Source of the DNA: Bacteroidales bacterium
GTDB taxonomy: Bacteria > Bacteroidota > Bacteroidia > Bacteroidales > UBA932
Assembly (NCBI GenBank): GCA_022648685.1
Contig: JALCMW010000011.1
Span: forward strand, 6,401 to 70,400
Length of the DNA: 64,000 nucleotides
Direction of reading: 5' to 3'
Part shown: positions 1 through 64,000 of the stretch, piece by piece
How the letters are laid out: the number at the start of each line of letters is the position of its first letter
Numbering within the stretch: the first letter of the stretch is position 1
The notes under the pieces: model-generated
Databases searched by the model: none
Told to the model about the DNA's origin: nothing
The model's input: only the letters and a program-made list of their open reading frames with translations
Translations under genes and position numbers: made by a program

Positions 1-1070
1 TTCTTGTAATATGGACGGGCATACTTCAAATCCTGCCATTTTATCACTTTCCCATCCTGGGTAGTGACTGTATATGCAAACGTGGCATCTTTGCGCGGAC
101 CTGCCGGGAATTTATTGAAGAAAGTCAATTCCGAGAATACGACATCCCAGCCTCCGAGTTCTCCCGGATAAGCCCAGAACCCGTACATGGCATTTATATC
201 GTTGCCAGCACTCTTATTGCAAGGAATCATGAAAATATCTTCCTTGTTGTATCCGGTCTTTGTTTCATCGTTTTCATAAAGGACGTCATAGGAATCCTCG
301 AAATCGAAACCGTAAGTAATGCGATTTTTGATAACATCTCCGGCCATGGCAGCAGCCTTTGCATAATAGCCGCTCTTCTTGAGAGGAAATCCCGCCTCGG
401 CCAGATAGACCTCGGCCAGAAGCGCTTTTGCAGATCCTATATTCGGACGGCCCTCCTGACCGCTGCGACGTGAATTGGAAAGCATCTTTATAGCATCATC
501 CAAATCACTTTCAATAAGATCGTACACATCGGAAATACTTGCAGGATCAACGCTTACGTCATCAGTACTGAATACTGCCGTTTTTATCAAAGGAACTTTG
601 CCGTAACAGCGTACAAGCCAGAAATAGCTGAAAGCACGAATGAAATGTGCTTCCCCTGTGATTGCCTTTATATTGTCTGCATCGCCGGAACAACCGTCTG
701 CATGCTCGATTACATTGTTTGCTCCCTGTATGGCCTTATAACAACCCCAGTATACGGTAGGGGAACTTGAATTGGTGTCATGTACAAGATATCTGTCGAA
801 TTCCTGAGTATTACCCGTCCCCGGAGGGCAAGTAAGATCATCCCCGCCGAGAGTCATCTCGGTAGCCCAGCCATTGTTGAACCCGTAAGTCCAGCAATTA
901 GCCCAGCCGCGGTAAGCACCTACCAGGGCTGATTCGAGCCCCGTTTCCGTATCAAGCACATTATCGAATACTTTCCCGTTTGTAGATTCATCCAGAAAAC
1001 CGGAACAACCGCAAGAAAGAACCGCAGCCGATATTAATATCAAACCTGAAATCAATTTATTTTTTTTCAT
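1..1070 (-). CDS. RagB/SusD-family outer-membrane lipoprotein (C-terminal part lies beyond the left edge of the window)
   Basis: Not in the ORF track because it runs off the edge. Manual translation from CAT at 1068-1070 gives MKKNKLISGLILISAAVLSCGCSGFLDE..., a lipobox followed by SusD-type motifs (GEAHFIRAFSYFWLVRCYGKVPL; SAKALLAEVYL). It lies 15 nt downstream of a susC. Confidence 0.93.
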   Translation of the reverse strand, partial: MKKNKLISGLILISAAVLSCGCSGFLDESTNGKVFDNVLDTETGLESALVGAYRGWANCWTYGFNNGWATEMTLGGDDLTCPPGTGNTQEFDRYLVHDTNSSSPTVYWGCYKAIQGANNVIEHADGCSGDADNIKAITGEAHFIRAFSYFWLVRCYGKVPLIKTAVFSTDDVSVDPASISDVYDLIESDLDDAIKMLSNSRRSGQEGRPNIGSAKALLAEVYLAEAGFPLKKSGYYAKAAAMAGDVIKNRITYGFDFEDSYDVLYENDETKTGYNKEDIFMIPCNKSAGNDINAMYGFWAYPGELGGWDVVFSELTFFNKFPAGPRKDATFAYTVTTQDGKVIKWQDLKYARPYYK

Positions 1071-1085
1071 AATGGTATTCCTCCT

Positions 1086-4000
1086 TTAGAATGTGATATT
1101 TAGACCCAAAGTATAGGTACGGGCGTTCGGATAAGATCCGTAATCGATTCCCTGGCGGATATCGGAACCGCCGCCGCCGACATTGCTTGATTCAGGATCT
1201 ATTCCTTTGTAATTGGTGAATGTCAACAGATTTGTTGCGCTCAGAGTTGTTTTGAAATCACCCACATTGCGGACCTTGAAAGAATATGAAAGGCTCAGAT
1301 TCTTTAGACGCAGATAGCTTGCATCTTCCAGGAACAGAGTGGAAGCCGGAACCCAAAGGCTTGTCGGGCTCCATGAAGGCAGCCACGTGTTTTCATTTTC
1401 CCCGGCGACATAAACTTTCTTGGCTTCTTCCAATGTAGCCGCTTTCGCATCGCGGGATGCGCATAAAGCCATGCAGCGGGTATAATCAAACTTATGGATA
1501 CCGAATACACCCTGGAAAAAGGCATTGAGAGTAAAATTCTTATATGTCACGGTATTATTCCACCCGAGAGTCTGGGTAGGAATCGCCACTCCGACTATCT
1601 GATAGTCTGATCCGTCGATAGAATAATTATTGTCTTTGTCATAATAATGTGCATCTCCTGGCACGCAGCCGTATTTGGCAGCTTCGGCAGCTTCACTTTT
1701 CTTCCATGGCCCGAGATATTTGAGTCCCCACAGGGAACCGAGGGAATGTCCTACCTTGTAAACGAATTCGGGCTGTCCGTTCCACCCCGAAACATCGGCG
1801 TTATCAAAAATTTCGTTTTCGTCGCCCAGATCCGTAACCCTGTTTCTTACGAAAGAATAGTTGATGCTTGTATTCCAGTTCCAATCTTCATTGGAGATGA
1901 TATCTGCACTTACATTGACATCCACTCCTTTGTTTTCAAGTTTTCCTACGTTTGAAGTAATGCTTCCGCCTCCTATATAGTAAGGCACCGACTTGTTCAG
2001 AAGCAAATCTTTGGTATCTTTCTTATAGACGTCGATATCCACGTCCAGTCTGTCTTCGAACAGACCGAATTCCAGACCAAGATCCTTTTGAGTTGTGGTT
2101 TCCCATTTCAGATCAAGGTTTCCGGGATTATCCATCTGTATTCCGTTGGTACGTTCCCCGGTATCGAAGGCATAATATATTGAGGTGTTATACCCGGATA
2201 ATGTCGCATAAGGCGAGATCGCCTGGCTTCCGGTAACGCCCCAGCTTAATCTTAACTTGAGTTTGCTGAATAAGCCGAGATCCTTTATGAAATTTTCCTT
2301 GCCGGCATTCCATGCAATGGCAGCGGCAGGGAAAACACTATATCTGTTCCCTTTGGCGAATTTGGAAGAACCGTCGCGTCTAACCGAAGCCGTAAGCAGA
2401 TAACGGTCCTTGAACGAATAGTTCACACGTCCCAGATACGAAAGAAGCTGCCAGGCGGAATAATCGGTGCTTACGCTTGTCGATGTAGCCTGGGCGAGAT
2501 TGTCATATTTGAGTTCGGAAAATTTCAGTCCGGAAGCGGAACCATACAAATCGCTCCATTTGTATTGCTGGGTTTCGAATACGGCGGTAGCATTCAGGTG
2601 ATGATTACCGAAGCTCTTGTCATAAGTAAGCTGGCTGGTGGTCTGATACATATGCGACTGGCCGTCTTCTTTGCTGGCATTCGGATTGTTGCTTGATGCA
2701 TACTTGCCGCTCCAGGTTTTGTCGGTATTGAAAGTGACATCCCCGACAGCCTGGAAATCGGCTTTCAATCCGGGAATGACCTCATAGGTGATTCCTCCCA
2801 GCACATTGATATTTGTCTTTTCGTAAATATTTTCGGAATTGTAAATCAATGACAGGGGGTTTGTTTTTATTGAACCGACAGGATCCGATATCGTATAACC
2901 GCCGTTTTCATCATAGGGATTTGTCGTCGGCGCCCATGAAAGCATCTGCACAATGGGGTTTCCGGCACCAGTCCTGGCTTCATTGTTCTTCCCCTTTGAA
3001 GAAGCGCCGTTTACCAGGAACCGGAAAGACAGCTTATCGTTTATATTCGTATTGATATTAGCCCTGAATGAAAACCGGGTATAATCCGTATTGCGTACGA
3101 TTCCATTATCGTTCAAATAATTTCCTGATACTCTGAAACGTGTTTTGTTATTTCCTCCGCTCACACTTACCTGATGCTGGGTGGAAACCGATTGATGGAA
3201 AACTGCATCCTGGTAATCGAAGCCTCCGTTTTCGTAATACTTCTGTATCTCCGCATCCGTGAATGTAACAGAAGAAAGACCCATCGCTTCATCGTGCTTA
3301 TTGACATAAGTCGCGAAATCCCCTGCATTCATCAGATCGTATTTCTTAAGAATCGAAGAAACTGACACATTCCCGGAATAAGTTATATTGACTTTTCCAT
3401 CCGTATTTCCGCTTTTCGTGGTTACGATTATCACGCCGTTTGCACCACGTGATCCGTATATTGCGGTTGAAGAAGCATCTTTCAAGACCTCTATCGACTG
3501 TACATCATTAGGATTGATCAAAGAATAATCGCCTCCGACCAGACCGTCTATTACAAATAAAGGGCTATTGTCTCCCAGGATACTGTTGGAACCTCTGACA
3601 CGGATCCTGACATCTCCGCCGGGAGCCCCGACCGTGCTCGAAACCTGGACTCCGGCTGCACGACCCTGCAGGACCTGGTCGATTCCGGTTACGTTCTGAT
3701 CTTTGAACGCTTTGTCATTGACTTGCGACAAAGACCCGGTAAGATCACTCTTCCTTACGGTACCGTAACCTATCACCACAACCTCTTCCAGTGTTTTGGT
3801 GTCGTCAGCAAGAACAATATCGAATACAGTCTTGTCCCCTTGTACGGTTATGTCCTGAGGGATATAACCCAAACAAGAAATCGTGATGACATCTCCGGGA
3901 GAAACGGCAAGATTGAATTTACCTTCGGAATCGGTACTGGTGCCTCTTGCCTGTACTTTTATAACGACATCCGCACCGGCCACAGGATTTCCTGTCTTGT

Positions 4001-4352
4001 CCTTGACGGTCCCGCTGATGACAATCTGATTTTTTTGCACAGATGAAACGCTTGTACCGGAAGAGCTTTTCACGATGATGTAATTTTTGATTATTTCATA
4101 GGTAACATCCTGACCTTTGGTAATTTGATTGACTGCTTCGGTCAATTTGTCTGCATCGATACTGACTATTCTAGCAGTATTCAGGTCCTGGGATGCAAAC
4201 ACGAATAAATACCCGCTTTGTGATTCTAATTCGGTGATAGCTTGCCTTACTGTAACATTATTCATCTTTATAGAAAAATCACGGGCGAATAATGTTACGC
4301 TGAAAAAGACAAAAACACCGGCCACAATCATGGCCTTTCTAATATCATTCAT
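1086..4352 (-). CDS. SusC/RagA TonB-dependent transporter with N-terminal STN signalling extension
   Basis: LEEVVVIGYG, SIEVLKDASSTAIYGSRGANGVIIVTTK plug motif and C-terminal YPNARTYTLGLNITF. The extra N-terminal STN-like segment (VTVRQAITELESQSGYLFVF) fits the adjacent FecR/ECF pair. Confidence 0.96.
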   Translation of the reverse strand: MNDIRKAMIVAGVFVFFSVTLFARDFSIKMNNVTVRQAITELESQSGYLFVFASQDLNTARIVSIDADKLTEAVNQITKGQDVTYEIIKNYIIVKSSSGTSVSSVQKNQIVISGTVKDKTGNPVAGADVVIKVQARGTSTDSEGKFNLAVSPGDVITISCLGYIPQDITVQGDKTVFDIVLADDTKTLEEVVVIGYGTVRKSDLTGSLSQVNDKAFKDQNVTGIDQVLQGRAAGVQVSSTVGAPGGDVRIRVRGSNSILGDNSPLFVIDGLVGGDYSLINPNDVQSIEVLKDASSTAIYGSRGANGVIIVTTKSGNTDGKVNITYSGNVSVSSILKKYDLMNAGDFATYVNKHDEAMGLSSVTFTDAEIQKYYENGGFDYQDAVFHQSVSTQHQVSVSGGNNKTRFRVSGNYLNDNGIVRNTDYTRFSFRANINTNINDKLSFRFLVNGASSKGKNNEARTGAGNPIVQMLSWAPTTNPYDENGGYTISDPVGSIKTNPLSLIYNSENIYEKTNINVLGGITYEVIPGLKADFQAVGDVTFNTDKTWSGKYASSNNPNASKEDGQSHMYQTTSQLTYDKSFGNHHLNATAVFETQQYKWSDLYGSASGLKFSELKYDNLAQATSTSVSTDYSAWQLLSYLGRVNYSFKDRYLLTASVRRDGSSKFAKGNRYSVFPAAAIAWNAGKENFIKDLGLFSKLKLRLSWGVTGSQAISPYATLSGYNTSIYYAFDTGERTNGIQMDNPGNLDLKWETTTQKDLGLEFGLFEDRLDVDIDVYKKDTKDLLLNKSVPYYIGGGSITSNVGKLENKGVDVNVSADIISNEDWNWNTSINYSFVRNRVTDLGDENEIFDNADVSGWNGQPEFVYKVGHSLGSLWGLKYLGPWKKSEAAEAAKYGCVPGDAHYYDKDNNYSIDGSDYQIVGVAIPTQTLGWNNTVTYKNFTLNAFFQGVFGIHKFDYTRCMALCASRDAKAATLEEAKKVYVAGENENTWLPSWSPTSLWVPASTLFLEDASYLRLKNLSLSYSFKVRNVGDFKTTLSATNLLTFTNYKGIDPESSNVGGGGSDIRQGIDYGSYPNARTYTLGLNITF

Positions 4353-4455
4353 TTTATGAAAATAATTAGACTAAGATTGAATTTGGTTATTAGAAAGAAA
4401 ATCCCAATATTTGGAAATTCTTTCAAGATTAATGCGAATTAAATTGACAAGAGTC

Positions 4456-4492
4456 TAAGTCAGGAGATCTCGCACATCTTCTGACTTATTTT
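4456..4492 (+). terminator. Candidate intrinsic terminator oriented antisense to the fecR-susC operon
   Basis: 13-bp stem TAAGTCAGGAGAT (4456-4468) / ATCTTCTGACTTA (4476-4488), with one G-U pair on the + strand and a 7-nt loop, followed by TTTT on the + strand. No U-tract follows it on the - strand. Confidence 0.45.
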
Positions 4493-4569
4493 CAACTGTC
4501 AATAAGGTTGATCTTTTTTATTTCTCATTTTTATTTGTTTTAGTGTTGAAAATAATACTGCCGTTAGTG

Positions 4570-5598
4570 TCATTCCGACGCCCGGCCTTTATATATGGTT
4601 ACTTTTTGTCCGATCCGGCGAAAAGACATCCGCCCTGTAGATGACAGGGCCTTCAAAACATCATCGGCCGTTTGGTTATCGCTAGAGAACTTTCCGTAAA
4701 AACGCTCGTTTTTCAATGTGCTGTCGGAGAACATTATGCAGATTCCGTAATTCCTTTCAAGTTCTTTTGCTATTTCATCCAATCTGGCTTCATCAAAAAC
4801 GAGGCATCCGCAGGTCCATTTATCGGGATTTCCGCTTACATGCGACTTTATTTCCATAATGCCGCTGTGTTTGTCAAGAACAGCTCTGTCATAAGGTTCC
4901 AGAACATTCTCTTTTCCGCATTTAATGAGATTGTTCAACGATATCTTCCCTTCTATCAGAGTTACGGTTGCTTCAGTATCGTCATAATAATCCTTTATAT
5001 CGAACTTGGTTCCCAGATCGTTTACACGCAAACCGTCGGTGATTACAGAGAAAGCAAGTCCGGGATTATGCCGGACCTCGAAATAGCCCTCTCCATCAAG
5101 GCGGATGCGTCTGTCGCTTATTCCGAAACCTTGTGAATAAGATAATTTCGAGCCAGCGTTCAGCCAAACTACGGAACTGTCAGGAAGATTGACTTTCGTC
5201 CTTGAACCGGAAGGAGCCTCGATGGTAATCTCGGCAAAATCCTTTTTGATATCCTTTCCTCCTTTAAAATATGAGACCAACGAAAAAAGGCAAACCAAAG
5301 CGGCGGCGGCAGCATATCTAAGAACGGTATATACTACGGATTTCCTTTCCGCCGATTTCACGGTCGTAGGAATCCTTTGTCTGAATCTTTCATATGCCTG
5401 TTCGTAATTGTATCCTGACTCCGTTCCCGAACTCATGCATGAAAACCAGATCTCTCGTCTGCGCAAAAAATAATTACGGTTTTCCCGGGAAGCGCTTATG
5501 AAGGCCTTCAGAACATTCAAATCATCAGCTGAGATACAACCGGTCAGATAATCGGCTATCAACTCATCCATATCTCTTGTGTCGTCAATCGTACTCAT
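4570..5598 (-). CDS. FecR-family anti-sigma factor (FecR domain plus C-terminal DUF4974-like domain)
   Basis: One TM helix (YAAAAALVCLFSLVSY); GSRTKVNLPDSSVVWLNAGSKL; LDGEGYFEVRHN; LGTKFDIKDY; LVFDEARLDEIAKELERNY. Sits between an ECF sigma and a susC. Confidence 0.95.
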   Translation of the reverse strand: MSTIDDTRDMDELIADYLTGCISADDLNVLKAFISASRENRNYFLRRREIWFSCMSSGTESGYNYEQAYERFRQRIPTTVKSAERKSVVYTVLRYAAAAALVCLFSLVSYFKGGKDIKKDFAEITIEAPSGSRTKVNLPDSSVVWLNAGSKLSYSQGFGISDRRIRLDGEGYFEVRHNPGLAFSVITDGLRVNDLGTKFDIKDYYDDTEATVTLIEGKISLNNLIKCGKENVLEPYDRAVLDKHSGIMEIKSHVSGNPDKWTCGCLVFDEARLDEIAKELERNYGICIMFSDSTLKNERFYGKFSSDNQTADDVLKALSSTGRMSFRRIGQKVTIYKGRASE

Positions 5599-5616
5599 TG
5601 ATCAGTCATTCGATAT

Positions 5617-5644
5617 AAAGACAGCCGTTTCCGATGGAAGGGTA
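5617..5644 (-). promoter_or_regulatory. Putative ECF-sigma-dependent promoter upstream of fecR
   Basis: The - strand reads TACCC-N16-TGTCTTT about 20-45 nt upstream of the fecR start. This resembles the CCC...GTC pattern I recall in front of Bacteroidetes anti-sigma genes; inference only. Confidence 0.35.
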
Positions 5645-5662
5645 GTGGAAAAAACATTTTTT

Positions 5663-6226
5663 TCAAACAAAATATTTGTCAAGGTATCCGGAAAGCAAAG
5701 AAAGTGCTTTTTTTATATGGTATTTAACTGTGTTCACAGAGATATCGAGTTCTGCAGCTATTTCTTTATATTGCTTGTTTTCACAGCGGCTTTTGACAAA
5801 AACCCTGCGGCTTTCTTCCGGCAAAGAATCAACAGCCTGCTTTATTTCCTGTTCCAGTTCCCGTTCAAGCAATTTTCCTACGGGGAGTTCGCCGGAAAAG
5901 AGATTCCCGTCGTCTTTGTCGTCGCAACAGTGAAGATCCAGGCTGCATTCTTTCTTTAATTGCGTTTGCTTCAGATAATTGATGCAGCGATTACGCACGG
6001 CCCGCATAAGGTATGATCTCAAAGAAACTTTTATATCCAGCGTTTTTCTTATTTCCCAGATATGGAAAATAACATCACCAGCTATGGCTTCAGCCTGGAA
6101 AGAATCGGACAAATATCCGTCAGCATATTGACAAAGCACGGCATAATGATCGGCGAACAATTCCCTGTAAGCCTTTTCATCCCCCTTTTTCAGCCTTCTG
6201 ATGAATCTTTGCTCATTATCATCCAT
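5663..6226 (-). CDS. RNA polymerase ECF sigma-70 factor, Bacteroides expansion family
   Basis: QAEAIAGDVIFHIWE, SLRSYLMRAVRNRCINYLK (region 2); SLPEESRRVFVKSR...YKEIAAELDISVNTVKYHIKKAL (region 4). Confidence 0.96.
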   Translation of the reverse strand: MDDNEQRFIRRLKKGDEKAYRELFADHYAVLCQYADGYLSDSFQAEAIAGDVIFHIWEIRKTLDIKVSLRSYLMRAVRNRCINYLKQTQLKKECSLDLHCCDDKDDGNLFSGELPVGKLLERELEQEIKQAVDSLPEESRRVFVKSRCENKQYKEIAAELDISVNTVKYHIKKALSLLSGYLDKYFV

Positions 6227-6460
6227 AACGGACTTAATTGGTTATCATTTTTCAAAAATAACAATTATTTCCATAATAAATCAACATGGGCTGCCAAGAG
6301 CCATATTTACAAAAAGGGCCGGAATTCCTATAATGATTTCACCAAAAATATAGTCAAATTACCACAGCAGCAACAGACATGCGACAAAGCCGAAAAGTTC
6401 GCCACTATTTTTTCTTCCGTTTGAAAATGAACTGTATTTTCGTCGAAAATTCAATTTCAA

Positions 6461-7369
6461 ATGATACGGAATTTCAAAGAACTTTATGACGAGCTCAAAG
6501 GCAAGAACATCAGAAAAAGGATGATCGCCGCATGGGCTGTCGATGAACATACCGTAGAAGCGGCTGCAATGGCCGCTGAAATGGGTTTTGTCGATCCACT
6601 GTTGATAGGAGACAGGAATTCGATAGAAAAGATATGTGCATGTAATAATATAGACACCGGAAAATTCGAAATAATCGATGAACCTTCCGAAAGCGGATCC
6701 ATAGAAAAAGCAGTGGGAATGGTTCACGACGGGAAAGGCGACTTTCTGATGAAAGGGCTGTGCAGCACAGACAAATTCCTTCATGCCGTTCTGGACAAGG
6801 AAAAAGGGCTGCTGCTCCCTAAATCCCTGCTGCTCCATGTAGGAGTCATGGAAACGCCGAAATACGGCAAACTCCTGTTCATGGGGGATATGGCGGTCAT
6901 CCCTTTGCCGGATTTAAAGCAAAAACAGATAATTACCGGATATGTGGTGAAAGTGGCACGTTCTTTCGGAATACAAGTTCCTAAAGTCGCTTTCATCGCC
7001 GCAACGGAACAAGTCCTTCCTTCGATGCCGGCCAGCATGGAAGGTGCGGCACTAGCCAAAATGGCTGAAAGAGGTCAGATCGGGAATTGCATAGCCGACG
7101 GGCCTCTTGCCCTTGATGTAGCCCTCAACAAGGAATCAGCGAGAATCAAGCATTTGGAAAGTCCGGTAGCCGGAGAAGCGGACTGCCTGATATTCCCCAA
7201 TATAGAATCTTCCAACGTGTTCTGGAAAACGAATTCCAAACTGGCCGACGGTGTAAAACTTGCCGGAATGCTCGTAGGAACAAAAGTTCCCTGTGTACTG
7301 GCAAGCCGAGCCGACAGCTTCGAGACCAAGCTGAATTCAATCGCGGAAGCGGTAATGTTTATAAAATAA
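6461..7369 (+). CDS. ptb: Phosphate butyryl/acyltransferase (PTA/PTB family)
   Basis: GDFLMKG, ADGPLALDVA, VAGEADCLIFPNIESSNVFWK and VPCVLASRADS motifs; abuts a butyrate kinase gene. Confidence 0.9.
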   Translation: MIRNFKELYDELKGKNIRKRMIAAWAVDEHTVEAAAMAAEMGFVDPLLIGDRNSIEKICACNNIDTGKFEIIDEPSESGSIEKAVGMVHDGKGDFLMKGLCSTDKFLHAVLDKEKGLLLPKSLLLHVGVMETPKYGKLLFMGDMAVIPLPDLKQKQIITGYVVKVARSFGIQVPKVAFIAATEQVLPSMPASMEGAALAKMAERGQIGNCIADGPLALDVALNKESARIKHLESPVAGEADCLIFPNIESSNVFWKTNSKLADGVKLAGMLVGTKVPCVLASRADSFETKLNSIAEAVMFIK

Positions 7370-8566
7370 ATGTATTATAAATATCATACAGAAATGCAGA
7401 ATAGTAACATCGTAAATACGGGGAATGAAAAGGGAAGGATTCTTGCCATAGACACGGGATCCACATCCACTAAACTCGGATATTATGTGGACGGGAAAGC
7501 TATTTTCGACACAAAACTGGTACATACGGCCGAAGAAACAGGTAAATACCGGAAAGTCATGGATCAGGACAAAATGAGAAGGGATGCCATAACCGATCTT
7601 CTTGGCAAAGAAGGAATACACCTTGATGATATCGATATAGTCATGGCAAGAGGAGGACTGTTTGCGCCTGTCATAACTGGGATATACAAAGTGAACAGAG
7701 ACATGAGAGATGTCCTGCTCACATGCAGGGACGGGATACATGCATGCAACTTAAGTGCTGTGATAGGAGATGATATCGCCGAACAGGTAAACGAATACAG
7801 GAAAGATAACAATCTCGAAGCGCCATTCGGATCCTGTGCGGCTTATATAGCGGATCCTCCCATGGCAGACGAGATGCTTCCCGAATGCCGCGTGGGAGGA
7901 ATCCCTGAATTTCCACGAAGAGCATTTTTCCATGCCCTCAATTCCAGAGCCACAGTCAAACGTTATCTTAGGGACAACGGGCACAAGACTAATGACATAA
8001 CCGCAATAGTAGCACATATGGGAGGAGGAATAACGGTAACACTGCATCGTAACGGAAGGGTGATAGATACAAACAACGGACTTGGAGGCGACGGGCCTTT
8101 CACGCCTGAAAGGGCCGGATCGTGTCCGGCATTTGCACTGGTGGAAATGTGTTTCAGCGGAAAATATACCGAAACGGAAGTCAAGAAGAAACTATTGGGG
8201 AAAGGCGGGGCCGTAGCTTATTTCGGGACAAACGACTTGGGGGAATTACTGGAAAGGGCACATGAAGGCGACAAAAAATGCGAAACTTTCATGAATGCTT
8301 TTAGTCTGAACATAGCGAAATATATATCTTCCGAAGCAGTGACAGTCAATGGAAAAGTTGACGTAATCCTGCTTACCGGAGGAGCGGCATACAGCAAGGA
8401 AATAACCGATGCCATTTCAAGAAGGGTGAATTTCATAGCACCGGTAGCGATATACGCAGGGGAAAACGAACTTAATTCATTGGCCGAAAACGGCTATACC
8501 GTTCTGAATCATACAGCTAAAATACACAGGTACGACAAGAACGCGATTGTAAACGACGAATATTAA
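7370..8566 (+). CDS. buk: Butyrate / branched-chain carboxylate kinase (acetokinase family), divergent
   Basis: ILAIDTGSTSTKLG, MARGGL, HALNSRA, VAHMGGGITV, GGDGPFTPERAG and ILLTGG motifs. The real start may be the later ATG (MQNSNIV). Confidence 0.9.
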   Translation: MYYKYHTEMQNSNIVNTGNEKGRILAIDTGSTSTKLGYYVDGKAIFDTKLVHTAEETGKYRKVMDQDKMRRDAITDLLGKEGIHLDDIDIVMARGGLFAPVITGIYKVNRDMRDVLLTCRDGIHACNLSAVIGDDIAEQVNEYRKDNNLEAPFGSCAAYIADPPMADEMLPECRVGGIPEFPRRAFFHALNSRATVKRYLRDNGHKTNDITAIVAHMGGGITVTLHRNGRVIDTNNGLGGDGPFTPERAGSCPAFALVEMCFSGKYTETEVKKKLLGKGGAVAYFGTNDLGELLERAHEGDKKCETFMNAFSLNIAKYISSEAVTVNGKVDVILLTGGAAYSKEITDAISRRVNFIAPVAIYAGENELNSLAENGYTVLNHTAKIHRYDKNAIVNDEY

Positions 8567-8574
8567 TCATACAA

Positions 8575-9600
8575 ATGACTTCTCACATATTAAAATATAA
8601 AGGCCGGTTCTCTTTTGAGGCCGGAGGTTATGTCGACGGCCTTGAGGTTGCCTACCATACTTCACCGGAACCATACATAGCCGGAGACAAACGCAAGGTA
8701 ATATGGCTTTGCCATGCACTGACCGCAAGTTCCGACGCCGAAGGACAATGGTGGCCCAAATTAGTCGGTCCGGGGAAACTTATAGACACTGACAAATATT
8801 TCGTAATATGCGGAAACATGCTGGGTTCAGCCTACGGATCATCAGGACCCTCAAGTTTAAACCCCGCTACGGGAAAACCTTATTTTTTCGATTTTCCGAA
8901 AGTCACGGTCAGAGACATAGTCAATGCCTTGGATTTGGTAAGAAAATCGCTGGGTATAAGTAAAATAGATTTTCTCATAGGGACATCAATCGGCGGATTC
9001 CAGGCTTTGGAATGGTGCGTCAAAAATCCGGAACTGATGGAAAGAGCTGCTTTCATAGCTACCGGGGCAAGGGTAACACCGTGGATAACCGGATTCGAAG
9101 AATCCCAGAGACTGGCTCTTGAAGCGGACCCGACATTCCGTGAATGCAAAGATCTCAACGGAGGTAAAGAAGCTCTTAAATGCGCCAGGATAATAGCGAT
9201 GCTGTCTTACCGCTGCGAAAAAGGATACAACATCAAGCAAAAAGAGAAAGGCGATGACACTATGTTCGCAGACAGGGCCGCTTCCTACGTGCGTTATCAG
9301 GGAAATAAGTTCGTAACAGATTTCGACGCCTATTCATATTACTATCTTTCATATTCCGTAGACAGCAACAATCTCGGACGTGGAAGAGGAGGAGTAAAAG
9401 AAGCCTTGAAAATGATAAAAGCGGAAAGTACCGTAGCTGCCATAGACAGCGACCTGCTTTTCCCGCCTGCGGAAATGAAAAGCCTCGCCGAAGGAATAAA
9501 CGGCGCGGCTTTTCATATAATACATTCGAATTTCGGACATGACGGATTCATGGTCGAGACACAGCAGCTTTCCGAATTGCTGCAACCTCTCATGCCATAA
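8575..9600 (+). CDS. metX: Homoserine O-acyltransferase (MetX family, alpha/beta hydrolase)
   Basis: WLCHALTASS, nucleophile elbow GTSIGGFQALEW, IDSDLLFP and FGHDGF catalytic Asp/His motifs. Confidence 0.9.
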   Translation: MTSHILKYKGRFSFEAGGYVDGLEVAYHTSPEPYIAGDKRKVIWLCHALTASSDAEGQWWPKLVGPGKLIDTDKYFVICGNMLGSAYGSSGPSSLNPATGKPYFFDFPKVTVRDIVNALDLVRKSLGISKIDFLIGTSIGGFQALEWCVKNPELMERAAFIATGARVTPWITGFEESQRLALEADPTFRECKDLNGGKEALKCARIIAMLSYRCEKGYNIKQKEKGDDTMFADRAASYVRYQGNKFVTDFDAYSYYYLSYSVDSNNLGRGRGGVKEALKMIKAESTVAAIDSDLLFPPAEMKSLAEGINGAAFHIIHSNFGHDGFMVETQQLSELLQPLMP

Positions 9601-9611
9601 TACCCCCTCAT

Positions 9612-11057
9612 TCAGAAGACCAATCCGGGCCCTTTATAGAAATCAAGCAATTTAGTCTGATAAAGATATTCATACCTTGCACGGACATAATCGGATTCGG
9701 ACTTCAGATAATTATTTTTGGCGTCATTGAATTCCGTTATGTTGGCTTTGCCGTTTTCATATTTGGCATTCACCAGATTGAAAGACTCTTCAGCACTTTT
9801 ACGTGCGTCCATGCTGCTCTGATATTTGCTTTGGGCTGCAACGGCGCCATAATATGCCTGTTGAATTTCTTTGTAAAGTGATTTTTTTGAATTCTCCAGC
9901 TGCAAGATCTGATTCATACGGGATAATTCCGCGCTTCTGATATTGTTTCTTACAGCAAATTTGCTGAAGATTGGAATATTAAGCGACAATGATACATACT
10001 GGCTGAAATTATTCTTGATCTGATCACGGAATGAAGCCGCAGAATAGCCTGAAGATTTGTAGTAATTGGAACCCAGGCCTCCGCTCAACGACAATGTCGG
10101 ATACAATGAACTTTTGGCAAGCTTGAGATTCATTCCCGCACCTTCCAAACGATACCTTTCGGCAATTACGGACGGACGGACGGAGACTGCAACGGCATAT
10201 ATGTCATCGGGATTTTCCAATAATCCCATTTCCATTCCGGTAACCGGTTTTACTATTGAGAAGCCTTCCGGAGACGGCAGTTCAAGCAATTGGCTCAGAT
10301 CAAGCAATGCAAGTTCAAGATTATTTTCCGCCTGTACAGCCGTGAGACGGCTTTGCCCCAAAGTAGCCTCCTGCTGACTTACATCCACGATACTCGTTTT
10401 CCCGGTTGCAAGCAGGATTTTCAGACGTTCCACCTGAAGGGAATCTATCTTCACCTGTCTTTTCCCGACTTCCGAGATTTCCATATCATAAAGAATCTGC
10501 ACGAAAGCCTGGGCAACGGAAACCCGTATGTCATCACTGGCTTTTTCAAGATCGGCAGTAGCAGCCTTCAAATCCAGTTTGTCCAATGCTATCGTACGAT
10601 TCTTCCTGAAGCCATCAAACAAGGTTACGGAACTTCCAAGATCAAAAGAGGTACTGGAAGTATTAGTATTCACATAAATATTCTCCGAACTGAGACCTCT
10701 TCCGAAAGAAAAGTTCTGGGAAGCATTGGCTTTCAAATTCGGCAGCCTGTCATTCTGCGCCGTATTGAGAGTAAGCGATTTCATGCCGACAGTATTCTTC
10801 TGCTGTTTTACGGTTATGTTCTTCTCCAGAGCATAATCTATGCAATCCTGCAAGGTCCACGGGCCCTTGTGCGAAGGGATGTAAACATCTGCGGAAGCTG
10901 CGACATCAGCTGTGGAAACAGTATCAGCCATATCAGCAATGGAAGTGGTATGCAAACTGTCAGCCCGGATTATGCCGTTCTGCGCGAAAGCGGATACTAA
11001 ACCGCCGGACATCAGTGCAACAGTCATCAAGACAAAAGGTAATTTATTCATAATCAT
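9612..11057 (-). CDS. TolC-family outer membrane efflux protein
   Basis: Signal peptide; WTLQDCIDYALEKN; duplicated OEP repeat (LPNLKANASQ / LYPTLSLSGG); last gene of an ABC-MFP operon. Confidence 0.93.
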   Translation of the reverse strand: MIMNKLPFVLMTVALMSGGLVSAFAQNGIIRADSLHTTSIADMADTVSTADVAASADVYIPSHKGPWTLQDCIDYALEKNITVKQQKNTVGMKSLTLNTAQNDRLPNLKANASQNFSFGRGLSSENIYVNTNTSSTSFDLGSSVTLFDGFRKNRTIALDKLDLKAATADLEKASDDIRVSVAQAFVQILYDMEISEVGKRQVKIDSLQVERLKILLATGKTSIVDVSQQEATLGQSRLTAVQAENNLELALLDLSQLLELPSPEGFSIVKPVTGMEMGLLENPDDIYAVAVSVRPSVIAERYRLEGAGMNLKLAKSSLYPTLSLSGGLGSNYYKSSGYSAASFRDQIKNNFSQYVSLSLNIPIFSKFAVRNNIRSAELSRMNQILQLENSKKSLYKEIQQAYYGAVAAQSKYQSSMDARKSAEESFNLVNAKYENGKANITEFNDAKNNYLKSESDYVRARYEYLYQTKLLDFYKGPGLVF

Positions 11058-11058
11058 C

Positions 11059-12195
11059 TTACTTCTCTTTAATTATCTTATTGCCGCGAAGTTTGTCTTT
11101 GGAGGTAACGCCGGACTTGATCTCGATATTCACACCGTCGCTAAGCCCTGTCTTTACAGATCTGCGCTTATACGTACTGTCCGCCTGCATTACATAAACG
11201 AATGAGGAATCCCCGCTGAATTCGATGGCGCTTTCGGGAACCGATAGCACGCTATCGGCATGCTGGAGAATTATTTCGGCATTTGCACTGTAACCGGAAC
11301 GGATCATGGTCCCTTTCGGAACGGTTACCGCCGCCTTTATCTCAAACTGGTTTGTTCCATTGTTTTCGGCAGCCTTCGGGGATATGTATTCCAATTTTGC
11401 ATTGAATTTCAAATCCTGCAATGCACCGATTGTAATATTCATATTCATTCCTTCATCAAGACGGCCCACATCCGTTTCATCTATATTTCCGTCGAAAATC
11501 AGATCGTTCATATCAGCCACAGTAGCGATAGTGGTTCCGTCATTGAACGTATTGCTCTGGATAACGGAATTCCCAACTTTGACAGGGACATCCAGAATCA
11601 GGCCGGAAATTGTAGAACGGATAAGGGTCGAACTGGAATTTGCATTGCTCTTGGAAACTCCGTCACGGACAACCTCCAAAGCATCTACGGAAGCATCATA
11701 TTCCTCATTTGCCTGATCCAGAGTCTGGGATATCTTGTCGAATTCGTCGGAACTGACCAGATTCTGATCGTACAAACTCTTTTCCCGGCCATAATCCGTC
11801 TTTGCCTGCTTTAGATTGATTTCCGCAAGACGGACACGGCTTTGTGCCGAACTAAGGGAACTCATTTCCGGAATCACTTTGACTTTCGCTATTATTTCAC
11901 CGGCTTTTACATCTTCACCGGCTTTCTTGTACAAATCGCTTATTATGCCGCTTATCTGGGGTTTTATGTTAACCTCGTCACGCGGTACGATATTGCCGGT
12001 GATGACAGTCGTCCTCTTGATATTCTTCACAGCAGGTTTCAACTGTTCGTATTTGACTTCTTTCGGTCTCGATTTTTTATAAAGGTACACGAAAGTACCT
12101 ATAAAGACCAAGGCGATCAACGCCAAAATAAAAAATCTGAAATATTTTTTCATATCAACATAATTATTATCAATCAATATCATTTTATTCGTCAC
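11059..12195 (-). CDS. Efflux periplasmic adaptor subunit (MacA-like MFP)
   Basis: N-terminal TM anchor; EVNIKPQISGII; IRSTISGLILDVPVKVGNSV; GNIDETDVG. A more likely start is the ATG at 12153 (MKKYFRF). Confidence 0.92.
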   Translation of the reverse strand: MTNKMILIDNNYVDMKKYFRFFILALIALVFIGTFVYLYKKSRPKEVKYEQLKPAVKNIKRTTVITGNIVPRDEVNIKPQISGIISDLYKKAGEDVKAGEIIAKVKVIPEMSSLSSAQSRVRLAEINLKQAKTDYGREKSLYDQNLVSSDEFDKISQTLDQANEEYDASVDALEVVRDGVSKSNANSSSTLIRSTISGLILDVPVKVGNSVIQSNTFNDGTTIATVADMNDLIFDGNIDETDVGRLDEGMNMNITIGALQDLKFNAKLEYISPKAAENNGTNQFEIKAAVTVPKGTMIRSGYSANAEIILQHADSVLSVPESAIEFSGDSSFVYVMQADSTYKRRSVKTGLSDGVNIEIKSGVTSKDKLRGNKIIKEK

Positions 12196-13429
12196 GCATA
12201 GCGTCGACAGGCTTTATCTTCATTGCCCTGGCCGCCGGAGCCATACCGGCAAGCACGCCCAATGCCGTAAGAATCAGAACGGCAACTATGGCAGTCCAGA
12301 AACCTATCTGGAAATGAGCCGTAAGCATACCGTCAGTGGTCGCCGCCAATTCGGCCATAGCCAGTATGGCTACCGAAAACACGATTCCTATTGCTCCCGC
12401 TATCATCGTAAGTACTATACTTTCCGAAACTATCTGGGACAATATCATTTTCGGAGTCGCACCTATTGCCCTGCGTATTCCTATTTCCACCGTACGTTCC
12501 TTTACTGTAACCATCATTATGTTGGATACACCTATTGCGCCTGCAAACAAAGTCCCGAGACCGACCAGGAAAACAAGAATATTAACCCCTTTGAACAAAC
12601 TGTTTACAATCATGAAAAAACTTTCAGTGTTCAGCACCATACAGGCATTACTGTCCCCGGGATCGAAATAATGCTTCCTTGCAAGAACTTTTTTCGCTTT
12701 GTCAAGTATCTCTGAAACACGGATTCCGGATTTGGCCGTAATGCATATGATATCAACTTTGTTCCCGCTGTTATAAGTCTTCCTGAATAAAGAAAGCGGT
12801 ATGGAAACAGCCATGTCGGCCCTTCCGTTAACACTCATGTTTCCGGAACTGTAATCCACGCCCACTATTTCATAATACAAACCGTCGAAACGCACGAAAC
12901 TGCCGCAAGGATCCCCGCCTTCGGGAAATAAGGTCTTGTAAATTTTCTTTCCCAGTACACAGACTTTTTTATATTGCAGAATATCCATCTCGTTCAGATA
13001 CCGTCCGTACTTCATGTGCGGAGACTCTATCATGGCATAATCCGGACGGAGACCTTTGACGGATGCTTCTATTTTGTACTTGTCCCTTATAATGGTTTTT
13101 CCCCACTTGGAATTCAAAGGCGTGGCAACATCTATTTCGGGAATACTGTTTTTCAGTATCGAGATATCTTCCGTTGTCATGCTCCACTCCCTATCCCGTT
13201 TGAAACCTTTGTAAGGCTTGGAAGTGGGACGGGGAATTATCAGGCCGGCATTGGAAGCGAATCCCTCGAAATTCTTTCCCAGCAAATCCTTGAGACCCTG
13301 TCCTGCACCGATGAGGGCAAGGAGCATGAAAATGCCCCAGAAAATGCCGAACCCGGTAAGGAAACTCCTGCTTTTGTTCCTTGTCAGCGTATTGCCGATT
13401 TCTCTGAATCTATCTGTATCGAAACGCAT
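12185..13429 (-). CDS. ABC transporter permease, MacB/FtsX family
   Basis: N-terminal TM, large periplasmic domain and GVSNIMMVTVKERTVEIGIRRAIGA motif followed by three TMs. Confidence 0.94.
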   Translation of the reverse strand: MRFDTDRFREIGNTLTRNKSRSFLTGFGIFWGIFMLLALIGAGQGLKDLLGKNFEGFASNAGLIIPRPTSKPYKGFKRDREWSMTTEDISILKNSIPEIDVATPLNSKWGKTIIRDKYKIEASVKGLRPDYAMIESPHMKYGRYLNEMDILQYKKVCVLGKKIYKTLFPEGGDPCGSFVRFDGLYYEIVGVDYSSGNMSVNGRADMAVSIPLSLFRKTYNSGNKVDIICITAKSGIRVSEILDKAKKVLARKHYFDPGDSNACMVLNTESFFMIVNSLFKGVNILVFLVGLGTLFAGAIGVSNIMMVTVKERTVEIGIRRAIGATPKMILSQIVSESIVLTMIAGAIGIVFSVAILAMAELAATTDGMLTAHFQIGFWTAIVAVLILTALGVLAGMAPAARAMKIKPVDAMRDE

Positions 13430-13442
13430 CTTGTTATTATTG

Positions 13443-14717
13443 TTATTCAGCTCTCAAAGCTTCGATAGGTCTTACCTTTGCGGCCTTGCGTGCCGGGAAG
13501 ATTCCGGCTATGGTCCCTGCTATTATCAATGTGACGGTAGCTTTTACAGCTACTCCTATACCTACGGTCGGATTCAGGAACATGTTTACCTGGGCTATTC
13601 CCAAATCAATGGGATTATTTCCCAGGGTCGCATCCATTATCTGATTGGCAATCAATCCCCCAAGCATTCCTATATAGCCGAAGAAAGCGGTTATGACGAT
13701 GCTTTCCACAATAATAAGACGGAGAATGGACCCGGGTTTGGCTCCAATAGCCTTTCTGATACCGAATTCATGGGTACGTTCCTTTACGGTGATAAGCATT
13801 ATATTGGAAACACCTACGATTCCGCTAAGCAAAGTGAACAGACCTATTATCCACAATGCCGTTCTCACTATACTTACAGCCTTGTTCATCTGCATGTTCT
13901 GCGTAAACCTGTTCCAGAAATACACGGTATTTTCGTCGTCCGGCGACGCATTATGATTAAGATTGATAGCCCTCGTATATTTTTTCTGGAATTCTTTATT
14001 CGCCTTTTCGGTTTCAAGTCCGTGGAAAGTGAAAAACATCCTGTACATATAATTATTCTTTGAATATATGGTATGTACCGTAGGATAAGGGGCATATGCA
14101 TCGTTCTGGTACATGGATTCGTCAGCTTCGTATATACCCACCACCTTGAAAGCATATTTGTCAACGTTTATATTCCTGCCGACTATCTTCGCGTAATCGG
14201 GATCATCGTCAAGAAGCTGGGAAGCAGTCTTGGAATCTATTATTATAACTTTCCGGCATTCATCCATATCTATCTTATCAATGAAACGGCCCTTGTTCAT
14301 CGGAATCTTCTCAATATCGGAATGGACAGGAGCAACACCGCAAAGAGTAGTGCTGACCTGTTGACCGTTATAATCCATGGTTATGCTGTGCATCAGCATC
14401 GGACTTACCTGGTCTATGACCTGACTGAAAAGAGGGCCCGCCGTAGTCTTGACATCCTTTGAATCGAAATATATATTGGTACCTTCCTTCAAACCGTTAT
14501 ACGGCTTGGACATGCTTCCGGAATATATTGCCATGGAATTCGTAAGAAAATTTCCATTATTGCTCATTAAAGCGTTTAGCAAACCGTTTCCGGCTCCCAG
14601 AAGAGCTATCAGCATGAAGACGCCCCAGGCAACTGCAAAACCGGTAAGGGCGGTACGAAGCTTGTTCTGCCTCAATGTACTCCATATTTCCTGCAATAAA
14701 TCTCTCATGACAGACAA
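13443..14717 (-). CDS. ABC transporter permease, MacB/FtsX family (paralogue)
   Basis: RTALTGFAVAWGVFMLI; GVSNIMLITVKERTHEFGIRKAIGA; PIEALRAE C-terminus. Confidence 0.94.
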   Translation of the reverse strand: MSVMRDLLQEIWSTLRQNKLRTALTGFAVAWGVFMLIALLGAGNGLLNALMSNNGNFLTNSMAIYSGSMSKPYNGLKEGTNIYFDSKDVKTTAGPLFSQVIDQVSPMLMHSITMDYNGQQVSTTLCGVAPVHSDIEKIPMNKGRFIDKIDMDECRKVIIIDSKTASQLLDDDPDYAKIVGRNINVDKYAFKVVGIYEADESMYQNDAYAPYPTVHTIYSKNNYMYRMFFTFHGLETEKANKEFQKKYTRAINLNHNASPDDENTVYFWNRFTQNMQMNKAVSIVRTALWIIGLFTLLSGIVGVSNIMLITVKERTHEFGIRKAIGAKPGSILRLIIVESIVITAFFGYIGMLGGLIANQIMDATLGNNPIDLGIAQVNMFLNPTVGIGVAVKATVTLIIAGTIAGIFPARKAAKVRPIEALRAE

Positions 14718-14718
14718 T

Positions 14719-15444
14719 TTATTTCATTATACCGTCGGCTCCGCCGAAAGGTGATGCGTCATGCCTGAGATTTTCCTCTATGGATCCGATGACACCGTCT
14801 TTTATATGGATTATCTTATCCGTCTCGTTGGCTACTCCGCTCTCATGTGTGACGACTATTATAGTTATGTTCTCTTCCTTGTTCATCTTCTTGAGAAGCT
14901 CCATTACCTCCAGACTGGTCTTTGAATCCAAGGCACCGGTAGGTTCATCCGCAAGTATTATCTGCGGATGTGTAATCAAAGCCCTGGCAATGGCGACACG
15001 CTGCTTCTGACCTCCGGACATTTCGTTAGGGAAATGGCCCGCCCAGTCGGTAAGCCCGAGACGTTCCAGATATTCCATCGCAAGGTTATGACGTGTGTGA
15101 CGGTTCGTACCCCTGTAAAACAGCGGCAGTTCTATATTCTCTATGGCAGTCTTGAATTGAATAAGATTGAAAGACTGGAAAATAAATCCGATCGTATGAT
15201 TCCTGTATTCGGCGGCGGCTCTTTCACTTAACCCTTTGATAAGTTTTCCGTTCAGAAAGTATTCCCCGCTGTCATAATTGTCCAGAATACCAAGAATGTT
15301 CAGCAAAGTGGATTTTCCGGAACCGGAAGCACCCATAATAGACACGAATTCCCCTCTTTCTATGCTTAGGTTGACACCTTTCAGGACATGCAAAGGCTGT
15401 CCGTTGTTGTATGTCTTATTGACGTCCTTCAGTTCTATCAGCAT
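14719..15444 (-). CDS. ABC transporter ATP-binding protein (LolD/MacB-like)
   Basis: Walker A GASGSGKST, signature MSGGQKQRVAIARAL, Walker B ILADEPTGALD. Confidence 0.97.
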   Translation of the reverse strand: MLIELKDVNKTYNNGQPLHVLKGVNLSIERGEFVSIMGASGSGKSTLLNILGILDNYDSGEYFLNGKLIKGLSERAAAEYRNHTIGFIFQSFNLIQFKTAIENIELPLFYRGTNRHTRHNLAMEYLERLGLTDWAGHFPNEMSGGQKQRVAIARALITHPQIILADEPTGALDSKTSLEVMELLKKMNKEENITIIVVTHESGVANETDKIIHIKDGVIGSIEENLRHDASPFGGADGIMK

Positions 15445-15519
15445 AATTTGTCATATTGTTTTTCATATTAAACAGCCTTCTTTCAATCATTACTAGTGTG
15501 CTAGATTATTAATACACTG

Positions 15520-15550
15520 CAAATGTATGACTATTTATCCTTAATCACAA
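15520..15550 (-). promoter_or_regulatory. Bacteroidetes primary-sigma promoter for the ABC export operon
   Basis: The - strand reads TTG-N20-TACATTTG, matching the TTTG-N19-21-TAnnTTTG consensus, about 75 nt upstream of the ATPase start. Confidence 0.75.
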
Positions 15551-15583
15551 CATTTAATTGTAATTTTTTGCAATATGCACAAA

Positions 15584-17860
15584 TTATTCCGAAAAAGAAT
15601 ATGGTCTGTCCGAAACTGAAATTCCTCTGGCAGTATCCGGATGATCAGACATTTGGAATCTTATTCTTGCTCCTTTAACAAGATCTTCGTGTTGGAGATA
15701 CGTTTTGGAATACTTACGACCGTTCAGCCGCATTCCTGAAATATAATAATGTGAACGTGAATTGTTTTTTGCCGAGATGATGATTTTCTTGCCTGAAGGC
15801 CGGGTGATAACCACTTTCTTGAATAAAGGCGTACCGATGGCATATTGATTGGAACCGGGGCATACGGGATAAAAACCCAAAGCGGAAAAAACATACCATG
15901 CGGAAGTCTGTCCGTTATCTTCATCTCCGCAATAACCGTCAGGGGCTGCAGTATAAAACTTGTCCATGACTTCACGGACGCGGGCCTGGGCTTCCCAAGG
16001 CCTGCCGCTCCAGTCATACAGATAAATCATATGCTGGATAGGCTGATTTCCGTGGGCATAATTTCCCATGCCCATAATCTGCATTTCTCTTATTTCATGG
16101 ATCACGGAACGATAATAACTTGCGTCGAAAGCCGGAGGCATATTGAAGACCGTATCCATCATGCCGTTGAATACGGCATCTCCCCCCATCAGGGAAATAA
16201 GCCCGGCGGGATCATGAAAAACGGACCATGAATAATGGAGACTATTGCCTTCCGTAAAATCACCTCCCCATTTCAATGGATTGAACGGAAGATTGAATTT
16301 CCCGTCAAGTTTTTTCCCGACCATGAGATTATAATCGGGATCGAAGAGATTCCTGTAATTAAACGCATTTTTCTTATACGGTAATAACTCTTCTTCGCTT
16401 TTTCCCAACGCTTTCCCGAAACGGTATATGCACCAGTCGTCATAAGAATATTCCAATGTACGGGCCGCACTTTCCCTGATACCGACATCACATGGAACAT
16501 ATCCCAGGGAATCGTAATATTCATAACCGAGACGTCCAGTGGAACTGATGGTCGGATGGACGGAATGTGCATCGCGGACAACCGCTTTCCACAAAGTCCC
16601 GGCATCATATCCCCTTATACCTTTAAGATATGCGTCTGCGACTACGGAAGCAGAATTGTTCCCTACCATACAGCCCCGATGTCCGGGACTTGCCCATTCA
16701 GGAAGGTAACCGCTCTCTTTGTAAGCATTCACCAAACCTTCCTGGACCTTCCTGCTTTGGTCCGGATAAACCAGATTCATCAAAGGGAAAAGGGAACGGA
16801 AAGTATCCCAGAAACCGGTATCCGTAAACATATATCCGGGAAGGACTTTCCCGTTGTAAGGACTGTAATGGACACGCTCGCCCGAAGCGTTTATTTCGGA
16901 TAAATCCCTCGGAAACAATACCGAACGGTAAAGACATGAATAAAACGTACGCAAATGATCAAGATCACCGTCATTGACCGAGATCCTACCGAGGACTTCA
17001 TTCCAGCATGCACGGCCGGAAGCAACCAGGTCATCGAAAGATTTGCCGTCAAGTTCCTTCATATTAAGCAATGCTTGTTCACGGCTTATGAACGAAGAAG
17101 ACACTTTCAGGATGACTTTCTGGCCTTTGCAAGTCTTGAATCCTACCAGAGCCATTACATGATCGGAAGAAACTTCAGATGAATTGTTTTCAACGCTGTC
17201 GGATACCGTTCTTACAAAAGTGAACGGCGTATCCGAAACGATGGTGAACCAATCTTTGAACCCTTCGGGAACACCTCCGGAATTCTTGGTCGTATATCCG
17301 GTAATGGTCTTGTGATCAGCACCGACACTTATATATGAACCGCCTTCAAATGCATCTATTACAAGATAAGATGTGTCTCTTTCCGGATAGGTGAGCCTGA
17401 ACATAGCAGCCCTTTCAGTAGGAGTCACTTCCGCAACCACATCATGACTTGCCAGATAAACCCGGTAATAGTACGGTTTTGCAATCTCGGCTTTATGCGA
17501 AAACCAGCTTGCCCGTGCATTTTCCCCATATACGGGGCCTGTAGTTACCGGCATTATGGAAAAAGTGCCATAATCATTGATCCACGGACTTGGCTGATGT
17601 GTCTGTCTTATACCTTTTATTTTGTTTGCTGTATATGTATAAATCCATCCGCTTTCCGATTTCCCCGTCTGCGGTGTCCAGAAATTCATTCCCCAGGGCA
17701 AGGCGACGGCTGGATAAGTATTTCCCGCCGATATCTCGTATGAAGATTCCGTCCCTGCCAATGTATTGACATAATCGACAGGTTCCGGATGCTGCCTTCC
17801 CATGGAAGGGAAACCGGCAGCAAGAAAAAAAAGAAAGCAATACAGTATCTTATTTGTCAT
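15584..17860 (-). CDS. GH92 alpha-mannosidase (BT3990-like, probable alpha-1,2-mannosidase)
   Basis: GNTYPAVALPWGMNFWTPQTG; TDTGFWDTFR; EGNSLHYSW; YAHGNQP; GDEDNGQTSAWY; signal peptide. Confidence 0.95.
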   Translation of the reverse strand: MTNKILYCFLFFLAAGFPSMGRQHPEPVDYVNTLAGTESSYEISAGNTYPAVALPWGMNFWTPQTGKSESGWIYTYTANKIKGIRQTHQPSPWINDYGTFSIMPVTTGPVYGENARASWFSHKAEIAKPYYYRVYLASHDVVAEVTPTERAAMFRLTYPERDTSYLVIDAFEGGSYISVGADHKTITGYTTKNSGGVPEGFKDWFTIVSDTPFTFVRTVSDSVENNSSEVSSDHVMALVGFKTCKGQKVILKVSSSFISREQALLNMKELDGKSFDDLVASGRACWNEVLGRISVNDGDLDHLRTFYSCLYRSVLFPRDLSEINASGERVHYSPYNGKVLPGYMFTDTGFWDTFRSLFPLMNLVYPDQSRKVQEGLVNAYKESGYLPEWASPGHRGCMVGNNSASVVADAYLKGIRGYDAGTLWKAVVRDAHSVHPTISSTGRLGYEYYDSLGYVPCDVGIRESAARTLEYSYDDWCIYRFGKALGKSEEELLPYKKNAFNYRNLFDPDYNLMVGKKLDGKFNLPFNPLKWGGDFTEGNSLHYSWSVFHDPAGLISLMGGDAVFNGMMDTVFNMPPAFDASYYRSVIHEIREMQIMGMGNYAHGNQPIQHMIYLYDWSGRPWEAQARVREVMDKFYTAAPDGYCGDEDNGQTSAWYVFSALGFYPVCPGSNQYAIGTPLFKKVVITRPSGKKIIISAKNNSRSHYYISGMRLNGRKYSKTYLQHEDLVKGARIRFQMSDHPDTARGISVSDRPYSFSE

Positions 17861-19859
17861 CCTTTTCGAGCATTTTTATAAAATATCCGCCCACGACCGA
17901 ACGGGCTTTGAAGCTGCGGCGTTTCGGCTTGTCCGTGTATACCCAGTCAGACATCGGCACCCTGTCCGTGGTTTCATTCATGAAACCATACAAAGGAGCT
18001 ATGAAAGATTCGAAATCCGATTTGGTGCTTGACAATGATGCAGTCCATACAATCCAGTCCGTCTTGGTATACGTTTTCCGGTTGTCGAGCGGAAGACCGT
18101 ACTTCAGCTGCTTCGTCTTATAATAAGACACTTCTTTGGCGGCAACGGACTCCGGGAATATTCCAAGTCCGAGAAGTTTGTCCCAAACAAGATTGTATTT
18201 CTGGCTCCAGGTGTCAGGCTTGTCGAAAGTAAGACGGTAATGATCTCCGTCATCAGCTTTTTTCATCCATTCCCCGGCCATGGATTTGGCCATGGAGGTA
18301 TATTTTTCCGCAATATCCTTTTTGCCCATAGCTCCCGCCATATGACCGTAGGAAGCTATGCCAATTATCGCTTTTACGGAAAGATTGGCATTATGAGCGA
18401 AATGTCCGGCAAAATCATCCGTACAAAGCTGATTCTCAGGATCCAGGCCGAACTTCGCAAGATATTCCACCCATGTAGTAAGGACTTTCCAGTGTTTGGC
18501 GGCATACTCGGTACTATGTTCATAATGACATACTGCCGCCGTCAGAATTATCATGTTTCCGGCTTCTTCCACAGGCATGTCAGCCCCATATGTCTGACCG
18601 TTGGCTATGGGATAAGTACCGCAGTCATGCGCCGGGAAAGGTTTTGTCCATCTGCCGCTTTCGCTGTAATAATAAATATGATTCATCATCCCCTCAACCA
18701 ATTTGGGATTATAAAGCAGAAACATGGGAGAAGAAGGATAAGTGACATCAACCGTCCCTATCGACCCGTTGCTGTTGTTTTCCTTGGAGAACCAGTGCAG
18801 GTCCCCGTCAGGGGATTTCACCAGTTTGTGAGCAGCAATGGCCTGGCGATAGGCAAGCGCACACAGTTCCGCATATTTTCTTCCTCCCGCCTCCGTAGCC
18901 GAAGCCATGAGACGGTTGTCGAAACGTTCGCATTTTTTGATAAGTGACGGATAATCCTTGCTCGCCGCCTCGAATTCGTCTTCTATGGTTTTGTTACCAT
19001 CGGCGTTCCAGTAAGGACGGAGATTTTTTCCGAAATACTGTACGGAATAAATATCATCGTATCCGATCATTACCATACCTGTACCTTTACGGATCCGTCC
19101 CATTTCACGGACAATAGCCATATCGCTGTTGTCTGCTTTCATAGATGAAACAAGCCGGCCTTTTTCAAATGAATTTCTCAATTCCGAGCCCTCGCCTACT
19201 CCGGCTGTCGTTCCCGGTGTCCGTGAAACGAAATAGAAATAGCCCCAATCGATACAGATGCTGTCACCTTTCTTTCCCAGAATATTCTGCGATTTGGTTC
19301 CGGCTTTCAGATAAACAAGACCGTTCTTTATATAGGTTTCGCTTTCAGTTTCCTGAGAAGAATTGTTTACAGCCCATAAAGGAGAAGCCTCGAAATAGAC
19401 TCTTACGGAATGCTTTTTCCCGTCGCGTGAAGACACAGAATAAGTGATGTACTCTACCGGTCTGCTCATAAGTTCAAGATTATCCATGAAAAGAGGAGCG
19501 GAAAATGTCAGGTCCAGCAGAACGGGGCCGCATGTAAAACGATAATGAGTCTGCATAGCCTGTACCTCGGCAAGAACTTGTTCGGCGGAATTTTCTATTC
19601 CGGAAGCACTTGCGCCCATAAAACGGTAAGTTTTCCCGTCAACGTCAAGGACTCCGTACAAAGGAAGACGCTTGTATGTCCAATGCTTTACCTGTGAATC
19701 ATAAAGTTTGTCGGAACAGGACCAGGCACTTATATAAGGATCTATAGTTACCAACGGATATGCAGGGGCACGCAGTCCGTTAGGCTTTCCGGACTTTCCG
19801 AAAACAGATAAAGGAAGAATAGTCGAAAACGACAAAAATAAAAGCAGCAACTTTTTCAT
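17850..19859 (-). CDS. 'Glutaminase A'-like DUF4964/DUF5127/DUF4965/DUF1793 protein (six-hairpin barrel; probably a glycosidase)
   Basis: LRAPAYPLVTIDPYISAWS N-terminus; KENNSNGSIGTVDVTYPS; DPENQLCTDDFAGHFAHNANLSVKAI; WSQKYNLVWDKLL; ARSVVGG C-terminus; signal peptide. Overlaps the GH92 start by 11 nt. Confidence 0.88.
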   Translation of the reverse strand: MKKLLLLFLSFSTILPLSVFGKSGKPNGLRAPAYPLVTIDPYISAWSCSDKLYDSQVKHWTYKRLPLYGVLDVDGKTYRFMGASASGIENSAEQVLAEVQAMQTHYRFTCGPVLLDLTFSAPLFMDNLELMSRPVEYITYSVSSRDGKKHSVRVYFEASPLWAVNNSSQETESETYIKNGLVYLKAGTKSQNILGKKGDSICIDWGYFYFVSRTPGTTAGVGEGSELRNSFEKGRLVSSMKADNSDMAIVREMGRIRKGTGMVMIGYDDIYSVQYFGKNLRPYWNADGNKTIEDEFEAASKDYPSLIKKCERFDNRLMASATEAGGRKYAELCALAYRQAIAAHKLVKSPDGDLHWFSKENNSNGSIGTVDVTYPSSPMFLLYNPKLVEGMMNHIYYYSESGRWTKPFPAHDCGTYPIANGQTYGADMPVEEAGNMIILTAAVCHYEHSTEYAAKHWKVLTTWVEYLAKFGLDPENQLCTDDFAGHFAHNANLSVKAIIGIASYGHMAGAMGKKDIAEKYTSMAKSMAGEWMKKADDGDHYRLTFDKPDTWSQKYNLVWDKLLGLGIFPESVAAKEVSYYKTKQLKYGLPLDNRKTYTKTDWIVWTASLSSTKSDFESFIAPLYGFMNETTDRVPMSDWVYTDKPKRRSFKARSVVGGYFIKMLEKDDK

Positions 19860-19880
19860 TATATCTATTATATTAAATAA

Positions 19881-22037
19881 TTACCATTCAATATGCACAG
19901 CCACCCCCTCCGGCTTGTTAGCGAATCTTATAAGGTAAGTCCGGCTGTCTTTGTCCCATGACTCCTTTGACAAAGATTCTTTTCCGTCTATCAAGACACT
20001 TTCAGGACAAGAAGGTAACAAAATTCTCGCGACATTTTCAGTATTGACCGGACTTTTCGATACAAAATCATAACTATTCAGCGCAACTTTTTCATCATAA
20101 ATCCTGGAAGATGAAGCAAGCACTCCGGCTTTTGCATTGACCGCTTTGTCTATATCGTAAAAATATCCCTGGCTTCCGGGGGCTATCCGTTTGGAATAAT
20201 AGATATTGAGATCGGGATCGAACAAATCGATAAGTTTCCCTTTTATGACAACGGGGGTTTCATCTTCCGATTCGTCCAAAGCTGCTGCGATAATGTATGG
20301 GCCGCGTTCCAGATAAAAATAGTTTCTGAACTTGAGTCCCGGTCCGTAAAGCCGGCTCACAGCGTCTATCAACAGTCCGTCGCCTCCGGCAGCCAGTACA
20401 TATTCTTTCGGATCATGCCTGAGAACCATCACTTTTCCCTTTCCATAATCATATAAACCTTCAGGAGCCCCTGAGGGTATTCCCATAAGAGAGAAAAGAT
20501 GGTCGGAAGGTCTCTTGAAATCATTTCCATCGGTATTCCACCATTCACGGACGGATTGGAAAGGATCGTCATCCCTTGAGCTATAAATCAGGATACCTCC
20601 TTTTTTCACCCAACTGGCAAGTTCAAGGTGACTGTCCCCATTTAAAGGCTTCATATTGGAATAAGTCATTATAAGGACTTTGATACCGGATAAGGCGGCC
20701 TTATAGCCAAGATTTTCCATATGGACTATCTTTACAGGCACACCTCGCTTCACAAAAGGCATCGCCATCCCATAGAAATCAGACAGCTGCGGATCTTCAT
20801 AGCCATCATGCTCCGGAAACCGCTGGAACATAAGGGAATTGGACATCAATACCCCGATACCTTGAGAACCCGACAATTGATTGTCCGAAACAGGCATTTT
20901 GTTCAGGGAATTTATCATCACCTGCATCATAGTGGAATAATCTTTCCTGATAAGAGTCTTTTCGTTACTGCTATCATCCGTTTTGTAGTAACCGCAATAT
21001 ACTCTTTCGGGCCATGGCATTATCTCATAATGATTTATCCGCGGAAAAAGAAGCTGCGCCGAAAATGTCGCCTGATAATTTCTTTTGTAGTCATTCCAGT
21101 CACGGGCCCTGTCCTCAACGGGATCGGTCAGGAAATAAACACGTCTCCCGGTAGGGGCTGTCATCGATTCCATGCACCCGTATTCAAGATAGGCAGTCTC
21201 GAACACCCTTTCCTTATAAACTCCGTCGTAATAATCAGGTTCCCTGGAGGTTCCGGTCCAGACTTGTGCGATGTAACCGTCCACGCAAGGAAGAGATGCA
21301 AGGCTGGCTTCAGGACTGACAATCCGCCATTGCGAATAGTTCAGAAGAGAATGTGTAGCAACGTAGCACTTCACATCCATGCCTTTGCCCGCGCCATATT
21401 GCTTGGCATAAGTCAAGACGTCTTTCAGAGCCTCATAATACAAATGATATTTCAATTTGGACGAAAGGTATGTGTTTTCCGGAGATGAATCCTGGGGCCT
21501 CCACGGGAAGCCATAATACTTTTCCCATTCTTTTTTGAAAGCCTCGCTGTAGCCCGCCCTTGCCCAGAATTCGGGTTCTTCAAGAAAAATAGTACTTACC
21601 CCTGCATCAAGTACCCTTTTAATTTGTTTTTCTTTGAAATATCCTAGATAATCTTTGCAAGGAACGATATACGGGATCATCTTCCCATGCCAGATGGTAT
21701 CTCCGTTTTCCTGCACCTGACCTTCATCCAGATGGTTCTTCCCATCCCATTTGCCTGTGAAATAATCTTCATATTCCCCCCAGGCGATCCCTGTCATGAA
21801 TTCGGTTTCATATCCTTTCTCACGCCACGAAGCAACACGGTTTTCAAACATACGGCTCCTCAAGGAATCCGAAGGATTTCCCGCAGTACCGTATACCATT
21901 ACGGCATCCGCCCTGTTATCGATTTCAGGACGCCATTCCGCAGCAGTCTGGAAGATAGTTTTAACGTTATCGGTATTTTTAGGTACCGAACATGAAAAAA
22001 GGACAAAAAGAATCAGAACCGATATATAATATTTCAT
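19881..22037 (-). CDS. Uncharacterised 718-aa lipoprotein with GH42-like architecture (TIM barrel, class-I GATase-like domain, beta-rich C-terminus)
   Basis: Lipobox LFSC; IFLEEPEFW and YSEAFKKEWEKYYG resemble the GH42 acid/base region and the AF(R)xWLxxKYG segment; LSGIKVLIMTYS...LASWVKKGGILIYS resembles the GH42 trimerisation domain. The ORF itself is solid; the function is inferred. Confidence 0.6.
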   Translation of the reverse strand: MKYYISVLILFVLFSCSVPKNTDNVKTIFQTAAEWRPEIDNRADAVMVYGTAGNPSDSLRSRMFENRVASWREKGYETEFMTGIAWGEYEDYFTGKWDGKNHLDEGQVQENGDTIWHGKMIPYIVPCKDYLGYFKEKQIKRVLDAGVSTIFLEEPEFWARAGYSEAFKKEWEKYYGFPWRPQDSSPENTYLSSKLKYHLYYEALKDVLTYAKQYGAGKGMDVKCYVATHSLLNYSQWRIVSPEASLASLPCVDGYIAQVWTGTSREPDYYDGVYKERVFETAYLEYGCMESMTAPTGRRVYFLTDPVEDRARDWNDYKRNYQATFSAQLLFPRINHYEIMPWPERVYCGYYKTDDSSNEKTLIRKDYSTMMQVMINSLNKMPVSDNQLSGSQGIGVLMSNSLMFQRFPEHDGYEDPQLSDFYGMAMPFVKRGVPVKIVHMENLGYKAALSGIKVLIMTYSNMKPLNGDSHLELASWVKKGGILIYSSRDDDPFQSVREWWNTDGNDFKRPSDHLFSLMGIPSGAPEGLYDYGKGKVMVLRHDPKEYVLAAGGDGLLIDAVSRLYGPGLKFRNYFYLERGPYIIAAALDESEDETPVVIKGKLIDLFDPDLNIYYSKRIAPGSQGYFYDIDKAVNAKAGVLASSSRIYDEKVALNSYDFVSKSPVNTENVARILLPSCPESVLIDGKESLSKESWDKDSRTYLIRFANKPEGVAVHIEW

Positions 22038-22051
22038 ATGATAAGTATATT

Positions 22052-22083
22052 AAAAAAGGAGGATGTCCGGAAATATCCTCCTT
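22052..22083 (-). terminator. Intrinsic terminator inside the mannan PUL, after the DUF3823 gene
   Basis: 9-bp perfect stem AAGGAGGAT (22056-22064) / ATCCTCCTT (22075-22083); a U-run follows on the - strand (A6 at 22052-22057). Confidence 0.75.
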
Positions 22084-22102
22084 CCGATAAAACCGGAATA
22101 AA

Positions 22103-22921
22103 TTAAGGAACATTGACCTCCATAGCTTCACTGTAATTCCATCTTCTGGTACCGCTGCCTTTCGGCGTATCATAATTTATTCTTGCCGCCGCCCTGACGA
22201 AAACTTTCCTTCCAGAAGGAATTGTTCCGTTTGAAGTAATGGACACGGATTGGCCGAGAAGAGGTTCGAAAGCGTTTCCGCCATAATCATTTTCACTGGA
22301 CCATCTAGTATCACGCGCACGATATCCCACAGAAGAAGAATAACTTACGAAAAGCTGGATGTCGGTTATGTTTGTATATGAGTCGTCATAATCACCCATC
22401 GGTTCTACTTTGCTTTTGAACTCCGCCGCGGAAACGGCTCTTGTTACTTTGACATTTGCCGTCACTTTCCCGTCACTTACCTGGGGCACACCTACGATCT
22501 CCACCTTAAGGAATGGCTGGACCTTGAAATCCACTTCTGTCACACCCTTTATATCGGTAGTGATGGATTCATCGGCGATTGGCACCCCATCCGAAGTTTC
22601 CCTTACGATAGGGATGAACGGGCCGTCTACACGAATGTTGTAATTGCCTTTGAATATTTTCGTATTCCGGTAAGTTCCGTCAGGCATGCAATAAAAATCC
22701 GGATTATGCTCGACATTGTCTCCATAGCTGAGTTCGGTTATCCTTACGCGTATACCTTCGCTGCCCTGATCGGTAAGTACGGGATCGCCTGTCGCGGCAT
22801 CCACAACTTTACCTTTCAGAGTTTCCGAAGGTGCGTCATAATTGTCAAGTTCGAATAAAGAGCAGGATGCAGCTGAAAAAGCCGTAACTGCAATTAAAAT
22901 ATAAAGTGCTGTTTTTTTCAT
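22103..22921 (-). CDS. DUF3823-family lipoprotein (SusE-position protein)
   Basis: Lipobox AASC; LDNYDAPSETLKGKVVDAATG; FYCMPDGTYRNTKIFKGNYNIRVDGPF; directly after susD. Confidence 0.8.
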   Translation of the reverse strand: MKKTALYILIAVTAFSAASCSLFELDNYDAPSETLKGKVVDAATGDPVLTDQGSEGIRVRITELSYGDNVEHNPDFYCMPDGTYRNTKIFKGNYNIRVDGPFIPIVRETSDGVPIADESITTDIKGVTEVDFKVQPFLKVEIVGVPQVSDGKVTANVKVTRAVSAAEFKSKVEPMGDYDDSYTNITDIQLFVSYSSSVGYRARDTRWSSENDYGGNAFEPLLGQSVSITSNGTIPSGRKVFVRAAARINYDTPKGSGTRRWNYSEAMEVNVP

Positions 22922-22941
22922 AATTAATAAACCTCCATCTT

Positions 22942-25029
22942 TTATCTGTTCGGCTGCTGATCGATATAGGAGCTTTTAGAAACTTCGCCTCCCGGAATAC
23001 CGAAATAATAATCAACAACATTATACGAGAAAGTCTTCATGGATACCCACTGGTAACTTTCATCGAAGAAATATTTTCCCGTTTCCGATGAATAGAAAGG
23101 ATACAAACCCTTGAAGCGGAAATTCACTCCGCTACTATATTTGGAAGCATCCCTTTGTTCACCCCAGAAGCCATTTCTGTTATTCTCGTCCAATACGCGC
23201 CACCTTCTAAGATCCCATTTTGTCTTATGTTCGAAAGCCAACTCCTTTCTGCGCTCTTTGCGGACAATATCGCGACTGTCATTATCGGCCGAAAGAGAAG
23301 ACGTCAACAAAACGGCTCCGGCTCTTTCCCTGATATCGTTTATTGCCGTAGTTGCAACCTTAAGCATATCGTCTCCTTCAACCGGGGAAGAGACGCCTGC
23401 TATCGAAAGCTCCACACCTGATTCTGCCGCTGCAAGAAGTACATCGGCATAACGCATCAGAATAAAAGGCTGCGATGATTTGCCTTCACCTATATCCTCG
23501 GCGGCAAGATCTTCATCAAGATATTTACGCAGATAAAGGCCTGTAAGGTTGCCTTCCCCGTTGTCATAGAAAGGTCCGTTCGCACCTGCAGCATTCATCT
23601 TCACTCCGTTTACCGTCACGGTTTCCTGATTGGTTCCGGAATTGGGACTAAGATATAAAGTCTTGGCCGTACCGTTGGCTCCGGTGTAAATATCCAGATT
23701 CTGGTATTTCGTACTTGCCGCTGCGTATGAATAGTCGTTAAGAAGAGGCTTGACAGGAGCGCTGCCGGTATAAATGCCGCCCCTTATTTCTATTGTCTTG
23801 CTCTTGAACACATCTCCTGGAAAGATCACATATGCCCTGAGACGGGGCTCCGCATTTGCAAACAAATCCATAGGAGAATCGTAAAGGAGGTAATTGCCGT
23901 CAGAATTGCTATTTCCGTCTGTAACACGGATCGTATACCCGTCACTGTAGCGGTCGAAGCCGTCAAACATTTCTATAAAATCAAGAGTAGGACAGGATCC
24001 CGAACAAAGAGGGGCCCTGAATATAAAAGGAGAACAATAAGCATCAAGTCCGTGAGTCAAAGTGGGATATTCGTATTGCCTTACCATAATATCTTCCGGA
24101 CTCGTAAGATCCTTCCACATCGCAACCATATTCTTGTATTGGGCTTCTGCGTCGTTTGCAGCCCAATATTTTTTATACAATGAATATTTCCCGGATTTCA
24201 TCACTTCCCTGGCTGCTTTGTATGCTTCGGAAAAATATTTGTTCGAACAAGCCTGCCATTCGTCGGAAGCGAAACCGATGACTCTAACACCTGTCTTGGC
24301 ACCCAGGCCTGTAAGTCGTCCCGGAACAGTTTCGTTGTACTTTGCCACCGAACCGGCATACAACATAGCTTCGGCTTTAAAAGCAAGGGCGGCATATTTG
24401 TTAGCCGTTCCGGAGAAAGTGGGAGTCTCGGGAAGGAGTTCCGACGCTTTATCGAAATCGGACAGAATCTGATCCCATGTATCCTTTTCGGAAGATCTGG
24501 GAACCTCCAGGCTGTCAGATTCGGACGGATAATCTATCTCCCTTGTCACTAGCGGAATCCCTCCGAAACGTCTTGCCATTTGGTAAAAGACATAGGCCCT
24601 TACGAAATAAGCCTGGCCAAGAAATTCATTATAAGCCACTTCAGCATAATTACCCCTGTAATCGGGAAGCGTTCCAAGCAAATGATTTGCATTGCGCAAA
24701 AGTTCGAAAGCCCCTGTCCAGTAAGGAGTGCTTTCACCGGTAAACGATGTACATACGCCGTCGCGATCCAATGCGTCTCCGGTGCCGGCGATTCCAAGGC
24801 TGGCCAGCCAGCCGTTATATGTTATGCCCCACTGTGCCATATATTTGAAATCTTCCCATGGCATTTTGCTGTATAGAGTCGCCATGTAGATCGACATTCC
24901 GGCCTGGTTTGACAAAAGGTCATCATCTGTCACCATATTCTTGGGAGACAGATCCATATCGGTACACGATACGGTAAGAAACAATGCGGAAACGATATAT
25001 AATAATAACTTTTTCATATTATCGGACAT
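22942..25029 (-). CDS. RagB/SusD-family lipoprotein
   Basis: Lipobox LTVSC; GQAYFVRAYVFYQMARRFGGIPL; ILMRYADVLLAAAE; RKERRKELAFEHKTKWDLRRW. The real start is probably the ATG at 25017 (MKKLLLY). Confidence 0.95.
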   Translation of the reverse strand: MSDNMKKLLLYIVSALFLTVSCTDMDLSPKNMVTDDDLLSNQAGMSIYMATLYSKMPWEDFKYMAQWGITYNGWLASLGIAGTGDALDRDGVCTSFTGESTPYWTGAFELLRNANHLLGTLPDYRGNYAEVAYNEFLGQAYFVRAYVFYQMARRFGGIPLVTREIDYPSESDSLEVPRSSEKDTWDQILSDFDKASELLPETPTFSGTANKYAALAFKAEAMLYAGSVAKYNETVPGRLTGLGAKTGVRVIGFASDEWQACSNKYFSEAYKAAREVMKSGKYSLYKKYWAANDAEAQYKNMVAMWKDLTSPEDIMVRQYEYPTLTHGLDAYCSPFIFRAPLCSGSCPTLDFIEMFDGFDRYSDGYTIRVTDGNSNSDGNYLLYDSPMDLFANAEPRLRAYVIFPGDVFKSKTIEIRGGIYTGSAPVKPLLNDYSYAAASTKYQNLDIYTGANGTAKTLYLSPNSGTNQETVTVNGVKMNAAGANGPFYDNGEGNLTGLYLRKYLDEDLAAEDIGEGKSSQPFILMRYADVLLAAAESGVELSIAGVSSPVEGDDMLKVATTAINDIRERAGAVLLTSSLSADNDSRDIVRKERRKELAFEHKTKWDLRRWRVLDENNRNGFWGEQRDASKYSSGVNFRFKGLYPFYSSETGKYFFDESYQWVSMKTFSYNVVDYYFGIPGGEVSKSSYIDQQPNR

Positions 25030-25040
25030 TTAAACAATTA

Positions 25041-28000
25041 TTAGAACGAGATATTCAAGCCGAAAGTATATGTCTTGTTAAGAGGATACATACGGCCCAG
25101 ATCGCTATCCGGATGTTCGGGATCGACGAATTTGACTTTGGTCCATGTCAGGGGATTGTATGAGTTCACATAAACCCTTGCACTGTAATTATCCGCCCAA
25201 CGTAATTTCGGAAGGGTATATCCCAATTCTATAGTCTTCAACCGGAGATAAGCGGTACTGACCCTGTTGAAAGTGGAATTGCTCAAAGGATAATGTCCTG
25301 TGTAGGCATAATATCCTTTCACCCACTCTGTCTGAGGATCATAAGGATCAGCACCAGGATCTACAGGATGCCATCTGTCAAGATATTGCACAAGAGTTCC
25401 GCCGCCGTTGGACCCCCATATGGAATAAAGAGGCTCTTCATAACACATGGAGCCCAAAGCCGAACCCTGGAACAGAACGCTCAGATCGAAATTCTTATAG
25501 GAAACATCGAAAGAAAGGGAATAATTCATCCATGGAGTCTGGTCATATGCATAAGGATGCTCATCCTGACCGTTAATTTCACCGTCTCCGTTCCAGTCTT
25601 CATATTTATAATCGCCGGGAAGCGTATTTTCATCCTTGTATATATTGTAATTCCATACATCATTCCAATCCGAATATCTTCCGGCTCCGGTATATCCGAA
25701 CTGTATGCCCTGATACCTGTCGTTCATATTGTCATGACGCCATTTATCATAAGAATTGGCATATCCGCCATTCTGGACATAAGTAAGGTATTTCTGCCTT
25801 GTAAGAGTAACCATTCCGGTTACATCGTATGAGACATCCCCTATCTTGTTCTTATGGGTTAGCTGGAGTTCAAAACCCATGTGGCTGTCGCTGTTGACAT
25901 TTTCCACAGAAGGGGCGGCACCTACTACCGTAGGAAGGTCAGTGGAATTCTGCCCGAAAAGCCCGGTCCTTTTTCTATGGAAATAATCCAATGAGAAACC
26001 GAACAATCCTTTCCATGCTTCGAAATCGATACCCAAATTAAAAGTCCTGGACGTATACCATGTGATATTCGTATTAGGTAGCGGTTGATTGGAAACACCG
26101 TAGACAAAACCATTGTTTAATATATAACCGGGAGCATACTGATTGTAATAGCCTTTCTCCGAACCTCCGGACGATGCAGGATATGTGTAACCATTCACCC
26201 ATTCATAATTAAGGCCGCTGTCATCACCCAACGTTCCGTAACTGGCGCGCAATTTCAATTGATTGATAAAATTCAACGTCGACGAATTTTTGAAGAAAGG
26301 TTCTTCAGATAGCCTCCAGCCGACGGACACCGATGGAAAGAAACCCCATTGATGACCTTGAGCGAATCTGGACGATCCATCATAACGGAATTGACCCTCA
26401 ACAAGATAACGATTATCGAAAGCATAATTCAATCTCCCTATCAACGCTTCATAACCGAGTTCGTAAAACGAACCGGAACCGGCATCCATACCTGTTACCT
26501 CATTGTCACCGGAAAGAGCTGTGAAATATGGGGAACCGAACGCCAGATCGCCGTAGGCATAATAATTGTCTCCCTGGCGTTTCTGGACTTCCCATCCCAG
26601 CATAGCTCCTACATTATGCTTTTCAAAGAAAGTTCTGTTATAATTAAGTACAAACTGGCTAAGTTTCTGCCATTTCTTATAGTTTTCCTCCCTGAGCTGA
26701 TTCGGAGAACTGTCGGCGAAAAGTTTTTGCTCATATTCTCCGCTAACGCTGTTTTTTGCATACAGATAATATTCCTTGCGGTAAATTTCATTGTCGTCCT
26801 GACGGTAATCATAACTGAACATTGCTTTGGCTGTAAGACCCGACAAGGCGGAAGATACCGTACCGAAATCATATTCAAGTGAAGAAGACAACGTAACATT
26901 TTTCTGTCTGTACAGTCTGTAACCTGAAATGTCTGATGTCATCATGGCTACGGTATTTTGCTCAAGGTCAAGTCCGTCATAATTGAGCATAGTGTTTTCG
27001 TCATCCGCATATGCCGGGAAAAGGACTCCTTGCTTCCAGTAATTTCTTATAAGATATACGGCATCGGTATAAGGGGTATGCCGTTGATCGGCAAGAGCTG
27101 AAATGTTCAGATTGAATTTAAGTCCCCTGGCTATTTCGGAAGTGATATCGGAACGGACATTATATTTATCGTAATTCAAGTCGCCGGATTTAAAGAAACC
27201 CTGCTGATACAGATATCCCATACTGACATAGTACTGCACTTTGTCGGTACCCCCGCTTATGCTTATGTTATGCTGTGTCTGCGGTGCCGTCTTGGCTATT
27301 ATCAGTTTATTCCAGTCCGTTTCCTTGCGCGTGCCATTGCGGAAAGCTTCGAAGTCCGCATCGGTATATACAAGGCTTCCGCCTTCCAGTTTATTCATGG
27401 ACTGCTCGTTATATATGGTCATTGCATCGTATGCATTCATAAGTTCAGGCATCTTGGAAGGTGTCTGCCATGTATAAGAACCGTCATAAGTCACTTTCGC
27501 CTTTCCGGCCTTGCCATGTTTTGTAGTGACAAGCACTACACCGTTGGCACCCCTGACACCGTATATTGCAGCAGATGCATCTTTTAGAACCGAAACGTTC
27601 TCTATATCTTCCGGAGCCATCCGCTGGAAATCGGCCACGGTTCTGGGAACGCCGTCTATTACCACCAAAGGAGACCCCATTCCTCTTATATCCATATTGG
27701 CACTATATGTTCCCGGTTCGGCACTGGTCTGCCATATACGCAATCCCGGGACACGACCGGTAAGCATATTCTGGGGATTCTCGGTTTTGGTCTTCATCAG
27801 TTCCGAAGAATTTATCCCGGATACAGCTCCTGTCACCGAGCCTCTTTTCTGCGTACCGTAACCTACAACTATTACACTTTCAAGATAGTTTTTATCCGAA
27901 GAAAGTACCACATTGATGGTTTTCTGTCCGTTTACGGGAATGGTTCTGGTTATCATTCCCAGACAAGAAAATTCAAGGGACGCATTCTCAGGAACGGAAA

Positions 28001-28193
28001 TGGTATATTTTCCGTCAAGATCCGTTCCCACACCTGTAGTCGTCCCTTTTATAATTACGTTAGCACCTATGACCGGTTGATCGGAATCATCGGTGACAAC
28101 ACCGGATACATTGATTGTATTCTGTGCATATGACAAAAACTGCGCAATAAGCAGACATATTCCCGTCATAATTATAAAAATACTATGTTTCAT
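25041..28193 (-). CDS. SusC/RagA TonB-dependent transporter
   Basis: SVLKDASAAIYGVRGANGVVLVTTK; FRYDGSSRF; C-terminal YPLNKTYTFGLNISF; no STN extension. Confidence 0.96.
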   Translation of the reverse strand: MKHSIFIIMTGICLLIAQFLSYAQNTINVSGVVTDDSDQPVIGANVIIKGTTTGVGTDLDGKYTISVPENASLEFSCLGMITRTIPVNGQKTINVVLSSDKNYLESVIVVGYGTQKRGSVTGAVSGINSSELMKTKTENPQNMLTGRVPGLRIWQTSAEPGTYSANMDIRGMGSPLVVIDGVPRTVADFQRMAPEDIENVSVLKDASAAIYGVRGANGVVLVTTKHGKAGKAKVTYDGSYTWQTPSKMPELMNAYDAMTIYNEQSMNKLEGGSLVYTDADFEAFRNGTRKETDWNKLIIAKTAPQTQHNISISGGTDKVQYYVSMGYLYQQGFFKSGDLNYDKYNVRSDITSEIARGLKFNLNISALADQRHTPYTDAVYLIRNYWKQGVLFPAYADDENTMLNYDGLDLEQNTVAMMTSDISGYRLYRQKNVTLSSSLEYDFGTVSSALSGLTAKAMFSYDYRQDDNEIYRKEYYLYAKNSVSGEYEQKLFADSSPNQLREENYKKWQKLSQFVLNYNRTFFEKHNVGAMLGWEVQKRQGDNYYAYGDLAFGSPYFTALSGDNEVTGMDAGSGSFYELGYEALIGRLNYAFDNRYLVEGQFRYDGSSRFAQGHQWGFFPSVSVGWRLSEEPFFKNSSTLNFINQLKLRASYGTLGDDSGLNYEWVNGYTYPASSGGSEKGYYNQYAPGYILNNGFVYGVSNQPLPNTNITWYTSRTFNLGIDFEAWKGLFGFSLDYFHRKRTGLFGQNSTDLPTVVGAAPSVENVNSDSHMGFELQLTHKNKIGDVSYDVTGMVTLTRQKYLTYVQNGGYANSYDKWRHDNMNDRYQGIQFGYTGAGRYSDWNDVWNYNIYKDENTLPGDYKYEDWNGDGEINGQDEHPYAYDQTPWMNYSLSFDVSYKNFDLSVLFQGSALGSMCYEEPLYSIWGSNGGGTLVQYLDRWHPVDPGADPYDPQTEWVKGYYAYTGHYPLSNSTFNRVSTAYLRLKTIELGYTLPKLRWADNYSARVYVNSYNPLTWTKVKFVDPEHPDSDLGRMYPLNKTYTFGLNISF

Positions 28194-28219
28194 AAATATA
28201 TCAGTTAATATTAAGGTTA

Positions 28220-29674
28220 TTAATCATTCTCAAGCATATATCCCGCAAGCGTAGCATATTCCGATGCGAAAGCGAAAGTAAACATGGCTTCTACGTTGTT
28301 GTTCGATTTCTCCATGCTCCATCCTACAAGAAGACTCGGAGGCAACATATCATCACGAAGATAATTAGTCCATGCGAAATCAAGGTTGTTCTGGAAAGAA
28401 TCTATGGGAGACGCCGCATTGTTGTAATATGGATAAACAGCTACATATCCTCTCATCAGGACGTCGTTGAACCAGTTCCTGAAACCGGTTATGTCATATG
28501 TATACAACCCCGGCTTAGTTTCCCCGAGGGTAGCGAATATACTGAAACTCGCTTCGGTGGCCGATTTCATGTCTTCATAATATGCGGCATTTCCGGTAGC
28601 GCGGTAAAGATCCGCAGCCCCTGACAGCATGGTTCCGGTATTATATGTTATGGCAGGACCCTCTCTGTTATATAATGCAGTATTCTTACGATATCGCATG
28701 CCGTCCACGGTTTCGTATTCCGGTTGTCCCCCGCCTGTCTTGTATCCGCCCATCATATCATCATATACGCCATCCGCCCTAAGTAAATGGGCCTTCTGAT
28801 AGGCATATACCTTTTCTGCTGATTGAAGGTAATATTCCGATTTAGCCAGCGTCTTTTTGCCTCTGGTATTGTCCGGATTGACTATGCCATATGTCACCTT
28901 GTCCGGACTATCCTTATATATTTCATAAAGCCAGACAAGAGGACTTACAATAGGACCGTTGCTGCAAGAATGCTTTGTAACATATCCCGGGCCCCAGGTA
29001 ATGCCTCCGTTTTCATTTCCCAGGGCATCGAGAGTACAGTCCCAGCCGTCCATCACATAAGCGGTAAGATTTTCCGCCTCTGAAAGATATTTGCTGTCTG
29101 AAGTCACTTTGTAAGCATTCAGAAGCTCCCTTATGAACCATTCCTGATCGTCATAGACATTCGCCACTCCGCTCATGTCGGCCGAGCCTGGGGACGAAGC
29201 CCTGTTCACGGCATAAGCCGACCAAGATGAGGTTCCCGTGTAAGAGGTAAGAGTGAAACTTCCCTTGTAATATTGGGCGCCGGCATACAAATCCGACAGG
29301 ATTTTGGAATAGCCATCGAATTTTTCATTGTAAAGTGACGGATCTCCCTGATCTTTCATTATTTCCAGCGTCTTCATTATAGCCGTCACAGCTTCAATCG
29401 AAGATGTGTACATCCATACGCTGCCGATCTCGGAAGATGCTGTCTTGGTAAACGGATTGTAATATCTCGACATCGCCATTCCGGATTCGGAGAAATAATT
29501 GTCAAGAGCGGCATCCGTCATAGTCATGGCCCTTTCGATATTCCGCTTCGGCAGATTCACGGAAACAGAATCTTTTTCTCCTCCGCCGTCGGATTTGTTA
29601 TCCTTGCTGCAAGAAGCACAACAACTGACAAACACTGACGACACCACCAACATTAATATTATCAATTTCTTCAT
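28220..29674 (-). CDS. GH76 endo-alpha-1,6-mannanase-like surface lipoprotein
   Basis: NVYDDQEW catalytic DD motif; GGITWG...KHSCSNGP; TYNTGTMLSG; WFNDVLMRG. I moved the start to the ATG at 29674 (MKKLIILML, lipobox), 1 nt after the upstream stop; the ORF track gave 29719. Confidence 0.9.
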   Translation of the reverse strand: MKKLIILMLVVSSVFVSCCASCSKDNKSDGGGEKDSVSVNLPKRNIERAMTMTDAALDNYFSESGMAMSRYYNPFTKTASSEIGSVWMYTSSIEAVTAIMKTLEIMKDQGDPSLYNEKFDGYSKILSDLYAGAQYYKGSFTLTSYTGTSSWSAYAVNRASSPGSADMSGVANVYDDQEWFIRELLNAYKVTSDSKYLSEAENLTAYVMDGWDCTLDALGNENGGITWGPGYVTKHSCSNGPIVSPLVWLYEIYKDSPDKVTYGIVNPDNTRGKKTLAKSEYYLQSAEKVYAYQKAHLLRADGVYDDMMGGYKTGGGQPEYETVDGMRYRKNTALYNREGPAITYNTGTMLSGAADLYRATGNAAYYEDMKSATEASFSIFATLGETKPGLYTYDITGFRNWFNDVLMRGYVAVYPYYNNAASPIDSFQNNLDFAWTNYLRDDMLPPSLLVGWSMEKSNNNVEAMFTFAFASEYATLAGYMLEND

Positions 29675-29675
29675 T

Positions 29676-31520
29676 TTAATCGAATTGTATTCCGTATATA
29701 GAAAGTTTCTGTTCACCACCCTGGTCCGGAGTAATGCCCTTGAATATTCCCAGAGCCAGCACTACATTTTTACCCTCAAACGCCGATAGATCATATTCGA
29801 ATGCTGCATAATCGGCTTCATTTCCATTCCCTGCGTTATTTATGAATTGCCAGCAACCGTTTCCATCGGTAACCTTGGATGCAGATGCAGCGGTATTGGA
29901 CACCGGATCGAGATATGAAACCGAACCGTCTTCCGAAATGGCAGCTATCTTGAAAGTAGTAGGAGTGTCGTCACTGAAATTACGCACTTTCAGAGTCATA
30001 TGGTCATTAACGGACGAAATATCGAATTTGGAATAGAAATAAGACTCCGGAGTATCGTAATTGGCAGCTACGCCACTTCTTGTCTTTATCACGAATCCCT
30101 GGCTTGCCGTAGGCTCGGTATCTTTGCTCACATACATGAAACCCCAATTGGCAGCAATCTGGCCGGTTCCGTTCCAAACATTGTAACCCGAAGAACTCTT
30201 GCCGTCGGCAGTACCGGGAAGGCCTGTAAATGATGTCTTTTCATCAGGCATTATAGAACGGACTGTCTCCATTGTAAGATGCCATCCGGGAAGAGCGGCG
30301 ACTTCGGTTCCGGGAAGATACTCGTCGTTGTTCACCTGTTCTTTTGCGAAAGACATATGCCTTATAGGAAGCTGATGCCAGTAATCGCCGGTCGCCGCAC
30401 GATATATGCCTACGGCCACGATAACTTCTTTTCCGACATAATCGCTTAGATCGAAAGCATACTCGCTATAACTGTCGCTTCCATGGGAACGGTTTTCCCC
30501 GACTTTCTCGGAAACCGGATCGGCAGCCGAAAGGTCGACAACCTGGACTCCGAACTGGAGAGGAGCATCAGCAGTAGTATTATGGGTACGGACATACAAA
30601 GTAAGGATCTTATTGTCTTCCGTAATTTTCTTCTTGCCGTAAGTGAATGTGTTGAAATTGTCCAGATCGGCAGGCTTGGCCTGATCTGCGGCATCATTGA
30701 TGATACGCAAAGTGCAGCCTTCGTTCTGATTTTCAAAATTGCCTACATATTTCAATGTGGACATAAAGACGCAGGACCAATCCACGACTCCGCCTCCGTT
30801 GCCTTTACCTCCTCTGTAATCATCCATATACCAGACATCGGCAACATCAAGATCCTGTTTTGTCAAGCCCGGAAGAATTTCTTTGCCTCCAAGGGTTATG
30901 TCACTTACTGAAATAGCTCCGTCCACAAACATATCGGAAGTAAGACTCTTGGAATATGATCCGTATCCCGTTTTTGAAACGGAAAGAGTGTAATCCCTGA
31001 TTACAAGACCTTCGAAACGGTAAGTACCGTCATTCCCCGTAGTGACATCGTCACCGGCACCTATACTGACCTTGGCTCCGGACAACGGGACGTTGCCGTT
31101 CTGGGCATCCAGTATTTTTCCGCTTATGATACCTGCCGCATATTCCATAATAGGTGAAAGAGAAACGGAGCCGTCCATGAAACGATTCTCGGGAATGGTT
31201 ATTCCTACCGAGGCATAGCCTTTTTTCTCGAATGTAACGAACTGGGCGGTAACGGGAATATCGGAAATGGAGAAAGTACCGTCCGCTCCGGTAGTGGAAG
31301 AAGATTCCAATTCCCTGGCAGTATCCGTGGTTTTTACTGTAACTGTAACATCGGAAAGCAGATTGCCCTGAGTATCCTTTACCGTCCCGGTAATAGTCCC
31401 TTTGACGACAGTTTCGCCGGAACCGCCATTTTCATCGTCACGGCATGAAACGCCGGACAGTGCAATTGCCGAAATCATTGAAACAAGAGCGAATACTCTT
31501 GAAATTTGTTTGAATTTCAT
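29676..31520 (-). CDS. Surface lipoprotein with two carboxypeptidase-regulatory-like domains and a tandemly duplicated beta-sandwich module (candidate glycan-binding protein)
   Basis: Lipobox GVSC followed by acidic RDDE; GTITGTVKD / GIISGKILDA repeats; duplicated C-terminal module (YAFDLSDYVGKEVIVAVGIY versus FEYDLSAFEGKNVVLALGIF). Confidence 0.7.
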   Translation of the reverse strand: MKFKQISRVFALVSMISAIALSGVSCRDDENGGSGETVVKGTITGTVKDTQGNLLSDVTVTVKTTDTARELESSSTTGADGTFSISDIPVTAQFVTFEKKGYASVGITIPENRFMDGSVSLSPIMEYAAGIISGKILDAQNGNVPLSGAKVSIGAGDDVTTGNDGTYRFEGLVIRDYTLSVSKTGYGSYSKSLTSDMFVDGAISVSDITLGGKEILPGLTKQDLDVADVWYMDDYRGGKGNGGGVVDWSCVFMSTLKYVGNFENQNEGCTLRIINDAADQAKPADLDNFNTFTYGKKKITEDNKILTLYVRTHNTTADAPLQFGVQVVDLSAADPVSEKVGENRSHGSDSYSEYAFDLSDYVGKEVIVAVGIYRAATGDYWHQLPIRHMSFAKEQVNNDEYLPGTEVAALPGWHLTMETVRSIMPDEKTSFTGLPGTADGKSSSGYNVWNGTGQIAANWGFMYVSKDTEPTASQGFVIKTRSGVAANYDTPESYFYSKFDISSVNDHMTLKVRNFSDDTPTTFKIAAISEDGSVSYLDPVSNTAASASKVTDGNGCWQFINNAGNGNEADYAAFEYDLSAFEGKNVVLALGIFKGITPDQGGEQKLSIYGIQFD

Positions 31521-31625
31521 GGTTAAAAATTATTGTGTTAAACTATTAGTGTGGTTCTTGAAAAGGAAATCATCTCCAAAAATCAATATTTTCCTTAAAC
31601 GATTGACGAAGAAAAGAGACATGGA

Positions 31626-31652
31626 TTAACCATAAGATTAAGTTAGGGTTAA
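31626..31652. promoter_or_regulatory. Imperfect inverted repeat between the divergent PUL and regulator genes (candidate operator)
   Basis: TTAACCATAA-N7-TTAGGGTTAA; 9 of 10 positions are symmetric. Confidence 0.4.
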
Positions 31653-31662
31653 ATAATAAAAA

Positions 31663-31693
31663 TTTATTTTTAATCTTGTTTTCTTTATATTTG
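31663..31693 (+). promoter_or_regulatory. Primary-sigma promoter of the regulator gene
   Basis: TTTA-N19-TATATTTG, ending 23 nt before the ATG at 31717. Confidence 0.65.
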
Positions 31694-31716
31694 TTTTACA
31701 AGGACACGTAAAGACT

Positions 31717-34236
31717 ATGATCAAAAGAATCTTAACTGCAGTTCTTTTTATCTTCTCCCTTTTGATTCAGTCTTTCGAATGCGAAAGTCAGGGACTGAGA
31801 TTCACAGGATTGGAACAAAGCATAGACAAGAGAACTTCTTACGACGTTTTCGGAGGCAAACCCAGATCTTTTTACAAACAATTGGGCATAAGCTTTGAAC
31901 TGCAAACCTATCCGGAAGCCGAGCGGGGATATATTCTGAGAATAAAGACCGGAAGCAGCAATAAAGTTCCGGTAATAAATCTTTTCTATGACGGGGCCAA
32001 AGATTCACTCAGATTCATGGTCAATGCGGAGGGGCAAAAGACCTTGATCCGGCTGCGGTTCCCTAAATTGATAAAAGGGAAAGCATCGGAATGGCTTAAA
32101 ATACGGCTTGTCCTCGACATGGAAAAAGACTCGGTAAAATTGACAGCCGGGAAGGATTCGGCTGCCGTCCACCTACTTCTCCCCGATGTCATCAAAGGAC
32201 AGATACTGTTCGGAAAAAGCGATTATAATATAGACGTCCCTTCTTTTTCTATAAAGAATCTCATAATAGGCGACGGACACAAATACTTTTTCCCGCTCGA
32301 CGAAGAATACGGCGAGAAGGTCAAAGATTCGGACGGCAGGATAAAAGGCATCGTAAAGAATCCCGTATGGCTCTTCGGCAATTATTCCAAGTGGAGAAAA
32401 TTGGGGAAATATAATTCCGGGGCTTTTTTCTGTGCCGGATACGATTCTAAAAAACACGAGATATATTTCTTCGATAACGATTCCATACATTTCTATAATA
32501 TTCCTTACGAAACCGTCCGTTCCCGCGCTTTCAGAAACCGGTGCCCCGTATCGATCACGATAGGTACCAACTTCATGGATAATGAAACGGGAAGAATATA
32601 TTCATATGAAGTTTATTACGACAAACCGGATAAAGGGCCTGTGACTCTGTCGGTATTGGATACGAATACAATGGAGTGGACGGCATTAAGTGATGAGAAA
32701 AAGACTATGCAGATGCACCATCACGACGAATGGCTGGACAGTGAACACGGAAGATTCCTGATATACGGAGGATTCGGAAATTCGAGATACAACGGCGATT
32801 TCTACAGTCTGGATATGAAATCTTACAAATGGACAAAATCCGGGAATATATGCGGAGACAAGCCATGGCCGCGATATTTTTCTGCAATGGGATATGAAGA
32901 CAAGGAAAAGTTACTGTACATCTACGGAGGTATGGGGAATAAAAGCGGGAACCAGGTCGTAGGAAGGGAATATATATATAATCTGTACAGTGTGGATCCC
33001 GTTTCTATGAAAGCGAAAAAATTATGGGAGATTCCATGGACAGGACCCAATTCAGTAGCGGCTAGAAATATGATATTGACCGGGGACGGATATTTCTATG
33101 TCTTGTGCTATCCGGAAAGTGTAACAGAATCCGAATTGCACTTGTACAAATTCAACATAAAAGACGGTTCCCACGAAATATTGGGCAATTCAATTCCTAT
33201 ATTTTCGGACAAGATCACGACCAATGCAAATCTCTTCTATGATAAGGGGTTACGAAAGCTCATAACTATCGTTGAAGAATCACCCGACGATATAAAATCT
33301 TCAGTTACCCTGTATTCGATAGAATATCCGCCACGAGCTGCGGATGCCAACCATAACGGGAATGAAGCTATCGGAACAAGAAAAAAGATATGGATCGCTT
33401 TTGCATCCTCCATTTTGGTAATGATTTTTCTGGGTTCCTTCATTATCTATAAAAAAAAGAAAAAAACGTCCCGGAACCATGATGCAGGCAAACCCGCACT
33501 GACTGCAAAAGGAACGGAAAGATTGAAGCCTTTTGAAAGCAAAGTGAACTCCATTTTTCTTTTCGGCGGTTTTTCCGTAAAAGACATGAACGGGGAAGAC
33601 ATTAGCGGGCTATTCACCGAGAAAATAAAAGAATTATTCTGTCTTGTACTCCAATATTCGGACGATGGAGGTATTTCTTCAAAAAGACTTAGCGGGCTTA
33701 TATGGCCGGACAAGGAAGAAAACAAAGCAAAAAACATACGTGGGGTAACTATCAACAGCCTGAGAAAGATATTGGGACGGCTAGACGGCATAGAACTCAT
33801 ATTCGAAGAAGGAAAGTTCAGGATTGTCATCGGAAAAGATCTGTTCTGCGACTATACGGAATATGAACGGCTGATCGCTTCAAAAGATTATGGTTCGGAT
33901 GATCTGATAAGGATATTGGCAAGAGGGAATATTCTGTGTGAAGAAGAAGATCCTATATTCGACAAGCTGAAAGATGACGTGGAAAGCACAGCCGAACCGG
34001 CAATGGAAACGGAAATGATAGAAAGATACCGCTCCTCCGATTATCAAAACGCCATTTTATGTTCGGACATAATATTCTCTATGGACCCTCTTAATGAAAC
34101 GGCTTTGTCGTACTCCGTCAGAGCCCTGATGGCACTGGGAAGGAACGATGATGCAAAATTAAGATACAATAGCTTCATTACATTATATAAACACGATTAC
34201 GAAGAGGATTATCCTAAAACTTTCGAATCATTCTGA
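31717..34236 (+). CDS. Membrane-spanning one-component regulator (periplasmic ConA-like and Kelch/beta-propeller sensor, TM helix, SARP/winged-helix-like C-terminus)
   Basis: Kelch-like repeats (FLIYGGFGNSRY, LYIYGGMGNKSG); TM helix IWIAFASSILVMIFLGSFIIY followed by a K-run; cytoplasmic SIFLFGGFSV...KELFCLVL...LIWPD...RGVTINSLRKIL and a TPR-like tail (DPLNETAL). Confidence 0.85.
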   Translation: MIKRILTAVLFIFSLLIQSFECESQGLRFTGLEQSIDKRTSYDVFGGKPRSFYKQLGISFELQTYPEAERGYILRIKTGSSNKVPVINLFYDGAKDSLRFMVNAEGQKTLIRLRFPKLIKGKASEWLKIRLVLDMEKDSVKLTAGKDSAAVHLLLPDVIKGQILFGKSDYNIDVPSFSIKNLIIGDGHKYFFPLDEEYGEKVKDSDGRIKGIVKNPVWLFGNYSKWRKLGKYNSGAFFCAGYDSKKHEIYFFDNDSIHFYNIPYETVRSRAFRNRCPVSITIGTNFMDNETGRIYSYEVYYDKPDKGPVTLSVLDTNTMEWTALSDEKKTMQMHHHDEWLDSEHGRFLIYGGFGNSRYNGDFYSLDMKSYKWTKSGNICGDKPWPRYFSAMGYEDKEKLLYIYGGMGNKSGNQVVGREYIYNLYSVDPVSMKAKKLWEIPWTGPNSVAARNMILTGDGYFYVLCYPESVTESELHLYKFNIKDGSHEILGNSIPIFSDKITTNANLFYDKGLRKLITIVEESPDDIKSSVTLYSIEYPPRAADANHNGNEAIGTRKKIWIAFASSILVMIFLGSFIIYKKKKKTSRNHDAGKPALTAKGTERLKPFESKVNSIFLFGGFSVKDMNGEDISGLFTEKIKELFCLVLQYSDDGGISSKRLSGLIWPDKEENKAKNIRGVTINSLRKILGRLDGIELIFEEGKFRIVIGKDLFCDYTEYERLIASKDYGSDDLIRILARGNILCEEEDPIFDKLKDDVESTAEPAMETEMIERYRSSDYQNAILCSDIIFSMDPLNETALSYSVRALMALGRNDDAKLRYNSFITLYKHDYEEDYPKTFESF

Positions 34237-34836
34237 TCCGGAAGATTCTTTTCCCTGCCTCTCCCCAGCAAGGCTGAATTCACAACCGCAATATTGCTGA
34301 TTGTAGAAATCATATTCCTTGATTATCGCATTGCGACGCTCCTGAAGCCCACCTTTACGCCAGTTAACGTTCCACCATACCACTCCCGGGAAAAGGCTGC
34401 ATGCATACTCTCCGGCCTCATTCACCTGATCCAGATCTTTCCATCTGGAAGAAGCAAGAGTGGTGGTAAGGACTTTGAATCCGTTATCCCTTGCATATCT
34501 GGCAGCCCGTTCCAATCTGAAACGGAAACACTGCAGACATCTTTGTCCTCTTTCCGGTTCGGTTTCCAGACCCCGCGCTATTGCCTGCCATTCACCGTGA
34601 CCGTATTCGTCATCGATTATCCGCAATCCTAGAGCTTGCGCATAACGGATACATTCATTTCTTCTTACATCGTATTCTTCCCGGGGAAAGATATTGGAAT
34701 TGCTGTAAAATATAGTAGGGACAATGCCGTTATGCACCATCCATTCGACTATCGCAGAAGAACAGGGAGCGCAACATGCATGCAGAAGCACTTTTGTCTC
34801 CCCTTCCACCGGAATTTTAAAATTTTGTTTTTTCAT
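34228..34836 (-). CDS. queH: Epoxyqueuosine reductase QueH (DUF208)
   Basis: LLHACCAPCS, EPERGQRCLQCFRFRL, FKVLTTTL and YNQQYCGCEFS motifs. Confidence 0.93.
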   Translation of the reverse strand: MKKQNFKIPVEGETKVLLHACCAPCSSAIVEWMVHNGIVPTIFYSNSNIFPREEYDVRRNECIRYAQALGLRIIDDEYGHGEWQAIARGLETEPERGQRCLQCFRFRLERAARYARDNGFKVLTTTLASSRWKDLDQVNEAGEYACSLFPGVVWWNVNWRKGGLQERRNAIIKEYDFYNQQYCGCEFSLAGERQGKESSGSE

Positions 34837-37800
34837 TTATCCGGTTCTAATCTTGTGACCATCTCCGATACCGGAACAGCCATTCCGGCTTCTCCTTTCG
34901 CGGCTGTGGCGGCAAATATCTTTATATGCTTGTCCTTAGGCAATACTATTTCGTTCCTTCCGTTGACAGGGATATAAATCATATACATATAAGTATGTAC
35001 ATAAGCCTCGTTCCTGTTTCTGGAATCGTGCCTGTGCATACCCACATAAGCGACATCGCCTTTCTTGAGGAATGCAGTATATCTGTCCTTCCAGTTTCCG
35101 CTTCCGAAGAACCCCGAATAATAAGGAATCCCACGTTCGAAAATTTTGTTACCGCAAGAAAATGATGCAGTCCTGTCGCCTTCCGACGAAGAGGCCAGGA
35201 AATATACACCATCGCTGCCGGAAGGGACCTGCAGGGTCTGGCCGGCACATGAAACGGCATTGCCGACATCGGGTTTACCCATTACGAAAGGTATGCCTTT
35301 ATGGATCAGAGTATCAGGAATCAGTTCGGCGGCATAAGAATGCCAATCCTTGTCGAAATGCCCGAATGCGCTGAAAGCGTCGGAAGTAATGGCTGTATTG
35401 TCAAACTTCAGCTTGACGGAATTGTATTCCGGTTTCGGGGAAACTGCCGCAGGCGATGTGAAACGGACACGATATGTCTTCGGGGAAAATCCAGATGCAC
35501 GGACGTCAAGTTCATTTCCGGCAAACGATGCCTTCGCTTTATATTCTTCTATCCCATTGTCTTCATCAGCCGATGAGATTTGCGGAGCGAATGTTATCTT
35601 TCCTTCGGAACCGCGGCCGGACAATTCATATATTCTGACTATATAACCGTCACCGTCTTCGGCTTTCTTGAACGATTTGACACGTATCTCCGGAGTTGAA
35701 GTCTTAAGAAAAGAAAACGATCTGCCGTATCCGCCGGAATGGCTTACGGTCATGAAAGCCGCTTTTTTCTGGTTCAGTATGTCGGCGGAAGCCGTCACGG
35801 CACCGCCGTCCAACGCCCCTTTGTGACCGGTTATGGAATAAGTGAATTCATGAGGGCCTATGTCCTGTGTCCTCTGATTCACATAATTGTTCCTGGCGGC
35901 TGTAGGAGTATGCAAAAGCGTAAGACGCAAAGTCCCGGCATCGGGCTTGTCCCATCCGTATTTGCAATCGTTCATTACGGTTACTCCGTAAGAACCGTCA
36001 TCGGCCGTCATATCGGCCCATTCCTGAGCCGGAACTTCATAAGCCGTTTCTGTGTTGCTGCCTCTTCCCACATATCCAAGACCCAGATCGTAGTTCGCTT
36101 TGGACGCACTGAAAGAAAGAGGGAAAGAAGCCTTTAGAAGAGAATGCATGGACTGCCAGTCCACATCCGTTTTTACATCTATCCTGTCGTCTTCGGCACC
36201 GTCGGTAAGACTGATCCTCTGGACAAACCGGGAATCCCCGTAATTTTTCTCCACTTTGAGAGTAGCCCTGAGCGGACCTTTCTCTTCTATCGATATCCTG
36301 ACATTCCCGTTCACGGGGACAGGAGTCTCGTCAAGAGTCTTTTTAAGTATTTCCCATGCAGGCCAATCATCCGAAACATCATTAGGGAATACACGCAAGC
36401 CTATGGACTTGCCCGCGGCTACCATCTCCTTTCCGTAACGCTTGTCCAGGATCGAAGAAATGTCGCCGTTATTATCGAGAGTAACTTTGTAAAAAGCATT
36501 TTCTATCGTCCTGTCCGAAATCTTCAGACGGGTATTGACCTTACGGTAAGAAGACGGCCGCACATCATATACATTCATGCTCATAGAAGGGTCCGCGCCT
36601 GCAAAAAGCAGTGTAACCGAATCCTTTTTCCTGTTTATGATCTGTGATCCAACCTCTTTTCCGGAATGGCCGAAAACTCTTACCGAAGACTTTACCGACG
36701 GCAAAGGCAAAGTCACCTCAACCATATCATTATTAGTTACCGTCACAGGATTGAAAACGACTACCGGGACGCCCTTTGTCCTTGTATCCATAACGGAAGA
36801 AACTCCGGAAACGGAACCGTCGATTATTCCTGCAAACTGATTCTGCGAAAGCATCTGGTCGTTCCATGTGAAAGTATACGCGTCGACTATGCAGGTACCG
36901 GGAAGATCATCATGGAACTGATGCCATATGAAACGCCTGTAAGCTTCCGTCAGTTCATATCCCGGATAGTCCACGGTTCCTAGCCAGTCTGCCATGGATG
37001 CACCGGCTTCGGCGGCGAATCCGAGCTGCTCGCTCCTCCTGTTCAATCTTTTCTCATCGGAATTCGAAGTATAACCGCCCGTCCCATGTGTATCCATCAG
37101 GAGCTCCCCTTTGAACACAGGCAGGAAACCCGAATTCTTGAGATATCCGAAATCCTTGAACATATCGTCCGCCGCGGCGAATTTGATTTTAAAAGGTCCT
37201 TTTTCCCGGCGGCATTGATCAAGCATCGCTACAGTCTGCGGAAGAGGCGATCCTCCCTGATCCCCGTGAAGACGGGATGAACGGGTTCCGAAATATCTGA
37301 AAGCCGCCTTGACCTTGGAATCTTTTATCTTATCCAGCAATTCCTTGTTGTCATAAATTTCAGTAACGGGATCCCAGCCGTAACCGGAACCGTTGGGTGC
37401 CGCAAGTATGCCTTCTCCGTCAATTCCTTGCCATATCCCGAATTCGAAAGGGTATTTTCTCCCGTCAGGATAAAACGGATGATACCTCCATTGTAATTTC
37501 TGGGTATGGAATCCTATCAAACCGCAATGGGCGGCCACGGTAGGAAGGGTATAGCCGAACCCGAAACAATCCGGAAGCATGATTTCATATGATTTCACTC
37601 CGAATTCCTTTTTATAGAAATCTTCGGCAAGAAGAATATTCCTGAAATTGGATTCCACACTCGGTACATTGTAATCGTTAGCATTCCATGAAGCCCCGGC
37701 CGGATACCATTGCCCGTTTTTTATATATTTTTTAAGTATCGAATAGTACTGCGGATAGTATTCTTTTGCCCACAAATATATCACAGCCCCCTCCAAAGAA

Positions 37801-38042
37801 AACTTGTACTGCGGATACTGCCGCATAAGACTGAAATTCTGCAGCAACGTATTGGGAATGAATTCATTTATTGTTTGTTGCACCGTCCATCTCCACTGGG
37901 TATCCATATGTGCATTGGCCACCATATAGACTGTCGGTTCGAATTTAGCGGTATCCGCCGACGTTTGCGCCGCCGCCGGCCGGCCCGCAACCGTACCTGC
38001 CGTCAAGACGGCGATTGAAATAAAAAGATTCCTGACTTTCAT
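34833..38042 (-). CDS. GH38 alpha-mannosidase, secreted/periplasmic
   Basis: ANAHMDTQWRW Zn site; MLPDCFGF nucleophile region; WHQFHDDLPGT; YEVPAQEWAD; LRLTLLHTP; signal peptide. Its stop overlaps the queH start (ATGA). Confidence 0.94.
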   Translation of the reverse strand: MKVRNLFISIAVLTAGTVAGRPAAAQTSADTAKFEPTVYMVANAHMDTQWRWTVQQTINEFIPNTLLQNFSLMRQYPQYKFSLEGAVIYLWAKEYYPQYYSILKKYIKNGQWYPAGASWNANDYNVPSVESNFRNILLAEDFYKKEFGVKSYEIMLPDCFGFGYTLPTVAAHCGLIGFHTQKLQWRYHPFYPDGRKYPFEFGIWQGIDGEGILAAPNGSGYGWDPVTEIYDNKELLDKIKDSKVKAAFRYFGTRSSRLHGDQGGSPLPQTVAMLDQCRREKGPFKIKFAAADDMFKDFGYLKNSGFLPVFKGELLMDTHGTGGYTSNSDEKRLNRRSEQLGFAAEAGASMADWLGTVDYPGYELTEAYRRFIWHQFHDDLPGTCIVDAYTFTWNDQMLSQNQFAGIIDGSVSGVSSVMDTRTKGVPVVVFNPVTVTNNDMVEVTLPLPSVKSSVRVFGHSGKEVGSQIINRKKDSVTLLFAGADPSMSMNVYDVRPSSYRKVNTRLKISDRTIENAFYKVTLDNNGDISSILDKRYGKEMVAAGKSIGLRVFPNDVSDDWPAWEILKKTLDETPVPVNGNVRISIEEKGPLRATLKVEKNYGDSRFVQRISLTDGAEDDRIDVKTDVDWQSMHSLLKASFPLSFSASKANYDLGLGYVGRGSNTETAYEVPAQEWADMTADDGSYGVTVMNDCKYGWDKPDAGTLRLTLLHTPTAARNNYVNQRTQDIGPHEFTYSITGHKGALDGGAVTASADILNQKKAAFMTVSHSGGYGRSFSFLKTSTPEIRVKSFKKAEDGDGYIVRIYELSGRGSEGKITFAPQISSADEDNGIEEYKAKASFAGNELDVRASGFSPKTYRVRFTSPAAVSPKPEYNSVKLKFDNTAITSDAFSAFGHFDKDWHSYAAELIPDTLIHKGIPFVMGKPDVGNAVSCAGQTLQVPSGSDGVYFLASSSEGDRTASFSCGNKIFERGIPYYSGFFGSGNWKDRYTAFLKKGDVAYVGMHRHDSRNRNEAYVHTYMYMIYIPVNGRNEIVLPKDKHIKIFAATAAKGEAGMAVPVSEMVTRLEPDK

Positions 38043-38192
38043 ATTAATATCGATTAATCAGTTGGTTTTAGCAGTAACGGCAATAAATATAACGATTTCT
38101 TTAAAATATTTATCCGTTTCATTTGTCTTACTATTCAGAGAGCGGTTAAAGAATAATTGATGACCGCTCAATATTTATTATATGAACATATT

Positions 38193-38462
38193 ATGATGGA
38201 ATTTTTCAGACATCTTTTCAAAGAAGATAAAATGATACGGATAGATGACGACAGATGCGTAAGGTGTGGAATCTGTGTAAAAGAATGCAGGAATAATGTG
38301 CTTGCGATGGTAAATGACGAAAAAGGATTGCATGTCGGAGTTGTACATCCTGAAAATTGCTCTCATTGCACACATTGTGTGGATTCATGCAGTTTCAAGG
38401 CAATTTCGTTCTCCGGAGAGACGTCAAAAGGACGTGGAAAAGAACTGGCAGGCATACGATAA
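38193..38462 (+). CDS. 2x[4Fe-4S] ferredoxin-like protein
   Basis: CVRCGICVKEC and CSHCTHCVDSC motifs. The start is uncertain (38157, 38193, 38196 or 38232). Confidence 0.85.
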   Translation: MMEFFRHLFKEDKMIRIDDDRCVRCGICVKECRNNVLAMVNDEKGLHVGVVHPENCSHCTHCVDSCSFKAISFSGETSKGRGKELAGIR

Positions 38463-38534
38463 CGGAACAAATTGCGATATTTGTATGAATACGAAAAATA
38501 AAGATACGGAAACAAACAATAAAAATAAATCTAT

Positions 38535-38960
38535 ATGAGAAAGAACAATCACAGACGGAATTCTCCCGAAGGCAAATACGACGTCAGGCACTATACCGGA
38601 CATATCCTGTTTTTCATAATTGCCACCTTGGTTCTCGGACTCGTGATAATGCTGCTGTGGAATGCAATAATCCCCGGCATGTTCGGCATCCCGGAAATAA
38701 CGTTCTGGAAAGCCATAGGCTTGTTCATCCTTGCAAGAATACTTTTCGGCGGAATATGGAAAAGCGGAATGTTTTCTTCGGACGGGAACAAGCGCAGACA
38801 CGATTCCTACCGGGACAGTCCCTTATATAGGGAATGGTCTGCAATGACTCCCGAACAGCGTAATGAATATATGGACAGGAAAAGAGAATCTTTCCGGCAT
38901 TGGCACGGAGGACGCAATTTCGATTTCGGGTCGAACGGAGAAAAAGATCCCGCCGAATAA
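38535..38960 (+). CDS. Small membrane protein of unknown function (LLWNAIIP motif) upstream of an ECF sigma
   Basis: Two hydrophobic segments (ILFFIIATLVLGLVIMLLWNAIIPGMFGIPEITFWKAIGLFILARILFGG) and a charged tail with WSAMTPEQRNEY. Confidence 0.8.
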   Translation: MRKNNHRRNSPEGKYDVRHYTGHILFFIIATLVLGLVIMLLWNAIIPGMFGIPEITFWKAIGLFILARILFGGIWKSGMFSSDGNKRRHDSYRDSPLYREWSAMTPEQRNEYMDRKRESFRHWHGGRNFDFGSNGEKDPAE

Positions 38961-38967
38961 TATACGG

Positions 38968-39555
38968 ATGATGGCAAAAAACACCGCCGGTAAAAAAACT
39001 GAAGACTCTGCGGAAAACATCATCATGAAATATCGTCCCCGCATCAAGGCATTCATAAAAAGCAATGTCGATAATAATGAAGATGCGGAAGATATAGAAC
39101 AGGATGTTTTCTTCCAGCTTGTCAAAAAACTGGATGAGGCCGCAAACCCCATCCGGGAGGTATCGGCATGGTTGTACAAAGTGGCGAGAAATACTATAAT
39201 CAACAAAGGGAAGAAAAAGAAAGAATTGTCCCTGGAAACGGGCAAAGGGGACGATTCCGATGACGATATAGATGATATCCTGGAATTTATGTTCTCAGAC
39301 GATGGTGAAAATTCCCCGGAAACTGAATATTTGAAATCTTTGTTCTGGACGGAACTTGAGGATGCTCTGGGGCAACTTCCGGAAGAGCAAAGGGAGATTT
39401 TCGAACTGACGGAATTCGAAGGCATCCCTGTAAAGGAAATATCGGAAGCTTCCGGTGTCCCTGTAAACACTTTGCTGTCCAGGAAACATTATGCAGTCAT
39501 TTACTTGAGGAAGAAACTTGAAACGGTATATCAGGAAATAATGGAAGGAAAATAA
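38968..39555 (+). CDS. RNA polymerase ECF sigma-70 factor
   Basis: EDAEDIEQDVFFQL, SAWLYKVARNTIIN, LPEEQREIFELTE...VKEISEASGVPVNTLLSRKHYAV. I moved the start to the in-frame ATG at 38968, after the upstream stop. Confidence 0.93.
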   Translation: MMAKNTAGKKTEDSAENIIMKYRPRIKAFIKSNVDNNEDAEDIEQDVFFQLVKKLDEAANPIREVSAWLYKVARNTIINKGKKKKELSLETGKGDDSDDDIDDILEFMFSDDGENSPETEYLKSLFWTELEDALGQLPEEQREIFELTEFEGIPVKEISEASGVPVNTLLSRKHYAVIYLRKKLETVYQEIMEGK

Positions 39556-40922
39556 TGGGAATAACACCTATAAAATACATCACGGGGCGGATACGCAGAA
39601 CCTCAGGGAAAACAGTGACGGCTACGGTCAAGACTAACCAACCGTCAGGAAAAATCAACGGCTGGCTAGCTTTAAGCCCGTTATTGGTATTTATCGGGGT
39701 ATACCTGATAACATCGATAACCATAAACGATTTCTACAAAATTCCGATTTCTTCGGCTTTTCTCATAGCTTCAATCTATTCACTCATAATCGGCAAAGGG
39801 AATATCGAGCATAGGATATCCGTATTCTCCAGCGGTGCGGGCAACAAAAACGTGCTGTTGATGATATGGATATTCATTCTTGCAGGGGCGTTTTCAGGTT
39901 CGGCAAAAGCGATAGGGGCTATAGATGCGACGGTAAATCTGACGATAATGATTCTTCCCGGCAAATTGTTGTTCGCCGGACTTTTCCTGGCCTCTTGTTT
40001 TATATCCATGGCAATAGGAACAAGCGTAGGAACCGTGGTTGCTTTGGTTCCCATAGCCTCGGGCATAGCACAGGAAGCCGGATTCGGGATTCCTATGGTC
40101 ACGGCAATAATCGTCGGAGGTGCATTTTTCGGTGACAATCTGTCTTTTATATCCGATACCACGATAGCAGCCACCAAGACACAGGGTTGTTCAATGTCCG
40201 ATAAATTCAAGGCCAACATATCAATAGCGGCACCTGCGGCCATAGTCGTTACTGTCATCTATTTGATATTGGGACAATCCGCCGGAAACATACCTTCCCC
40301 GGGGCCTCAGAACTGGATATTGATAATGCCGTATATTCTGGTCATAGTGCTTGCCATATCGGGAATGAATGTCATGACCGTACTTACTTTGGGAATGGGA
40401 ACCAACTTCATCATCGGTTTGATATCCGGAAAGATAGGCTGGGCCGGTTTTCTCCGGGCGGTTGGAGACGGGATATCGGGAATGAGCGGACTTATCATCG
40501 TCACTATGCTTGCAGGCGGAATGCTGGAAGTCATACGGCAAAACGGAGGTCTCGATTTCATAATAAAAGGACTCACAAAACGGATAAAAGGCAAAAGAGG
40601 TGCAGAATTCAGCATAGCCGCACTCGTAAGCCTAGTGAATTTCTGCACTGCCAACAATACGATAGCTATCATCACGACAGGCCAAATCTCAAAAGACATT
40701 ACCACACGTTTCGGTCTCGATCCCCGCAAAACAGCAAGTATTCTGGATACATTTTCTTGCGTCATACAAGGCATAATCCCTTACGGCGCCCAGCTTTTGA
40801 TGGCCGCAGGATTAGCTAAAATTTCTTCCGCATCAATCATAGCCTACCTGTATTATCCCCTTTCCCTGGCTTTCTTCGCATGTCTGGCCATTATTTTCCG
40901 CTTTCCGGGGAAATATTCGTAA
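39555..40922 (+). CDS. Na+/H+ antiporter NhaC-family / ion-transporter-superfamily membrane protein
   Basis: About 11 TMs; FISMAIGTSVGT; GGAFFGDNLSFISDTTIAAT; NNTIAII; ASILDTFSC. Confidence 0.85.
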   Translation: MGITPIKYITGRIRRTSGKTVTATVKTNQPSGKINGWLALSPLLVFIGVYLITSITINDFYKIPISSAFLIASIYSLIIGKGNIEHRISVFSSGAGNKNVLLMIWIFILAGAFSGSAKAIGAIDATVNLTIMILPGKLLFAGLFLASCFISMAIGTSVGTVVALVPIASGIAQEAGFGIPMVTAIIVGGAFFGDNLSFISDTTIAATKTQGCSMSDKFKANISIAAPAAIVVTVIYLILGQSAGNIPSPGPQNWILIMPYILVIVLAISGMNVMTVLTLGMGTNFIIGLISGKIGWAGFLRAVGDGISGMSGLIIVTMLAGGMLEVIRQNGGLDFIIKGLTKRIKGKRGAEFSIAALVSLVNFCTANNTIAIITTGQISKDITTRFGLDPRKTASILDTFSCVIQGIIPYGAQLLMAAGLAKISSASIIAYLYYPLSLAFFACLAIIFRFPGKYS

Positions 40923-40983
40923 GATCCGGAACCGATCTCAATAAATGACTACCCGTCAGGTGAAAAATAGCTATTTGTTGTTA

Positions 40984-41014
40984 TTGCCCTTTTCCACCGA
41001 AAGGGATATCTTTG
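40984..41014 (+). promoter_or_regulatory. Primary-sigma promoter of feoB
   Basis: TTG-N20-TATCTTTG, ending 19 nt before the ATG. Confidence 0.75.
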
Positions 41015-41033
41015 CAAACTAAATCGGACAAGG

Positions 41034-43460
41034 ATGTATCTTTCGGAACTGAAAACAGGAGAGCAAGCGGTAATAGTCAAGGTAAACGGACACGGTGGTT
41101 TCCGCAAAAGACTCATTGAGATGGGCTTTATCAGCGGAAAGAAAGTAAAGGTGATTCTCAATGCCCCGCTGAAAGATCCGATAGAATACGAAATCATAGG
41201 ATATAAAATATCATTAAGGCGGGAAGAAGCCGAACAAATCGAAGTAATCAGCGAAGAAGAAGCGAAAGAAGCGATAGCGACAAAAGAATTCGACGAACCT
41301 GTCATTGACAATGAAGAAGAGGAACAACAGCAGCTTGACGAAATGATGTCGTCCCTCGCCGAAGAAAGGCATCATGTGATACGGGTCGCCCTGGTCGGAA
41401 ACCCGAACTGCGGCAAAACTTCCCTTTTCAACGTGGCATCCGGAGGCCATGAACATGTAGGCAACTACAGCGGAGTGACGGTCGATGCCAAAGAAGGAAG
41501 ACTGGAATACAAACAATACAAATTCGTAATAGTAGACCTCCCTGGAACTTATTCCCTTTCCGCCTACAGCCCAGAAGAACTTTATGTCAGGAAAAATCTT
41601 ATAGAAAAGATGCCCGACGTAGTTGTAAACGTGGTGGATGCATCCAACATCGAAAGGAATCTGTATCTGACAACCCAGATTATAGACATGAATCTGAGGG
41701 TCGTCATGGCCCTGAATATGTATGATGAACTGGAAGCCAAGGGAGACGAACTGGATATCAGGCAATTGGGCTATCTGCTCGGAATGCCTGTCTGCCCTAC
41801 CGTAAGCCGTGACGGAAGAGGGATAAACGAGCTGTTCGACACCATCATAAAAATATACGAGCACAACGATCCTCATCTTGCCAGACATATCCATATTAAT
41901 CACGGAGAAGAACTGGAAAAAAGCATAAACCACCTCAAATCCGTTATCCAGGTAAATGAGCAGATCAGACATAAATATTCCACAAGGTTCCTGACGATAA
42001 AATATCTGGAAAATGACAGCGAAGTGGACAAGTTGGTGGAAGAACTGCCCAACAATGCAGAAATCAAAAAAGCCAAGGCATACGAGGACAAAAGGATAGA
42101 AGGACTTCTGCATTCCACTGCGGAATCCGCCATCGTCGATGCAAAATATGCCTTCATCCAAGGGGCCCTTGCGGAAACTTACAAACCTCATATAGAAGAA
42201 AAACCCAAACGGACAATCACCGACAAGATAGACGCGATCGTCACAAACAAATGGATAGCATTTCCTGTTTTCATCGCCATACTTTATCTGATTTTCCAGG
42301 CCACTTTCACTTTGGGCAATTATCCTATGTTGTGGATAGAATGGCTGGTCGAAAAAATAGGAATGCTTGCCGGAACCTTCATGAAAGCCGGATGGCTCAA
42401 GGATCTGATCACAGACGGAATAATAGGGGGCGTCGGAAGCGTACTCGTTTTCCTTCCTAACATCCTGATTCTCTATTTCTTCATTTCCCTGATGGAAGAT
42501 TCCGGATATATGTCCAGAGCGGCGTTCATCATGGACAAACTTATGCACAAGATCGGACTTCACGGGAAATCATTCATTCCGATGATCATGGGCTTCGGAT
42601 GCAACGTCCCTGCAATAATGGCGACAAGAACGATCGAAAACAGGAAAAGCAAGCTGATCACCATGGCGATCATTCCCTTCATGTCCTGCTCCGGCCGCCT
42701 GCCGATTTTCATACTGCTTTCGGGAATCTTTTTCGGATCCCATGCCGCTCTCGTCCTGCTGGGAATATATCTTCTCGGCATTGTAATGGCCATAATCTCG
42801 GCGAAAGTAATGAGCAAATTCGTCAAAGACGATGATCTTCCGTTCGTGATGGAACTGCCTCCTTACCGGGTACCGACAGGAAAAGCCATATTCCGGCACA
42901 CGTGGGAAAAGGGAAAACAATATCTGGAAAAGATGGCGACTACCATTTTGCTGTTTTCCATATTGATATGGTTCCTCGGATATTTTCCCAATCATAACAA
43001 ATACGGGTCCGTCAGGGAACAAAAAGAGAATTCATATATAGGATATATAGGAAAAGGCATAGAGCCGATAATGGAGCCTTTGGGATTCAATTGGAAAATG
43101 GGTGTCGGAATCCTTTCCGGCATAGGAGCCAAGGAACTGATAGTAAGCACTATGGGTGTCATGTATTCGGGAGAAGGACAGGAAGCGGGAGCCGATGAAA
43201 CGACAGTGTCTTCAGGCAAGGGAACTTCCGCATTGCCTGAAGACACGTCACTACAAAGGGGATTGAAAAACGACATCAGCACTGCAGGAGCTTTGGCATA
43301 CATGGTCTTCATATTGCTGTATTTCCCGTGCATCGCCACTTTTATCGCCATCAAAAACGAATCCGGCGGCTGGAAGTGGGCTATAGGCACTTGCATATAT
43401 ACGATCGTGATCGCCTGGATCATGGCTTTCGCCACTTATCACCTGTTTCTCCTGTTTTGA
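41034..43460 (+). CDS. feoB: Ferrous iron transporter FeoB with fused N-terminal FeoA domain
   Basis: FeoA (RKRLIEMGF...APLKDPIEY...ISLRREEA); G1 GNPNCGKT, GNYSGVTV, DLPGTYS, ALNMYD; membrane Gate motifs (GFGCNVPA, PFMSCSGRL, FVMELPPYR, YFPCIAT). Confidence 0.97.
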   Translation: MYLSELKTGEQAVIVKVNGHGGFRKRLIEMGFISGKKVKVILNAPLKDPIEYEIIGYKISLRREEAEQIEVISEEEAKEAIATKEFDEPVIDNEEEEQQQLDEMMSSLAEERHHVIRVALVGNPNCGKTSLFNVASGGHEHVGNYSGVTVDAKEGRLEYKQYKFVIVDLPGTYSLSAYSPEELYVRKNLIEKMPDVVVNVVDASNIERNLYLTTQIIDMNLRVVMALNMYDELEAKGDELDIRQLGYLLGMPVCPTVSRDGRGINELFDTIIKIYEHNDPHLARHIHINHGEELEKSINHLKSVIQVNEQIRHKYSTRFLTIKYLENDSEVDKLVEELPNNAEIKKAKAYEDKRIEGLLHSTAESAIVDAKYAFIQGALAETYKPHIEEKPKRTITDKIDAIVTNKWIAFPVFIAILYLIFQATFTLGNYPMLWIEWLVEKIGMLAGTFMKAGWLKDLITDGIIGGVGSVLVFLPNILILYFFISLMEDSGYMSRAAFIMDKLMHKIGLHGKSFIPMIMGFGCNVPAIMATRTIENRKSKLITMAIIPFMSCSGRLPIFILLSGIFFGSHAALVLLGIYLLGIVMAIISAKVMSKFVKDDDLPFVMELPPYRVPTGKAIFRHTWEKGKQYLEKMATTILLFSILIWFLGYFPNHNKYGSVREQKENSYIGYIGKGIEPIMEPLGFNWKMGVGILSGIGAKELIVSTMGVMYSGEGQEAGADETTVSSGKGTSALPEDTSLQRGLKNDISTAGALAYMVFILLYFPCIATFIAIKNESGGWKWAIGTCIYTIVIAWIMAFATYHLFLLF

Positions 43461-43635
43461 TCAGGAGTCCTTCCTGTCCTGATTCCGTATTTTTTCTGTC
43501 TTGATCTGCGAGGTACCGCACCATATATGCCGGAATCATAGATACAGTCCTTTCCCTTTACTGATTACTTATACTTTAATTATTACTTATCCTTTTTTCT
43601 GCCTTTCTCTTATTTATTCCTTCTCTTATTCCTTT

Positions 43636-43674
43636 TAAAAAAAGTATTCGGGTTCCTAAAAAAAAGTATTCGGG
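43636..43674. repeat. Short direct duplication T(A)7-8GTATTCGGG x2 at the end of a pyrimidine-rich intergenic tract
   Basis: Copies at 43636-43652 and 43657-43674. Confidence 0.8.
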
Positions 43675-43678
43675 AGAT

Positions 43679-44203
43679 TTAGAAAGCGATGCCGAAAGAC
43701 ATCAATATCAGCTCCCTCTTGTAATTATACTTTTCCCCTTGCGTGTTTATTTCTCCGCTGTCATACGAGAAAGAACATTCCATGAAAAATCTTGAAACGT
43801 TCACTCCGACACCCGGGCATATCAGCAATCCGTGTCCGTGGGGCTTTGTGAATACGAATCCGGACTTGACATCGGCAAAAGGGCTGATAACATTATTCTT
43901 TGTGAAGGAATGCTTCATCTCCACAAAAATAGGAACAGTCCAATCATTGCCGGAATGGAAGTAGCAGCTTGTTCCCGTCCCCAGGTATGTACCTTCCCCG
44001 AAACCGTAACCAATGGAAGCAGAAGGAGCTATCTCAGATCCCTCGGTACCCCTTGTAACCAAAGCGGCACCTCCCATACTTGCGTAACCTGTTATTCCCT
44101 TCTTGAAGAAAGGAGAAGACATTCTTGTCTGAGCCGATGCGATAACGCCGGCAAATGTAAGTAAAACGAAAAATGCAATTTTATACAATACTTTCGTATT
44201 CAT
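43679..44203 (-). CDS. Small outer-membrane beta-barrel protein, function unknown
   Basis: Signal peptide, alternating amphipathic strands and C-terminal Phe (LILMSFGIAF). Confidence 0.7.
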   Translation of the reverse strand: MNTKVLYKIAFFVLLTFAGVIASAQTRMSSPFFKKGITGYASMGGAALVTRGTEGSEIAPSASIGYGFGEGTYLGTGTSCYFHSGNDWTVPIFVEMKHSFTKNNVISPFADVKSGFVFTKPHGHGLLICPGVGVNVSRFFMECSFSYDSGEINTQGEKYNYKRELILMSFGIAF

Positions 44204-44340
44204 GATTTTTGTTGATTATTTATTATAAAGATACTACTTATCAGCAAAAAAGCACTCTCAATAGCAGATAATCTTGTCTTTTTCCTGATTTTTGCCCGCC
44301 GGTCAGTTCTATTTATCCAAGAAACCTGTCAATTCTATTC

Positions 44341-44538
44341 CATTCAGGTCGACTAGTCTTTCAGATCTTTCAAGTCATCCAGGTCAGTCCTATTCATTCA
44401 GGCCATCCAAGTAGTCATCCAGATCAGTCAGGCTATCCAGATCAGTCCTATTCAGTCAGGCTATCCAGATCAGTCCTATTCAGTCAGGCTATCCAAGTCA
44501 TTCAGGCCATCCAGATCATCTAGGTCAGTCATATTCAG
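44341..44538. repeat. Degenerate tandem repeat of 9-mer units (ATYCARRKC-like) containing 2.5 perfect copies of a 28-bp unit
   Basis: CAGTCAGGCTATCCAGATCAGTCCTATT at 44425-44452 and 44453-44480, partial copy at 44481-44495; flanked by ATCCAGGTC / ATCCAAGTC / ATTCAGGCC variants. Confidence 0.85.
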
Positions 44539-45026
44539 ATAAGAAAAGGAAACAGTCTTTCTTCTTTTCTTTTTTCCCAAAAGCTACGCAACGTTCTGGA
44601 TCCCCCTCCAGTATCTGGAGCCCTAGAAGCGTTGATAATACGGTAGCTACGAGGTTCCATTATTAATTTCCTTACAGTATTTGGGATCCGCAACCATACG
44701 AAACATAGGCTAGAAGGAAAATCCAATGCACTAAAAAGAAACTTTTTCAAGGACAAACCCTTTTTAGTTATCCAACTTTTGGGGTGCGCTCCAACATTCA
44801 AATAGTCGACCTAAATCAGGAGACTACAAATATCCAATACATAAACGGTTGTCATTACATTTTGACCAGAGAAGGTCTTAGACTATATGTGACATCAAAA
44901 TATTGATAACCTGACTAATCATGATAAATATATACAAGGCTTATATTGCAGTAAATACTCCCCCGGAATGATACACACGAAATAATGATATTCACAAACA
45001 AAATGACAAGCCATGAAATCGGCACA

Positions 45027-45238
45027 GGAGAAGGGTGAAGTGTGTGATGCGTCTGAATCCGTGGCCGCCCGTGGCCTCGTGAACGGGTGGCCCAGACGAG
45101 CATCGATGAAGACGAAACCGGAAGAGGAATGCAAAATCGTCGTTCAGTTTTGGCAGTGTACCGACAAACAGCGATAGTGAGTCGGGGACGGGATGAGCGC
45201 TCTGCGCGAAGATGACGGCGCACACACACTTCCCCTCC
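45027..45238 (+). ncRNA. Candidate ~210-nt structured RNA or miniature element (unclassified)
   Basis: Closing stem GAAGTGTGTG (45037-45046) / CACACACTTC (45223-45232), extendable to about 14 bp; internal hairpins 45046-45104, 45130-45155 and 45161-45185; GC-rich within an AT-rich non-coding background. There is no expression evidence. Confidence 0.4.
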
Positions 45239-45472
45239 GCTGACCTTTTACTTAATCAGCAAATGTCGTTTATCTAATGACTACTCATATAGCAACCGGA
45301 CTCGTCCGTGTAATCGGTAACTTTAAAGTACTTGATTTTGGCAAAATAAAATACCCCACAAAAAGAGAAAACCGGCATTAGTAAATTTCAATAAGAATTT
45401 TCTAACAACGGAAAGAACAAATAACACTTAGTTCGTTCCTATTTTAAGAAAAATTCTTCATTTTTTAACGGA

Positions 45473-45760
45473 AGGCGGCCATGCTCCTGAATGTCTAAGT
45501 GGCTGTAAATGGCTACTTTAGCTCTTACCAAGCATGGACAGGTCGGCTATTTTAAGGGGGGCTGGCCATGGTGCAAAAGAGTTAAATAACTAGTTGTCAA
45601 CTATTTAACCCTTAGAGAGCATGGCCGCCTCCGGACTTTTTTTACAAATTCTACCGTCTTCTTCGAGTAAAGCGTTATCTCTTCCGGACATTTTTCACAG
45701 ATTCAGCCGTCTTCGAGTAAAGCATGGCCAACTCCGACATTTTTCACGTTTCCTACAAAT
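45473..45760. repeat. 14-bp inverted repeat enclosing a palindrome, followed by three imperfect ~50-bp tandem units
   Basis: AGGCGGCCATGCTC (45473-45486) / GAGCATGGCCGCCT (45617-45630); GTTAAATA-N13-TATTTAAC at about 45581-45609; units start at 45618, 45671 and 45721 (AGC-N10-CC(G)GAC-wTTTTTy-AC...CCGTC..TTCGAGTAA). Confidence 0.8.
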
Positions 45761-45812
45761 TTCCCAGAGAGGTGGCTGGATGAAGTGGAATAAGGGAAAT
45801 ACAATAAGAAAC

Positions 45813-45841
45813 AAAAAAGGACGGCCATATAAAGCCATCCT
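45813..45841 (-). terminator. Intrinsic terminator of the tRNA-Leu transcript
   Basis: The - strand reads AGGATGGC-loop-GCCGTCCT followed by a U-run, 18 nt downstream of the tRNA. Confidence 0.8.
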
Positions 45842-45859
45842 GTATCGAATATTAAAAAG

Positions 45860-45943
45860 TGCGGATGGTGAGACTCGAACTCACACGGGCGCAATGCCCA
45901 CTACCCCCTCAAAGTAGCGTGTCTACCATTCCACCACATCCGC
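45860..45943 (-). tRNA. tRNA-Leu (anticodon GAG), CCA not encoded
   Basis: Reverse complement GCGGATGTGGTGGAATGGTAGACACGCTACTTTGAGGGGGTAGTGGGCATTGCGCCCGTGTGAGTTCGAGTCTCACCATCCGCA: acceptor stem GCGGATG/CATCCGC, anticodon loop TT-GAG-GG, long variable arm, GTTCGAG T-loop. Confidence 0.97.
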
Positions 45944-45996
45944 CGATATGTTTCCAAGAAGTCCGCTGAAAGCGGATATCCGTTGAAACGGGATTG

Positions 45997-46027
45997 CAAA
46001 AATAGGTATTTATAGAGAAATACCAAA
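45997..46027 (-). promoter_or_regulatory. Primary-sigma promoter of tRNA-Leu
   Basis: The - strand reads TTTG-N19-TATTTTTG, a full consensus match. Confidence 0.8.
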
Positions 46028-46136
46028 ATTTTAATGCCAAATTTTATAACCTCGATATTATTTCGTAATTTTACGGCGTATTCCTCGAGCAGGATTACAC
46101 AGGTATTATTAATAAAAATTTAAAAACAGATTCACA

Positions 46137-46745
46137 ATGGCTGTAAAAATTCGTTTGCAACGCCACGGTAAGAAGAATTTCGCATTCTTCCACATTGTTG
46201 TGGCAGACACTCACGCACCTCGTGACGGTCGTTTTATCGAGCAATTGGGCTCGTACAATCCGAACACGAACCCTGCAACTATCGTCCTTAATGAAGAAAG
46301 GGCATTGGATTGGCTGAAAGTAGGAGCCGAAACGACTCTGGTCACTCGCAGGATATTATCTTACGAAGGGATTCTTCTGAGAAAGCATCTTGACGGCGGA
46401 ATCGCCAAAGGAGCTATCACAAAGGAAGAAGCGGACAAGAGATATGCGGACTGGAAGGCTCACAGAGATGCCAAGGTCAATGCAAAGAAAGAAGGAATCG
46501 ACAAGGCTGCCGCCGACAAAGCGAAGAATGCCGAAGAAGCAGAAGCCAAGGTAAATGAGGCCAGGGCGGAAGAATTGGCCAAGAAGAAAGCCGAAGTGGA
46601 AGAAGCTGCAAGAAAGGCGGCTGAAGCTGCTGCAGCTGCCAAAGCCGCAGAAGAAGCAGCAAAGGCGGCCGAAGAAACGGATCAGGCTGCAGAAGGTGCT
46701 GCCGAGACTTCAGAACCGGCATCCGAGGAGAAACCTCAGGCTTGA
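46137..46745 (+). CDS. rpsP: 30S ribosomal protein S16 with long Ala/Glu/Lys-rich C-terminal extension
   Basis: MAVKIRLQRHGKK...IVVAD..APRDGRFIEQLGSYNP. Confidence 0.97.
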   Translation: MAVKIRLQRHGKKNFAFFHIVVADTHAPRDGRFIEQLGSYNPNTNPATIVLNEERALDWLKVGAETTLVTRRILSYEGILLRKHLDGGIAKGAITKEEADKRYADWKAHRDAKVNAKKEGIDKAAADKAKNAEEAEAKVNEARAEELAKKKAEVEEAARKAAEAAAAAKAAEEAAKAAEETDQAAEGAAETSEPASEEKPQA

Positions 46746-46750
46746 CAATT

Positions 46751-47293
46751 ATGTCCGAAGCAGGTAAAAAAGACTTGCTGAAGATTGCCAGGGTACTCAA
46801 GGCGGACGGTACCGAAGGCGGACTCATATTGAGTCTGTACGACGATATCTTTTCCCAAAATATTGATTTAAAAGAACCGGTATTCGTTTTTTATGACGGA
46901 TTGCCGGTTCCTTTTTATATAGAGTCCCGGGAACCGAAAGGCGAGGCCAAAATCAAGGTAAGGCTGACGGATATCCGCGATCTGGGAGATGCGGAAGAAA
47001 TCAGGGGCCGAGATGTTTTCATTCTGAAGAAAAGCAATGGAAACCGGAATGAATCGGAATTCATAGGAAACGGAATCAGTGATCCGGAAGAAATTACCGG
47101 ATGGACCGTAACTGATCCCGGAGGCAAGAAGATAGGCAGGATCACAGGATTCGAGGATATTCCGGGGAATCCCTGTATCTATATAGAAACAGATAACGGA
47201 CAAAAGATGGTCCCCCTCAATGAAGATCTCATCACAGCCGTAAATAAAGAATCCGGAATAATCTCGATGAAAATTCCGGAAGGTCTATTATAA
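46751..47293 (+). CDS. rimM: Ribosome maturation factor RimM
   Basis: IARVLKADGTEGGL, GLPVPFYIE, IGRITGFEDIPGNP, MVPLNEDLI, MKIPEGLL; follows rpsP. I prefer the ATG at 46751 over the TTG at 46742. Confidence 0.9.
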   Translation: MSEAGKKDLLKIARVLKADGTEGGLILSLYDDIFSQNIDLKEPVFVFYDGLPVPFYIESREPKGEAKIKVRLTDIRDLGDAEEIRGRDVFILKKSNGNRNESEFIGNGISDPEEITGWTVTDPGGKKIGRITGFEDIPGNPCIYIETDNGQKMVPLNEDLITAVNKESGIISMKIPEGLL

Positions 47294-47294
47294 A

Positions 47295-47324
47295 TTCTGT
47301 TTGAAGCAGCAGGCTCAGACAGAA
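47295..47324. terminator. Hairpin between convergent rimM and DUF975 genes
   Basis: TTCTGTTTGA / TCAGACAGAA 10-bp stem with one wobble; no clear U-tract. Confidence 0.4.
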
Positions 47325-47358
47325 AGCATTTCTGATTATTGCCAGTCTGCAATCTCCA

Positions 47359-48090
47359 TTATTGTTCGTCTACGGTCTTTGTCCCATTATTATCATCTGA
47401 AGCAGGATTATCGGAAGATGGTTCTGGATTTACCGTACCTGTCTGCATGTCAATATCTGCAGGGCCTTTGATATCATCATAGAATGAAGCTACTGAAGTC
47501 ATGCAATAAGGGGTAAGCCAAAGGAATCCTATACCGAAAGTTATTATGGACAGGATAGCCCAGCCGATAAAACTCAGATAAAGGTAAAACAGATCGAATT
47601 TGTGGCCGGACATTAGTTTACGGCTCATATCTATCGCTTCGTTGGCGGTCAATTCAGGGTGTTCCACTATTATATAAGGAGTCATTGCATATGAAAAGGA
47701 TTTTATGATTCCCGGTATCAGGAAAAGCAAAGACCACAGCAGTACATAAATTTTCATTACCAAGATCACCCATACGATATGCAGCCATTTCGTAAAGCCT
47801 ATAACGAAAATGTTGTACGTAATCCTGTCGTCACCTCTTTCATAAAGGACTTTGAAAGCATTGTAATAACCTACGCCCATCGGAGCAGACACTAAGATCA
47901 GAAGTAAAAACAACGGACCCGAATAGAATACCGGCAATACTGCATAAGGATTGACGATGGAATGATAATTCGAAGGACCTAAAACCATACATTCTATGGC
48001 CATGAACACGATAGTGGCAACAACGGCCGGAGCCCAATTGCCTTTCAATGCGGCAAGAGCGGCATTTTTATAATCCTGGTTGGTTTTCAT
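47359..48090 (-). CDS. DUF975-family membrane protein
   Basis: YKNAALAALKGNWAPAV; LWSLLFLIPGIIKSFSYAMTPYI; AIDMSRKLMSGHKFDLFYLYLSFIGW. Confidence 0.9.
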   Translation of the reverse strand: MKTNQDYKNAALAALKGNWAPAVVATIVFMAIECMVLGPSNYHSIVNPYAVLPVFYSGPLFLLLILVSAPMGVGYYNAFKVLYERGDDRITYNIFVIGFTKWLHIVWVILVMKIYVLLWSLLFLIPGIIKSFSYAMTPYIIVEHPELTANEAIDMSRKLMSGHKFDLFYLYLSFIGWAILSIITFGIGFLWLTPYCMTSVASFYDDIKGPADIDMQTGTVNPEPSSDNPASDDNNGTKTVDEQ

Positions 48091-48113
48091 ATTATATAAT
48101 GATTATATGTGTT

Positions 48114-49133
48114 CTAAGCTTTTTGCGGCAAATCCAATCCCGTCAGTTTCTCTATTTGTTGTATTATCATATTCGGAGATATCATTTCCAGACAATGGAA
48201 ATCCCCATACCTGCAACTTCCTTCGCCATAGGATGAGCATGGACGGCAAGGCAAATCCACCTGGATATAATTTTTCTTCCAGTCGGCACCGTAAGCCGAA
48301 TAGCCTGTCGAAGGATGCGTCCCGCCCCATATGGCCACATACGGAGCACCAGTAAGCGTCGCCATATGCATTGTAGCCGAATCCATGGTAACCAATATAT
48401 CCAGATTGGAGATAAGTGCCGTTTCCCCGGCCAGATCGGTTCTGCCGAAAACGGTTTCCACACAAGGAAATATACTCATCATCTCTTCACAGAATTTTTT
48501 CTCTTTCCCCGGTCCGGAAAAAATAAAGACCTTGTCGAATCTGAATGACATCAGCCTTATCAGTTCCGCACAACTGTCCAAGGGATATATTTTTTTCTCT
48601 TTTCTGGAGAATGGGGCTATCCCCGCCCATATGCCTTTTTTGCTGCCGAATCCGGCAGGAACGGGACGGACTTCCCTGACAATTTCCGGATCAGGAACCG
48701 GAAAGCCCAAAGCAGCAAAGACATCACAGAATCTCAAGGCATTATTCCTGAGAGGAGTAAGATCTTTTCGAAAACGCCTTTTCACCCTCCATTTTGCAAT
48801 AGTCATCTGCTTATATGCGGCAACCTTGGATCCGCTCAGTTTCATAAGCAATCTTATTATCGTCGTACGGAGATTATTCTGCAAATCTGCAGTAAAATCA
48901 AGACCCGTAGACTTCGCCTTCGAGACGAAGCGGAAAATGTCGCAAACCCCGGCTTTTTCCGGAAAAAACAAAAAGTTTATATTCGGGACACCTTCATAAA
49001 ATCCCGCAAGCCTTTTCCTGGTTCCGACAGTAATTCCGAGATCAGGATATTTTTTTCTAAGAGAACGAACAGCATGCACTGTCATCGCAACATCACCAAT
49101 CGCCGACAACCTGAGGACAAGCATCTTTTTCAT
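48114..49133 (-). CDS. Glycosyltransferase family 9 (LPS-core heptosyltransferase-like)
   Basis: LVLRLSAIGDVAM; GIAPFS..K.YP; LVTMDSATMHMA; IWGGTHP; CRPCSSYG...C. Confidence 0.92.
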   Translation of the reverse strand: MKKMLVLRLSAIGDVAMTVHAVRSLRKKYPDLGITVGTRKRLAGFYEGVPNINFLFFPEKAGVCDIFRFVSKAKSTGLDFTADLQNNLRTTIIRLLMKLSGSKVAAYKQMTIAKWRVKRRFRKDLTPLRNNALRFCDVFAALGFPVPDPEIVREVRPVPAGFGSKKGIWAGIAPFSRKEKKIYPLDSCAELIRLMSFRFDKVFIFSGPGKEKKFCEEMMSIFPCVETVFGRTDLAGETALISNLDILVTMDSATMHMATLTGAPYVAIWGGTHPSTGYSAYGADWKKNYIQVDLPCRPCSSYGEGSCRYGDFHCLEMISPNMIIQQIEKLTGLDLPQKA

Positions 49134-49140
49134 ACCAACA

Positions 49141-49743
49141 CTATTTCTTTGAATACAGAACCGGATTCATATCCGGATCATTATACATTTTCATTTGTTT
49201 ATATACAACCATCTTCTTTTTTCCTGAAGCCAGATCTTCCAGCAGTTCGGAAACCGAACGTGTAAGATCCTCTCTCTGACGAAGAAGTACGGAAAGTTTC
49301 TCCGAACACTTTTTTATATGGTCATCAGACGAATCCCTGCGCAGGGATTGTTCCCTCATGTGATAGATTTTCAACGCAAGAATCGAAAGCCTGTCTATCG
49401 CCCAGGCAGGAGTCTCGGTGTTTATCCTTGCTTCGGGAGACGGAACCACATCTGCGAACCTCCTGAGGAAATACGAGTCAATATACTCTACCATATCGGT
49501 ACGGTCCTGATTCGACTTATCTATCCGCCTCTTTATCTCCAAAGCCTTTACGGGAGATATCCATGGGTCTCTTATTATATCCTCCAGATGCCATTGAACG
49601 GTATCTATCCAACATTTTTTGTACAAAAGGAATTCAAGGGAATCCGATTTATAAGGATCCGGACATTTTTTGTCGATATTGTCGTAATCATGATACTCGC
49701 TTACTGTCGAATCGAATATCTTATTAAAATCCGGTACTGTCAT
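49141..49743 (-). CDS. DUF4254-family protein
   Basis: KCWIDTVQWHLEDIIRDP; KRRIDKSNQDRTDMVE; NTETPAWAIDRLSILALKIYHM; VYKQMKMYNDP; paired with GT9 as is usual in Bacteroidetes. Confidence 0.9.
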   Translation of the reverse strand: MTVPDFNKIFDSTVSEYHDYDNIDKKCPDPYKSDSLEFLLYKKCWIDTVQWHLEDIIRDPWISPVKALEIKRRIDKSNQDRTDMVEYIDSYFLRRFADVVPSPEARINTETPAWAIDRLSILALKIYHMREQSLRRDSSDDHIKKCSEKLSVLLRQREDLTRSVSELLEDLASGKKKMVVYKQMKMYNDPDMNPVLYSKK

Positions 49744-49749
49744 GAAATA

Positions 49750-50508
49750 TTATTGAATTAAATGAATATTCGCGTAAAAATTATCTATGCAGACATATGG
49801 AGGAATACCTTCAACATTCGACGTAATAGAAAAATCGACGGCATCAGCGATCCCCAGTGCCGATATGTCCAACTTGGTCCAATCTTCGATAACAACGGCA
49901 GGAGTTTTCGTAAAATCGGCCAGGTACATTTCAGCGGAACCGGTAACTGCACCTCCGGAATATCCGGTTACCTTGAGTTTGATCCAATCACCGCTTTTGA
50001 AAGCAGGGACGGAACCGTTCCCGTAGATAACGTCGTTTACAACTTCATTCGTATTATTAACGTAACATAGATTCATCTTACAAGTACCGGAAGAAGAAAG
50101 TACGCTTTTTATTGCATACTTCGGCATACACGCCGTATCCGGATTATCATAGAAAATCATATAAGTCCTGGATTTGAAAGCACCGCCGCCGCCTGAAACC
50201 ACTTTGTACCTGCTTGAGGAATTGGTTGCGGAATGGACAGAGGAAATCACAGTATCCCTGCCTATTGCAAGAAAACAGCCACCCAGAAAAGTGTCTCCGG
50301 ATTTCTTTGCATTGCAAGCCATTGCATTCCCGATATAGAAATAATCAGGGAAATAAGTGCTGTCAGGAGCAAGAAACAATGAAGAATAATTCTCCGAAGA
50401 ATATTCGAAATCACCTACCGCAGTATATGTGGATTCGAACTTTCCGCCTTTCAGGCAGGAAACGGATAAAAGCGCAAGACTTAAAATAAAAAGAACTTTT
50501 TTCATCAT
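49750..50508 (-). CDS. DUF4465-family lipoprotein, divergent
   Basis: Lipobox SVSC; YVNNT...FKSGDWIKLKVTGY...YLADF...DWTKLDISALG...PYVCIDNF. Confidence 0.8.
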   Translation of the reverse strand: MMKKVLFILSLALLSVSCLKGGKFESTYTAVGDFEYSSENYSSLFLAPDSTYFPDYFYIGNAMACNAKKSGDTFLGGCFLAIGRDTVISSVHSATNSSSRYKVVSGGGGAFKSRTYMIFYDNPDTACMPKYAIKSVLSSSGTCKMNLCYVNNTNEVVNDVIYGNGSVPAFKSGDWIKLKVTGYSGGAVTGSAEMYLADFTKTPAVVIEDWTKLDISALGIADAVDFSITSNVEGIPPYVCIDNFYANIHLIQ

Positions 50509-50539
50509 TATTCGTTAAAAAGAATTGGCCGAAACCATG

Positions 50540-50547
50540 CAAATATA
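50540..50547 (-). promoter_or_regulatory. -7 box for the DUF4465-DUF4254-GT9-DUF975 operon
   Basis: The - strand reads TATATTTG, 32 nt upstream of the DUF4465 start; the -33 element is weak. Confidence 0.55.
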
Positions 50548-50595
50548 ACACTAATAATCGAAAATACTGGAAAACGTTTAATTGCGCCGGAGGAA

Positions 50596-52269
50596 TCAAT
50601 CGGAAGGAGGGCCGTATTCACGGGTAATGTCAAAATAACCGTAATCTTTGGATTTCAGGAAAGCAGACAATAGCATGACCCTTTTCCTGAATTTATCCTG
50701 GTTTTTTCCGGCAGGCAGGCTCCACCCGACTTCGGCAATTGCGAAAGCCCTGGGATAAAGCATGTATTCCGCATGATTGTCAGTGGAGATATATTCACCC
50801 CACAGATTTCCCTGAAGACCCAGCAGATGATGAAGATCCTTTTTACTTATAGCTTTGTCCGCAGGATCGTATGAATAGACTGTATCCAAAGGCACATAAG
50901 TATTGAAAGCGACCGGGGAATGGGCGGGATCATCCTGATAACGGTCGAGATAGCAATATTTTTCCGGAGTCATGATAACATCGTGGCCCATGGCTATGGC
51001 TTTCAGACCGCCTTTGGTCCCTTGCCAGGACATAACCGTAGCATTCGGTGCAAGTCCCCCTTTAAGAATTTCATTCCATCCTATTATGACTTTCCCTTTG
51101 GAATTCAGGAATTTTTCTATTCTGCCTATCAGATAACTTTGCAGCTGGTCCACATCCGTCATCCCTTCTTCCTTCATTCTTTCCTGACAGAGAGGGCAAG
51201 TCTTCCATGCGGTCTTTCTAGCTTCGTCACCACCTATATGTATATACTTCGAAGGGAAAAGTTCAGCTACTTCCGAAAGCACATTTTCCAGGAATTCATA
51301 TGTATTTTCGTTCCCGGGGCAAAGTTCGCCACCGCGGGAAGATGTATCACTTCGCCCTACGCAAGCCAATTCGGGAAAAGCATGCAGCACTTCCCTGCTG
51401 TGTCCGGGCATCTCTATTTCCGGAATAACTTCGATATGGCGGATTCTAGCATAATTCAAGATCGAACGTATGTCATCTTTTGTATAGAATCCTCCGTAGG
51501 CTCCGGATGAATCGGCAGAACTGTATTCAGCCTTTCCTGAATGCCATTTTGCCCAATCTTCCTCGGTACGCCATGCGGTTTTTTGAGTAAGGGCGGGATA
51601 TTTGTCGATCTGCAGCCTCCATCCTTCCGCATCGGTAAGATGCAAATGAAGTTTATTCAATTTCACAAGAGCCATAAGATCAATCTGCTTGATTATGAAG
51701 TCCCTGGATCTGAAATGTCTGGAAGTGTCAAACATCAGTCCACGATATGCAAACCTTGGATAATCGAAGATTCTGCAACATTTGAGTACGACGGGACCTG
51801 ACGATGATCCCCCTTGTTGCGTATTGCAGATATCGGCCATCATTATCAAATCCTGTATGGCATAAAAAGCCCCGGCGGACGTATTTGCCCTTATGGTTAT
51901 CTTGTCCCGGCTTATCTTAAGGATATAAGCGGCTTCTTTTGCAAATCGGGGAAGTTTCCTACTTTTGGCCAATGGCTTGTCCATTCCCGACAATATGATT
52001 TTCAGAAATGCTTTTTCTTGTCTCCCCTGTCCCTTTTCATGAAAAACCGTATTCTCCCTTATATATTGCTTCAGATCGGATATTCCGTATGACATGTCAA
52101 CGGCCGGCAATCCCGATTCAGGAGAATCAAGCTCATAAAAAGCTGAAGAAGGAAGCGTTACTGTTTTTGAAGAAGCATTGATTTTGACAGGTACCGGAGT
52201 AATCACTTCTGGCCCCGCCGCAAGAAACGACGACAACATTACCGATATCAAATATGCAAAAATGGTCAT
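50596..52269 (-). CDS. GH20 beta-N-acetylhexosaminidase
   Basis: DYPRFAYRGLMFDTSRHF; LHLHLTDAEGWR; IPEIEMPGH; HIGGDEA; GLQGNLWGE. Confidence 0.95.
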   Translation of the reverse strand: MTIFAYLISVMLSSFLAAGPEVITPVPVKINASSKTVTLPSSAFYELDSPESGLPAVDMSYGISDLKQYIRENTVFHEKGQGRQEKAFLKIILSGMDKPLAKSRKLPRFAKEAAYILKISRDKITIRANTSAGAFYAIQDLIMMADICNTQQGGSSSGPVVLKCCRIFDYPRFAYRGLMFDTSRHFRSRDFIIKQIDLMALVKLNKLHLHLTDAEGWRLQIDKYPALTQKTAWRTEEDWAKWHSGKAEYSSADSSGAYGGFYTKDDIRSILNYARIRHIEVIPEIEMPGHSREVLHAFPELACVGRSDTSSRGGELCPGNENTYEFLENVLSEVAELFPSKYIHIGGDEARKTAWKTCPLCQERMKEEGMTDVDQLQSYLIGRIEKFLNSKGKVIIGWNEILKGGLAPNATVMSWQGTKGGLKAIAMGHDVIMTPEKYCYLDRYQDDPAHSPVAFNTYVPLDTVYSYDPADKAISKKDLHHLLGLQGNLWGEYISTDNHAEYMLYPRAFAIAEVGWSLPAGKNQDKFRKRVMLLSAFLKSKDYGYFDITREYGPPSD

Positions 52270-52282
52270 TATATATATTAAT

Positions 52283-53011
52283 TTATGAATATAGTCCTCC
52301 GTTGACAGAGATGACTTCCCCGGTTATATAACCGGCGTCCTCAGATACAAGGAAACCGACAAGGGCCGCAACTTCCTCCGGTCTGCCGAAGCGGCCCGCA
52401 GGAATCGAAGATTTCAATTTGTCACCGTCAAGTCCTTCTAGCATATCCGTTTCGATGAATCCCGGAGCTATGGCATTCACGGTTACATTCCTTTTGGCTA
52501 CCTCCTGTGCAAGAGCTTTTGTCGCCGCTATTAGTCCGCCTTTTGCAGCAGAATAATTAGTCTGCCCCGGAAGACCTTTCAGCCCGGAAAGTGAACTCAT
52601 ATTGATTATCCGCCCCCTTCTATGGGTGAGCATTGCCTGCAACACTTGCTTCGTCACATTATAAAAGCCGTTCAGATCGACATCTATCACCCTGTGCCAA
52701 TCATCCTGTTCCATCCACAACAGAAGATTGTCCTTACGTATACCTGCATTATTTACCAGAACTTCGATGAATTCATCCTTATGGACCTTGTTCCATTGTT
52801 CCATGGCACTTCGCACCGCAAACGGATCACTGACATCAAAACATAGCAATTCTCCTGTGGAACCGGCCCCGGAAATCAGAGCCAGAGTCTCCGCTGCGGA
52901 TTTTTCGGAAGACATATAATTGACAATCACATGATATCCCAATTCGGCAAGTTTCACACACACTGCACGTCCTATTCCACGGCTTCCGCCGGTAACCAAA
53001 GCATTCTTCAT
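52283..53011 (-). CDS. fabG: 3-oxoacyl-ACP reductase (SDR), aryl-polyene/flexirubin-cluster type
   Basis: TGGSRGIG, VNNAGI, YSAAKGG and NAIAPGFIET. Confidence 0.9.
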   Translation of the reverse strand: MKNALVTGGSRGIGRAVCVKLAELGYHVIVNYMSSEKSAAETLALISGAGSTGELLCFDVSDPFAVRSAMEQWNKVHKDEFIEVLVNNAGIRKDNLLLWMEQDDWHRVIDVDLNGFYNVTKQVLQAMLTHRRGRIINMSSLSGLKGLPGQTNYSAAKGGLIAATKALAQEVAKRNVTVNAIAPGFIETDMLEGLDGDKLKSSIPAGRFGRPEEVAALVGFLVSEDAGYITGEVISVNGGLYS

Positions 53012-53068
53012 CTGATATTCAAATTACTCGAAAAAATCATAAGATTTGTGAACTTCACGGATACAAAG

Positions 53069-54571
53069 TTAAAATTTTTTAAGTATTTCCCGGCATGTGA
53101 TCACGGAAGTCATGGATACGCCCAGAAGGCCGTGGAGATTGAGACTCTGCCCTGTCAAAAGCAAATTGGAAACCGGTGTACGTGATGAAAGCAATGTCAT
53201 CATGGGATTGTGCCAATCTTTTCTGATTCCGTACGCCGAACCGGAAGGTGAACCCGTACGGCTTTTATATGTAAGCGGAGAGCTTGTCCAGTAATCTTCA
53301 ATTGCATCTTTTAATCCGGGAAGACGTTCCGAAGCCAGATCTATGCATTCTAGTGCTTTTTTCTTTTTGATATTTTCATATTCTTCTCCGCGGTGTCCTT
53401 CGGGACAATTTCCCCAATCGGATACGTCGTCCCATGACATGGGACTTAATATATCAAGATGTGTAGCCGGAATATTTAATCCCCGATCGGAAATAACGCC
53501 GTCATACCGTTCTTCCGGTACATAAAAACTTACCATTACGCTTTCCGTATGCGATGTCTCAGGATGCCAGAGATCTGCATCTGCTTTGTGGATATATATA
53601 TTTCTGTTTAAATATGGGATACGGCCTTTTTTGAGAGAAACATTTACCGTGAATATGCCGAAAGTGTTTTTCAGACCGTATATTCTTTCCCTGTATATTT
53701 TTCTTACTCGCAAATCACCACCCAAAAGTTCCATTGTGGATTCCGGATGGATATCGGATATCACCCAGTCCGCTTTCAAGGTCTCTTCACATACGGGATC
53801 CCCGCCGAAAGATACTTTCAGGAATTCCGCAGATCCGTTTTCACCTCCGATCCCGATAACTTTTGCATTGCAAAGCACTTTACCTCCCATTTCCCGGATA
53901 GCTTTCACCAACTTGTCCGTTATAAGGGAACCGCAGCCACGCAGCCGCCACGAACTCTGGATAAAAGAATTATTTATCTGGGCAAAGACATACAAAGGTA
54001 AAGTTTCCGCATCAAGTTCCATCTTGATCGAGGTTCCGGAAATGACCTTACGCAATAGCGGATTCCTGAAAGATTTGCAAATGAAATCATATGCGCTGAC
54101 ACCGAACAAATCATCGGGACCGAAAGAATTCGCAGACTTGAAAGTATTGTCACCCAACTTCTTCAAAAAAGCTGAATAAGCTTTGAGATCAGCTTTCTCA
54201 TCAGGGAAAAAGCCGGAAAGGCTTTCTGCAAAACGATCATAACCGCATGCCAATGGAAAACTTTCAACGATACCTGATTGTCCGCCTGCAAAAGAGACCT
54301 CATCGAAACAATCCGGATCCATACGGTGCCATGGAAGATCAAGCAGCCCGAAATATTTGAAAAAAGGATACAGGGACTGCCCTTCGTCTAGCCCTCCGAC
54401 GTAATGGAACCCGCTGTCGAATTCTTGTCCTTTGCGGAAGAACGACTGCATACAGCCGCCGCACTGCGAGGACTGTTCGAGAACCGTGACATCGAAGCCG
54501 TTCTTGGCCAGAATATATCCGCATTCAAGACCTCCGAGGCCGCTGCCTATTATCAAAACTTTATCAGCCAT
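53069..54571 (-). CDS. FAD-dependent oxidoreductase, phytoene desaturase / retinol saturase family
   Basis: IIGSGLGGL dinucleotide motif; FDSGFHYVGG; SSPLTY...GSAYG; NLLLTGQSLNLHGLLGVSM. Confidence 0.88.
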   Translation of the reverse strand: MADKVLIIGSGLGGLECGYILAKNGFDVTVLEQSSQCGGCMQSFFRKGQEFDSGFHYVGGLDEGQSLYPFFKYFGLLDLPWHRMDPDCFDEVSFAGGQSGIVESFPLACGYDRFAESLSGFFPDEKADLKAYSAFLKKLGDNTFKSANSFGPDDLFGVSAYDFICKSFRNPLLRKVISGTSIKMELDAETLPLYVFAQINNSFIQSSWRLRGCGSLITDKLVKAIREMGGKVLCNAKVIGIGGENGSAEFLKVSFGGDPVCEETLKADWVISDIHPESTMELLGGDLRVRKIYRERIYGLKNTFGIFTVNVSLKKGRIPYLNRNIYIHKADADLWHPETSHTESVMVSFYVPEERYDGVISDRGLNIPATHLDILSPMSWDDVSDWGNCPEGHRGEEYENIKKKKALECIDLASERLPGLKDAIEDYWTSSPLTYKSRTGSPSGSAYGIRKDWHNPMMTLLSSRTPVSNLLLTGQSLNLHGLLGVSMTSVITCREILKKF

Positions 54572-54614
54572 TATATTCCAATAGTTTTTGTAGAGCCGTA
54601 CACGGCATATCCTG

Positions 54615-55058
54615 TCAATCGGAACCGTATCCGGGAACGAAGATCTTGATTTGCCCTGAAGACAAGATTTTTTCTCCAGAGACGGTCTTTACGGAAACAA
54701 GAGACATCCCGAATATGGATTCAATCATAGAAACTTTTGTATGAAGTTCTTCCCCTGCCGAAGGTATACGGAAAATGCTGTATTTCTTTATTTCGCCTAT
54801 CAATCCCGTTTCAGGACTTTTTCCTTTGACGAAATTCCCGTACCCGGCAAAAAGGGCGGCGCTCTGGGCCGAGTGTTCGATAATCCCCGGTTCAATGAAC
54901 CTTCCGTCAATGCAGAATACGTTATTCCCCTTTATCGTAAGGCCGGCTTCGGCCGATGATTCGGACCATGAATAAAGAGTATCAACCATAACCATAGGAG
55001 GTCTCTGTATTATGAAATCGAGGATTGTATCTCCGTGCAGCAGCCTTTGTCCGGACAT
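54615..55058 (-). CDS. Hotdog-fold 3-hydroxyacyl-ACP dehydratase-like protein (ApeP-like)
   Basis: IIQRPPMVMVD; GIIEHSAQSAA; GLIGEIKKY; position within a KS/FabG cluster. Confidence 0.8.
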   Translation of the reverse strand: MSGQRLLHGDTILDFIIQRPPMVMVDTLYSWSESSAEAGLTIKGNNVFCIDGRFIEPGIIEHSAQSAALFAGYGNFVKGKSPETGLIGEIKKYSIFRIPSAGEELHTKVSMIESIFGMSLVSVKTVSGEKILSSGQIKIFVPGYGSD

Positions 55059-55069
55059 GATTCTATCTT

Positions 55070-56290
55070 TTAAAGATTCTTTATGACAAGTGAAGAGTTG
55101 GTTCCGCCGAATCCGAAAGAATTGGAAAGGAAAATGTCGAAATGCTTGTTTATCCGCTCCGGGGGAATCAAAAGTTTAACGGAATCTTCATCCGGATTCT
55201 CATAATTGAGATTGGCAGCTATGAAGTCGTTTTTCATCATAAGCATGGAATAAATCACTTCACTGGCCCCTGCCATCCACATCTCATGTCCCGTCTGTGA
55301 TTTTGTGCTTGTAACCTCTACAGTCCTGTTTCCGAATACATTGTAAATGGCCTTGGCTTCATTCTTGTCCCCCACCATGGTTGAAGTGGCATGGGCATTG
55401 ACATATCCTATATCTTTCTTTTCGATTCCAGCGTCGCGTATCGACATCTCAAGGGAACGGCATGGGCCGTCAACATTCGGAATGGAGATATGTCCTCCGT
55501 TTCCGGAAAAGCCATAACCCAGAACTTCACCGTAAATATGCGCGCCGCGCCGCTTTGCGGATTCATAGCTTTCTATTATTACAGTTGCGGCACCCCCGCT
55601 CGGGACCAAGCCATCTCGATCCCGGTCGAACGGGCGGCTGGCTTTCCCCGGGGCATCCTCTCTTACGGAAAAAGCGGAAATTCCATCGAAAGAGCCTACT
55701 GCATAAGGATTTACTTCTTCGGCACCGCCACATACGACCATCTCCTGCAGACCATTCCTTATGAGAAGAGTTCCCAGACCGATGGCGTGGGAACCGCTTG
55801 CACATGCACCTGAAACCGTCAGATTTATGCCTTTCAACTTGAATATGCATCCGAGGTTCATAGTAACAGTGGAATTCATGGACTGGAAGATGGATCCGGA
55901 ACCGCAAAGAGTGGTATCTTTCTTTTCCCGTATTATATCGACCGCCTTTATGACAGGGACGGTGGAACTGTCATTTCCATATATGATGCCGACTTCATGT
56001 CCTTCAAGATAACCGGGATCCACACCCGCATCCCGCAAGGCATCTCTGGTTGCCCGATAAGCATATTTTGCCTGCTCAGGCATATATACCCTTTCGGAAC
56101 GTGGAAGTTCCCCTTTCAGATCCGGCACGGATAGCTTTGCCGTCAGCGCGGAACGGAATCCCATAGCTTTTCTTTCCGGATCGAAAACGATACCCGACTT
56201 CCCTTCATATAATGAATCACGCACTTTCTCAAGCGTGTCCCCGATACAGGAATATATTCCCATACCTGTAATAACCACTCTGTTAGCCAT
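55070..56290 (-). CDS. Beta-ketoacyl-ACP synthase (FabB/F-like, Bacteroidetes flexirubin/APE-cluster type)
   Basis: RVVITGMG; SGACASGSHAIG (catalytic Cys); NAHATST; KSQTGHEMW; SNSFGFGGTN. Confidence 0.93.
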   Translation of the reverse strand: MANRVVITGMGIYSCIGDTLEKVRDSLYEGKSGIVFDPERKAMGFRSALTAKLSVPDLKGELPRSERVYMPEQAKYAYRATRDALRDAGVDPGYLEGHEVGIIYGNDSSTVPVIKAVDIIREKKDTTLCGSGSIFQSMNSTVTMNLGCIFKLKGINLTVSGACASGSHAIGLGTLLIRNGLQEMVVCGGAEEVNPYAVGSFDGISAFSVREDAPGKASRPFDRDRDGLVPSGGAATVIIESYESAKRRGAHIYGEVLGYGFSGNGGHISIPNVDGPCRSLEMSIRDAGIEKKDIGYVNAHATSTMVGDKNEAKAIYNVFGNRTVEVTSTKSQTGHEMWMAGASEVIYSMLMMKNDFIAANLNYENPDEDSVKLLIPPERINKHFDIFLSNSFGFGGTNSSLVIKNL

Positions 56291-56323
56291 AACACATAAA
56301 AACTATAACATACATCAATACGG

Positions 56324-56365
56324 CATATCCCCTGATTCGGAACCGGATCTAAATCAGGGGATATG
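56324..56365. terminator. Perfect 14-bp stem-loop between the GDPD gene and the KS gene
   Basis: CATATCCCCTGATT / AATCAGGGGATATG with a 14-nt loop; no immediate U-tract. Confidence 0.5.
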
Positions 56366-56420
56366 ATATCGACATGCCGCCAAACGGATCCGGATGAAAA
56401 CAGTTCCGTAAAGTTAGCTA

Positions 56421-58556
56421 TTAATCTTTGGAAATATACGTCTTTCCGATCAACGATTTCAAGACATCGGGATTATTGGTCGTTATAAAATCCACCCCGG
56501 CAGAAATATACTTGAGCATTTCCTGTGAATCGTCAACTGTCCAGACATTGACAAACACGCCTTTCTGCCGGGCTTCGGTAATCCAGTCAGGACGATTTGT
56601 CAAAACTGAAGAACTGTAATCGATGCCTTTTATTCCGTCGGCAAGAACTGTGGAAGGAGACTTGTCCCCGTTTAAGTACATTACGACAGCGTCAGGCTTT
56701 GCAGCAAGAATCCTTTTGCAGTTGTCGTAATCGAATGCGATATAAACCATCCGGTCATCCATTCCAGCCGCTGTCACGGCAGTCATTACCGAATCCACTA
56801 CCCTGTTGTTGTCAGCCCTTAGCGTATGCGTTTTTATTTCCAGAATTAGTTTTGTCGTAGTGCTTTTCTTCCCCTGTTCCAGGAAATCGGCCAAAGTAGG
56901 AAGTTTTTCGCCGTTGGAAAGTGTGATATCTTTTATGTCATCGTAAGCCGAATTCTCGATACGCTTGGAATCAGCACCCACAGTTGCGTTATGATTTACG
57001 ACGACAACTCCGTCGGTGGTAATCCACACATCGAATTCGGATCCGTAAACTCCCAGTTCCTGAGCCTTCCCGAGAGCTTCCACAGAATTCTCTGCAGCTC
57101 CTGTCGTATGATAACCCCTGTGAGCTATGACTTTCGTATTCCCTATATTTACCGGATTGTCTGTAACTGTCATGGAAACGGAACCAAGAGGATATTGCAA
57201 ACCTGCCCTTTTTAGCATTATCCTGTAATCCCCTGATACGAAACCTGCCGGTATTGCAGCTTTGATGAACCCGCTTCCGGTAACCGTGGCACATTCGAAT
57301 TTGGAATTTTCATTCGAAAGGGATTCCAATTCTATCGAATCTCCCGATTTGAAACCGGAACCGTATATGTAATATTTATATGACTCAGCTATCTGGCACT
57401 GGGTAAGGAAAGAGATATCACTGATATTGACGGATCCGGAAGGTTGATCGATCTTGACTGCATCATACAGAGCTTTGACCTGACCGGCAGTCAATGGATC
57501 ATCATAGACACGGGCCAACACTATGTCGCCTTTCCATGCAGCTTCCCCGCCGCCCGTCCCTGCATCGGCTCCGATTCCGAACCAATAGCAATCCGTCGAA
57601 GACGGAGGGACGAAAGACCCCGAAGCGGTCTGAGTCCCTTTAAGTTCACCATCCACGTATATATATGTTTTTCCGGCTTCTTTGTTCCATACGCCTACGG
57701 CATGGTAATAACGGCCGGCCTCAGGATTTATGCCGCTTCCAGTCCATATCCAGTTCGATGAACCGGAAGTGCTCACATTTGGAAGAAAAGTCAGCTGTGT
57801 TCCTCTTGATGCTTTGGAAATAAGAAATCCGGTCCCGCCGCTTTGCATGGCACTGAACATTTTGATTTCGGAACTGCCGGAAGATTTTTGATCCGCCCGG
57901 AAAAGGATCTCGAGGGAATGTCCGTCTGCAAGACCGTTTATAAACTTGGATGATGAAGAATAATCCGCCTTATAGTAGCCTTCCGAAATCTCCTCCCCTG
58001 GAGTATGATTGAAATGCGATATATATCTGGAATATAAATCACTGTAATAGTTCACCATTGAAGCCCCGGGAACTTCGGTCACTGATATATCGTTTCCGGA
58101 AATATCGTAAGCGCTGCCGTCGTTAAAAAATTTGACATTCAGCAAATCCGCCTTGGGAACGTCCTCAGGCTCCGAACTTCCGTCCGATGCAGCCTGGGAA
58201 ATGGAAAGGTCATACTTGAGTGATCCTGCCGTAAAAGAAACGGCCCCGGTTCTGACGGATTTTTCGGCATTGGCGGAAACGGCGATCTTAAGCTGCGCAG
58301 CTCCGGATTTGCCGGAAGCAGGGGTCACGTTTATCCACGACACATTGCTTGCAAGAGTCCATGCCACATTCGAATATGCCCTTATGACGGTTTCCGAAGA
58401 ATCTTTGGATACCGAAAGGCTCTTCAGCGTTTCACCGCTTTGATCATATAAATTGAATTCAGGGCTTACTTCCTTATCCGTGTCTCCCGAACATGAATTT
58501 AAAAAACCGGCAAACAGACTTATGACTGCAATTAAAGGCAAAAAATGTTTTTTCAT
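56421..58556 (-). CDS. Surface lipoprotein: BACON, LamG/ConA-like domain, Ig-like linker and glycerophosphodiester phosphodiesterase (GDPD)
   Basis: Lipobox LNSC followed by SGDTDKE; BACON (SNVAWTLASNVSWINVTPASG); LamG (YHAVGVWN...YIYVDGE...DIVLARVYDDPLT); GDPD (VIAHRG, EFDVWITTDGVVVVNH, ILEIK, VNVWTVDD, VDFITTNNP). Confidence 0.88.
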   Translation of the reverse strand: MKKHFLPLIAVISLFAGFLNSCSGDTDKEVSPEFNLYDQSGETLKSLSVSKDSSETVIRAYSNVAWTLASNVSWINVTPASGKSGAAQLKIAVSANAEKSVRTGAVSFTAGSLKYDLSISQAASDGSSEPEDVPKADLLNVKFFNDGSAYDISGNDISVTEVPGASMVNYYSDLYSRYISHFNHTPGEEISEGYYKADYSSSSKFINGLADGHSLEILFRADQKSSGSSEIKMFSAMQSGGTGFLISKASRGTQLTFLPNVSTSGSSNWIWTGSGINPEAGRYYHAVGVWNKEAGKTYIYVDGELKGTQTASGSFVPPSSTDCYWFGIGADAGTGGGEAAWKGDIVLARVYDDPLTAGQVKALYDAVKIDQPSGSVNISDISFLTQCQIAESYKYYIYGSGFKSGDSIELESLSNENSKFECATVTGSGFIKAAIPAGFVSGDYRIMLKRAGLQYPLGSVSMTVTDNPVNIGNTKVIAHRGYHTTGAAENSVEALGKAQELGVYGSEFDVWITTDGVVVVNHNATVGADSKRIENSAYDDIKDITLSNGEKLPTLADFLEQGKKSTTTKLILEIKTHTLRADNNRVVDSVMTAVTAAGMDDRMVYIAFDYDNCKRILAAKPDAVVMYLNGDKSPSTVLADGIKGIDYSSSVLTNRPDWITEARQKGVFVNVWTVDDSQEMLKYISAGVDFITTNNPDVLKSLIGKTYISKD

Positions 58557-58569
58557 ATTTATTCAATTA

Positions 58570-58609
58570 AAGAGACAGGGGAAGCAAATATACTCTTTCC
58601 CTGCCTCTT
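58570..58609 (-). promoter_or_regulatory. Intergenic stem-loop whose loop contains a TAnnTTTG box
   Basis: - strand stem AAGAGGCAGGG/CCCTGTCTCTT; loop contains TATATTTG (58585-58592), about 29 nt upstream of the GDPD start. Confidence 0.45.
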
Positions 58610-58637
58610 AAACATATAATCTCAGATCAACAAACAA

Positions 58638-60530
58638 TTAATATCCGGGATTTTGTACGAGATTCGGATTAATATTTATCTGATCCTGAGGAATGGCCAG
58701 CCAATAATTCCTCGGACTCTTGAAAGTCCTCGTCTGCGTTCCTTCATATACATCGGTCAGTTTATAAAAATCCTGTGCCGTAGTACCTGCCAGATTCCAG
58801 CCTTTCGGTGTTTTCTGTATATAATCACCGGCAAGTTTCCAACGGCGGAGATCAAAATACCAACGGCCTTCGAAAACGAATTCGCTCATACGTTCCTGCC
58901 TTATCGCATTGATAAGCTTTGTTCCTGTAGGAGTTCCCCCGGCCATCGCCCAAGATGTTTCGAAATTTGGAAGACCTGCACGATTCCTTACCTTATTGAG
59001 ATATTCAAGGCCTTTGGCCGAAAGACTTCCGTAATATTCCGCTTCGGCTTCCGCATAGTCCAGACACACTTCGGCGAATCTGATATAAGGATAAGAATAT
59101 TTATTGTATGTGAATGTTTTGCTTGATACGGTGTAGGAATCGGATTTCGACACCCATTTCTTCACATAATATCCTGTGCATGTCTGATATTCATTATTAA
59201 GTATACCGTCATTCTGCTGTTCTTCGCCTCTCCGGCAATGAAGGACCATAGTACCTCCATTCAGATCGTAATCACCTCTGTCATAGCCTATCGCAGCATA
59301 AAAACGAGGTTCACGATTTCTATGCAAAAGAACGGTGCTGTCACCGGAAGCTATGGAATAAAGATCCAGATTCTTTGTTTCGGGATCGACATCCATAGGA
59401 AGACCGTTTTTGGACAAGAAAACATCGACAGCATCCATTGTAGGCACGAAATAGCCTCTGAAACCGGCTGAGTTATACGAACTGTATCCGGTTCTCGGAG
59501 CCATGTTTTTCGTATTATAAGCTATGCTGCGCTGATTGTTATATGAGAACAAATCTTCCACATTATTATAGAAAGACGAAGAGCCGTCAGGTCCTATGAA
59601 GGCAGCACGGTAATTATCATACCCGCGCTGGAAGTCATCGCTTCCTGATGATGAGACTTCATAAAGTTTATACCCGTCTGCTTCACCTTCCTCTATGGCA
59701 TCTTCAGCAGCATCCATGGCTTTCTTCCATAATTCCTTGTCATAAGTCTGCGGAATAAGATGCGTACCGTCGGGATTTACGAAGTTAGAATACCATTCGG
59801 AATTCCCGTTTATCTGAGGAGAAGCGGCATACAGCCAGAGCCTTGCCTTCAAGGCCTTTGCAAGGACTTTCGTAGCCCTACCGTAATACAATGGATCCTG
59901 GACCTTCGGAAGGTATTCCGCAGCCTTGTCATACATATCAGATATGAATTGAACGCATTCCATATAAGTAGAACGCGGGACATTGAGCTCCTCATTGGCC
60001 GACAATTCGTGATCGACAATTATTACAGGACCATAATATTCAAGCAATGTATGATGAAGATAGGCAATAGCCCAATAAGCTTCCCCTTTCCACATGCTTT
60101 TTTCTTCATCTGTAGCATCCGGAACATTATCGGCATTCGCGATTATATTGTATGCATTGCGGATGCCTTCCCACAAACGGTAGCTTGTAAGCGCCCCTGA
60201 AGGATAATTATTCGCGGACTGGGACCACATGGCAACATAGGTATTCGAAGGTGTTTCCATATTGTCGAACACCATGCTCTTCCATTTGAAATATCTCACT
60301 GAACCGTAGAAGCCGGACATCATGTCCCCTCCGCAGATTTCCAATGAAGACTGGAAATAAAACCGGTTAGGCATATACCAGTACAGGGAAGAAACGAACT
60401 GATCCGTTTGTATATGTGTTTTATACAAGTCGTCTATGGTAGCCTTCCCTTCCGGAACAACATCGAGGAAATTGCAGGATGTAACTGACAATCCCAACAC
60501 CAATGCCATTATTATAAATATCTTTTTCAT
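58638..60530 (-). CDS. RagB/SusD-family lipoprotein
   Basis: Lipobox VTSC; KGEAYWAIAYLHHTLLEYYGPV; YIRFAEVCLDYAEA; RQERMSEFVFEGRWYFDLRRW; NPNLVQNPGY. Confidence 0.95.
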   Translation of the reverse strand: MKKIFIIMALVLGLSVTSCNFLDVVPEGKATIDDLYKTHIQTDQFVSSLYWYMPNRFYFQSSLEICGGDMMSGFYGSVRYFKWKSMVFDNMETPSNTYVAMWSQSANNYPSGALTSYRLWEGIRNAYNIIANADNVPDATDEEKSMWKGEAYWAIAYLHHTLLEYYGPVIIVDHELSANEELNVPRSTYMECVQFISDMYDKAAEYLPKVQDPLYYGRATKVLAKALKARLWLYAASPQINGNSEWYSNFVNPDGTHLIPQTYDKELWKKAMDAAEDAIEEGEADGYKLYEVSSSGSDDFQRGYDNYRAAFIGPDGSSSFYNNVEDLFSYNNQRSIAYNTKNMAPRTGYSSYNSAGFRGYFVPTMDAVDVFLSKNGLPMDVDPETKNLDLYSIASGDSTVLLHRNREPRFYAAIGYDRGDYDLNGGTMVLHCRRGEEQQNDGILNNEYQTCTGYYVKKWVSKSDSYTVSSKTFTYNKYSYPYIRFAEVCLDYAEAEAEYYGSLSAKGLEYLNKVRNRAGLPNFETSWAMAGGTPTGTKLINAIRQERMSEFVFEGRWYFDLRRWKLAGDYIQKTPKGWNLAGTTAQDFYKLTDVYEGTQTRTFKSPRNYWLAIPQDQININPNLVQNPGY

Positions 60531-60544
60531 GTTTTTCCGTTATT

Positions 60545-63500
60545 TTAGAATTTATACTGAATTCCGATCTTGTATGTACGTTGCAGCGGATAAGAAAGGC
60601 CGTTGCCGTTTGTACCGCTGGTACCGTTCCCAACTTCCGGATCCCAATATTTGAAAGGGGAAATGGTAAAAAGATTGCTGCCGGAAACATAAAGCCTGAA
60701 ACTTTTGAAAGAATATCCTATTTCAGCCGTTTTCAGACGAATATAATTCGCCTTGCGAAGAAAGAACGTCGAAGCCTGGGTATTGTTGTCGCTCGCTACG
60801 GAAGTAAGACGCGGATAACCTGCATCGGTATTATTGTTATCCCAGGACCAGTGGTCGTCGGCGATATATTGCATGATACCGAATCCGAAATTGGATGTCG
60901 TGCAGAAAGGGTTATTGTTGAACATGCGAACCTGATAACGGCCGGTTCCCTGGAACATTATGCTCAAATCCCATTTTTTATATCTGATATTTCCGCCGAA
61001 CCCATATTCAACTTCGGGAATATAAGGAATATCGTTCCATACGAAATCGTTTGCATTTATTTTTCCGTCATGATTGACATCCTTATATTTGATATCTCCT
61101 ACTGAGTAGGAACCGAATTCCTGTTCCGGACTCTTATCTATTTCTTCCTGGGAAGTGAACAGTCCCTCGGCAATAAGGACTTGATGCGCCTGCATAGGAT
61201 GTCCTATCTTTGAAAGATTTTTGTTGGTATCGTCATATTCGGGTTCATCCATGGCCTTCACTTCATTGTGGGCATAGGTGAAAGTCCCTCTCAATCCGAA
61301 TGAAAGATCTTGGTTTACAACTTTATTGTAGGCCAGGGACATGTCCACACCCCGGTTATCCACTTTTCCAAGATTGCCATAAGGTACAGTCGCACCCATA
61401 CCGGCAGTAGCAGACAAAGATTGCCTTTGCATGAATATATTATAACGATGTTCGTAGAAAACATCTCCGGTAAAAGTCAAGTCTTTGAAAAGCGTGAGAT
61501 CGATTCCGGCATTGAATTTATTTGCTATTTCCCATGTCGCATCTTCGTTTCCGTAAGTGTCTATATAGCCGGCGCCTCTGAAAGCAAATGAGTTACCGAA
61601 ATAATATCCCCGGCTGTCCATACTTACAGATGTAAGATAAGGGAAACGGACGGCGAGGGCATCGTTGCCGACTTTTCCATAGGATGCTCTCAGTTTCAGA
61701 TTGGTAACGGCCTTTTTCATGGATTTGAAGAATTTTTCATTGGAAATAGTCCATCCCAAAGCGACAGAAGGGAAAAAACCGAATCTTTTGCCGGGAGCGA
61801 AGTTTTCCGAACCGTTATAACCGAAATTGGCTTCCATATAATATCTTTTGTCAAAGTTATAGGTCAGACGGCCGGCAAGTCCCTGTTCCCTGAAAGGAAG
61901 AAGCTTTTCCTCATCAGCCCCCATTGCGTTATTGACTTTTTCTTTCATATGATACACGAAATCGGCGCCTGTGGAATGCTTCCCGAACGATCTGGCATAA
62001 TTCAAAGACCCTTGTACCGACCATTCATGATAACCTGCATGGGAAACGGAACTCGTAAGATACGTATTTCCTTCCTGACCTATCGAAGAAGAGGTGAAAT
62101 TGTATGTTCCGTCTTCATTGATGGAATAATCGTCATCGACTTTGAAATAATATGGAGTCATGTAACGGTTGGTGGAAGCATAAGAATAATTATAGAACGA
62201 AGCCAGGGCTTTAGCCTTCAATCCTTTGGTCAGCATGCTCAGATCCTGGTCGATACTCAGTATGGCAGTCATGTAAGAATAGAAACGGTCTTTGTATCCG
62301 TCACTCATCCGTGCATATGGATTCAGTTCAGTAAGACCTGTATCCCATGAATTATTGTTACCGTAACGGACGAATGTGTCACCGTCCTCAGCAGGAAGGA
62401 CAGCAGGGAATCTTGCAGGATTAGCCCTCATGACCCAATAGAACAAATCACCGGTGGATTCATACGGAGTATGATTGTACTGGATCTGCATATTCAGCTT
62501 CATTGTGACTTTAGTAGTATTCGTCACCATTGTGGATACATTGCTCTGGAACAGATATTTCTTATTGTTCATCCTGATATCCAATGGAGATTCGCTTGGT
62601 TTTTTTAAAATTCCATTTTCATTGAAAATTGAAGCATTGAGGAAATAATTGACTTTCGATCCTCCTCCCCTTATGGATATATTCAGCCGCTGGTTCATCG
62701 CATAATCCTTGAACAACATGGAATACCAGTCATTGTCGGGAAAAATATAAGGATTGAGATGATTCCTTGTCCCTTCTATCTTTTCAGACGAATAAAAAGG
62801 GACATAAGCAGTTCCGGCAGCCCTTGCGTCATTATACTTGGCTTCATTGTACAATTCCATATATGAAACGGCATTGGCAACTTTCTGGACCTTGGTAGGC
62901 GTCGAGACTGTATTGTCAAAAGTAATGCTTACATTAAGTTTCTCGGAATTACGCCCTTCTTTTGTCGTGATGATGACAACGCCGTTGGCTCCCCGTGAGC
63001 CGTAAAGGGCGGTTGCAGTGGCATCTTTCAAAATGGACATAGATTCGATGGATTCCGGAGAAATATTACCAAGCATGCTGGAAGTTATCTCTACTCCGTC
63101 AAGGACTATCAGGGCACCCGTATTCGACCCGAATGTGGATATACCCCTGACGTAGAAATTAGCTCCGTCGTAGCCCGGTTCTCCGGAAGACTGCGTAGCG
63201 ATTACACCGGCTATGTTGCCGGCAAAAGATGTTGTGAGGTTACTTGATGTCGTTACAAGTTCGGAAGGCTTGATGGCCTGGACGGCCCCGACGACAGATT
63301 CCTTTTTCTGGGTACCGAACCCGACGACTACAACACCGTCAAGAGATGACTTCTGGATAATCATGGTTACGAGAGTAAACAGATACTCATCTTTGACGTC
63401 AATGTCCTTTTCATCATATCCCAGCAGCTGGAATACTACCGTCTTTGCGGAAGAAGGAACACTGATCGAATACTCACCCTTCGAGTTAGTAGTGGTCACT

Positions 63501-63691
63501 ATTTTGTTATTATCCTTTACATGAATAACCACACCGGCAAGCGGTGCATTGTCATCCGAACTGATGACAACTCCTTTCAATGTCTTATACTGGCCGTCCT
63601 GCCCGGTATACGACGGCGAAGCGAACACACTTATCACGCATAAGCATAATAAAGCGGCTGTGAAGAACGCTTTTGCTTGAATTTTTTTCAT
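60545..63691 (-). CDS. SusC/RagA TonB-dependent transporter
   Basis: VVVVGFGTQKK; SILKDATATALYGSRGANGVVIITTK; GYNGSENF; YPLQRTYKIGIQYKF. Confidence 0.96.
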   Translation of the reverse strand: MKKIQAKAFFTAALLCLCVISVFASPSYTGQDGQYKTLKGVVISSDDNAPLAGVVIHVKDNNKIVTTTNSKGEYSISVPSSAKTVVFQLLGYDEKDIDVKDEYLFTLVTMIIQKSSLDGVVVVGFGTQKKESVVGAVQAIKPSELVTTSSNLTTSFAGNIAGVIATQSSGEPGYDGANFYVRGISTFGSNTGALIVLDGVEITSSMLGNISPESIESMSILKDATATALYGSRGANGVVIITTKEGRNSEKLNVSITFDNTVSTPTKVQKVANAVSYMELYNEAKYNDARAAGTAYVPFYSSEKIEGTRNHLNPYIFPDNDWYSMLFKDYAMNQRLNISIRGGGSKVNYFLNASIFNENGILKKPSESPLDIRMNNKKYLFQSNVSTMVTNTTKVTMKLNMQIQYNHTPYESTGDLFYWVMRANPARFPAVLPAEDGDTFVRYGNNNSWDTGLTELNPYARMSDGYKDRFYSYMTAILSIDQDLSMLTKGLKAKALASFYNYSYASTNRYMTPYYFKVDDDYSINEDGTYNFTSSSIGQEGNTYLTSSVSHAGYHEWSVQGSLNYARSFGKHSTGADFVYHMKEKVNNAMGADEEKLLPFREQGLAGRLTYNFDKRYYMEANFGYNGSENFAPGKRFGFFPSVALGWTISNEKFFKSMKKAVTNLKLRASYGKVGNDALAVRFPYLTSVSMDSRGYYFGNSFAFRGAGYIDTYGNEDATWEIANKFNAGIDLTLFKDLTFTGDVFYEHRYNIFMQRQSLSATAGMGATVPYGNLGKVDNRGVDMSLAYNKVVNQDLSFGLRGTFTYAHNEVKAMDEPEYDDTNKNLSKIGHPMQAHQVLIAEGLFTSQEEIDKSPEQEFGSYSVGDIKYKDVNHDGKINANDFVWNDIPYIPEVEYGFGGNIRYKKWDLSIMFQGTGRYQVRMFNNNPFCTTSNFGFGIMQYIADDHWSWDNNNTDAGYPRLTSVASDNNTQASTFFLRKANYIRLKTAEIGYSFKSFRLYVSGSNLFTISPFKYWDPEVGNGTSGTNGNGLSYPLQRTYKIGIQYKF

Positions 63692-63711
63692 AAGTCGAAT
63701 ATTGAGAATTT

Positions 63712-64000
63712 TTAGTTTCTGATAACTTTAATATGGCCTGCAAAATTATACAGGTAAAGAGCTTTGGCCTGATCTGCCGTCAATGGACCGCCATATACCC
63801 TGGCTATCGGGATATCGCCATACCAACCGCCATTGAGAGACGTCTGCGAACTTTGATTGCCGCCTATCGCAAAATAATTGCTTGGAGATAACGTCCCGTA
63901 TCTCAAGTCATCGGTAAGGCCTGTAAGTTCGGCTTTCTTTTCTCCGTCAAGATACACGCATGCCACCCCGGTAGTCTTATCCCATGTACCTATTATATGA
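63712..64000 (-). CDS. C-terminal LamG/ConA-like domain of a gene that begins beyond the right edge
   Basis: The frame is open to the window end: HIIGTWDKTTGVACVYLDG...FAIGGN...WYGDIPIARVYGGPLTADQAKALY, similar to the LamG domain of the GDPD protein. Confidence 0.8.
   Translation of the reverse strand, partial: HIIGTWDKTTGVACVYLDGEKKAELTGLTDDLRYGTLSPSNYFAIGGNQSSQTSLNGGWYGDIPIARVYGGPLTADQAKALYLYNFAGHIKVIRN

Follow-up and report, generated by a model that had tools for sequence, protein, structure and literature searches.

The DNA analysed here, referred to as the window, is a stretch of 64,000 nucleotides from a Bacteroidales bacterium. It contains a gene-free island of ~1.65 kb (44204-45858), which adjoins the 3' side of a tRNA-Leu gene (anticodon GAG; 45859..45943, minus strand) recognized by ARAGORN and, at 52.7 bits, by the Rfam tRNA model. 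On the other side, the ORF list places a minus-strand gene (43679..44203), upstream of which the island is located; its 174-aa product has an N-terminus resembling a signal peptide and ends in ...GIAF. No Pfam family was found for this protein, and a survey of 41 genomes of the genus detected relatives in 6, all of them weak. The tRNA gene is followed by its own intrinsic terminator (45808..45841, minus strand), consisting of a 9-bp stem (45841-45818 region) and TTTTTGTTT, so that ~50 nt at this end of the island are part of the tRNA gene. The island has no credible gene or coding capacity, as no ORF is longer than 104 aa and the ten longest ORFs gave no Pfam match at E<=0.01. This agrees with a preliminary description of the locus, which had seen no convincing gene there and had put the other gaps at less than ~240 nt; no other gap in the window exceeds 235 nt, which makes the island the largest. 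The odd composition noted in that description was also borne out by CTAG, which occurs at exactly the five positions given (44353, 44520, 44623, 44710 and 45590). These are 5 of the 24 sites in the window, corresponding to an 8-fold enrichment (~3 versus 0.375 per kb). The absence of CCGG from about 44310-44960 is real (44300-44962, 664 nt) but unremarkable by itself, since this is the fourth-longest CCGG-free stretch in the window, after three of 1032, 930 and 720 nt. The repeats and structure likewise exist, as a 28-nt tandem array, 50-nt direct repeats (45618-45744) and inverted repeats; the predicted folds of the island have z-scores of only -2.1 to -2.7.

A BLAST search of the island against its own genome gave 56-58 hits, with a coverage of 1x over 44204-44760 and of 9-20x over three elements, M1, M2 and M3. 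The right 1 kb is therefore a mosaic of the genome's own dispersed repeats, and the left ~0.55 kb is single-copy. The summed metagenome depth was ~10x over M2 and M3, and copies of the repeats in this genome often lie at contig ends. The unique left half (44204..44761) had no BLAST match in relatives, and presumably supplies the 174-aa gene with its promoter and leader. A tandem-repeat search located in it a minisatellite with ~4.4-7 copies of a 28-nt unit, ATCCAGGTCAGTCCTATTCAGTCAGGCT (44354..44550), which is single-copy in the genome and is bracketed by a 14-nt inverted repeat (44342-44355/44803-44816). In a related strain (run X9), the minisatellite differs in length, with 26 nt replacing 76 nt, and the contig joins 44793 to 45518, that is, M1a directly to M3, with 724 nt missing. 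Two AT-rich spacers were found between the elements: one of 35% GC (44830..45027), common only to a composite copy at C1:510414-510780, and one (45239..45411) that accompanies M2 and M3 in composite copies. Taken together, small hairpin-forming repeats make up the island as a patchwork that varies between strains. Strain uniqueness, which the preliminary description had held to count against its reading, applies in part to the island as a whole and does not apply to M2.

M1 lies within 44762..44829 (plus strand) and comprises two ~33-nt end motifs present in 8-16 copies in the genome by self-BLAST: M1a, GGGGTGCGCTCCA (44781-44793), with 16 copies, and M1b, GTCGACCTAAATCAGGA (44805-44821), with 8. 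Elsewhere in the genome, these motifs directly flank M3, sometimes as inverted pairs, and one site (C14:32535-32562) is a bare M1a/M1a' inverted pair; in some copies M1a and M1b resemble terminal repeats for M3, where a classical MITE would have conserved terminal inverted repeats, a target-site duplication and a related autonomous insertion sequence. M3 (45412..45760, plus strand; ~20 copies in the genome) has a consensus fold of two tandem ~70-nt 'CATGGCC' hairpin units, arranged in the order GGCGGCCATG (45471-83), hairpin A, the junction CATGGACAGGTCGGCTATTTTAAGGGGGGCTGGCCATG (45541-70), hairpin B and CATGGCCGCCTCC (45620-32). Its 3' part contains a T7 run after CATGGCCGCCTCC and then the direct repeats, three in number, and inverted repeats of 13-14 bp lie ~135 nt apart within the element. 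M3 had no match in other species. RNAalifold recovered only the outer and inner stems of M3 as conserved, with almost no covariation, a result limited by the variable hairpins, which do not align.

M2 (45028..45238, plus strand) is a palindromic element with a conserved apex, defined by family architecture and covariation. It is present in 12 copies in the genome, all of them intergenic, including the copy in the window, and has a GC content of 59%, as compared with 44.5% for the window. The closing-stem arms (~45031-45059 and 45212-45236) enclose a 28-nt core, CGTGGCCGCCCGTGGCCTCGTGAACGGG (45060-45087); the stem P3, in which CCCAGAC (45091-97) pairs with GTCGGGG (45182-88); GGGATGAG (45190-97); and the stem P4, GCGC-TCT-GCGC (45197-45207). 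P3 carries a copy-specific insertion of 77 nt (45100-45176) that is missing from sister copies. In the family as a whole, a conserved core of ~60-90 nt with two short variable hairpins is always placed at the tip of a long copy-specific stem. The median length is 128 nt, and the arms pair at a median of 25 positions, with a median arm alignment score of 41 compared with 14 for the control. The arms are unrelated between most copies, which share the core alone; the copies were gathered by the exact 28-mer, and the invariance of the core is thus partly an effect of ascertainment. A covariation analysis on the homologues, which the preliminary description had proposed, gave a strong signal in M2: 91% of cells were paired, as compared with 73% in shuffles, and 112 cells showed double changes, as compared with 36. 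The covarying pairs comprised 10 of 10 in the closing stem and 5 of 8 in P3, and only 35-49% were paired when the partners were slid by 1-3 columns. Strong covariation together with a strand-specific G.U pair is also what would be expected of a functional RNA. Triloops account for 77 of the 128 predicted hairpin loops, with CGAAG, CGTAG and CGCAG together contributing 53. The possibility that the core encodes a small peptide was rejected, as the variable hairpins differ freely in length and neither a start nor a stop codon is conserved.

Among uncultured Bacteroidales, over 116 contigs contain the exact M2 28-mer. With a covariance model, M2 was detected in 34 of the 40 genomes sampled from the genus, each with 1-37 copies, whereas an order-wide set of 301 genomes yielded only 4 with the element; the family thus spans the genus and reaches beyond it. 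A full-text search of the literature did not retrieve the core sequence, and M2 is apparently an undescribed family of palindromic DNA elements. We found that, of 117 copies in other genomes, at least 13 lie in frame inside housekeeping genes: the protein sequence on either side is orthologous and is read in a single frame. As judged by alignment to the MtaB, MnmA, DnaX, TldD, UvrD-like and FAD proteins of the window's genome, clean insertions occur in MtaB, MnmA, DnaX (twice), TldD, a UvrD-like helicase, an FAD protein and a methyltransferase. Of these 13, 12 run antisense to the folding strand. With respect to their neighbour genes, the orientation of M2 copies is mixed, being (-,-) in 23, (+,+) in 16, convergent in 18 and divergent in 7. 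Neighbour clustering over 116 loci revealed no recurrent partner gene except an IS1182-like transposase, directly after whose stop codon one M2 subfamily is located in other genomes; this transposase is missing from the window's genome. A comparison of 22 M2 copies in one well-assembled 8-contig genome with the local GC skew, made to detect replication-strand bias, gave 12 of 22, an uninformative number. For a rumen copy, contigs from libraries of ambiguous RNA origin included an allele without 179 nt around the element, its ends being imprecise. The copy-specific arms of M2 fit no known transposition mechanism.

M2 and M3, together with their spacers, form a composite of ~0.8 kb that occurs in eight copies in the genome. 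The 3' flank of tRNA genes is a preferred location: of 21 M3 copies, 5 are no more than 1.2 kb from a tRNA, all on its 3' side, and among M2-family copies near tRNAs in other genomes, 8 are on the 3' side versus 1 on the 5' side; the ~20 other repeat sites in the genome mostly do not adjoin tRNAs. In four other species of the genus, the gap on the 3' side of the tRNA measures only 100-210 nt. The tRNA-rpsP pair is conserved in other species, and the far neighbour differs (in genome G015, an 804-aa protein and not FeoB). The comparison with empty sites that had been proposed for the locus therefore yielded short gaps but no exact empty site, as none can be defined when the far neighbour differs.

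These data suggest that the island is a repeat hotspot and that M2 is selfish palindromic DNA of the type of the Rickettsia palindromic element (RPE; see below), a reading to which we assign a probability of roughly 70%. According to this reading, small non-coding hairpin-forming repeats would have accumulated in a permissive gap bounded by the terminator of the tRNA-Leu gene on one side and by a small surface-protein gene's promoter region on the other, giving an island with four kinds of element: the single-copy minisatellite, the M1 end motifs, one M2 and one M3. M2 and M3 with their spacers may move or be copied as a composite, which most likely reached the locus by recombination among dispersed copies. 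The flank of the tRNA would be favoured because insertions there are probably harmless. M2 probably folds as single-stranded DNA and not as RNA, as suggested by the one-strand G.T wobble, by the antisense genic copies and by the predominance of C-GNA-G triloops, which are of the d(GCGAAGC) type. Its arms would be kept complementary by selection or by arm-to-arm correction. The mobility of M2 is inferred from its distribution; no transposase was found for the family, no target-site duplication was seen at the ends of 60 M2-family copies, and the window's genome contains no parent insertion sequence.

A bolder view of M2, which we consider unlikely, is that it is mobile or self-renewing DNA of a new kind, in which a conserved ~60-90-nt apex would fold as single-stranded DNA, be recognised by a putative enzyme and either build a new stem of perfect complementarity at every site or insert at the tips of palindromes already present. 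Such a process would lead to unique arms in each copy, a core nested in the centre of other palindromic elements and in-frame tolerance in essential genes. Another bold view is that M2 would be a new class of self-processing RNA.

The composite could also have a regulatory role, which its constant orientation upstream of fimbrillin genes may reflect. All eight composites have the same orientation with respect to the gene transcribed away from the M2 side, and five of these eight genes encode Mfa-like fimbrillins, which are often phase-variable in Bacteroidales. The island might accordingly be a long upstream regulatory region of the 174-aa surface-protein gene, in the form of a promoter or leader module shared between loci and possibly a phase-variable switch, with M2 and M3 as a functional cassette, and the spaced inverted repeats of M3 would suit such a role. 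We regard this explanation as doubtful. The fimbrillin loci are paralogous, and their shared upstream sequence may be a segmental duplication; M2 and M3 are also found singly in other contexts, and no recombinase gene lies nearby. Furthermore, no inversion joint was seen at the locus in the contigs of a 65x metagenome. An inversion of M2 or M3 at the island is not supported, as the sole 'opposite strand' joint maps to another locus (C7:31272-31420).

The preliminary description had offered an ncRNA locus transcribed on the plus strand as one of its two explanations. It is improbable that M2, or all of the island's right half, functions as a structured RNA transcribed from that strand, such as a new class of self-cleaving ribozyme or a protein-binding sRNA with the genic copies as by-products. 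Three helices of M2 show strong covariation and the junctions are conserved. One strand is favoured by a position that is G.U in 12 of 25 copies as well as by the excess of G.U over A.C in the arms (53 versus 28), and M3 ends in a stem and the T7 run on the plus strand. Bacterial self-cleaving ribozymes are typically multi-copy with a variable closing stem, as is M2. However, a scan with Rfam 15, which would include RNAs of the GOLLD and ROOL type, matched at E<=1 only the tRNA in window positions 43000-47000 and nothing but tRNAs at 8 other M2 loci. Most loops are GNA triloops and not tetraloops of the GNRA or UNCG kind, and in contigs of a true metatranscriptome the rumen copy had no coverage, with the neighbour gene covered. 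The in-frame genic copies, 12 of 13 antisense to the folding strand, the mixed orientation relative to neighbouring genes and the lack of an Rfam match argue against an RNA gene. The proposal is supported as regards real structure, covariation and G.U pairs favouring the plus strand, and is not supported as regards an RNA family and a consistent orientation.

The 3' ends of tRNA genes are hotspots of integration, and the Bacteroides element NBU1 integrates at the 3' end of a Leu-tRNA gene. That the island is an eroded NBU1-like integrative or mobilisable element once inserted at the tRNA-Leu 3' end is nevertheless very improbable, since its position directly 3' of the gene, its absence from other species and its atypical, CTAG-enriched composition are set against the lack of any direct repeat of the tRNA 3' end (a 25-mer with up to 3 mismatches and a 15-mer with up to 2 matched only the tRNA itself in the 64 kb), the lack of an integrase, mobilisation or other gene remnant in the island, a tRNA terminator that places the junction away from the tRNA end, and a content of chromosomal dispersed repeats. 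A scar of a tRNA-integrated element, as proposed in the preliminary description, is thus largely refuted, with neither an att repeat nor an integrase or decayed gene; the non-autonomous remnant named with it was right in spirit in so far as it pointed to non-autonomous mobile DNA, the island being made of dispersed non-coding repeats.

Read as a repeat hotspot, this striking non-coding island is an accretion of repeats, neither concealing a gene nor marking the scar of a prophage, and repeat islands like it account for contig breaks and for differences between strains in metagenome-assembled genomes. The hosts of M2 are uncultured Bacteroidales of gut, rumen and digesters, probably Candidatus Cryptobacteroides and relatives. 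M2 combines a highly conserved core with stems that are free to vary yet always paired, and is translatable inside essential genes; in-frame palindromic elements in essential genes have so far been documented mainly in Rickettsia. M2 may therefore serve as a natural system for asking how long palindromes survive and stay complementary in chromosomes and reading frames, and which enzyme spreads them. For annotation, M2 copies inflate ORFs and mimic structured RNAs.

In the attC sites of integrons, structure is conserved and not sequence, and each site is a unique imperfect palindrome folded as single-stranded DNA from one strand. M2 similarly keeps structure over sequence, with a unique palindrome in each copy, though by analogy only: attC has conserved ends and a variable centre, the reverse of M2, and neither an integron integrase nor a cassette array is present here. 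M3 and M1 resemble the REP/BIME elements of enterobacteria and the BOX elements of pneumococcus (PMC3733652, PMC10969869) in being modular, with 2-3 head-to-tail hairpin units per element, species-specific, located near the 3' ends of genes and associated with breaks in assemblies. Unlike REP/BIME, they have no GTAG or CGTC tag, and their units are ~70 nt long as compared with 20-40 nt. The RAYT/Y1 transposase (PF01797) was absent from the 96.5%-complete genome, with control genomes positive. With no PF01797 and with longer, untagged units, M3 and M1 do not belong to the REP/REPIN-with-RAYT group.

BrickBuilt is a minisatellite-containing MITE of Porphyromonas gingivalis, with 19 copies per genome and demonstrated promoter activity (PMC4596501). 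The island is similar to BrickBuilt in being an intergenic Bacteroidales sequence of strain-variable length, with a spacer-less tandem repeat of ~23-28 nt and a leader and tail with small inverted repeats, and is different in that its minisatellite (44354-44550) is single-copy. The closest parallel for M2 is the RPE (Ogata et al. 2000, 2002), described in the summary given by PMC10969869 as a palindromic non-coding multi-copy element of ~100-150 nt, found in intergenic regions and in frame in unrelated housekeeping genes, where it adds a peptide loop, and having, like M2, no known transposase. M2 is conserved only at its apex, the core, with a stem sequence that differs in each copy, whereas RPE families are conserved over their full length. 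The hosts of M2 are free-living or gut Bacteroidales, in contrast to the intracellular alphaproteobacterium that carries RPEs, and the M2 copy in the window is intergenic. Like RPEs, M2 is palindromic, forms a stable hairpin and is multi-copy (median 128 nt, 12 copies in its own genome), and in other genomes its copies lie in frame inside unrelated housekeeping genes.

The gene-free island at 44204-45858 is bounded on the left by the start codon of a 174-aa ORF (43679-44203, minus strand) and on the right by the 3' end of tRNA-Leu(GAG) (45859-45943, minus strand). Since this tRNA gene has its own terminator hairpin (45841-45818, minus strand), the island proper stops near 45810. No other gap in the window is as large, its ORFs are all ≤104 aa, and the ten longest of them gave no Pfam match, confirming its non-coding character as proposed in the preliminary description. 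A 98-aa ORF (45621-45917, plus strand), which runs from the repeat module M3 into the tRNA gene and might be annotated by a gene caller, had no family match and overlaps the tRNA, and is therefore considered spurious. Tandem, direct and inverted repeats were all found as described. The five CTAG positions reported were exact and represent 5 of the window's 24 sites, an 8-fold enrichment of a word that is rare across the whole window. The absence of CCGG was real (44300-44962) but unexceptional, as this stretch ranks only fourth among the CCGG-free stretches of the window. In the window as a whole, CCGG is strongly over-represented (430 sites, 6.7 per kb, as compared with ~2.4 per kb expected from base composition); this excess, together with the rarity of CTAG, points to a word bias linked to methylation or restriction.

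When the island was compared by BLAST with its own genome (2.43 Mb, 16 contigs), 56-58 matches were obtained, with a single-copy left part (44204-44760) and a right part covered 9-20 times. The repeats comprise two motifs of ~33 nt, M1a (GGGGTGCGCTCCA, 16 copies) and M1b (GTCGACCTAAATCAGGA, 8 copies); M2, a GC-rich (59%) palindromic element with a conserved core (45028-45238, 12 copies); and, beyond a spacer (45239-45411), M3 (45412-45750, ~20 copies). M3 consists of two tandem ~70-nt hairpin units, with the limits GGCGGCCATG...CATGGCCGCCTCC, linked by a conserved ~40-nt junction, and some copies have three units or inverted neighbours. Outside the island, M1 motifs adjoin M3 on its flanks, in some cases as inverted pairs, and a bare M1a/M1a' pair lies at C14:32535-32562. 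Many repeat copies are located at contig ends, and the summed depth of M2 and M3 was ~10-fold in a source-like metagenome. The start of contig C2 (28-774) carries three ~305-nt tandem units, each made of M1b and a short M2, and that of the window's own contig, C11 (142-786), another M3+M2 cluster; such repeats evidently caused the assembly to break.

The tRNA-Leu/rpsP pair is conserved across the genus. In four other species, the tRNA-Leu 3' flank spans only 100-210 nt and different genes lie beyond it, and cross-species matches to the island were confined to the M2 core. The organism is present in bioreactor-sludge and landfill metagenomes, and a related-strain contig from one such run is colinear with 43905-44793, with a different minisatellite length. 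It then passes from 44793 to 45518, lacking 724 nt that comprise M1b, M2, both spacers and the start of M3, and continues beyond M3 into unrelated sequence. The absent segment and the altered minisatellite indicate turnover of the island between strains, for which recombination among the dispersed copies of M3 and M1 is a plausible route. The island itself is an ordinary accretion of repeats. At another locus (L062:5877-6055), a sheep-gut contig lacks 179 nt present in a rumen genome, namely an M2-family element together with 30 nt of flank on one side and 14 nt on the other; this may be a presence/absence allele, and its ends are imprecise.

The M2 family is the interesting component, and apparently an undescribed one as far as we found. 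An exact 28-mer of M2 (CGTGGCCGCCCGTGGCCTCGTGAACGGG, 45060-45087) occurs in >116 contigs of uncultured Bacteroidales, including Candidatus Cryptobacteroides, Merdivivens, Coprenecus and Egerieisoma, from rumen, gut and digesters. With a covariance model, the element was detected in 34 of 40 genomes of the genus (1-37 copies each) and, under stricter filters, in only 4 of 301 genomes across the order. Its layout is constant across the aligned copies. Nearly every copy has closing-stem arms of its own sequence, but the two arms remain complementary, with a median of 25 paired positions and a score of 41, as compared with 14 for mismatched upstream/downstream pairs. They enclose a conserved core with an invariant CCCGU/ACGGG hairpin, a variable hairpin (P3), a purine-rich GGGAGGGAU and an optional hairpin of the GCGAAGC type (P4). 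Among 25 short-type copies, 91% of cells paired, versus 73% in shuffles and 35-49% with slid partners, and double-change cells numbered 112 versus 36; covariation was seen at each of the ten closing-stem pairs and at five of the eight P3 pairs. One P3 pair was G.U in 12 of the 25 copies, and G.T-type arm mismatches exceeded A.C-type ones (53 versus 28), indicating a single folding strand, the plus strand of the window.

M2, spacer and M3 occur together at eight loci, always oriented so that the adjacent gene is transcribed away from the M2 side, and five of the eight adjacent genes encode Mfa-like fimbrillins. The genome has three paralogous pairs of Mfa-like fimbrillin lipoprotein genes (C1:515649-517848, C2:335106-337305 and C3:278141-280127) and two large Mfa-like fusion proteins (C13:35279-37423 and C2:128252-130768); each of these loci has 0.8-1.2 kb of upstream non-coding DNA with the composite in constant orientation. 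This constancy would be consistent with a cassette, regulatory or phase-variable, that surface-protein genes share. However, metagenome contigs showed no inversion at this locus and the sole candidate joint maps elsewhere, and we consider such a role doubtful.

The strong structural signal might instead indicate a functional plus-strand RNA, in line with the ncRNA locus envisaged earlier. However, the orientation of M2 relative to flanking genes is mixed, with divergent (promoter) gaps under-represented, and no recurrent partner gene was found beside the copies. Moreover, a systematic check revealed that at least 13 of 117 copies are flanked on each side by orthologous protein sequence in a single frame, as in a 502-aa MtaB-like ORF (L010:456-1964). 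In alignments with the window genome's MtaB, MnmA, DnaX, TldD, UvrD-like and FAD-protein orthologues, the element cleanly interrupts linkers or loops without shifting the frame; these genic copies, at L010, L151, L102, L065, L104, L153 and L057, are read in frame and add ~40-80 residues relative to the orthologues. In 12 of the 13, the reading frame runs antisense to the folding strand, yielding ...PPVHEATGGHG..., and stop-free frames are commoner in that orientation. DnaX carries two independent insertions, one per orientation, and the MtaB insertion, common to at least four genomes, shows compensatory changes in its arms. Candidatus Merdivivens has another MITE-like palindrome, with TGATTATCCGCAAAATTACCCC terminal inverted repeats (L129:5826-5995 and L050:1394-1783), which exists in two forms, one centred on the M2 core and one with an unrelated ~340-nt palindromic cargo. 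The predicted loops are largely triloops (77 of 128), mostly C-GNA-G, with CGAAG in 38; DNA loops of this type, as in d(GCGAAGC), have exceptional stability, and the type is uncommon among RNA motifs. The tRNA was the sole Rfam match in the island region (43000-47000, E≤1). Taken together, the mixed orientation, lack of a recurrent partner, mostly antisense genic copies, nesting and DNA-type triloops argue against an RNA gene; a functional RNA is improbable, and the island is probably not an ncRNA locus.

That the island is an integrative-element scar is very unlikely, as a search of the 64-kb window that tolerated mismatches found the tRNA 3' end nowhere else, and the island holds no integrase or gene remnant; what stands of that earlier reading is that the island consists of non-autonomous repeat DNA beside a tRNA. 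The view of tRNA 3' flanks as hotspots in the preliminary description is borne out, for small repeats rather than for integrase-driven elements: five of the 21 M3 copies have a tRNA gene within 1.2 kb and are, without exception, on the 3' side of it (~4% expected by chance), and among the 117 M2-family copies in other genomes, eight are found within this distance on the 3' side and one on the 5' side. This preference probably reflects that insertions are harmless there or that termination is useful.

The data fit M2 as selfish palindromic DNA, probably acting as a single-stranded DNA hairpin. Neither a target-site duplication nor a Y1 transposase was detected, and a replication-strand test on 22 copies in one genome gave no clear bias (12 of 22). 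One subfamily, with conserved arms GTGGCGGTAGGGTAAGTTTGGATGG, is located immediately after the stop codon of an IS1182-like transposase gene (DDE_Tnp_1_6 and DUF772; L152:5361-7110, also L071, L069 and L110), an arrangement that could be a vehicle by which the core moves between genomes. M2 resembles the Rickettsia palindromic elements (PMC10969869), with the normal pattern unusually inverted: in M2, the tip is conserved and the arms are free-running.

Follow-up and report, generated by a model that had tools for sequence, protein, structure and literature searches.

The hairpin-junction element at positions 45027-45238 of the window (the whole 64-kb stretch of DNA that was analysed) belongs to an uncatalogued, multi-copy family of folded DNA or RNA elements which occurs across Bacteroidales, human-gut species included. 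The family unit is approximately 120-135 nt long, and its single-stranded form folds as a closed four-way junction in which about 30 nt of core are invariant across genera and habitats. The initial annotation had proposed a candidate novel ncRNA or MITE-like unit, a description that fits a dispersed, multi-copy and covarying family that is absent from Rfam 15. The folded species could be either RNA or single-stranded DNA, both of which fit the sequence.

Architecture of the family and of the window copy

The unit is closed by a stem, P1, of 20-30 bp whose sequence is particular to each locus and is paired nonetheless. Enclosed by P1 are, in order, CGUGG, helix P2, helix P3, GACGGGAUG(G)A, helix P4 and (G/C)GAAG, followed by the 3' arm of P1. 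P2 consists of CCGCCCGU, loop GGCCUCGUGA and ACGGGUGG and contains one G-U pair, and the junction strands around it (CGUGG, GACGGGAUGGA and GGAAG) are invariant. P3 is a hairpin which is variable in sequence and length. P4 is also a variable hairpin, usually with a GAA loop, and takes the form GC/GC, GCGC/GCGC, GCC/GGC, GCCC/GGGC or CACC/GGTG in members other than the window copy.

A covariance model built on 12 copies gave 107 matches in the fetched loci, including copies without the exact 26-mer discussed below (the hybrid in L088 and the second of the two copies in L093), and scored the window copy at 38 bits. In the alignment fitted to this model 94.3% of cells hold standard pairs, compared to about 40% after one partner is displaced against the other by 1-3 columns. 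Compensatory changes in the same alignment are found in 28 of the 28 pairs of P1 and five of the five pairs of P3, and the pairs of P2 never vary. RNAalifold independently predicts the identical four helices. The preference for the + strand that had been read from G-U pairs in the window copy holds family-wide, as the wobbles of P1 comprise 29 G-U and 7 A-C in 26 distinct stems, where an A-C on the written strand would be a G-U on the opposite strand. In P2 the wobble position holds G-U nearly throughout, with G-A or G-C in three diverged copies. The hybrid copy in L088 (9640-9830, - strand) has a P2 with G-C replacing G-U, as well as P3, and its P4 and P1 are replaced by a separate perfect 24-bp hairpin, GAGGGGATATAAGTAAGGAGGGGC...GCCCCTCCTTACTTATATCCCCTC.

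The window copy is composed of the following parts, listed together with an overlapping open reading frame:

45027-45058, + strand: P1 5' arm, GGAGAAGGGTGAAGTGTGTGATGCGTCTGAAT; degenerate, bulged and partly mismatched; pairs with 45212-45238 in the MFE fold
45059-45064, + strand: J1/2, CCGTGG; CGTGG is invariant in family alignments A1, A2 and A3
45065-45090, + strand: P2, the invariant core, CCGCCCGT, loop GGCCTCGTGA, ACGGGTGG; one G-U pair; intact
45091-45186, + strand: P3 domain with strands GACGAGC (45095-45101) and GCGA..GTC (45171-45183); loop enlarged by an insert of ~70-80 nt
45187-45196, + strand: J3/4, GACGGGATGA; family consensus GACGGGAUG(G)A, columns nearly invariant
45197-45207, + strand: P4 hairpin, GCGC-TCT-GCGC
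45208-45211, + strand: J4/1, GAAG; (G/C)GAAG in the family alignments
45212-45238, + strand: P1 3' arm, ATGACGGCGCACACACACTTCCCCTCC; pairs with 45027-45058
45013-45177, + strand: 54-codon ORF from automatic annotation, P0001 in the protein collection; spans the P1 arm, core and insert

The sharp GC enrichment reported for this copy is reproduced, with a GC content of 0.55-0.56 at 45025-45250 and 0.31-0.33 on either side. Closure of the ends was likewise borne out: 45037-46 (GAAGTGTGTG) is the exact complement of 45223-32 (CACACACTTC), and the closing stem of the window copy is lengthened by outer GGG/CCC and GGA/UCC pairs. Two of the internal hairpins that had been proposed were found and are family helices, GGCCGCCCGT/ACGGGTGGCC (45063-72 / 45083-92) being P2 and GCGC-TCT-GCGC (45197-207) being P4. 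The others were not supported by comparison. The helix GATGCGTCTG / CAGACGAGCATC is without comparative support, other members pairing the 5' segment with the 3' arm, and the hairpins placed within 45111-45185 sit in an insert that is limited to the window copy and one close relative. Judged from other members, GACGAGC is the 5' strand of P3, and alignment to L157 shows homology between the P3 strands of the window copy and CACGAGC-AAA-GCGAGTG, which L093 and L157 carry; theirs is the subtype with which the window copy aligns best (GAUGAGC...CGAAG). The P3 insert recurs in one other contig, and the depth over 45100-45129 is about 2x. The bulged P1 and the 70-80 extra nt of the P3 loop mark the window copy as either a variant of the family or a member in decay. 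Folding of this copy against shuffles gives a moderate gain, with z = -2.6 and -2.7 on the two strands, which is equal for both; with so moderate a gain the single sequence alone is not decisive, whereas the comparative data are.

Distribution, copy number and genomic placement

A total of 112 metagenome contigs, which derive from human gut, rumen, sludge and other sources, contain the exact 26-mer GCCGCCCGTGGCCTCGTGAACGGGTG (45064-45089). It was not found in viral contigs, and the family had no match in plasmid and phage collections. VOFC01004223.1 and VOFK01000212.1 are examples of gut contigs with the element. Most copies are without C45091 and C45092, and longer metagenome and viral patterns that contain both gave no match, as did a variable 30-mer scanned against genome contigs. 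The 64-kb window contains no second copy. The MAG that the window belongs to is a Bacteroidales from bioreactor sludge with Cryptobacteroides-like MAGs as its S16 relatives, and the metagenome runs containing the window stretch are from sludge. In 80 rpsP loci of relatives, where tRNA-Leu and rpsP are conserved, the element is absent, and the covariance model detected one diverged copy elsewhere in L041, a named Bacteroidales MAG (1 copy in 80 relatives' loci).

The lack of resemblance to familiar RNA classes that had been remarked upon extends to Rfam. A scan of the whole window at the gathering score returned tRNA-Leu only, and a local scan at E <= 10 gave no match on the window element. Rfam searches of 14 canonical loci likewise returned tRNA only, and one canonical copy searched at E <= 10 gave noise. 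Rfam also includes the HEARO and IS605-orfB motifs, both of which would have been scanned. A full-text literature search for the core strings found no paper, and keyword searches found no description of the element.

The copy number of the family was read from sequencing depth. In the sludge run X2 the flanking single-copy DNA has a depth of about 200, compared to approximately 7,200-8,400 at 45060-45089, or 40x the flank, and approximately 2,300-2,600 at 45180-45240 (the 3' module), or 12x the flank. The sludge assembly fragments into many short contigs at the element, with at least 13 variant contigs each near the MAG's own depth of about 200, and 45058-45090 has zero variable bases among the sludge contigs compared. 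Where the window copy has 45100-45184, its siblings from these samples have 14 nt such as ACGGCAGTGAGGAC. The same depth excess is seen in landfill metagenomes, and in a gut run the core reaches about 5x the flank. L093, L133 and L088 hold two copies each, 2-8 kb apart.

The window copy is itself intergenic and lies within a 1.65-kb gene-poor gap which is bordered on one side by the gene of a 174-aa secreted protein (43679-44203, -) and on the other by tRNA-Leu(GAG) (45859-45943, -), followed by rpsP and rimM. Upstream of this island is a gene for a fused FeoA-FeoB ferrous iron transporter (41034-43460, 808 aa), as is usual in Bacteroidales. It had been stated that no RT or nuclease gene is adjacent, and none was found among the neighbours, which are FeoAB, the secreted protein, tRNA-Leu, rpsP and rimM. 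Nor is there a transposase, RT or nuclease gene beside any copy examined, and an HUH...Y motif scan over 1.58 Mb of loci revealed no RAYT-like gene. The island contains other repeats. At 45406-45700 there is a second repeat family, which combines a perfect inverted repeat of 14 bp (45473-86 / 45617-30) with three direct repeats, each of about 50 bp. It is approximately 10x over-represented in sludge contigs and in other copies occurs directly 3' of the hairpin-junction element (45231 joined to 45462, with 21 nt between). Repeats that are tandem and overlapping, with lengths of about 28 to 56 nt (TAGTC.TCCAGATCAGTC...CTATCCA), are located at 44354-44550.

Elsewhere, intergenic copies directly follow the stop codon of an ordinary gene and often take up an entire convergent gap; these placement assignments rest on L093, L133, L141 and L154, and the orientation of the copies relative to the upstream gene is mixed. 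In contigs of human-gut Bacteroidales (GC 0.50-0.57) the element lies in frame within long ORFs, antisense to the gene. The contexts are as follows:

Intergenic copy: DsbD-like gene, element, tRNA
Intergenic copy: esterase, element, CarB
Intergenic copy: MscS, element, GAF-HD protein
Intergenic copy: cyclophilin, element, RidA
Genic copy: DnaX, in the inter-domain linker just after domain III; frame open
Genic copy: MiaB/MtaB-like radical-SAM protein (mtaB here), between the UPF0004 and Radical_SAM domains; frame open
Genic copy: MnmA, between the HUP and PRC-barrel domains; frame open

The genic copies encode peptides such as ...PSALRAPSR..PPVHEATGGHG... and are rare, an HMMER search with the element-encoded peptide finding 5 representatives in 1.8 billion proteins. 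At the mnmA locus of L122 (2150-2700) self-complementarity also exists outside P1 (GAAGTCATTCCGG ... CCGGAAT..GACTTC), and the host linkers have about 100 extra residues in all, which suggests nested or repeated palindromic insertions at one spot. In L112, L117, L170 and L192 the 5' arm of one locus is joined inside the core to the 3' arm of another, which would produce fusions of mnmA, mtaB and dnaX. The probable cause is chimeric metagenome assembly across the identical core of about 70 nt, although real recombination is conceivable.

Evolution in place and signs of mobility

Orthologous copies in related species evolve in an uneven manner. Their 75-nt core is 92-100% identical compared to 47-95% for the flanking coding DNA, a core identity which is partly due to ascertainment as every locus was fetched via the 26-mer; the 49 nt of core beyond the 26-mer likewise show much stronger conservation than the flanks. 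The P1 arms of the same copies are 65-93% identical with pairing retained. In the mtaB orthologue P0104, identity is 83% overall and the element-encoded peptide is identical. Such behaviour differs from the neutral decay that inactive selfish insertions would undergo; for the core to be so conserved, either every copy must be under selection or the copies must evolve in concert.

Signs of insertion were sought at the borders of the element. No direct repeat that could represent a target-site duplication flanks the stems in 24 distinct copies, and no empty site is present among the fetched loci or in the gut runs. The outer ends read (T)CCGGAGG...CCTCCGG(A) in many copies, the arms being different otherwise. 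One contig of run X2, which has a low depth of 7, connects 44582 with 45778 and 44309 with 44532, and may derive from a related strain without the whole 44583-45777 repeat island, element included. No transcripts of the window copy were found in RNA runs.

Interpretation and significance

The family shares features with several known classes of repeat. Like REP, BIME and REPIN sequences it is short, GC-rich, multi-copy and extragenic at gene 3' ends and in convergent gaps, forms hairpins in single strands and is without a transposase of its own, and like REPs it has short conserved feet (ACGGGTGG, GACGGGATGG) before the variable hairpins P3 and P4. The GT[AG]G foot of REPs is absent, however, the feet here being CGTGG, ACGGGTGG and GACGGGATGG. 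The REPs of RAYT subclass 2.6 are also without GTAG, and in Bacteroidetes the genes of this subclass are flanked by genome-recurrent 'atypical secondary structures' (PMC6006769). The foot of the Pirellula REP under subclass 2.6, GA[CT]GGGTGG, resembles ACGGGTGG and GACGGGATGG, an 8-mer match that could be due to chance. REPINs combine conserved arms with a variable spacer, whereas here the arms differ per locus and the enclosed four-way junction is invariant; in addition, and unlike in REPs or REPINs, the core is identical across genera and some copies are in frame inside genes.

In this last respect the family is reminiscent of the RPE of Rickettsia, reportedly described by Ogata et al. in 2000 under the title 'Selfish DNA in protein-coding genes of Rickettsia'. 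RPEs are palindromic repeats of about 100-150 bp, both intergenic and in frame in housekeeping genes, where they occupy tolerated surface or linker positions. The genic copies described above likewise lie at tolerated linker positions in housekeeping proteins, yet lineage and sequence are unrelated, genic copies are rare here and conservation of the core greatly exceeds that of the host gene. MITEs, among them ERIC and the Correia elements of Neisseria, are non-autonomous, have inverted ends, are co-transcribed with their neighbours and can function as terminators or RNase III substrates. The present family is also non-autonomous with inverted ends, but it lacks a target-site duplication, its TIRs are semi-conserved (outer CCGGAGG) around an invariant interior, and no related IS was found. 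Finally, an inverted repeat that closes the ends around internal hairpins is shared with retron msr-msd and IS guide RNAs. This analogy, drawn in the initial annotation, is not supported, as no RT, TnpB or IscB adjoins any copy examined, and the many copies per genome and the absence of an Rfam match set the family further apart.

The reading we favour, with about even confidence, is that of an interspersed structured repeat of the REP/MITE/RPE-like kind which is bound in single-stranded form by a trans factor, and it includes P1 as an incidental bidirectional terminator. It is proposed that the family spread by insertion as a non-autonomous element, since three unrelated essential genes have been hit and the copies are multiple, patchy and without a linked gene. 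Copies would have survived where harm is small, namely at gene 3' ends, in convergent gaps and in in-frame inter-domain linkers. The invariant junction may then serve as the recognition module for a trans-acting factor, which may be a Y1/HUH RAYT-like transposase (a single-strand nucleic-acid enzyme) or another binding protein, and the long GC-rich hairpin of P1 would incidentally act as a bidirectional terminator or 3'-end protector. Several observations sit poorly with a REP/MITE-like repeat. A target-site duplication, an empty site and an autonomous partner were not found, the arms are not conserved as the TIRs bound by transposases usually are, and a conserved core between arms that have diverged yet remain paired points to purifying selection in situ or to concerted evolution. 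Core identity across genera is seen more often in functional RNAs, or in sites for a conserved host factor.

The inverted pattern of conservation, the cross-genus core and the compensation in situ are the reverse of what REPINs display and are typical of functional RNAs, and for this reason a second reading is retained as a serious though clearly less probable one, in which the family is a functional structured RNA whose four-way junction is either a ribozyme or a binding site for a conserved host protein. Such an RNA would have been dispersed secondarily, with its fold selected in every copy. About 30 nt of core invariant across genera and habitats would be in keeping with such an RNA, as would orthologous copies that compensate in P1 and keep the core even in coding regions, the one-strand excess of G-U (29 compared to 7), and P3 and P4, which vary in length and sequence and remain hairpins in the manner of peripheral RNA helices. 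However, the copies in dnaX, mnmA and mtaB are antisense, so that the + strand would need its own promoter there, orientation to the upstream gene is inconsistent, copies number from few to tens and are patchy (1 copy in 80 relatives' loci), and an Rfam relative is absent. If the core were instead recognised as double-stranded DNA, it could be a site for a recombinase, a replication-terminator-like site or a cruciform. The core contains the direct repeats CGTGGCC and ACGGG(A)TGG, twice each and at roughly helical spacing, and the four contigs named above join the arms of different loci within it. We consider a duplex site improbable, as the covariation of P1, P3 and P4 needs intrastrand pairing, and as chimeras would fuse essential genes, for which an assembly error at a repeat of about 70 nt is the simpler explanation.

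Copies inside essential genes, with a long closing stem that unites their ends, could also be intervening sequences which are removed from transcripts, whether intron-like or excised by RNase III. This is very unlikely, given that a metatranscriptome contig of 3,029 nt and others are continuous across the mnmA copy (assembled contigs), and that the frame is open in all genic copies, which would be needless upon excision. Splice joints were not seen in the contigs, as opposed to reads, of eight runs, of which five are filed as metatranscriptomic, two were guessed to be RNA and one is of unknown kind. The least credible reading of all is that of a small protein gene, the 54-codon + ORF at 45013-45177, or of a chance GC-rich fold. 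In favour are the prediction of the ORF by an annotation pipeline, a homologue of equal length (P0003, 83% identity) and a single-sequence z of only -2.6. This homologue is the single one among 5.8 billion proteins, however, 9 of its 54 residues are changed so that the sequence looks unconstrained, and the ORF has no Pfam match. Other family members are without it, the family being defined by nucleotides, and the nucleotide core is common to more than 100 loci that lack the ORF, which is judged to be spurious and not a conserved protein. A chance fold is excluded by the existence of the family.

REP, REPIN, RPE and Correia repeats influence the termination of transcription, the stability of mRNAs and the plasticity of genomes, and to our knowledge interspersed structured repeats have hardly been described in Bacteroidales. 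The present family is unusual in that its architecture is the inverse of that of REPINs, its core is conserved to the level of a functional RNA and some of its copies in gut species are translated within essential proteins. It provides a defined and searchable motif, which could serve as a route to the responsible enzyme or binding factor and as a flag for spurious small ORFs, and which could also account for breaks and chimeras in the assembly of Bacteroidales MAGs. It is possible, though we put this forward tentatively, that the invariant junction core is a new functional single-stranded module, be it a new ribozyme, an RNA to which a protein binds or the substrate for an undescribed enzyme acting on ssDNA or RNA. 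If true, such a module would propagate through Bacteroidales, including abundant human-gut species, and would be selected in every copy, even in frame inside the essential genes dnaX, mnmA and mtaB.
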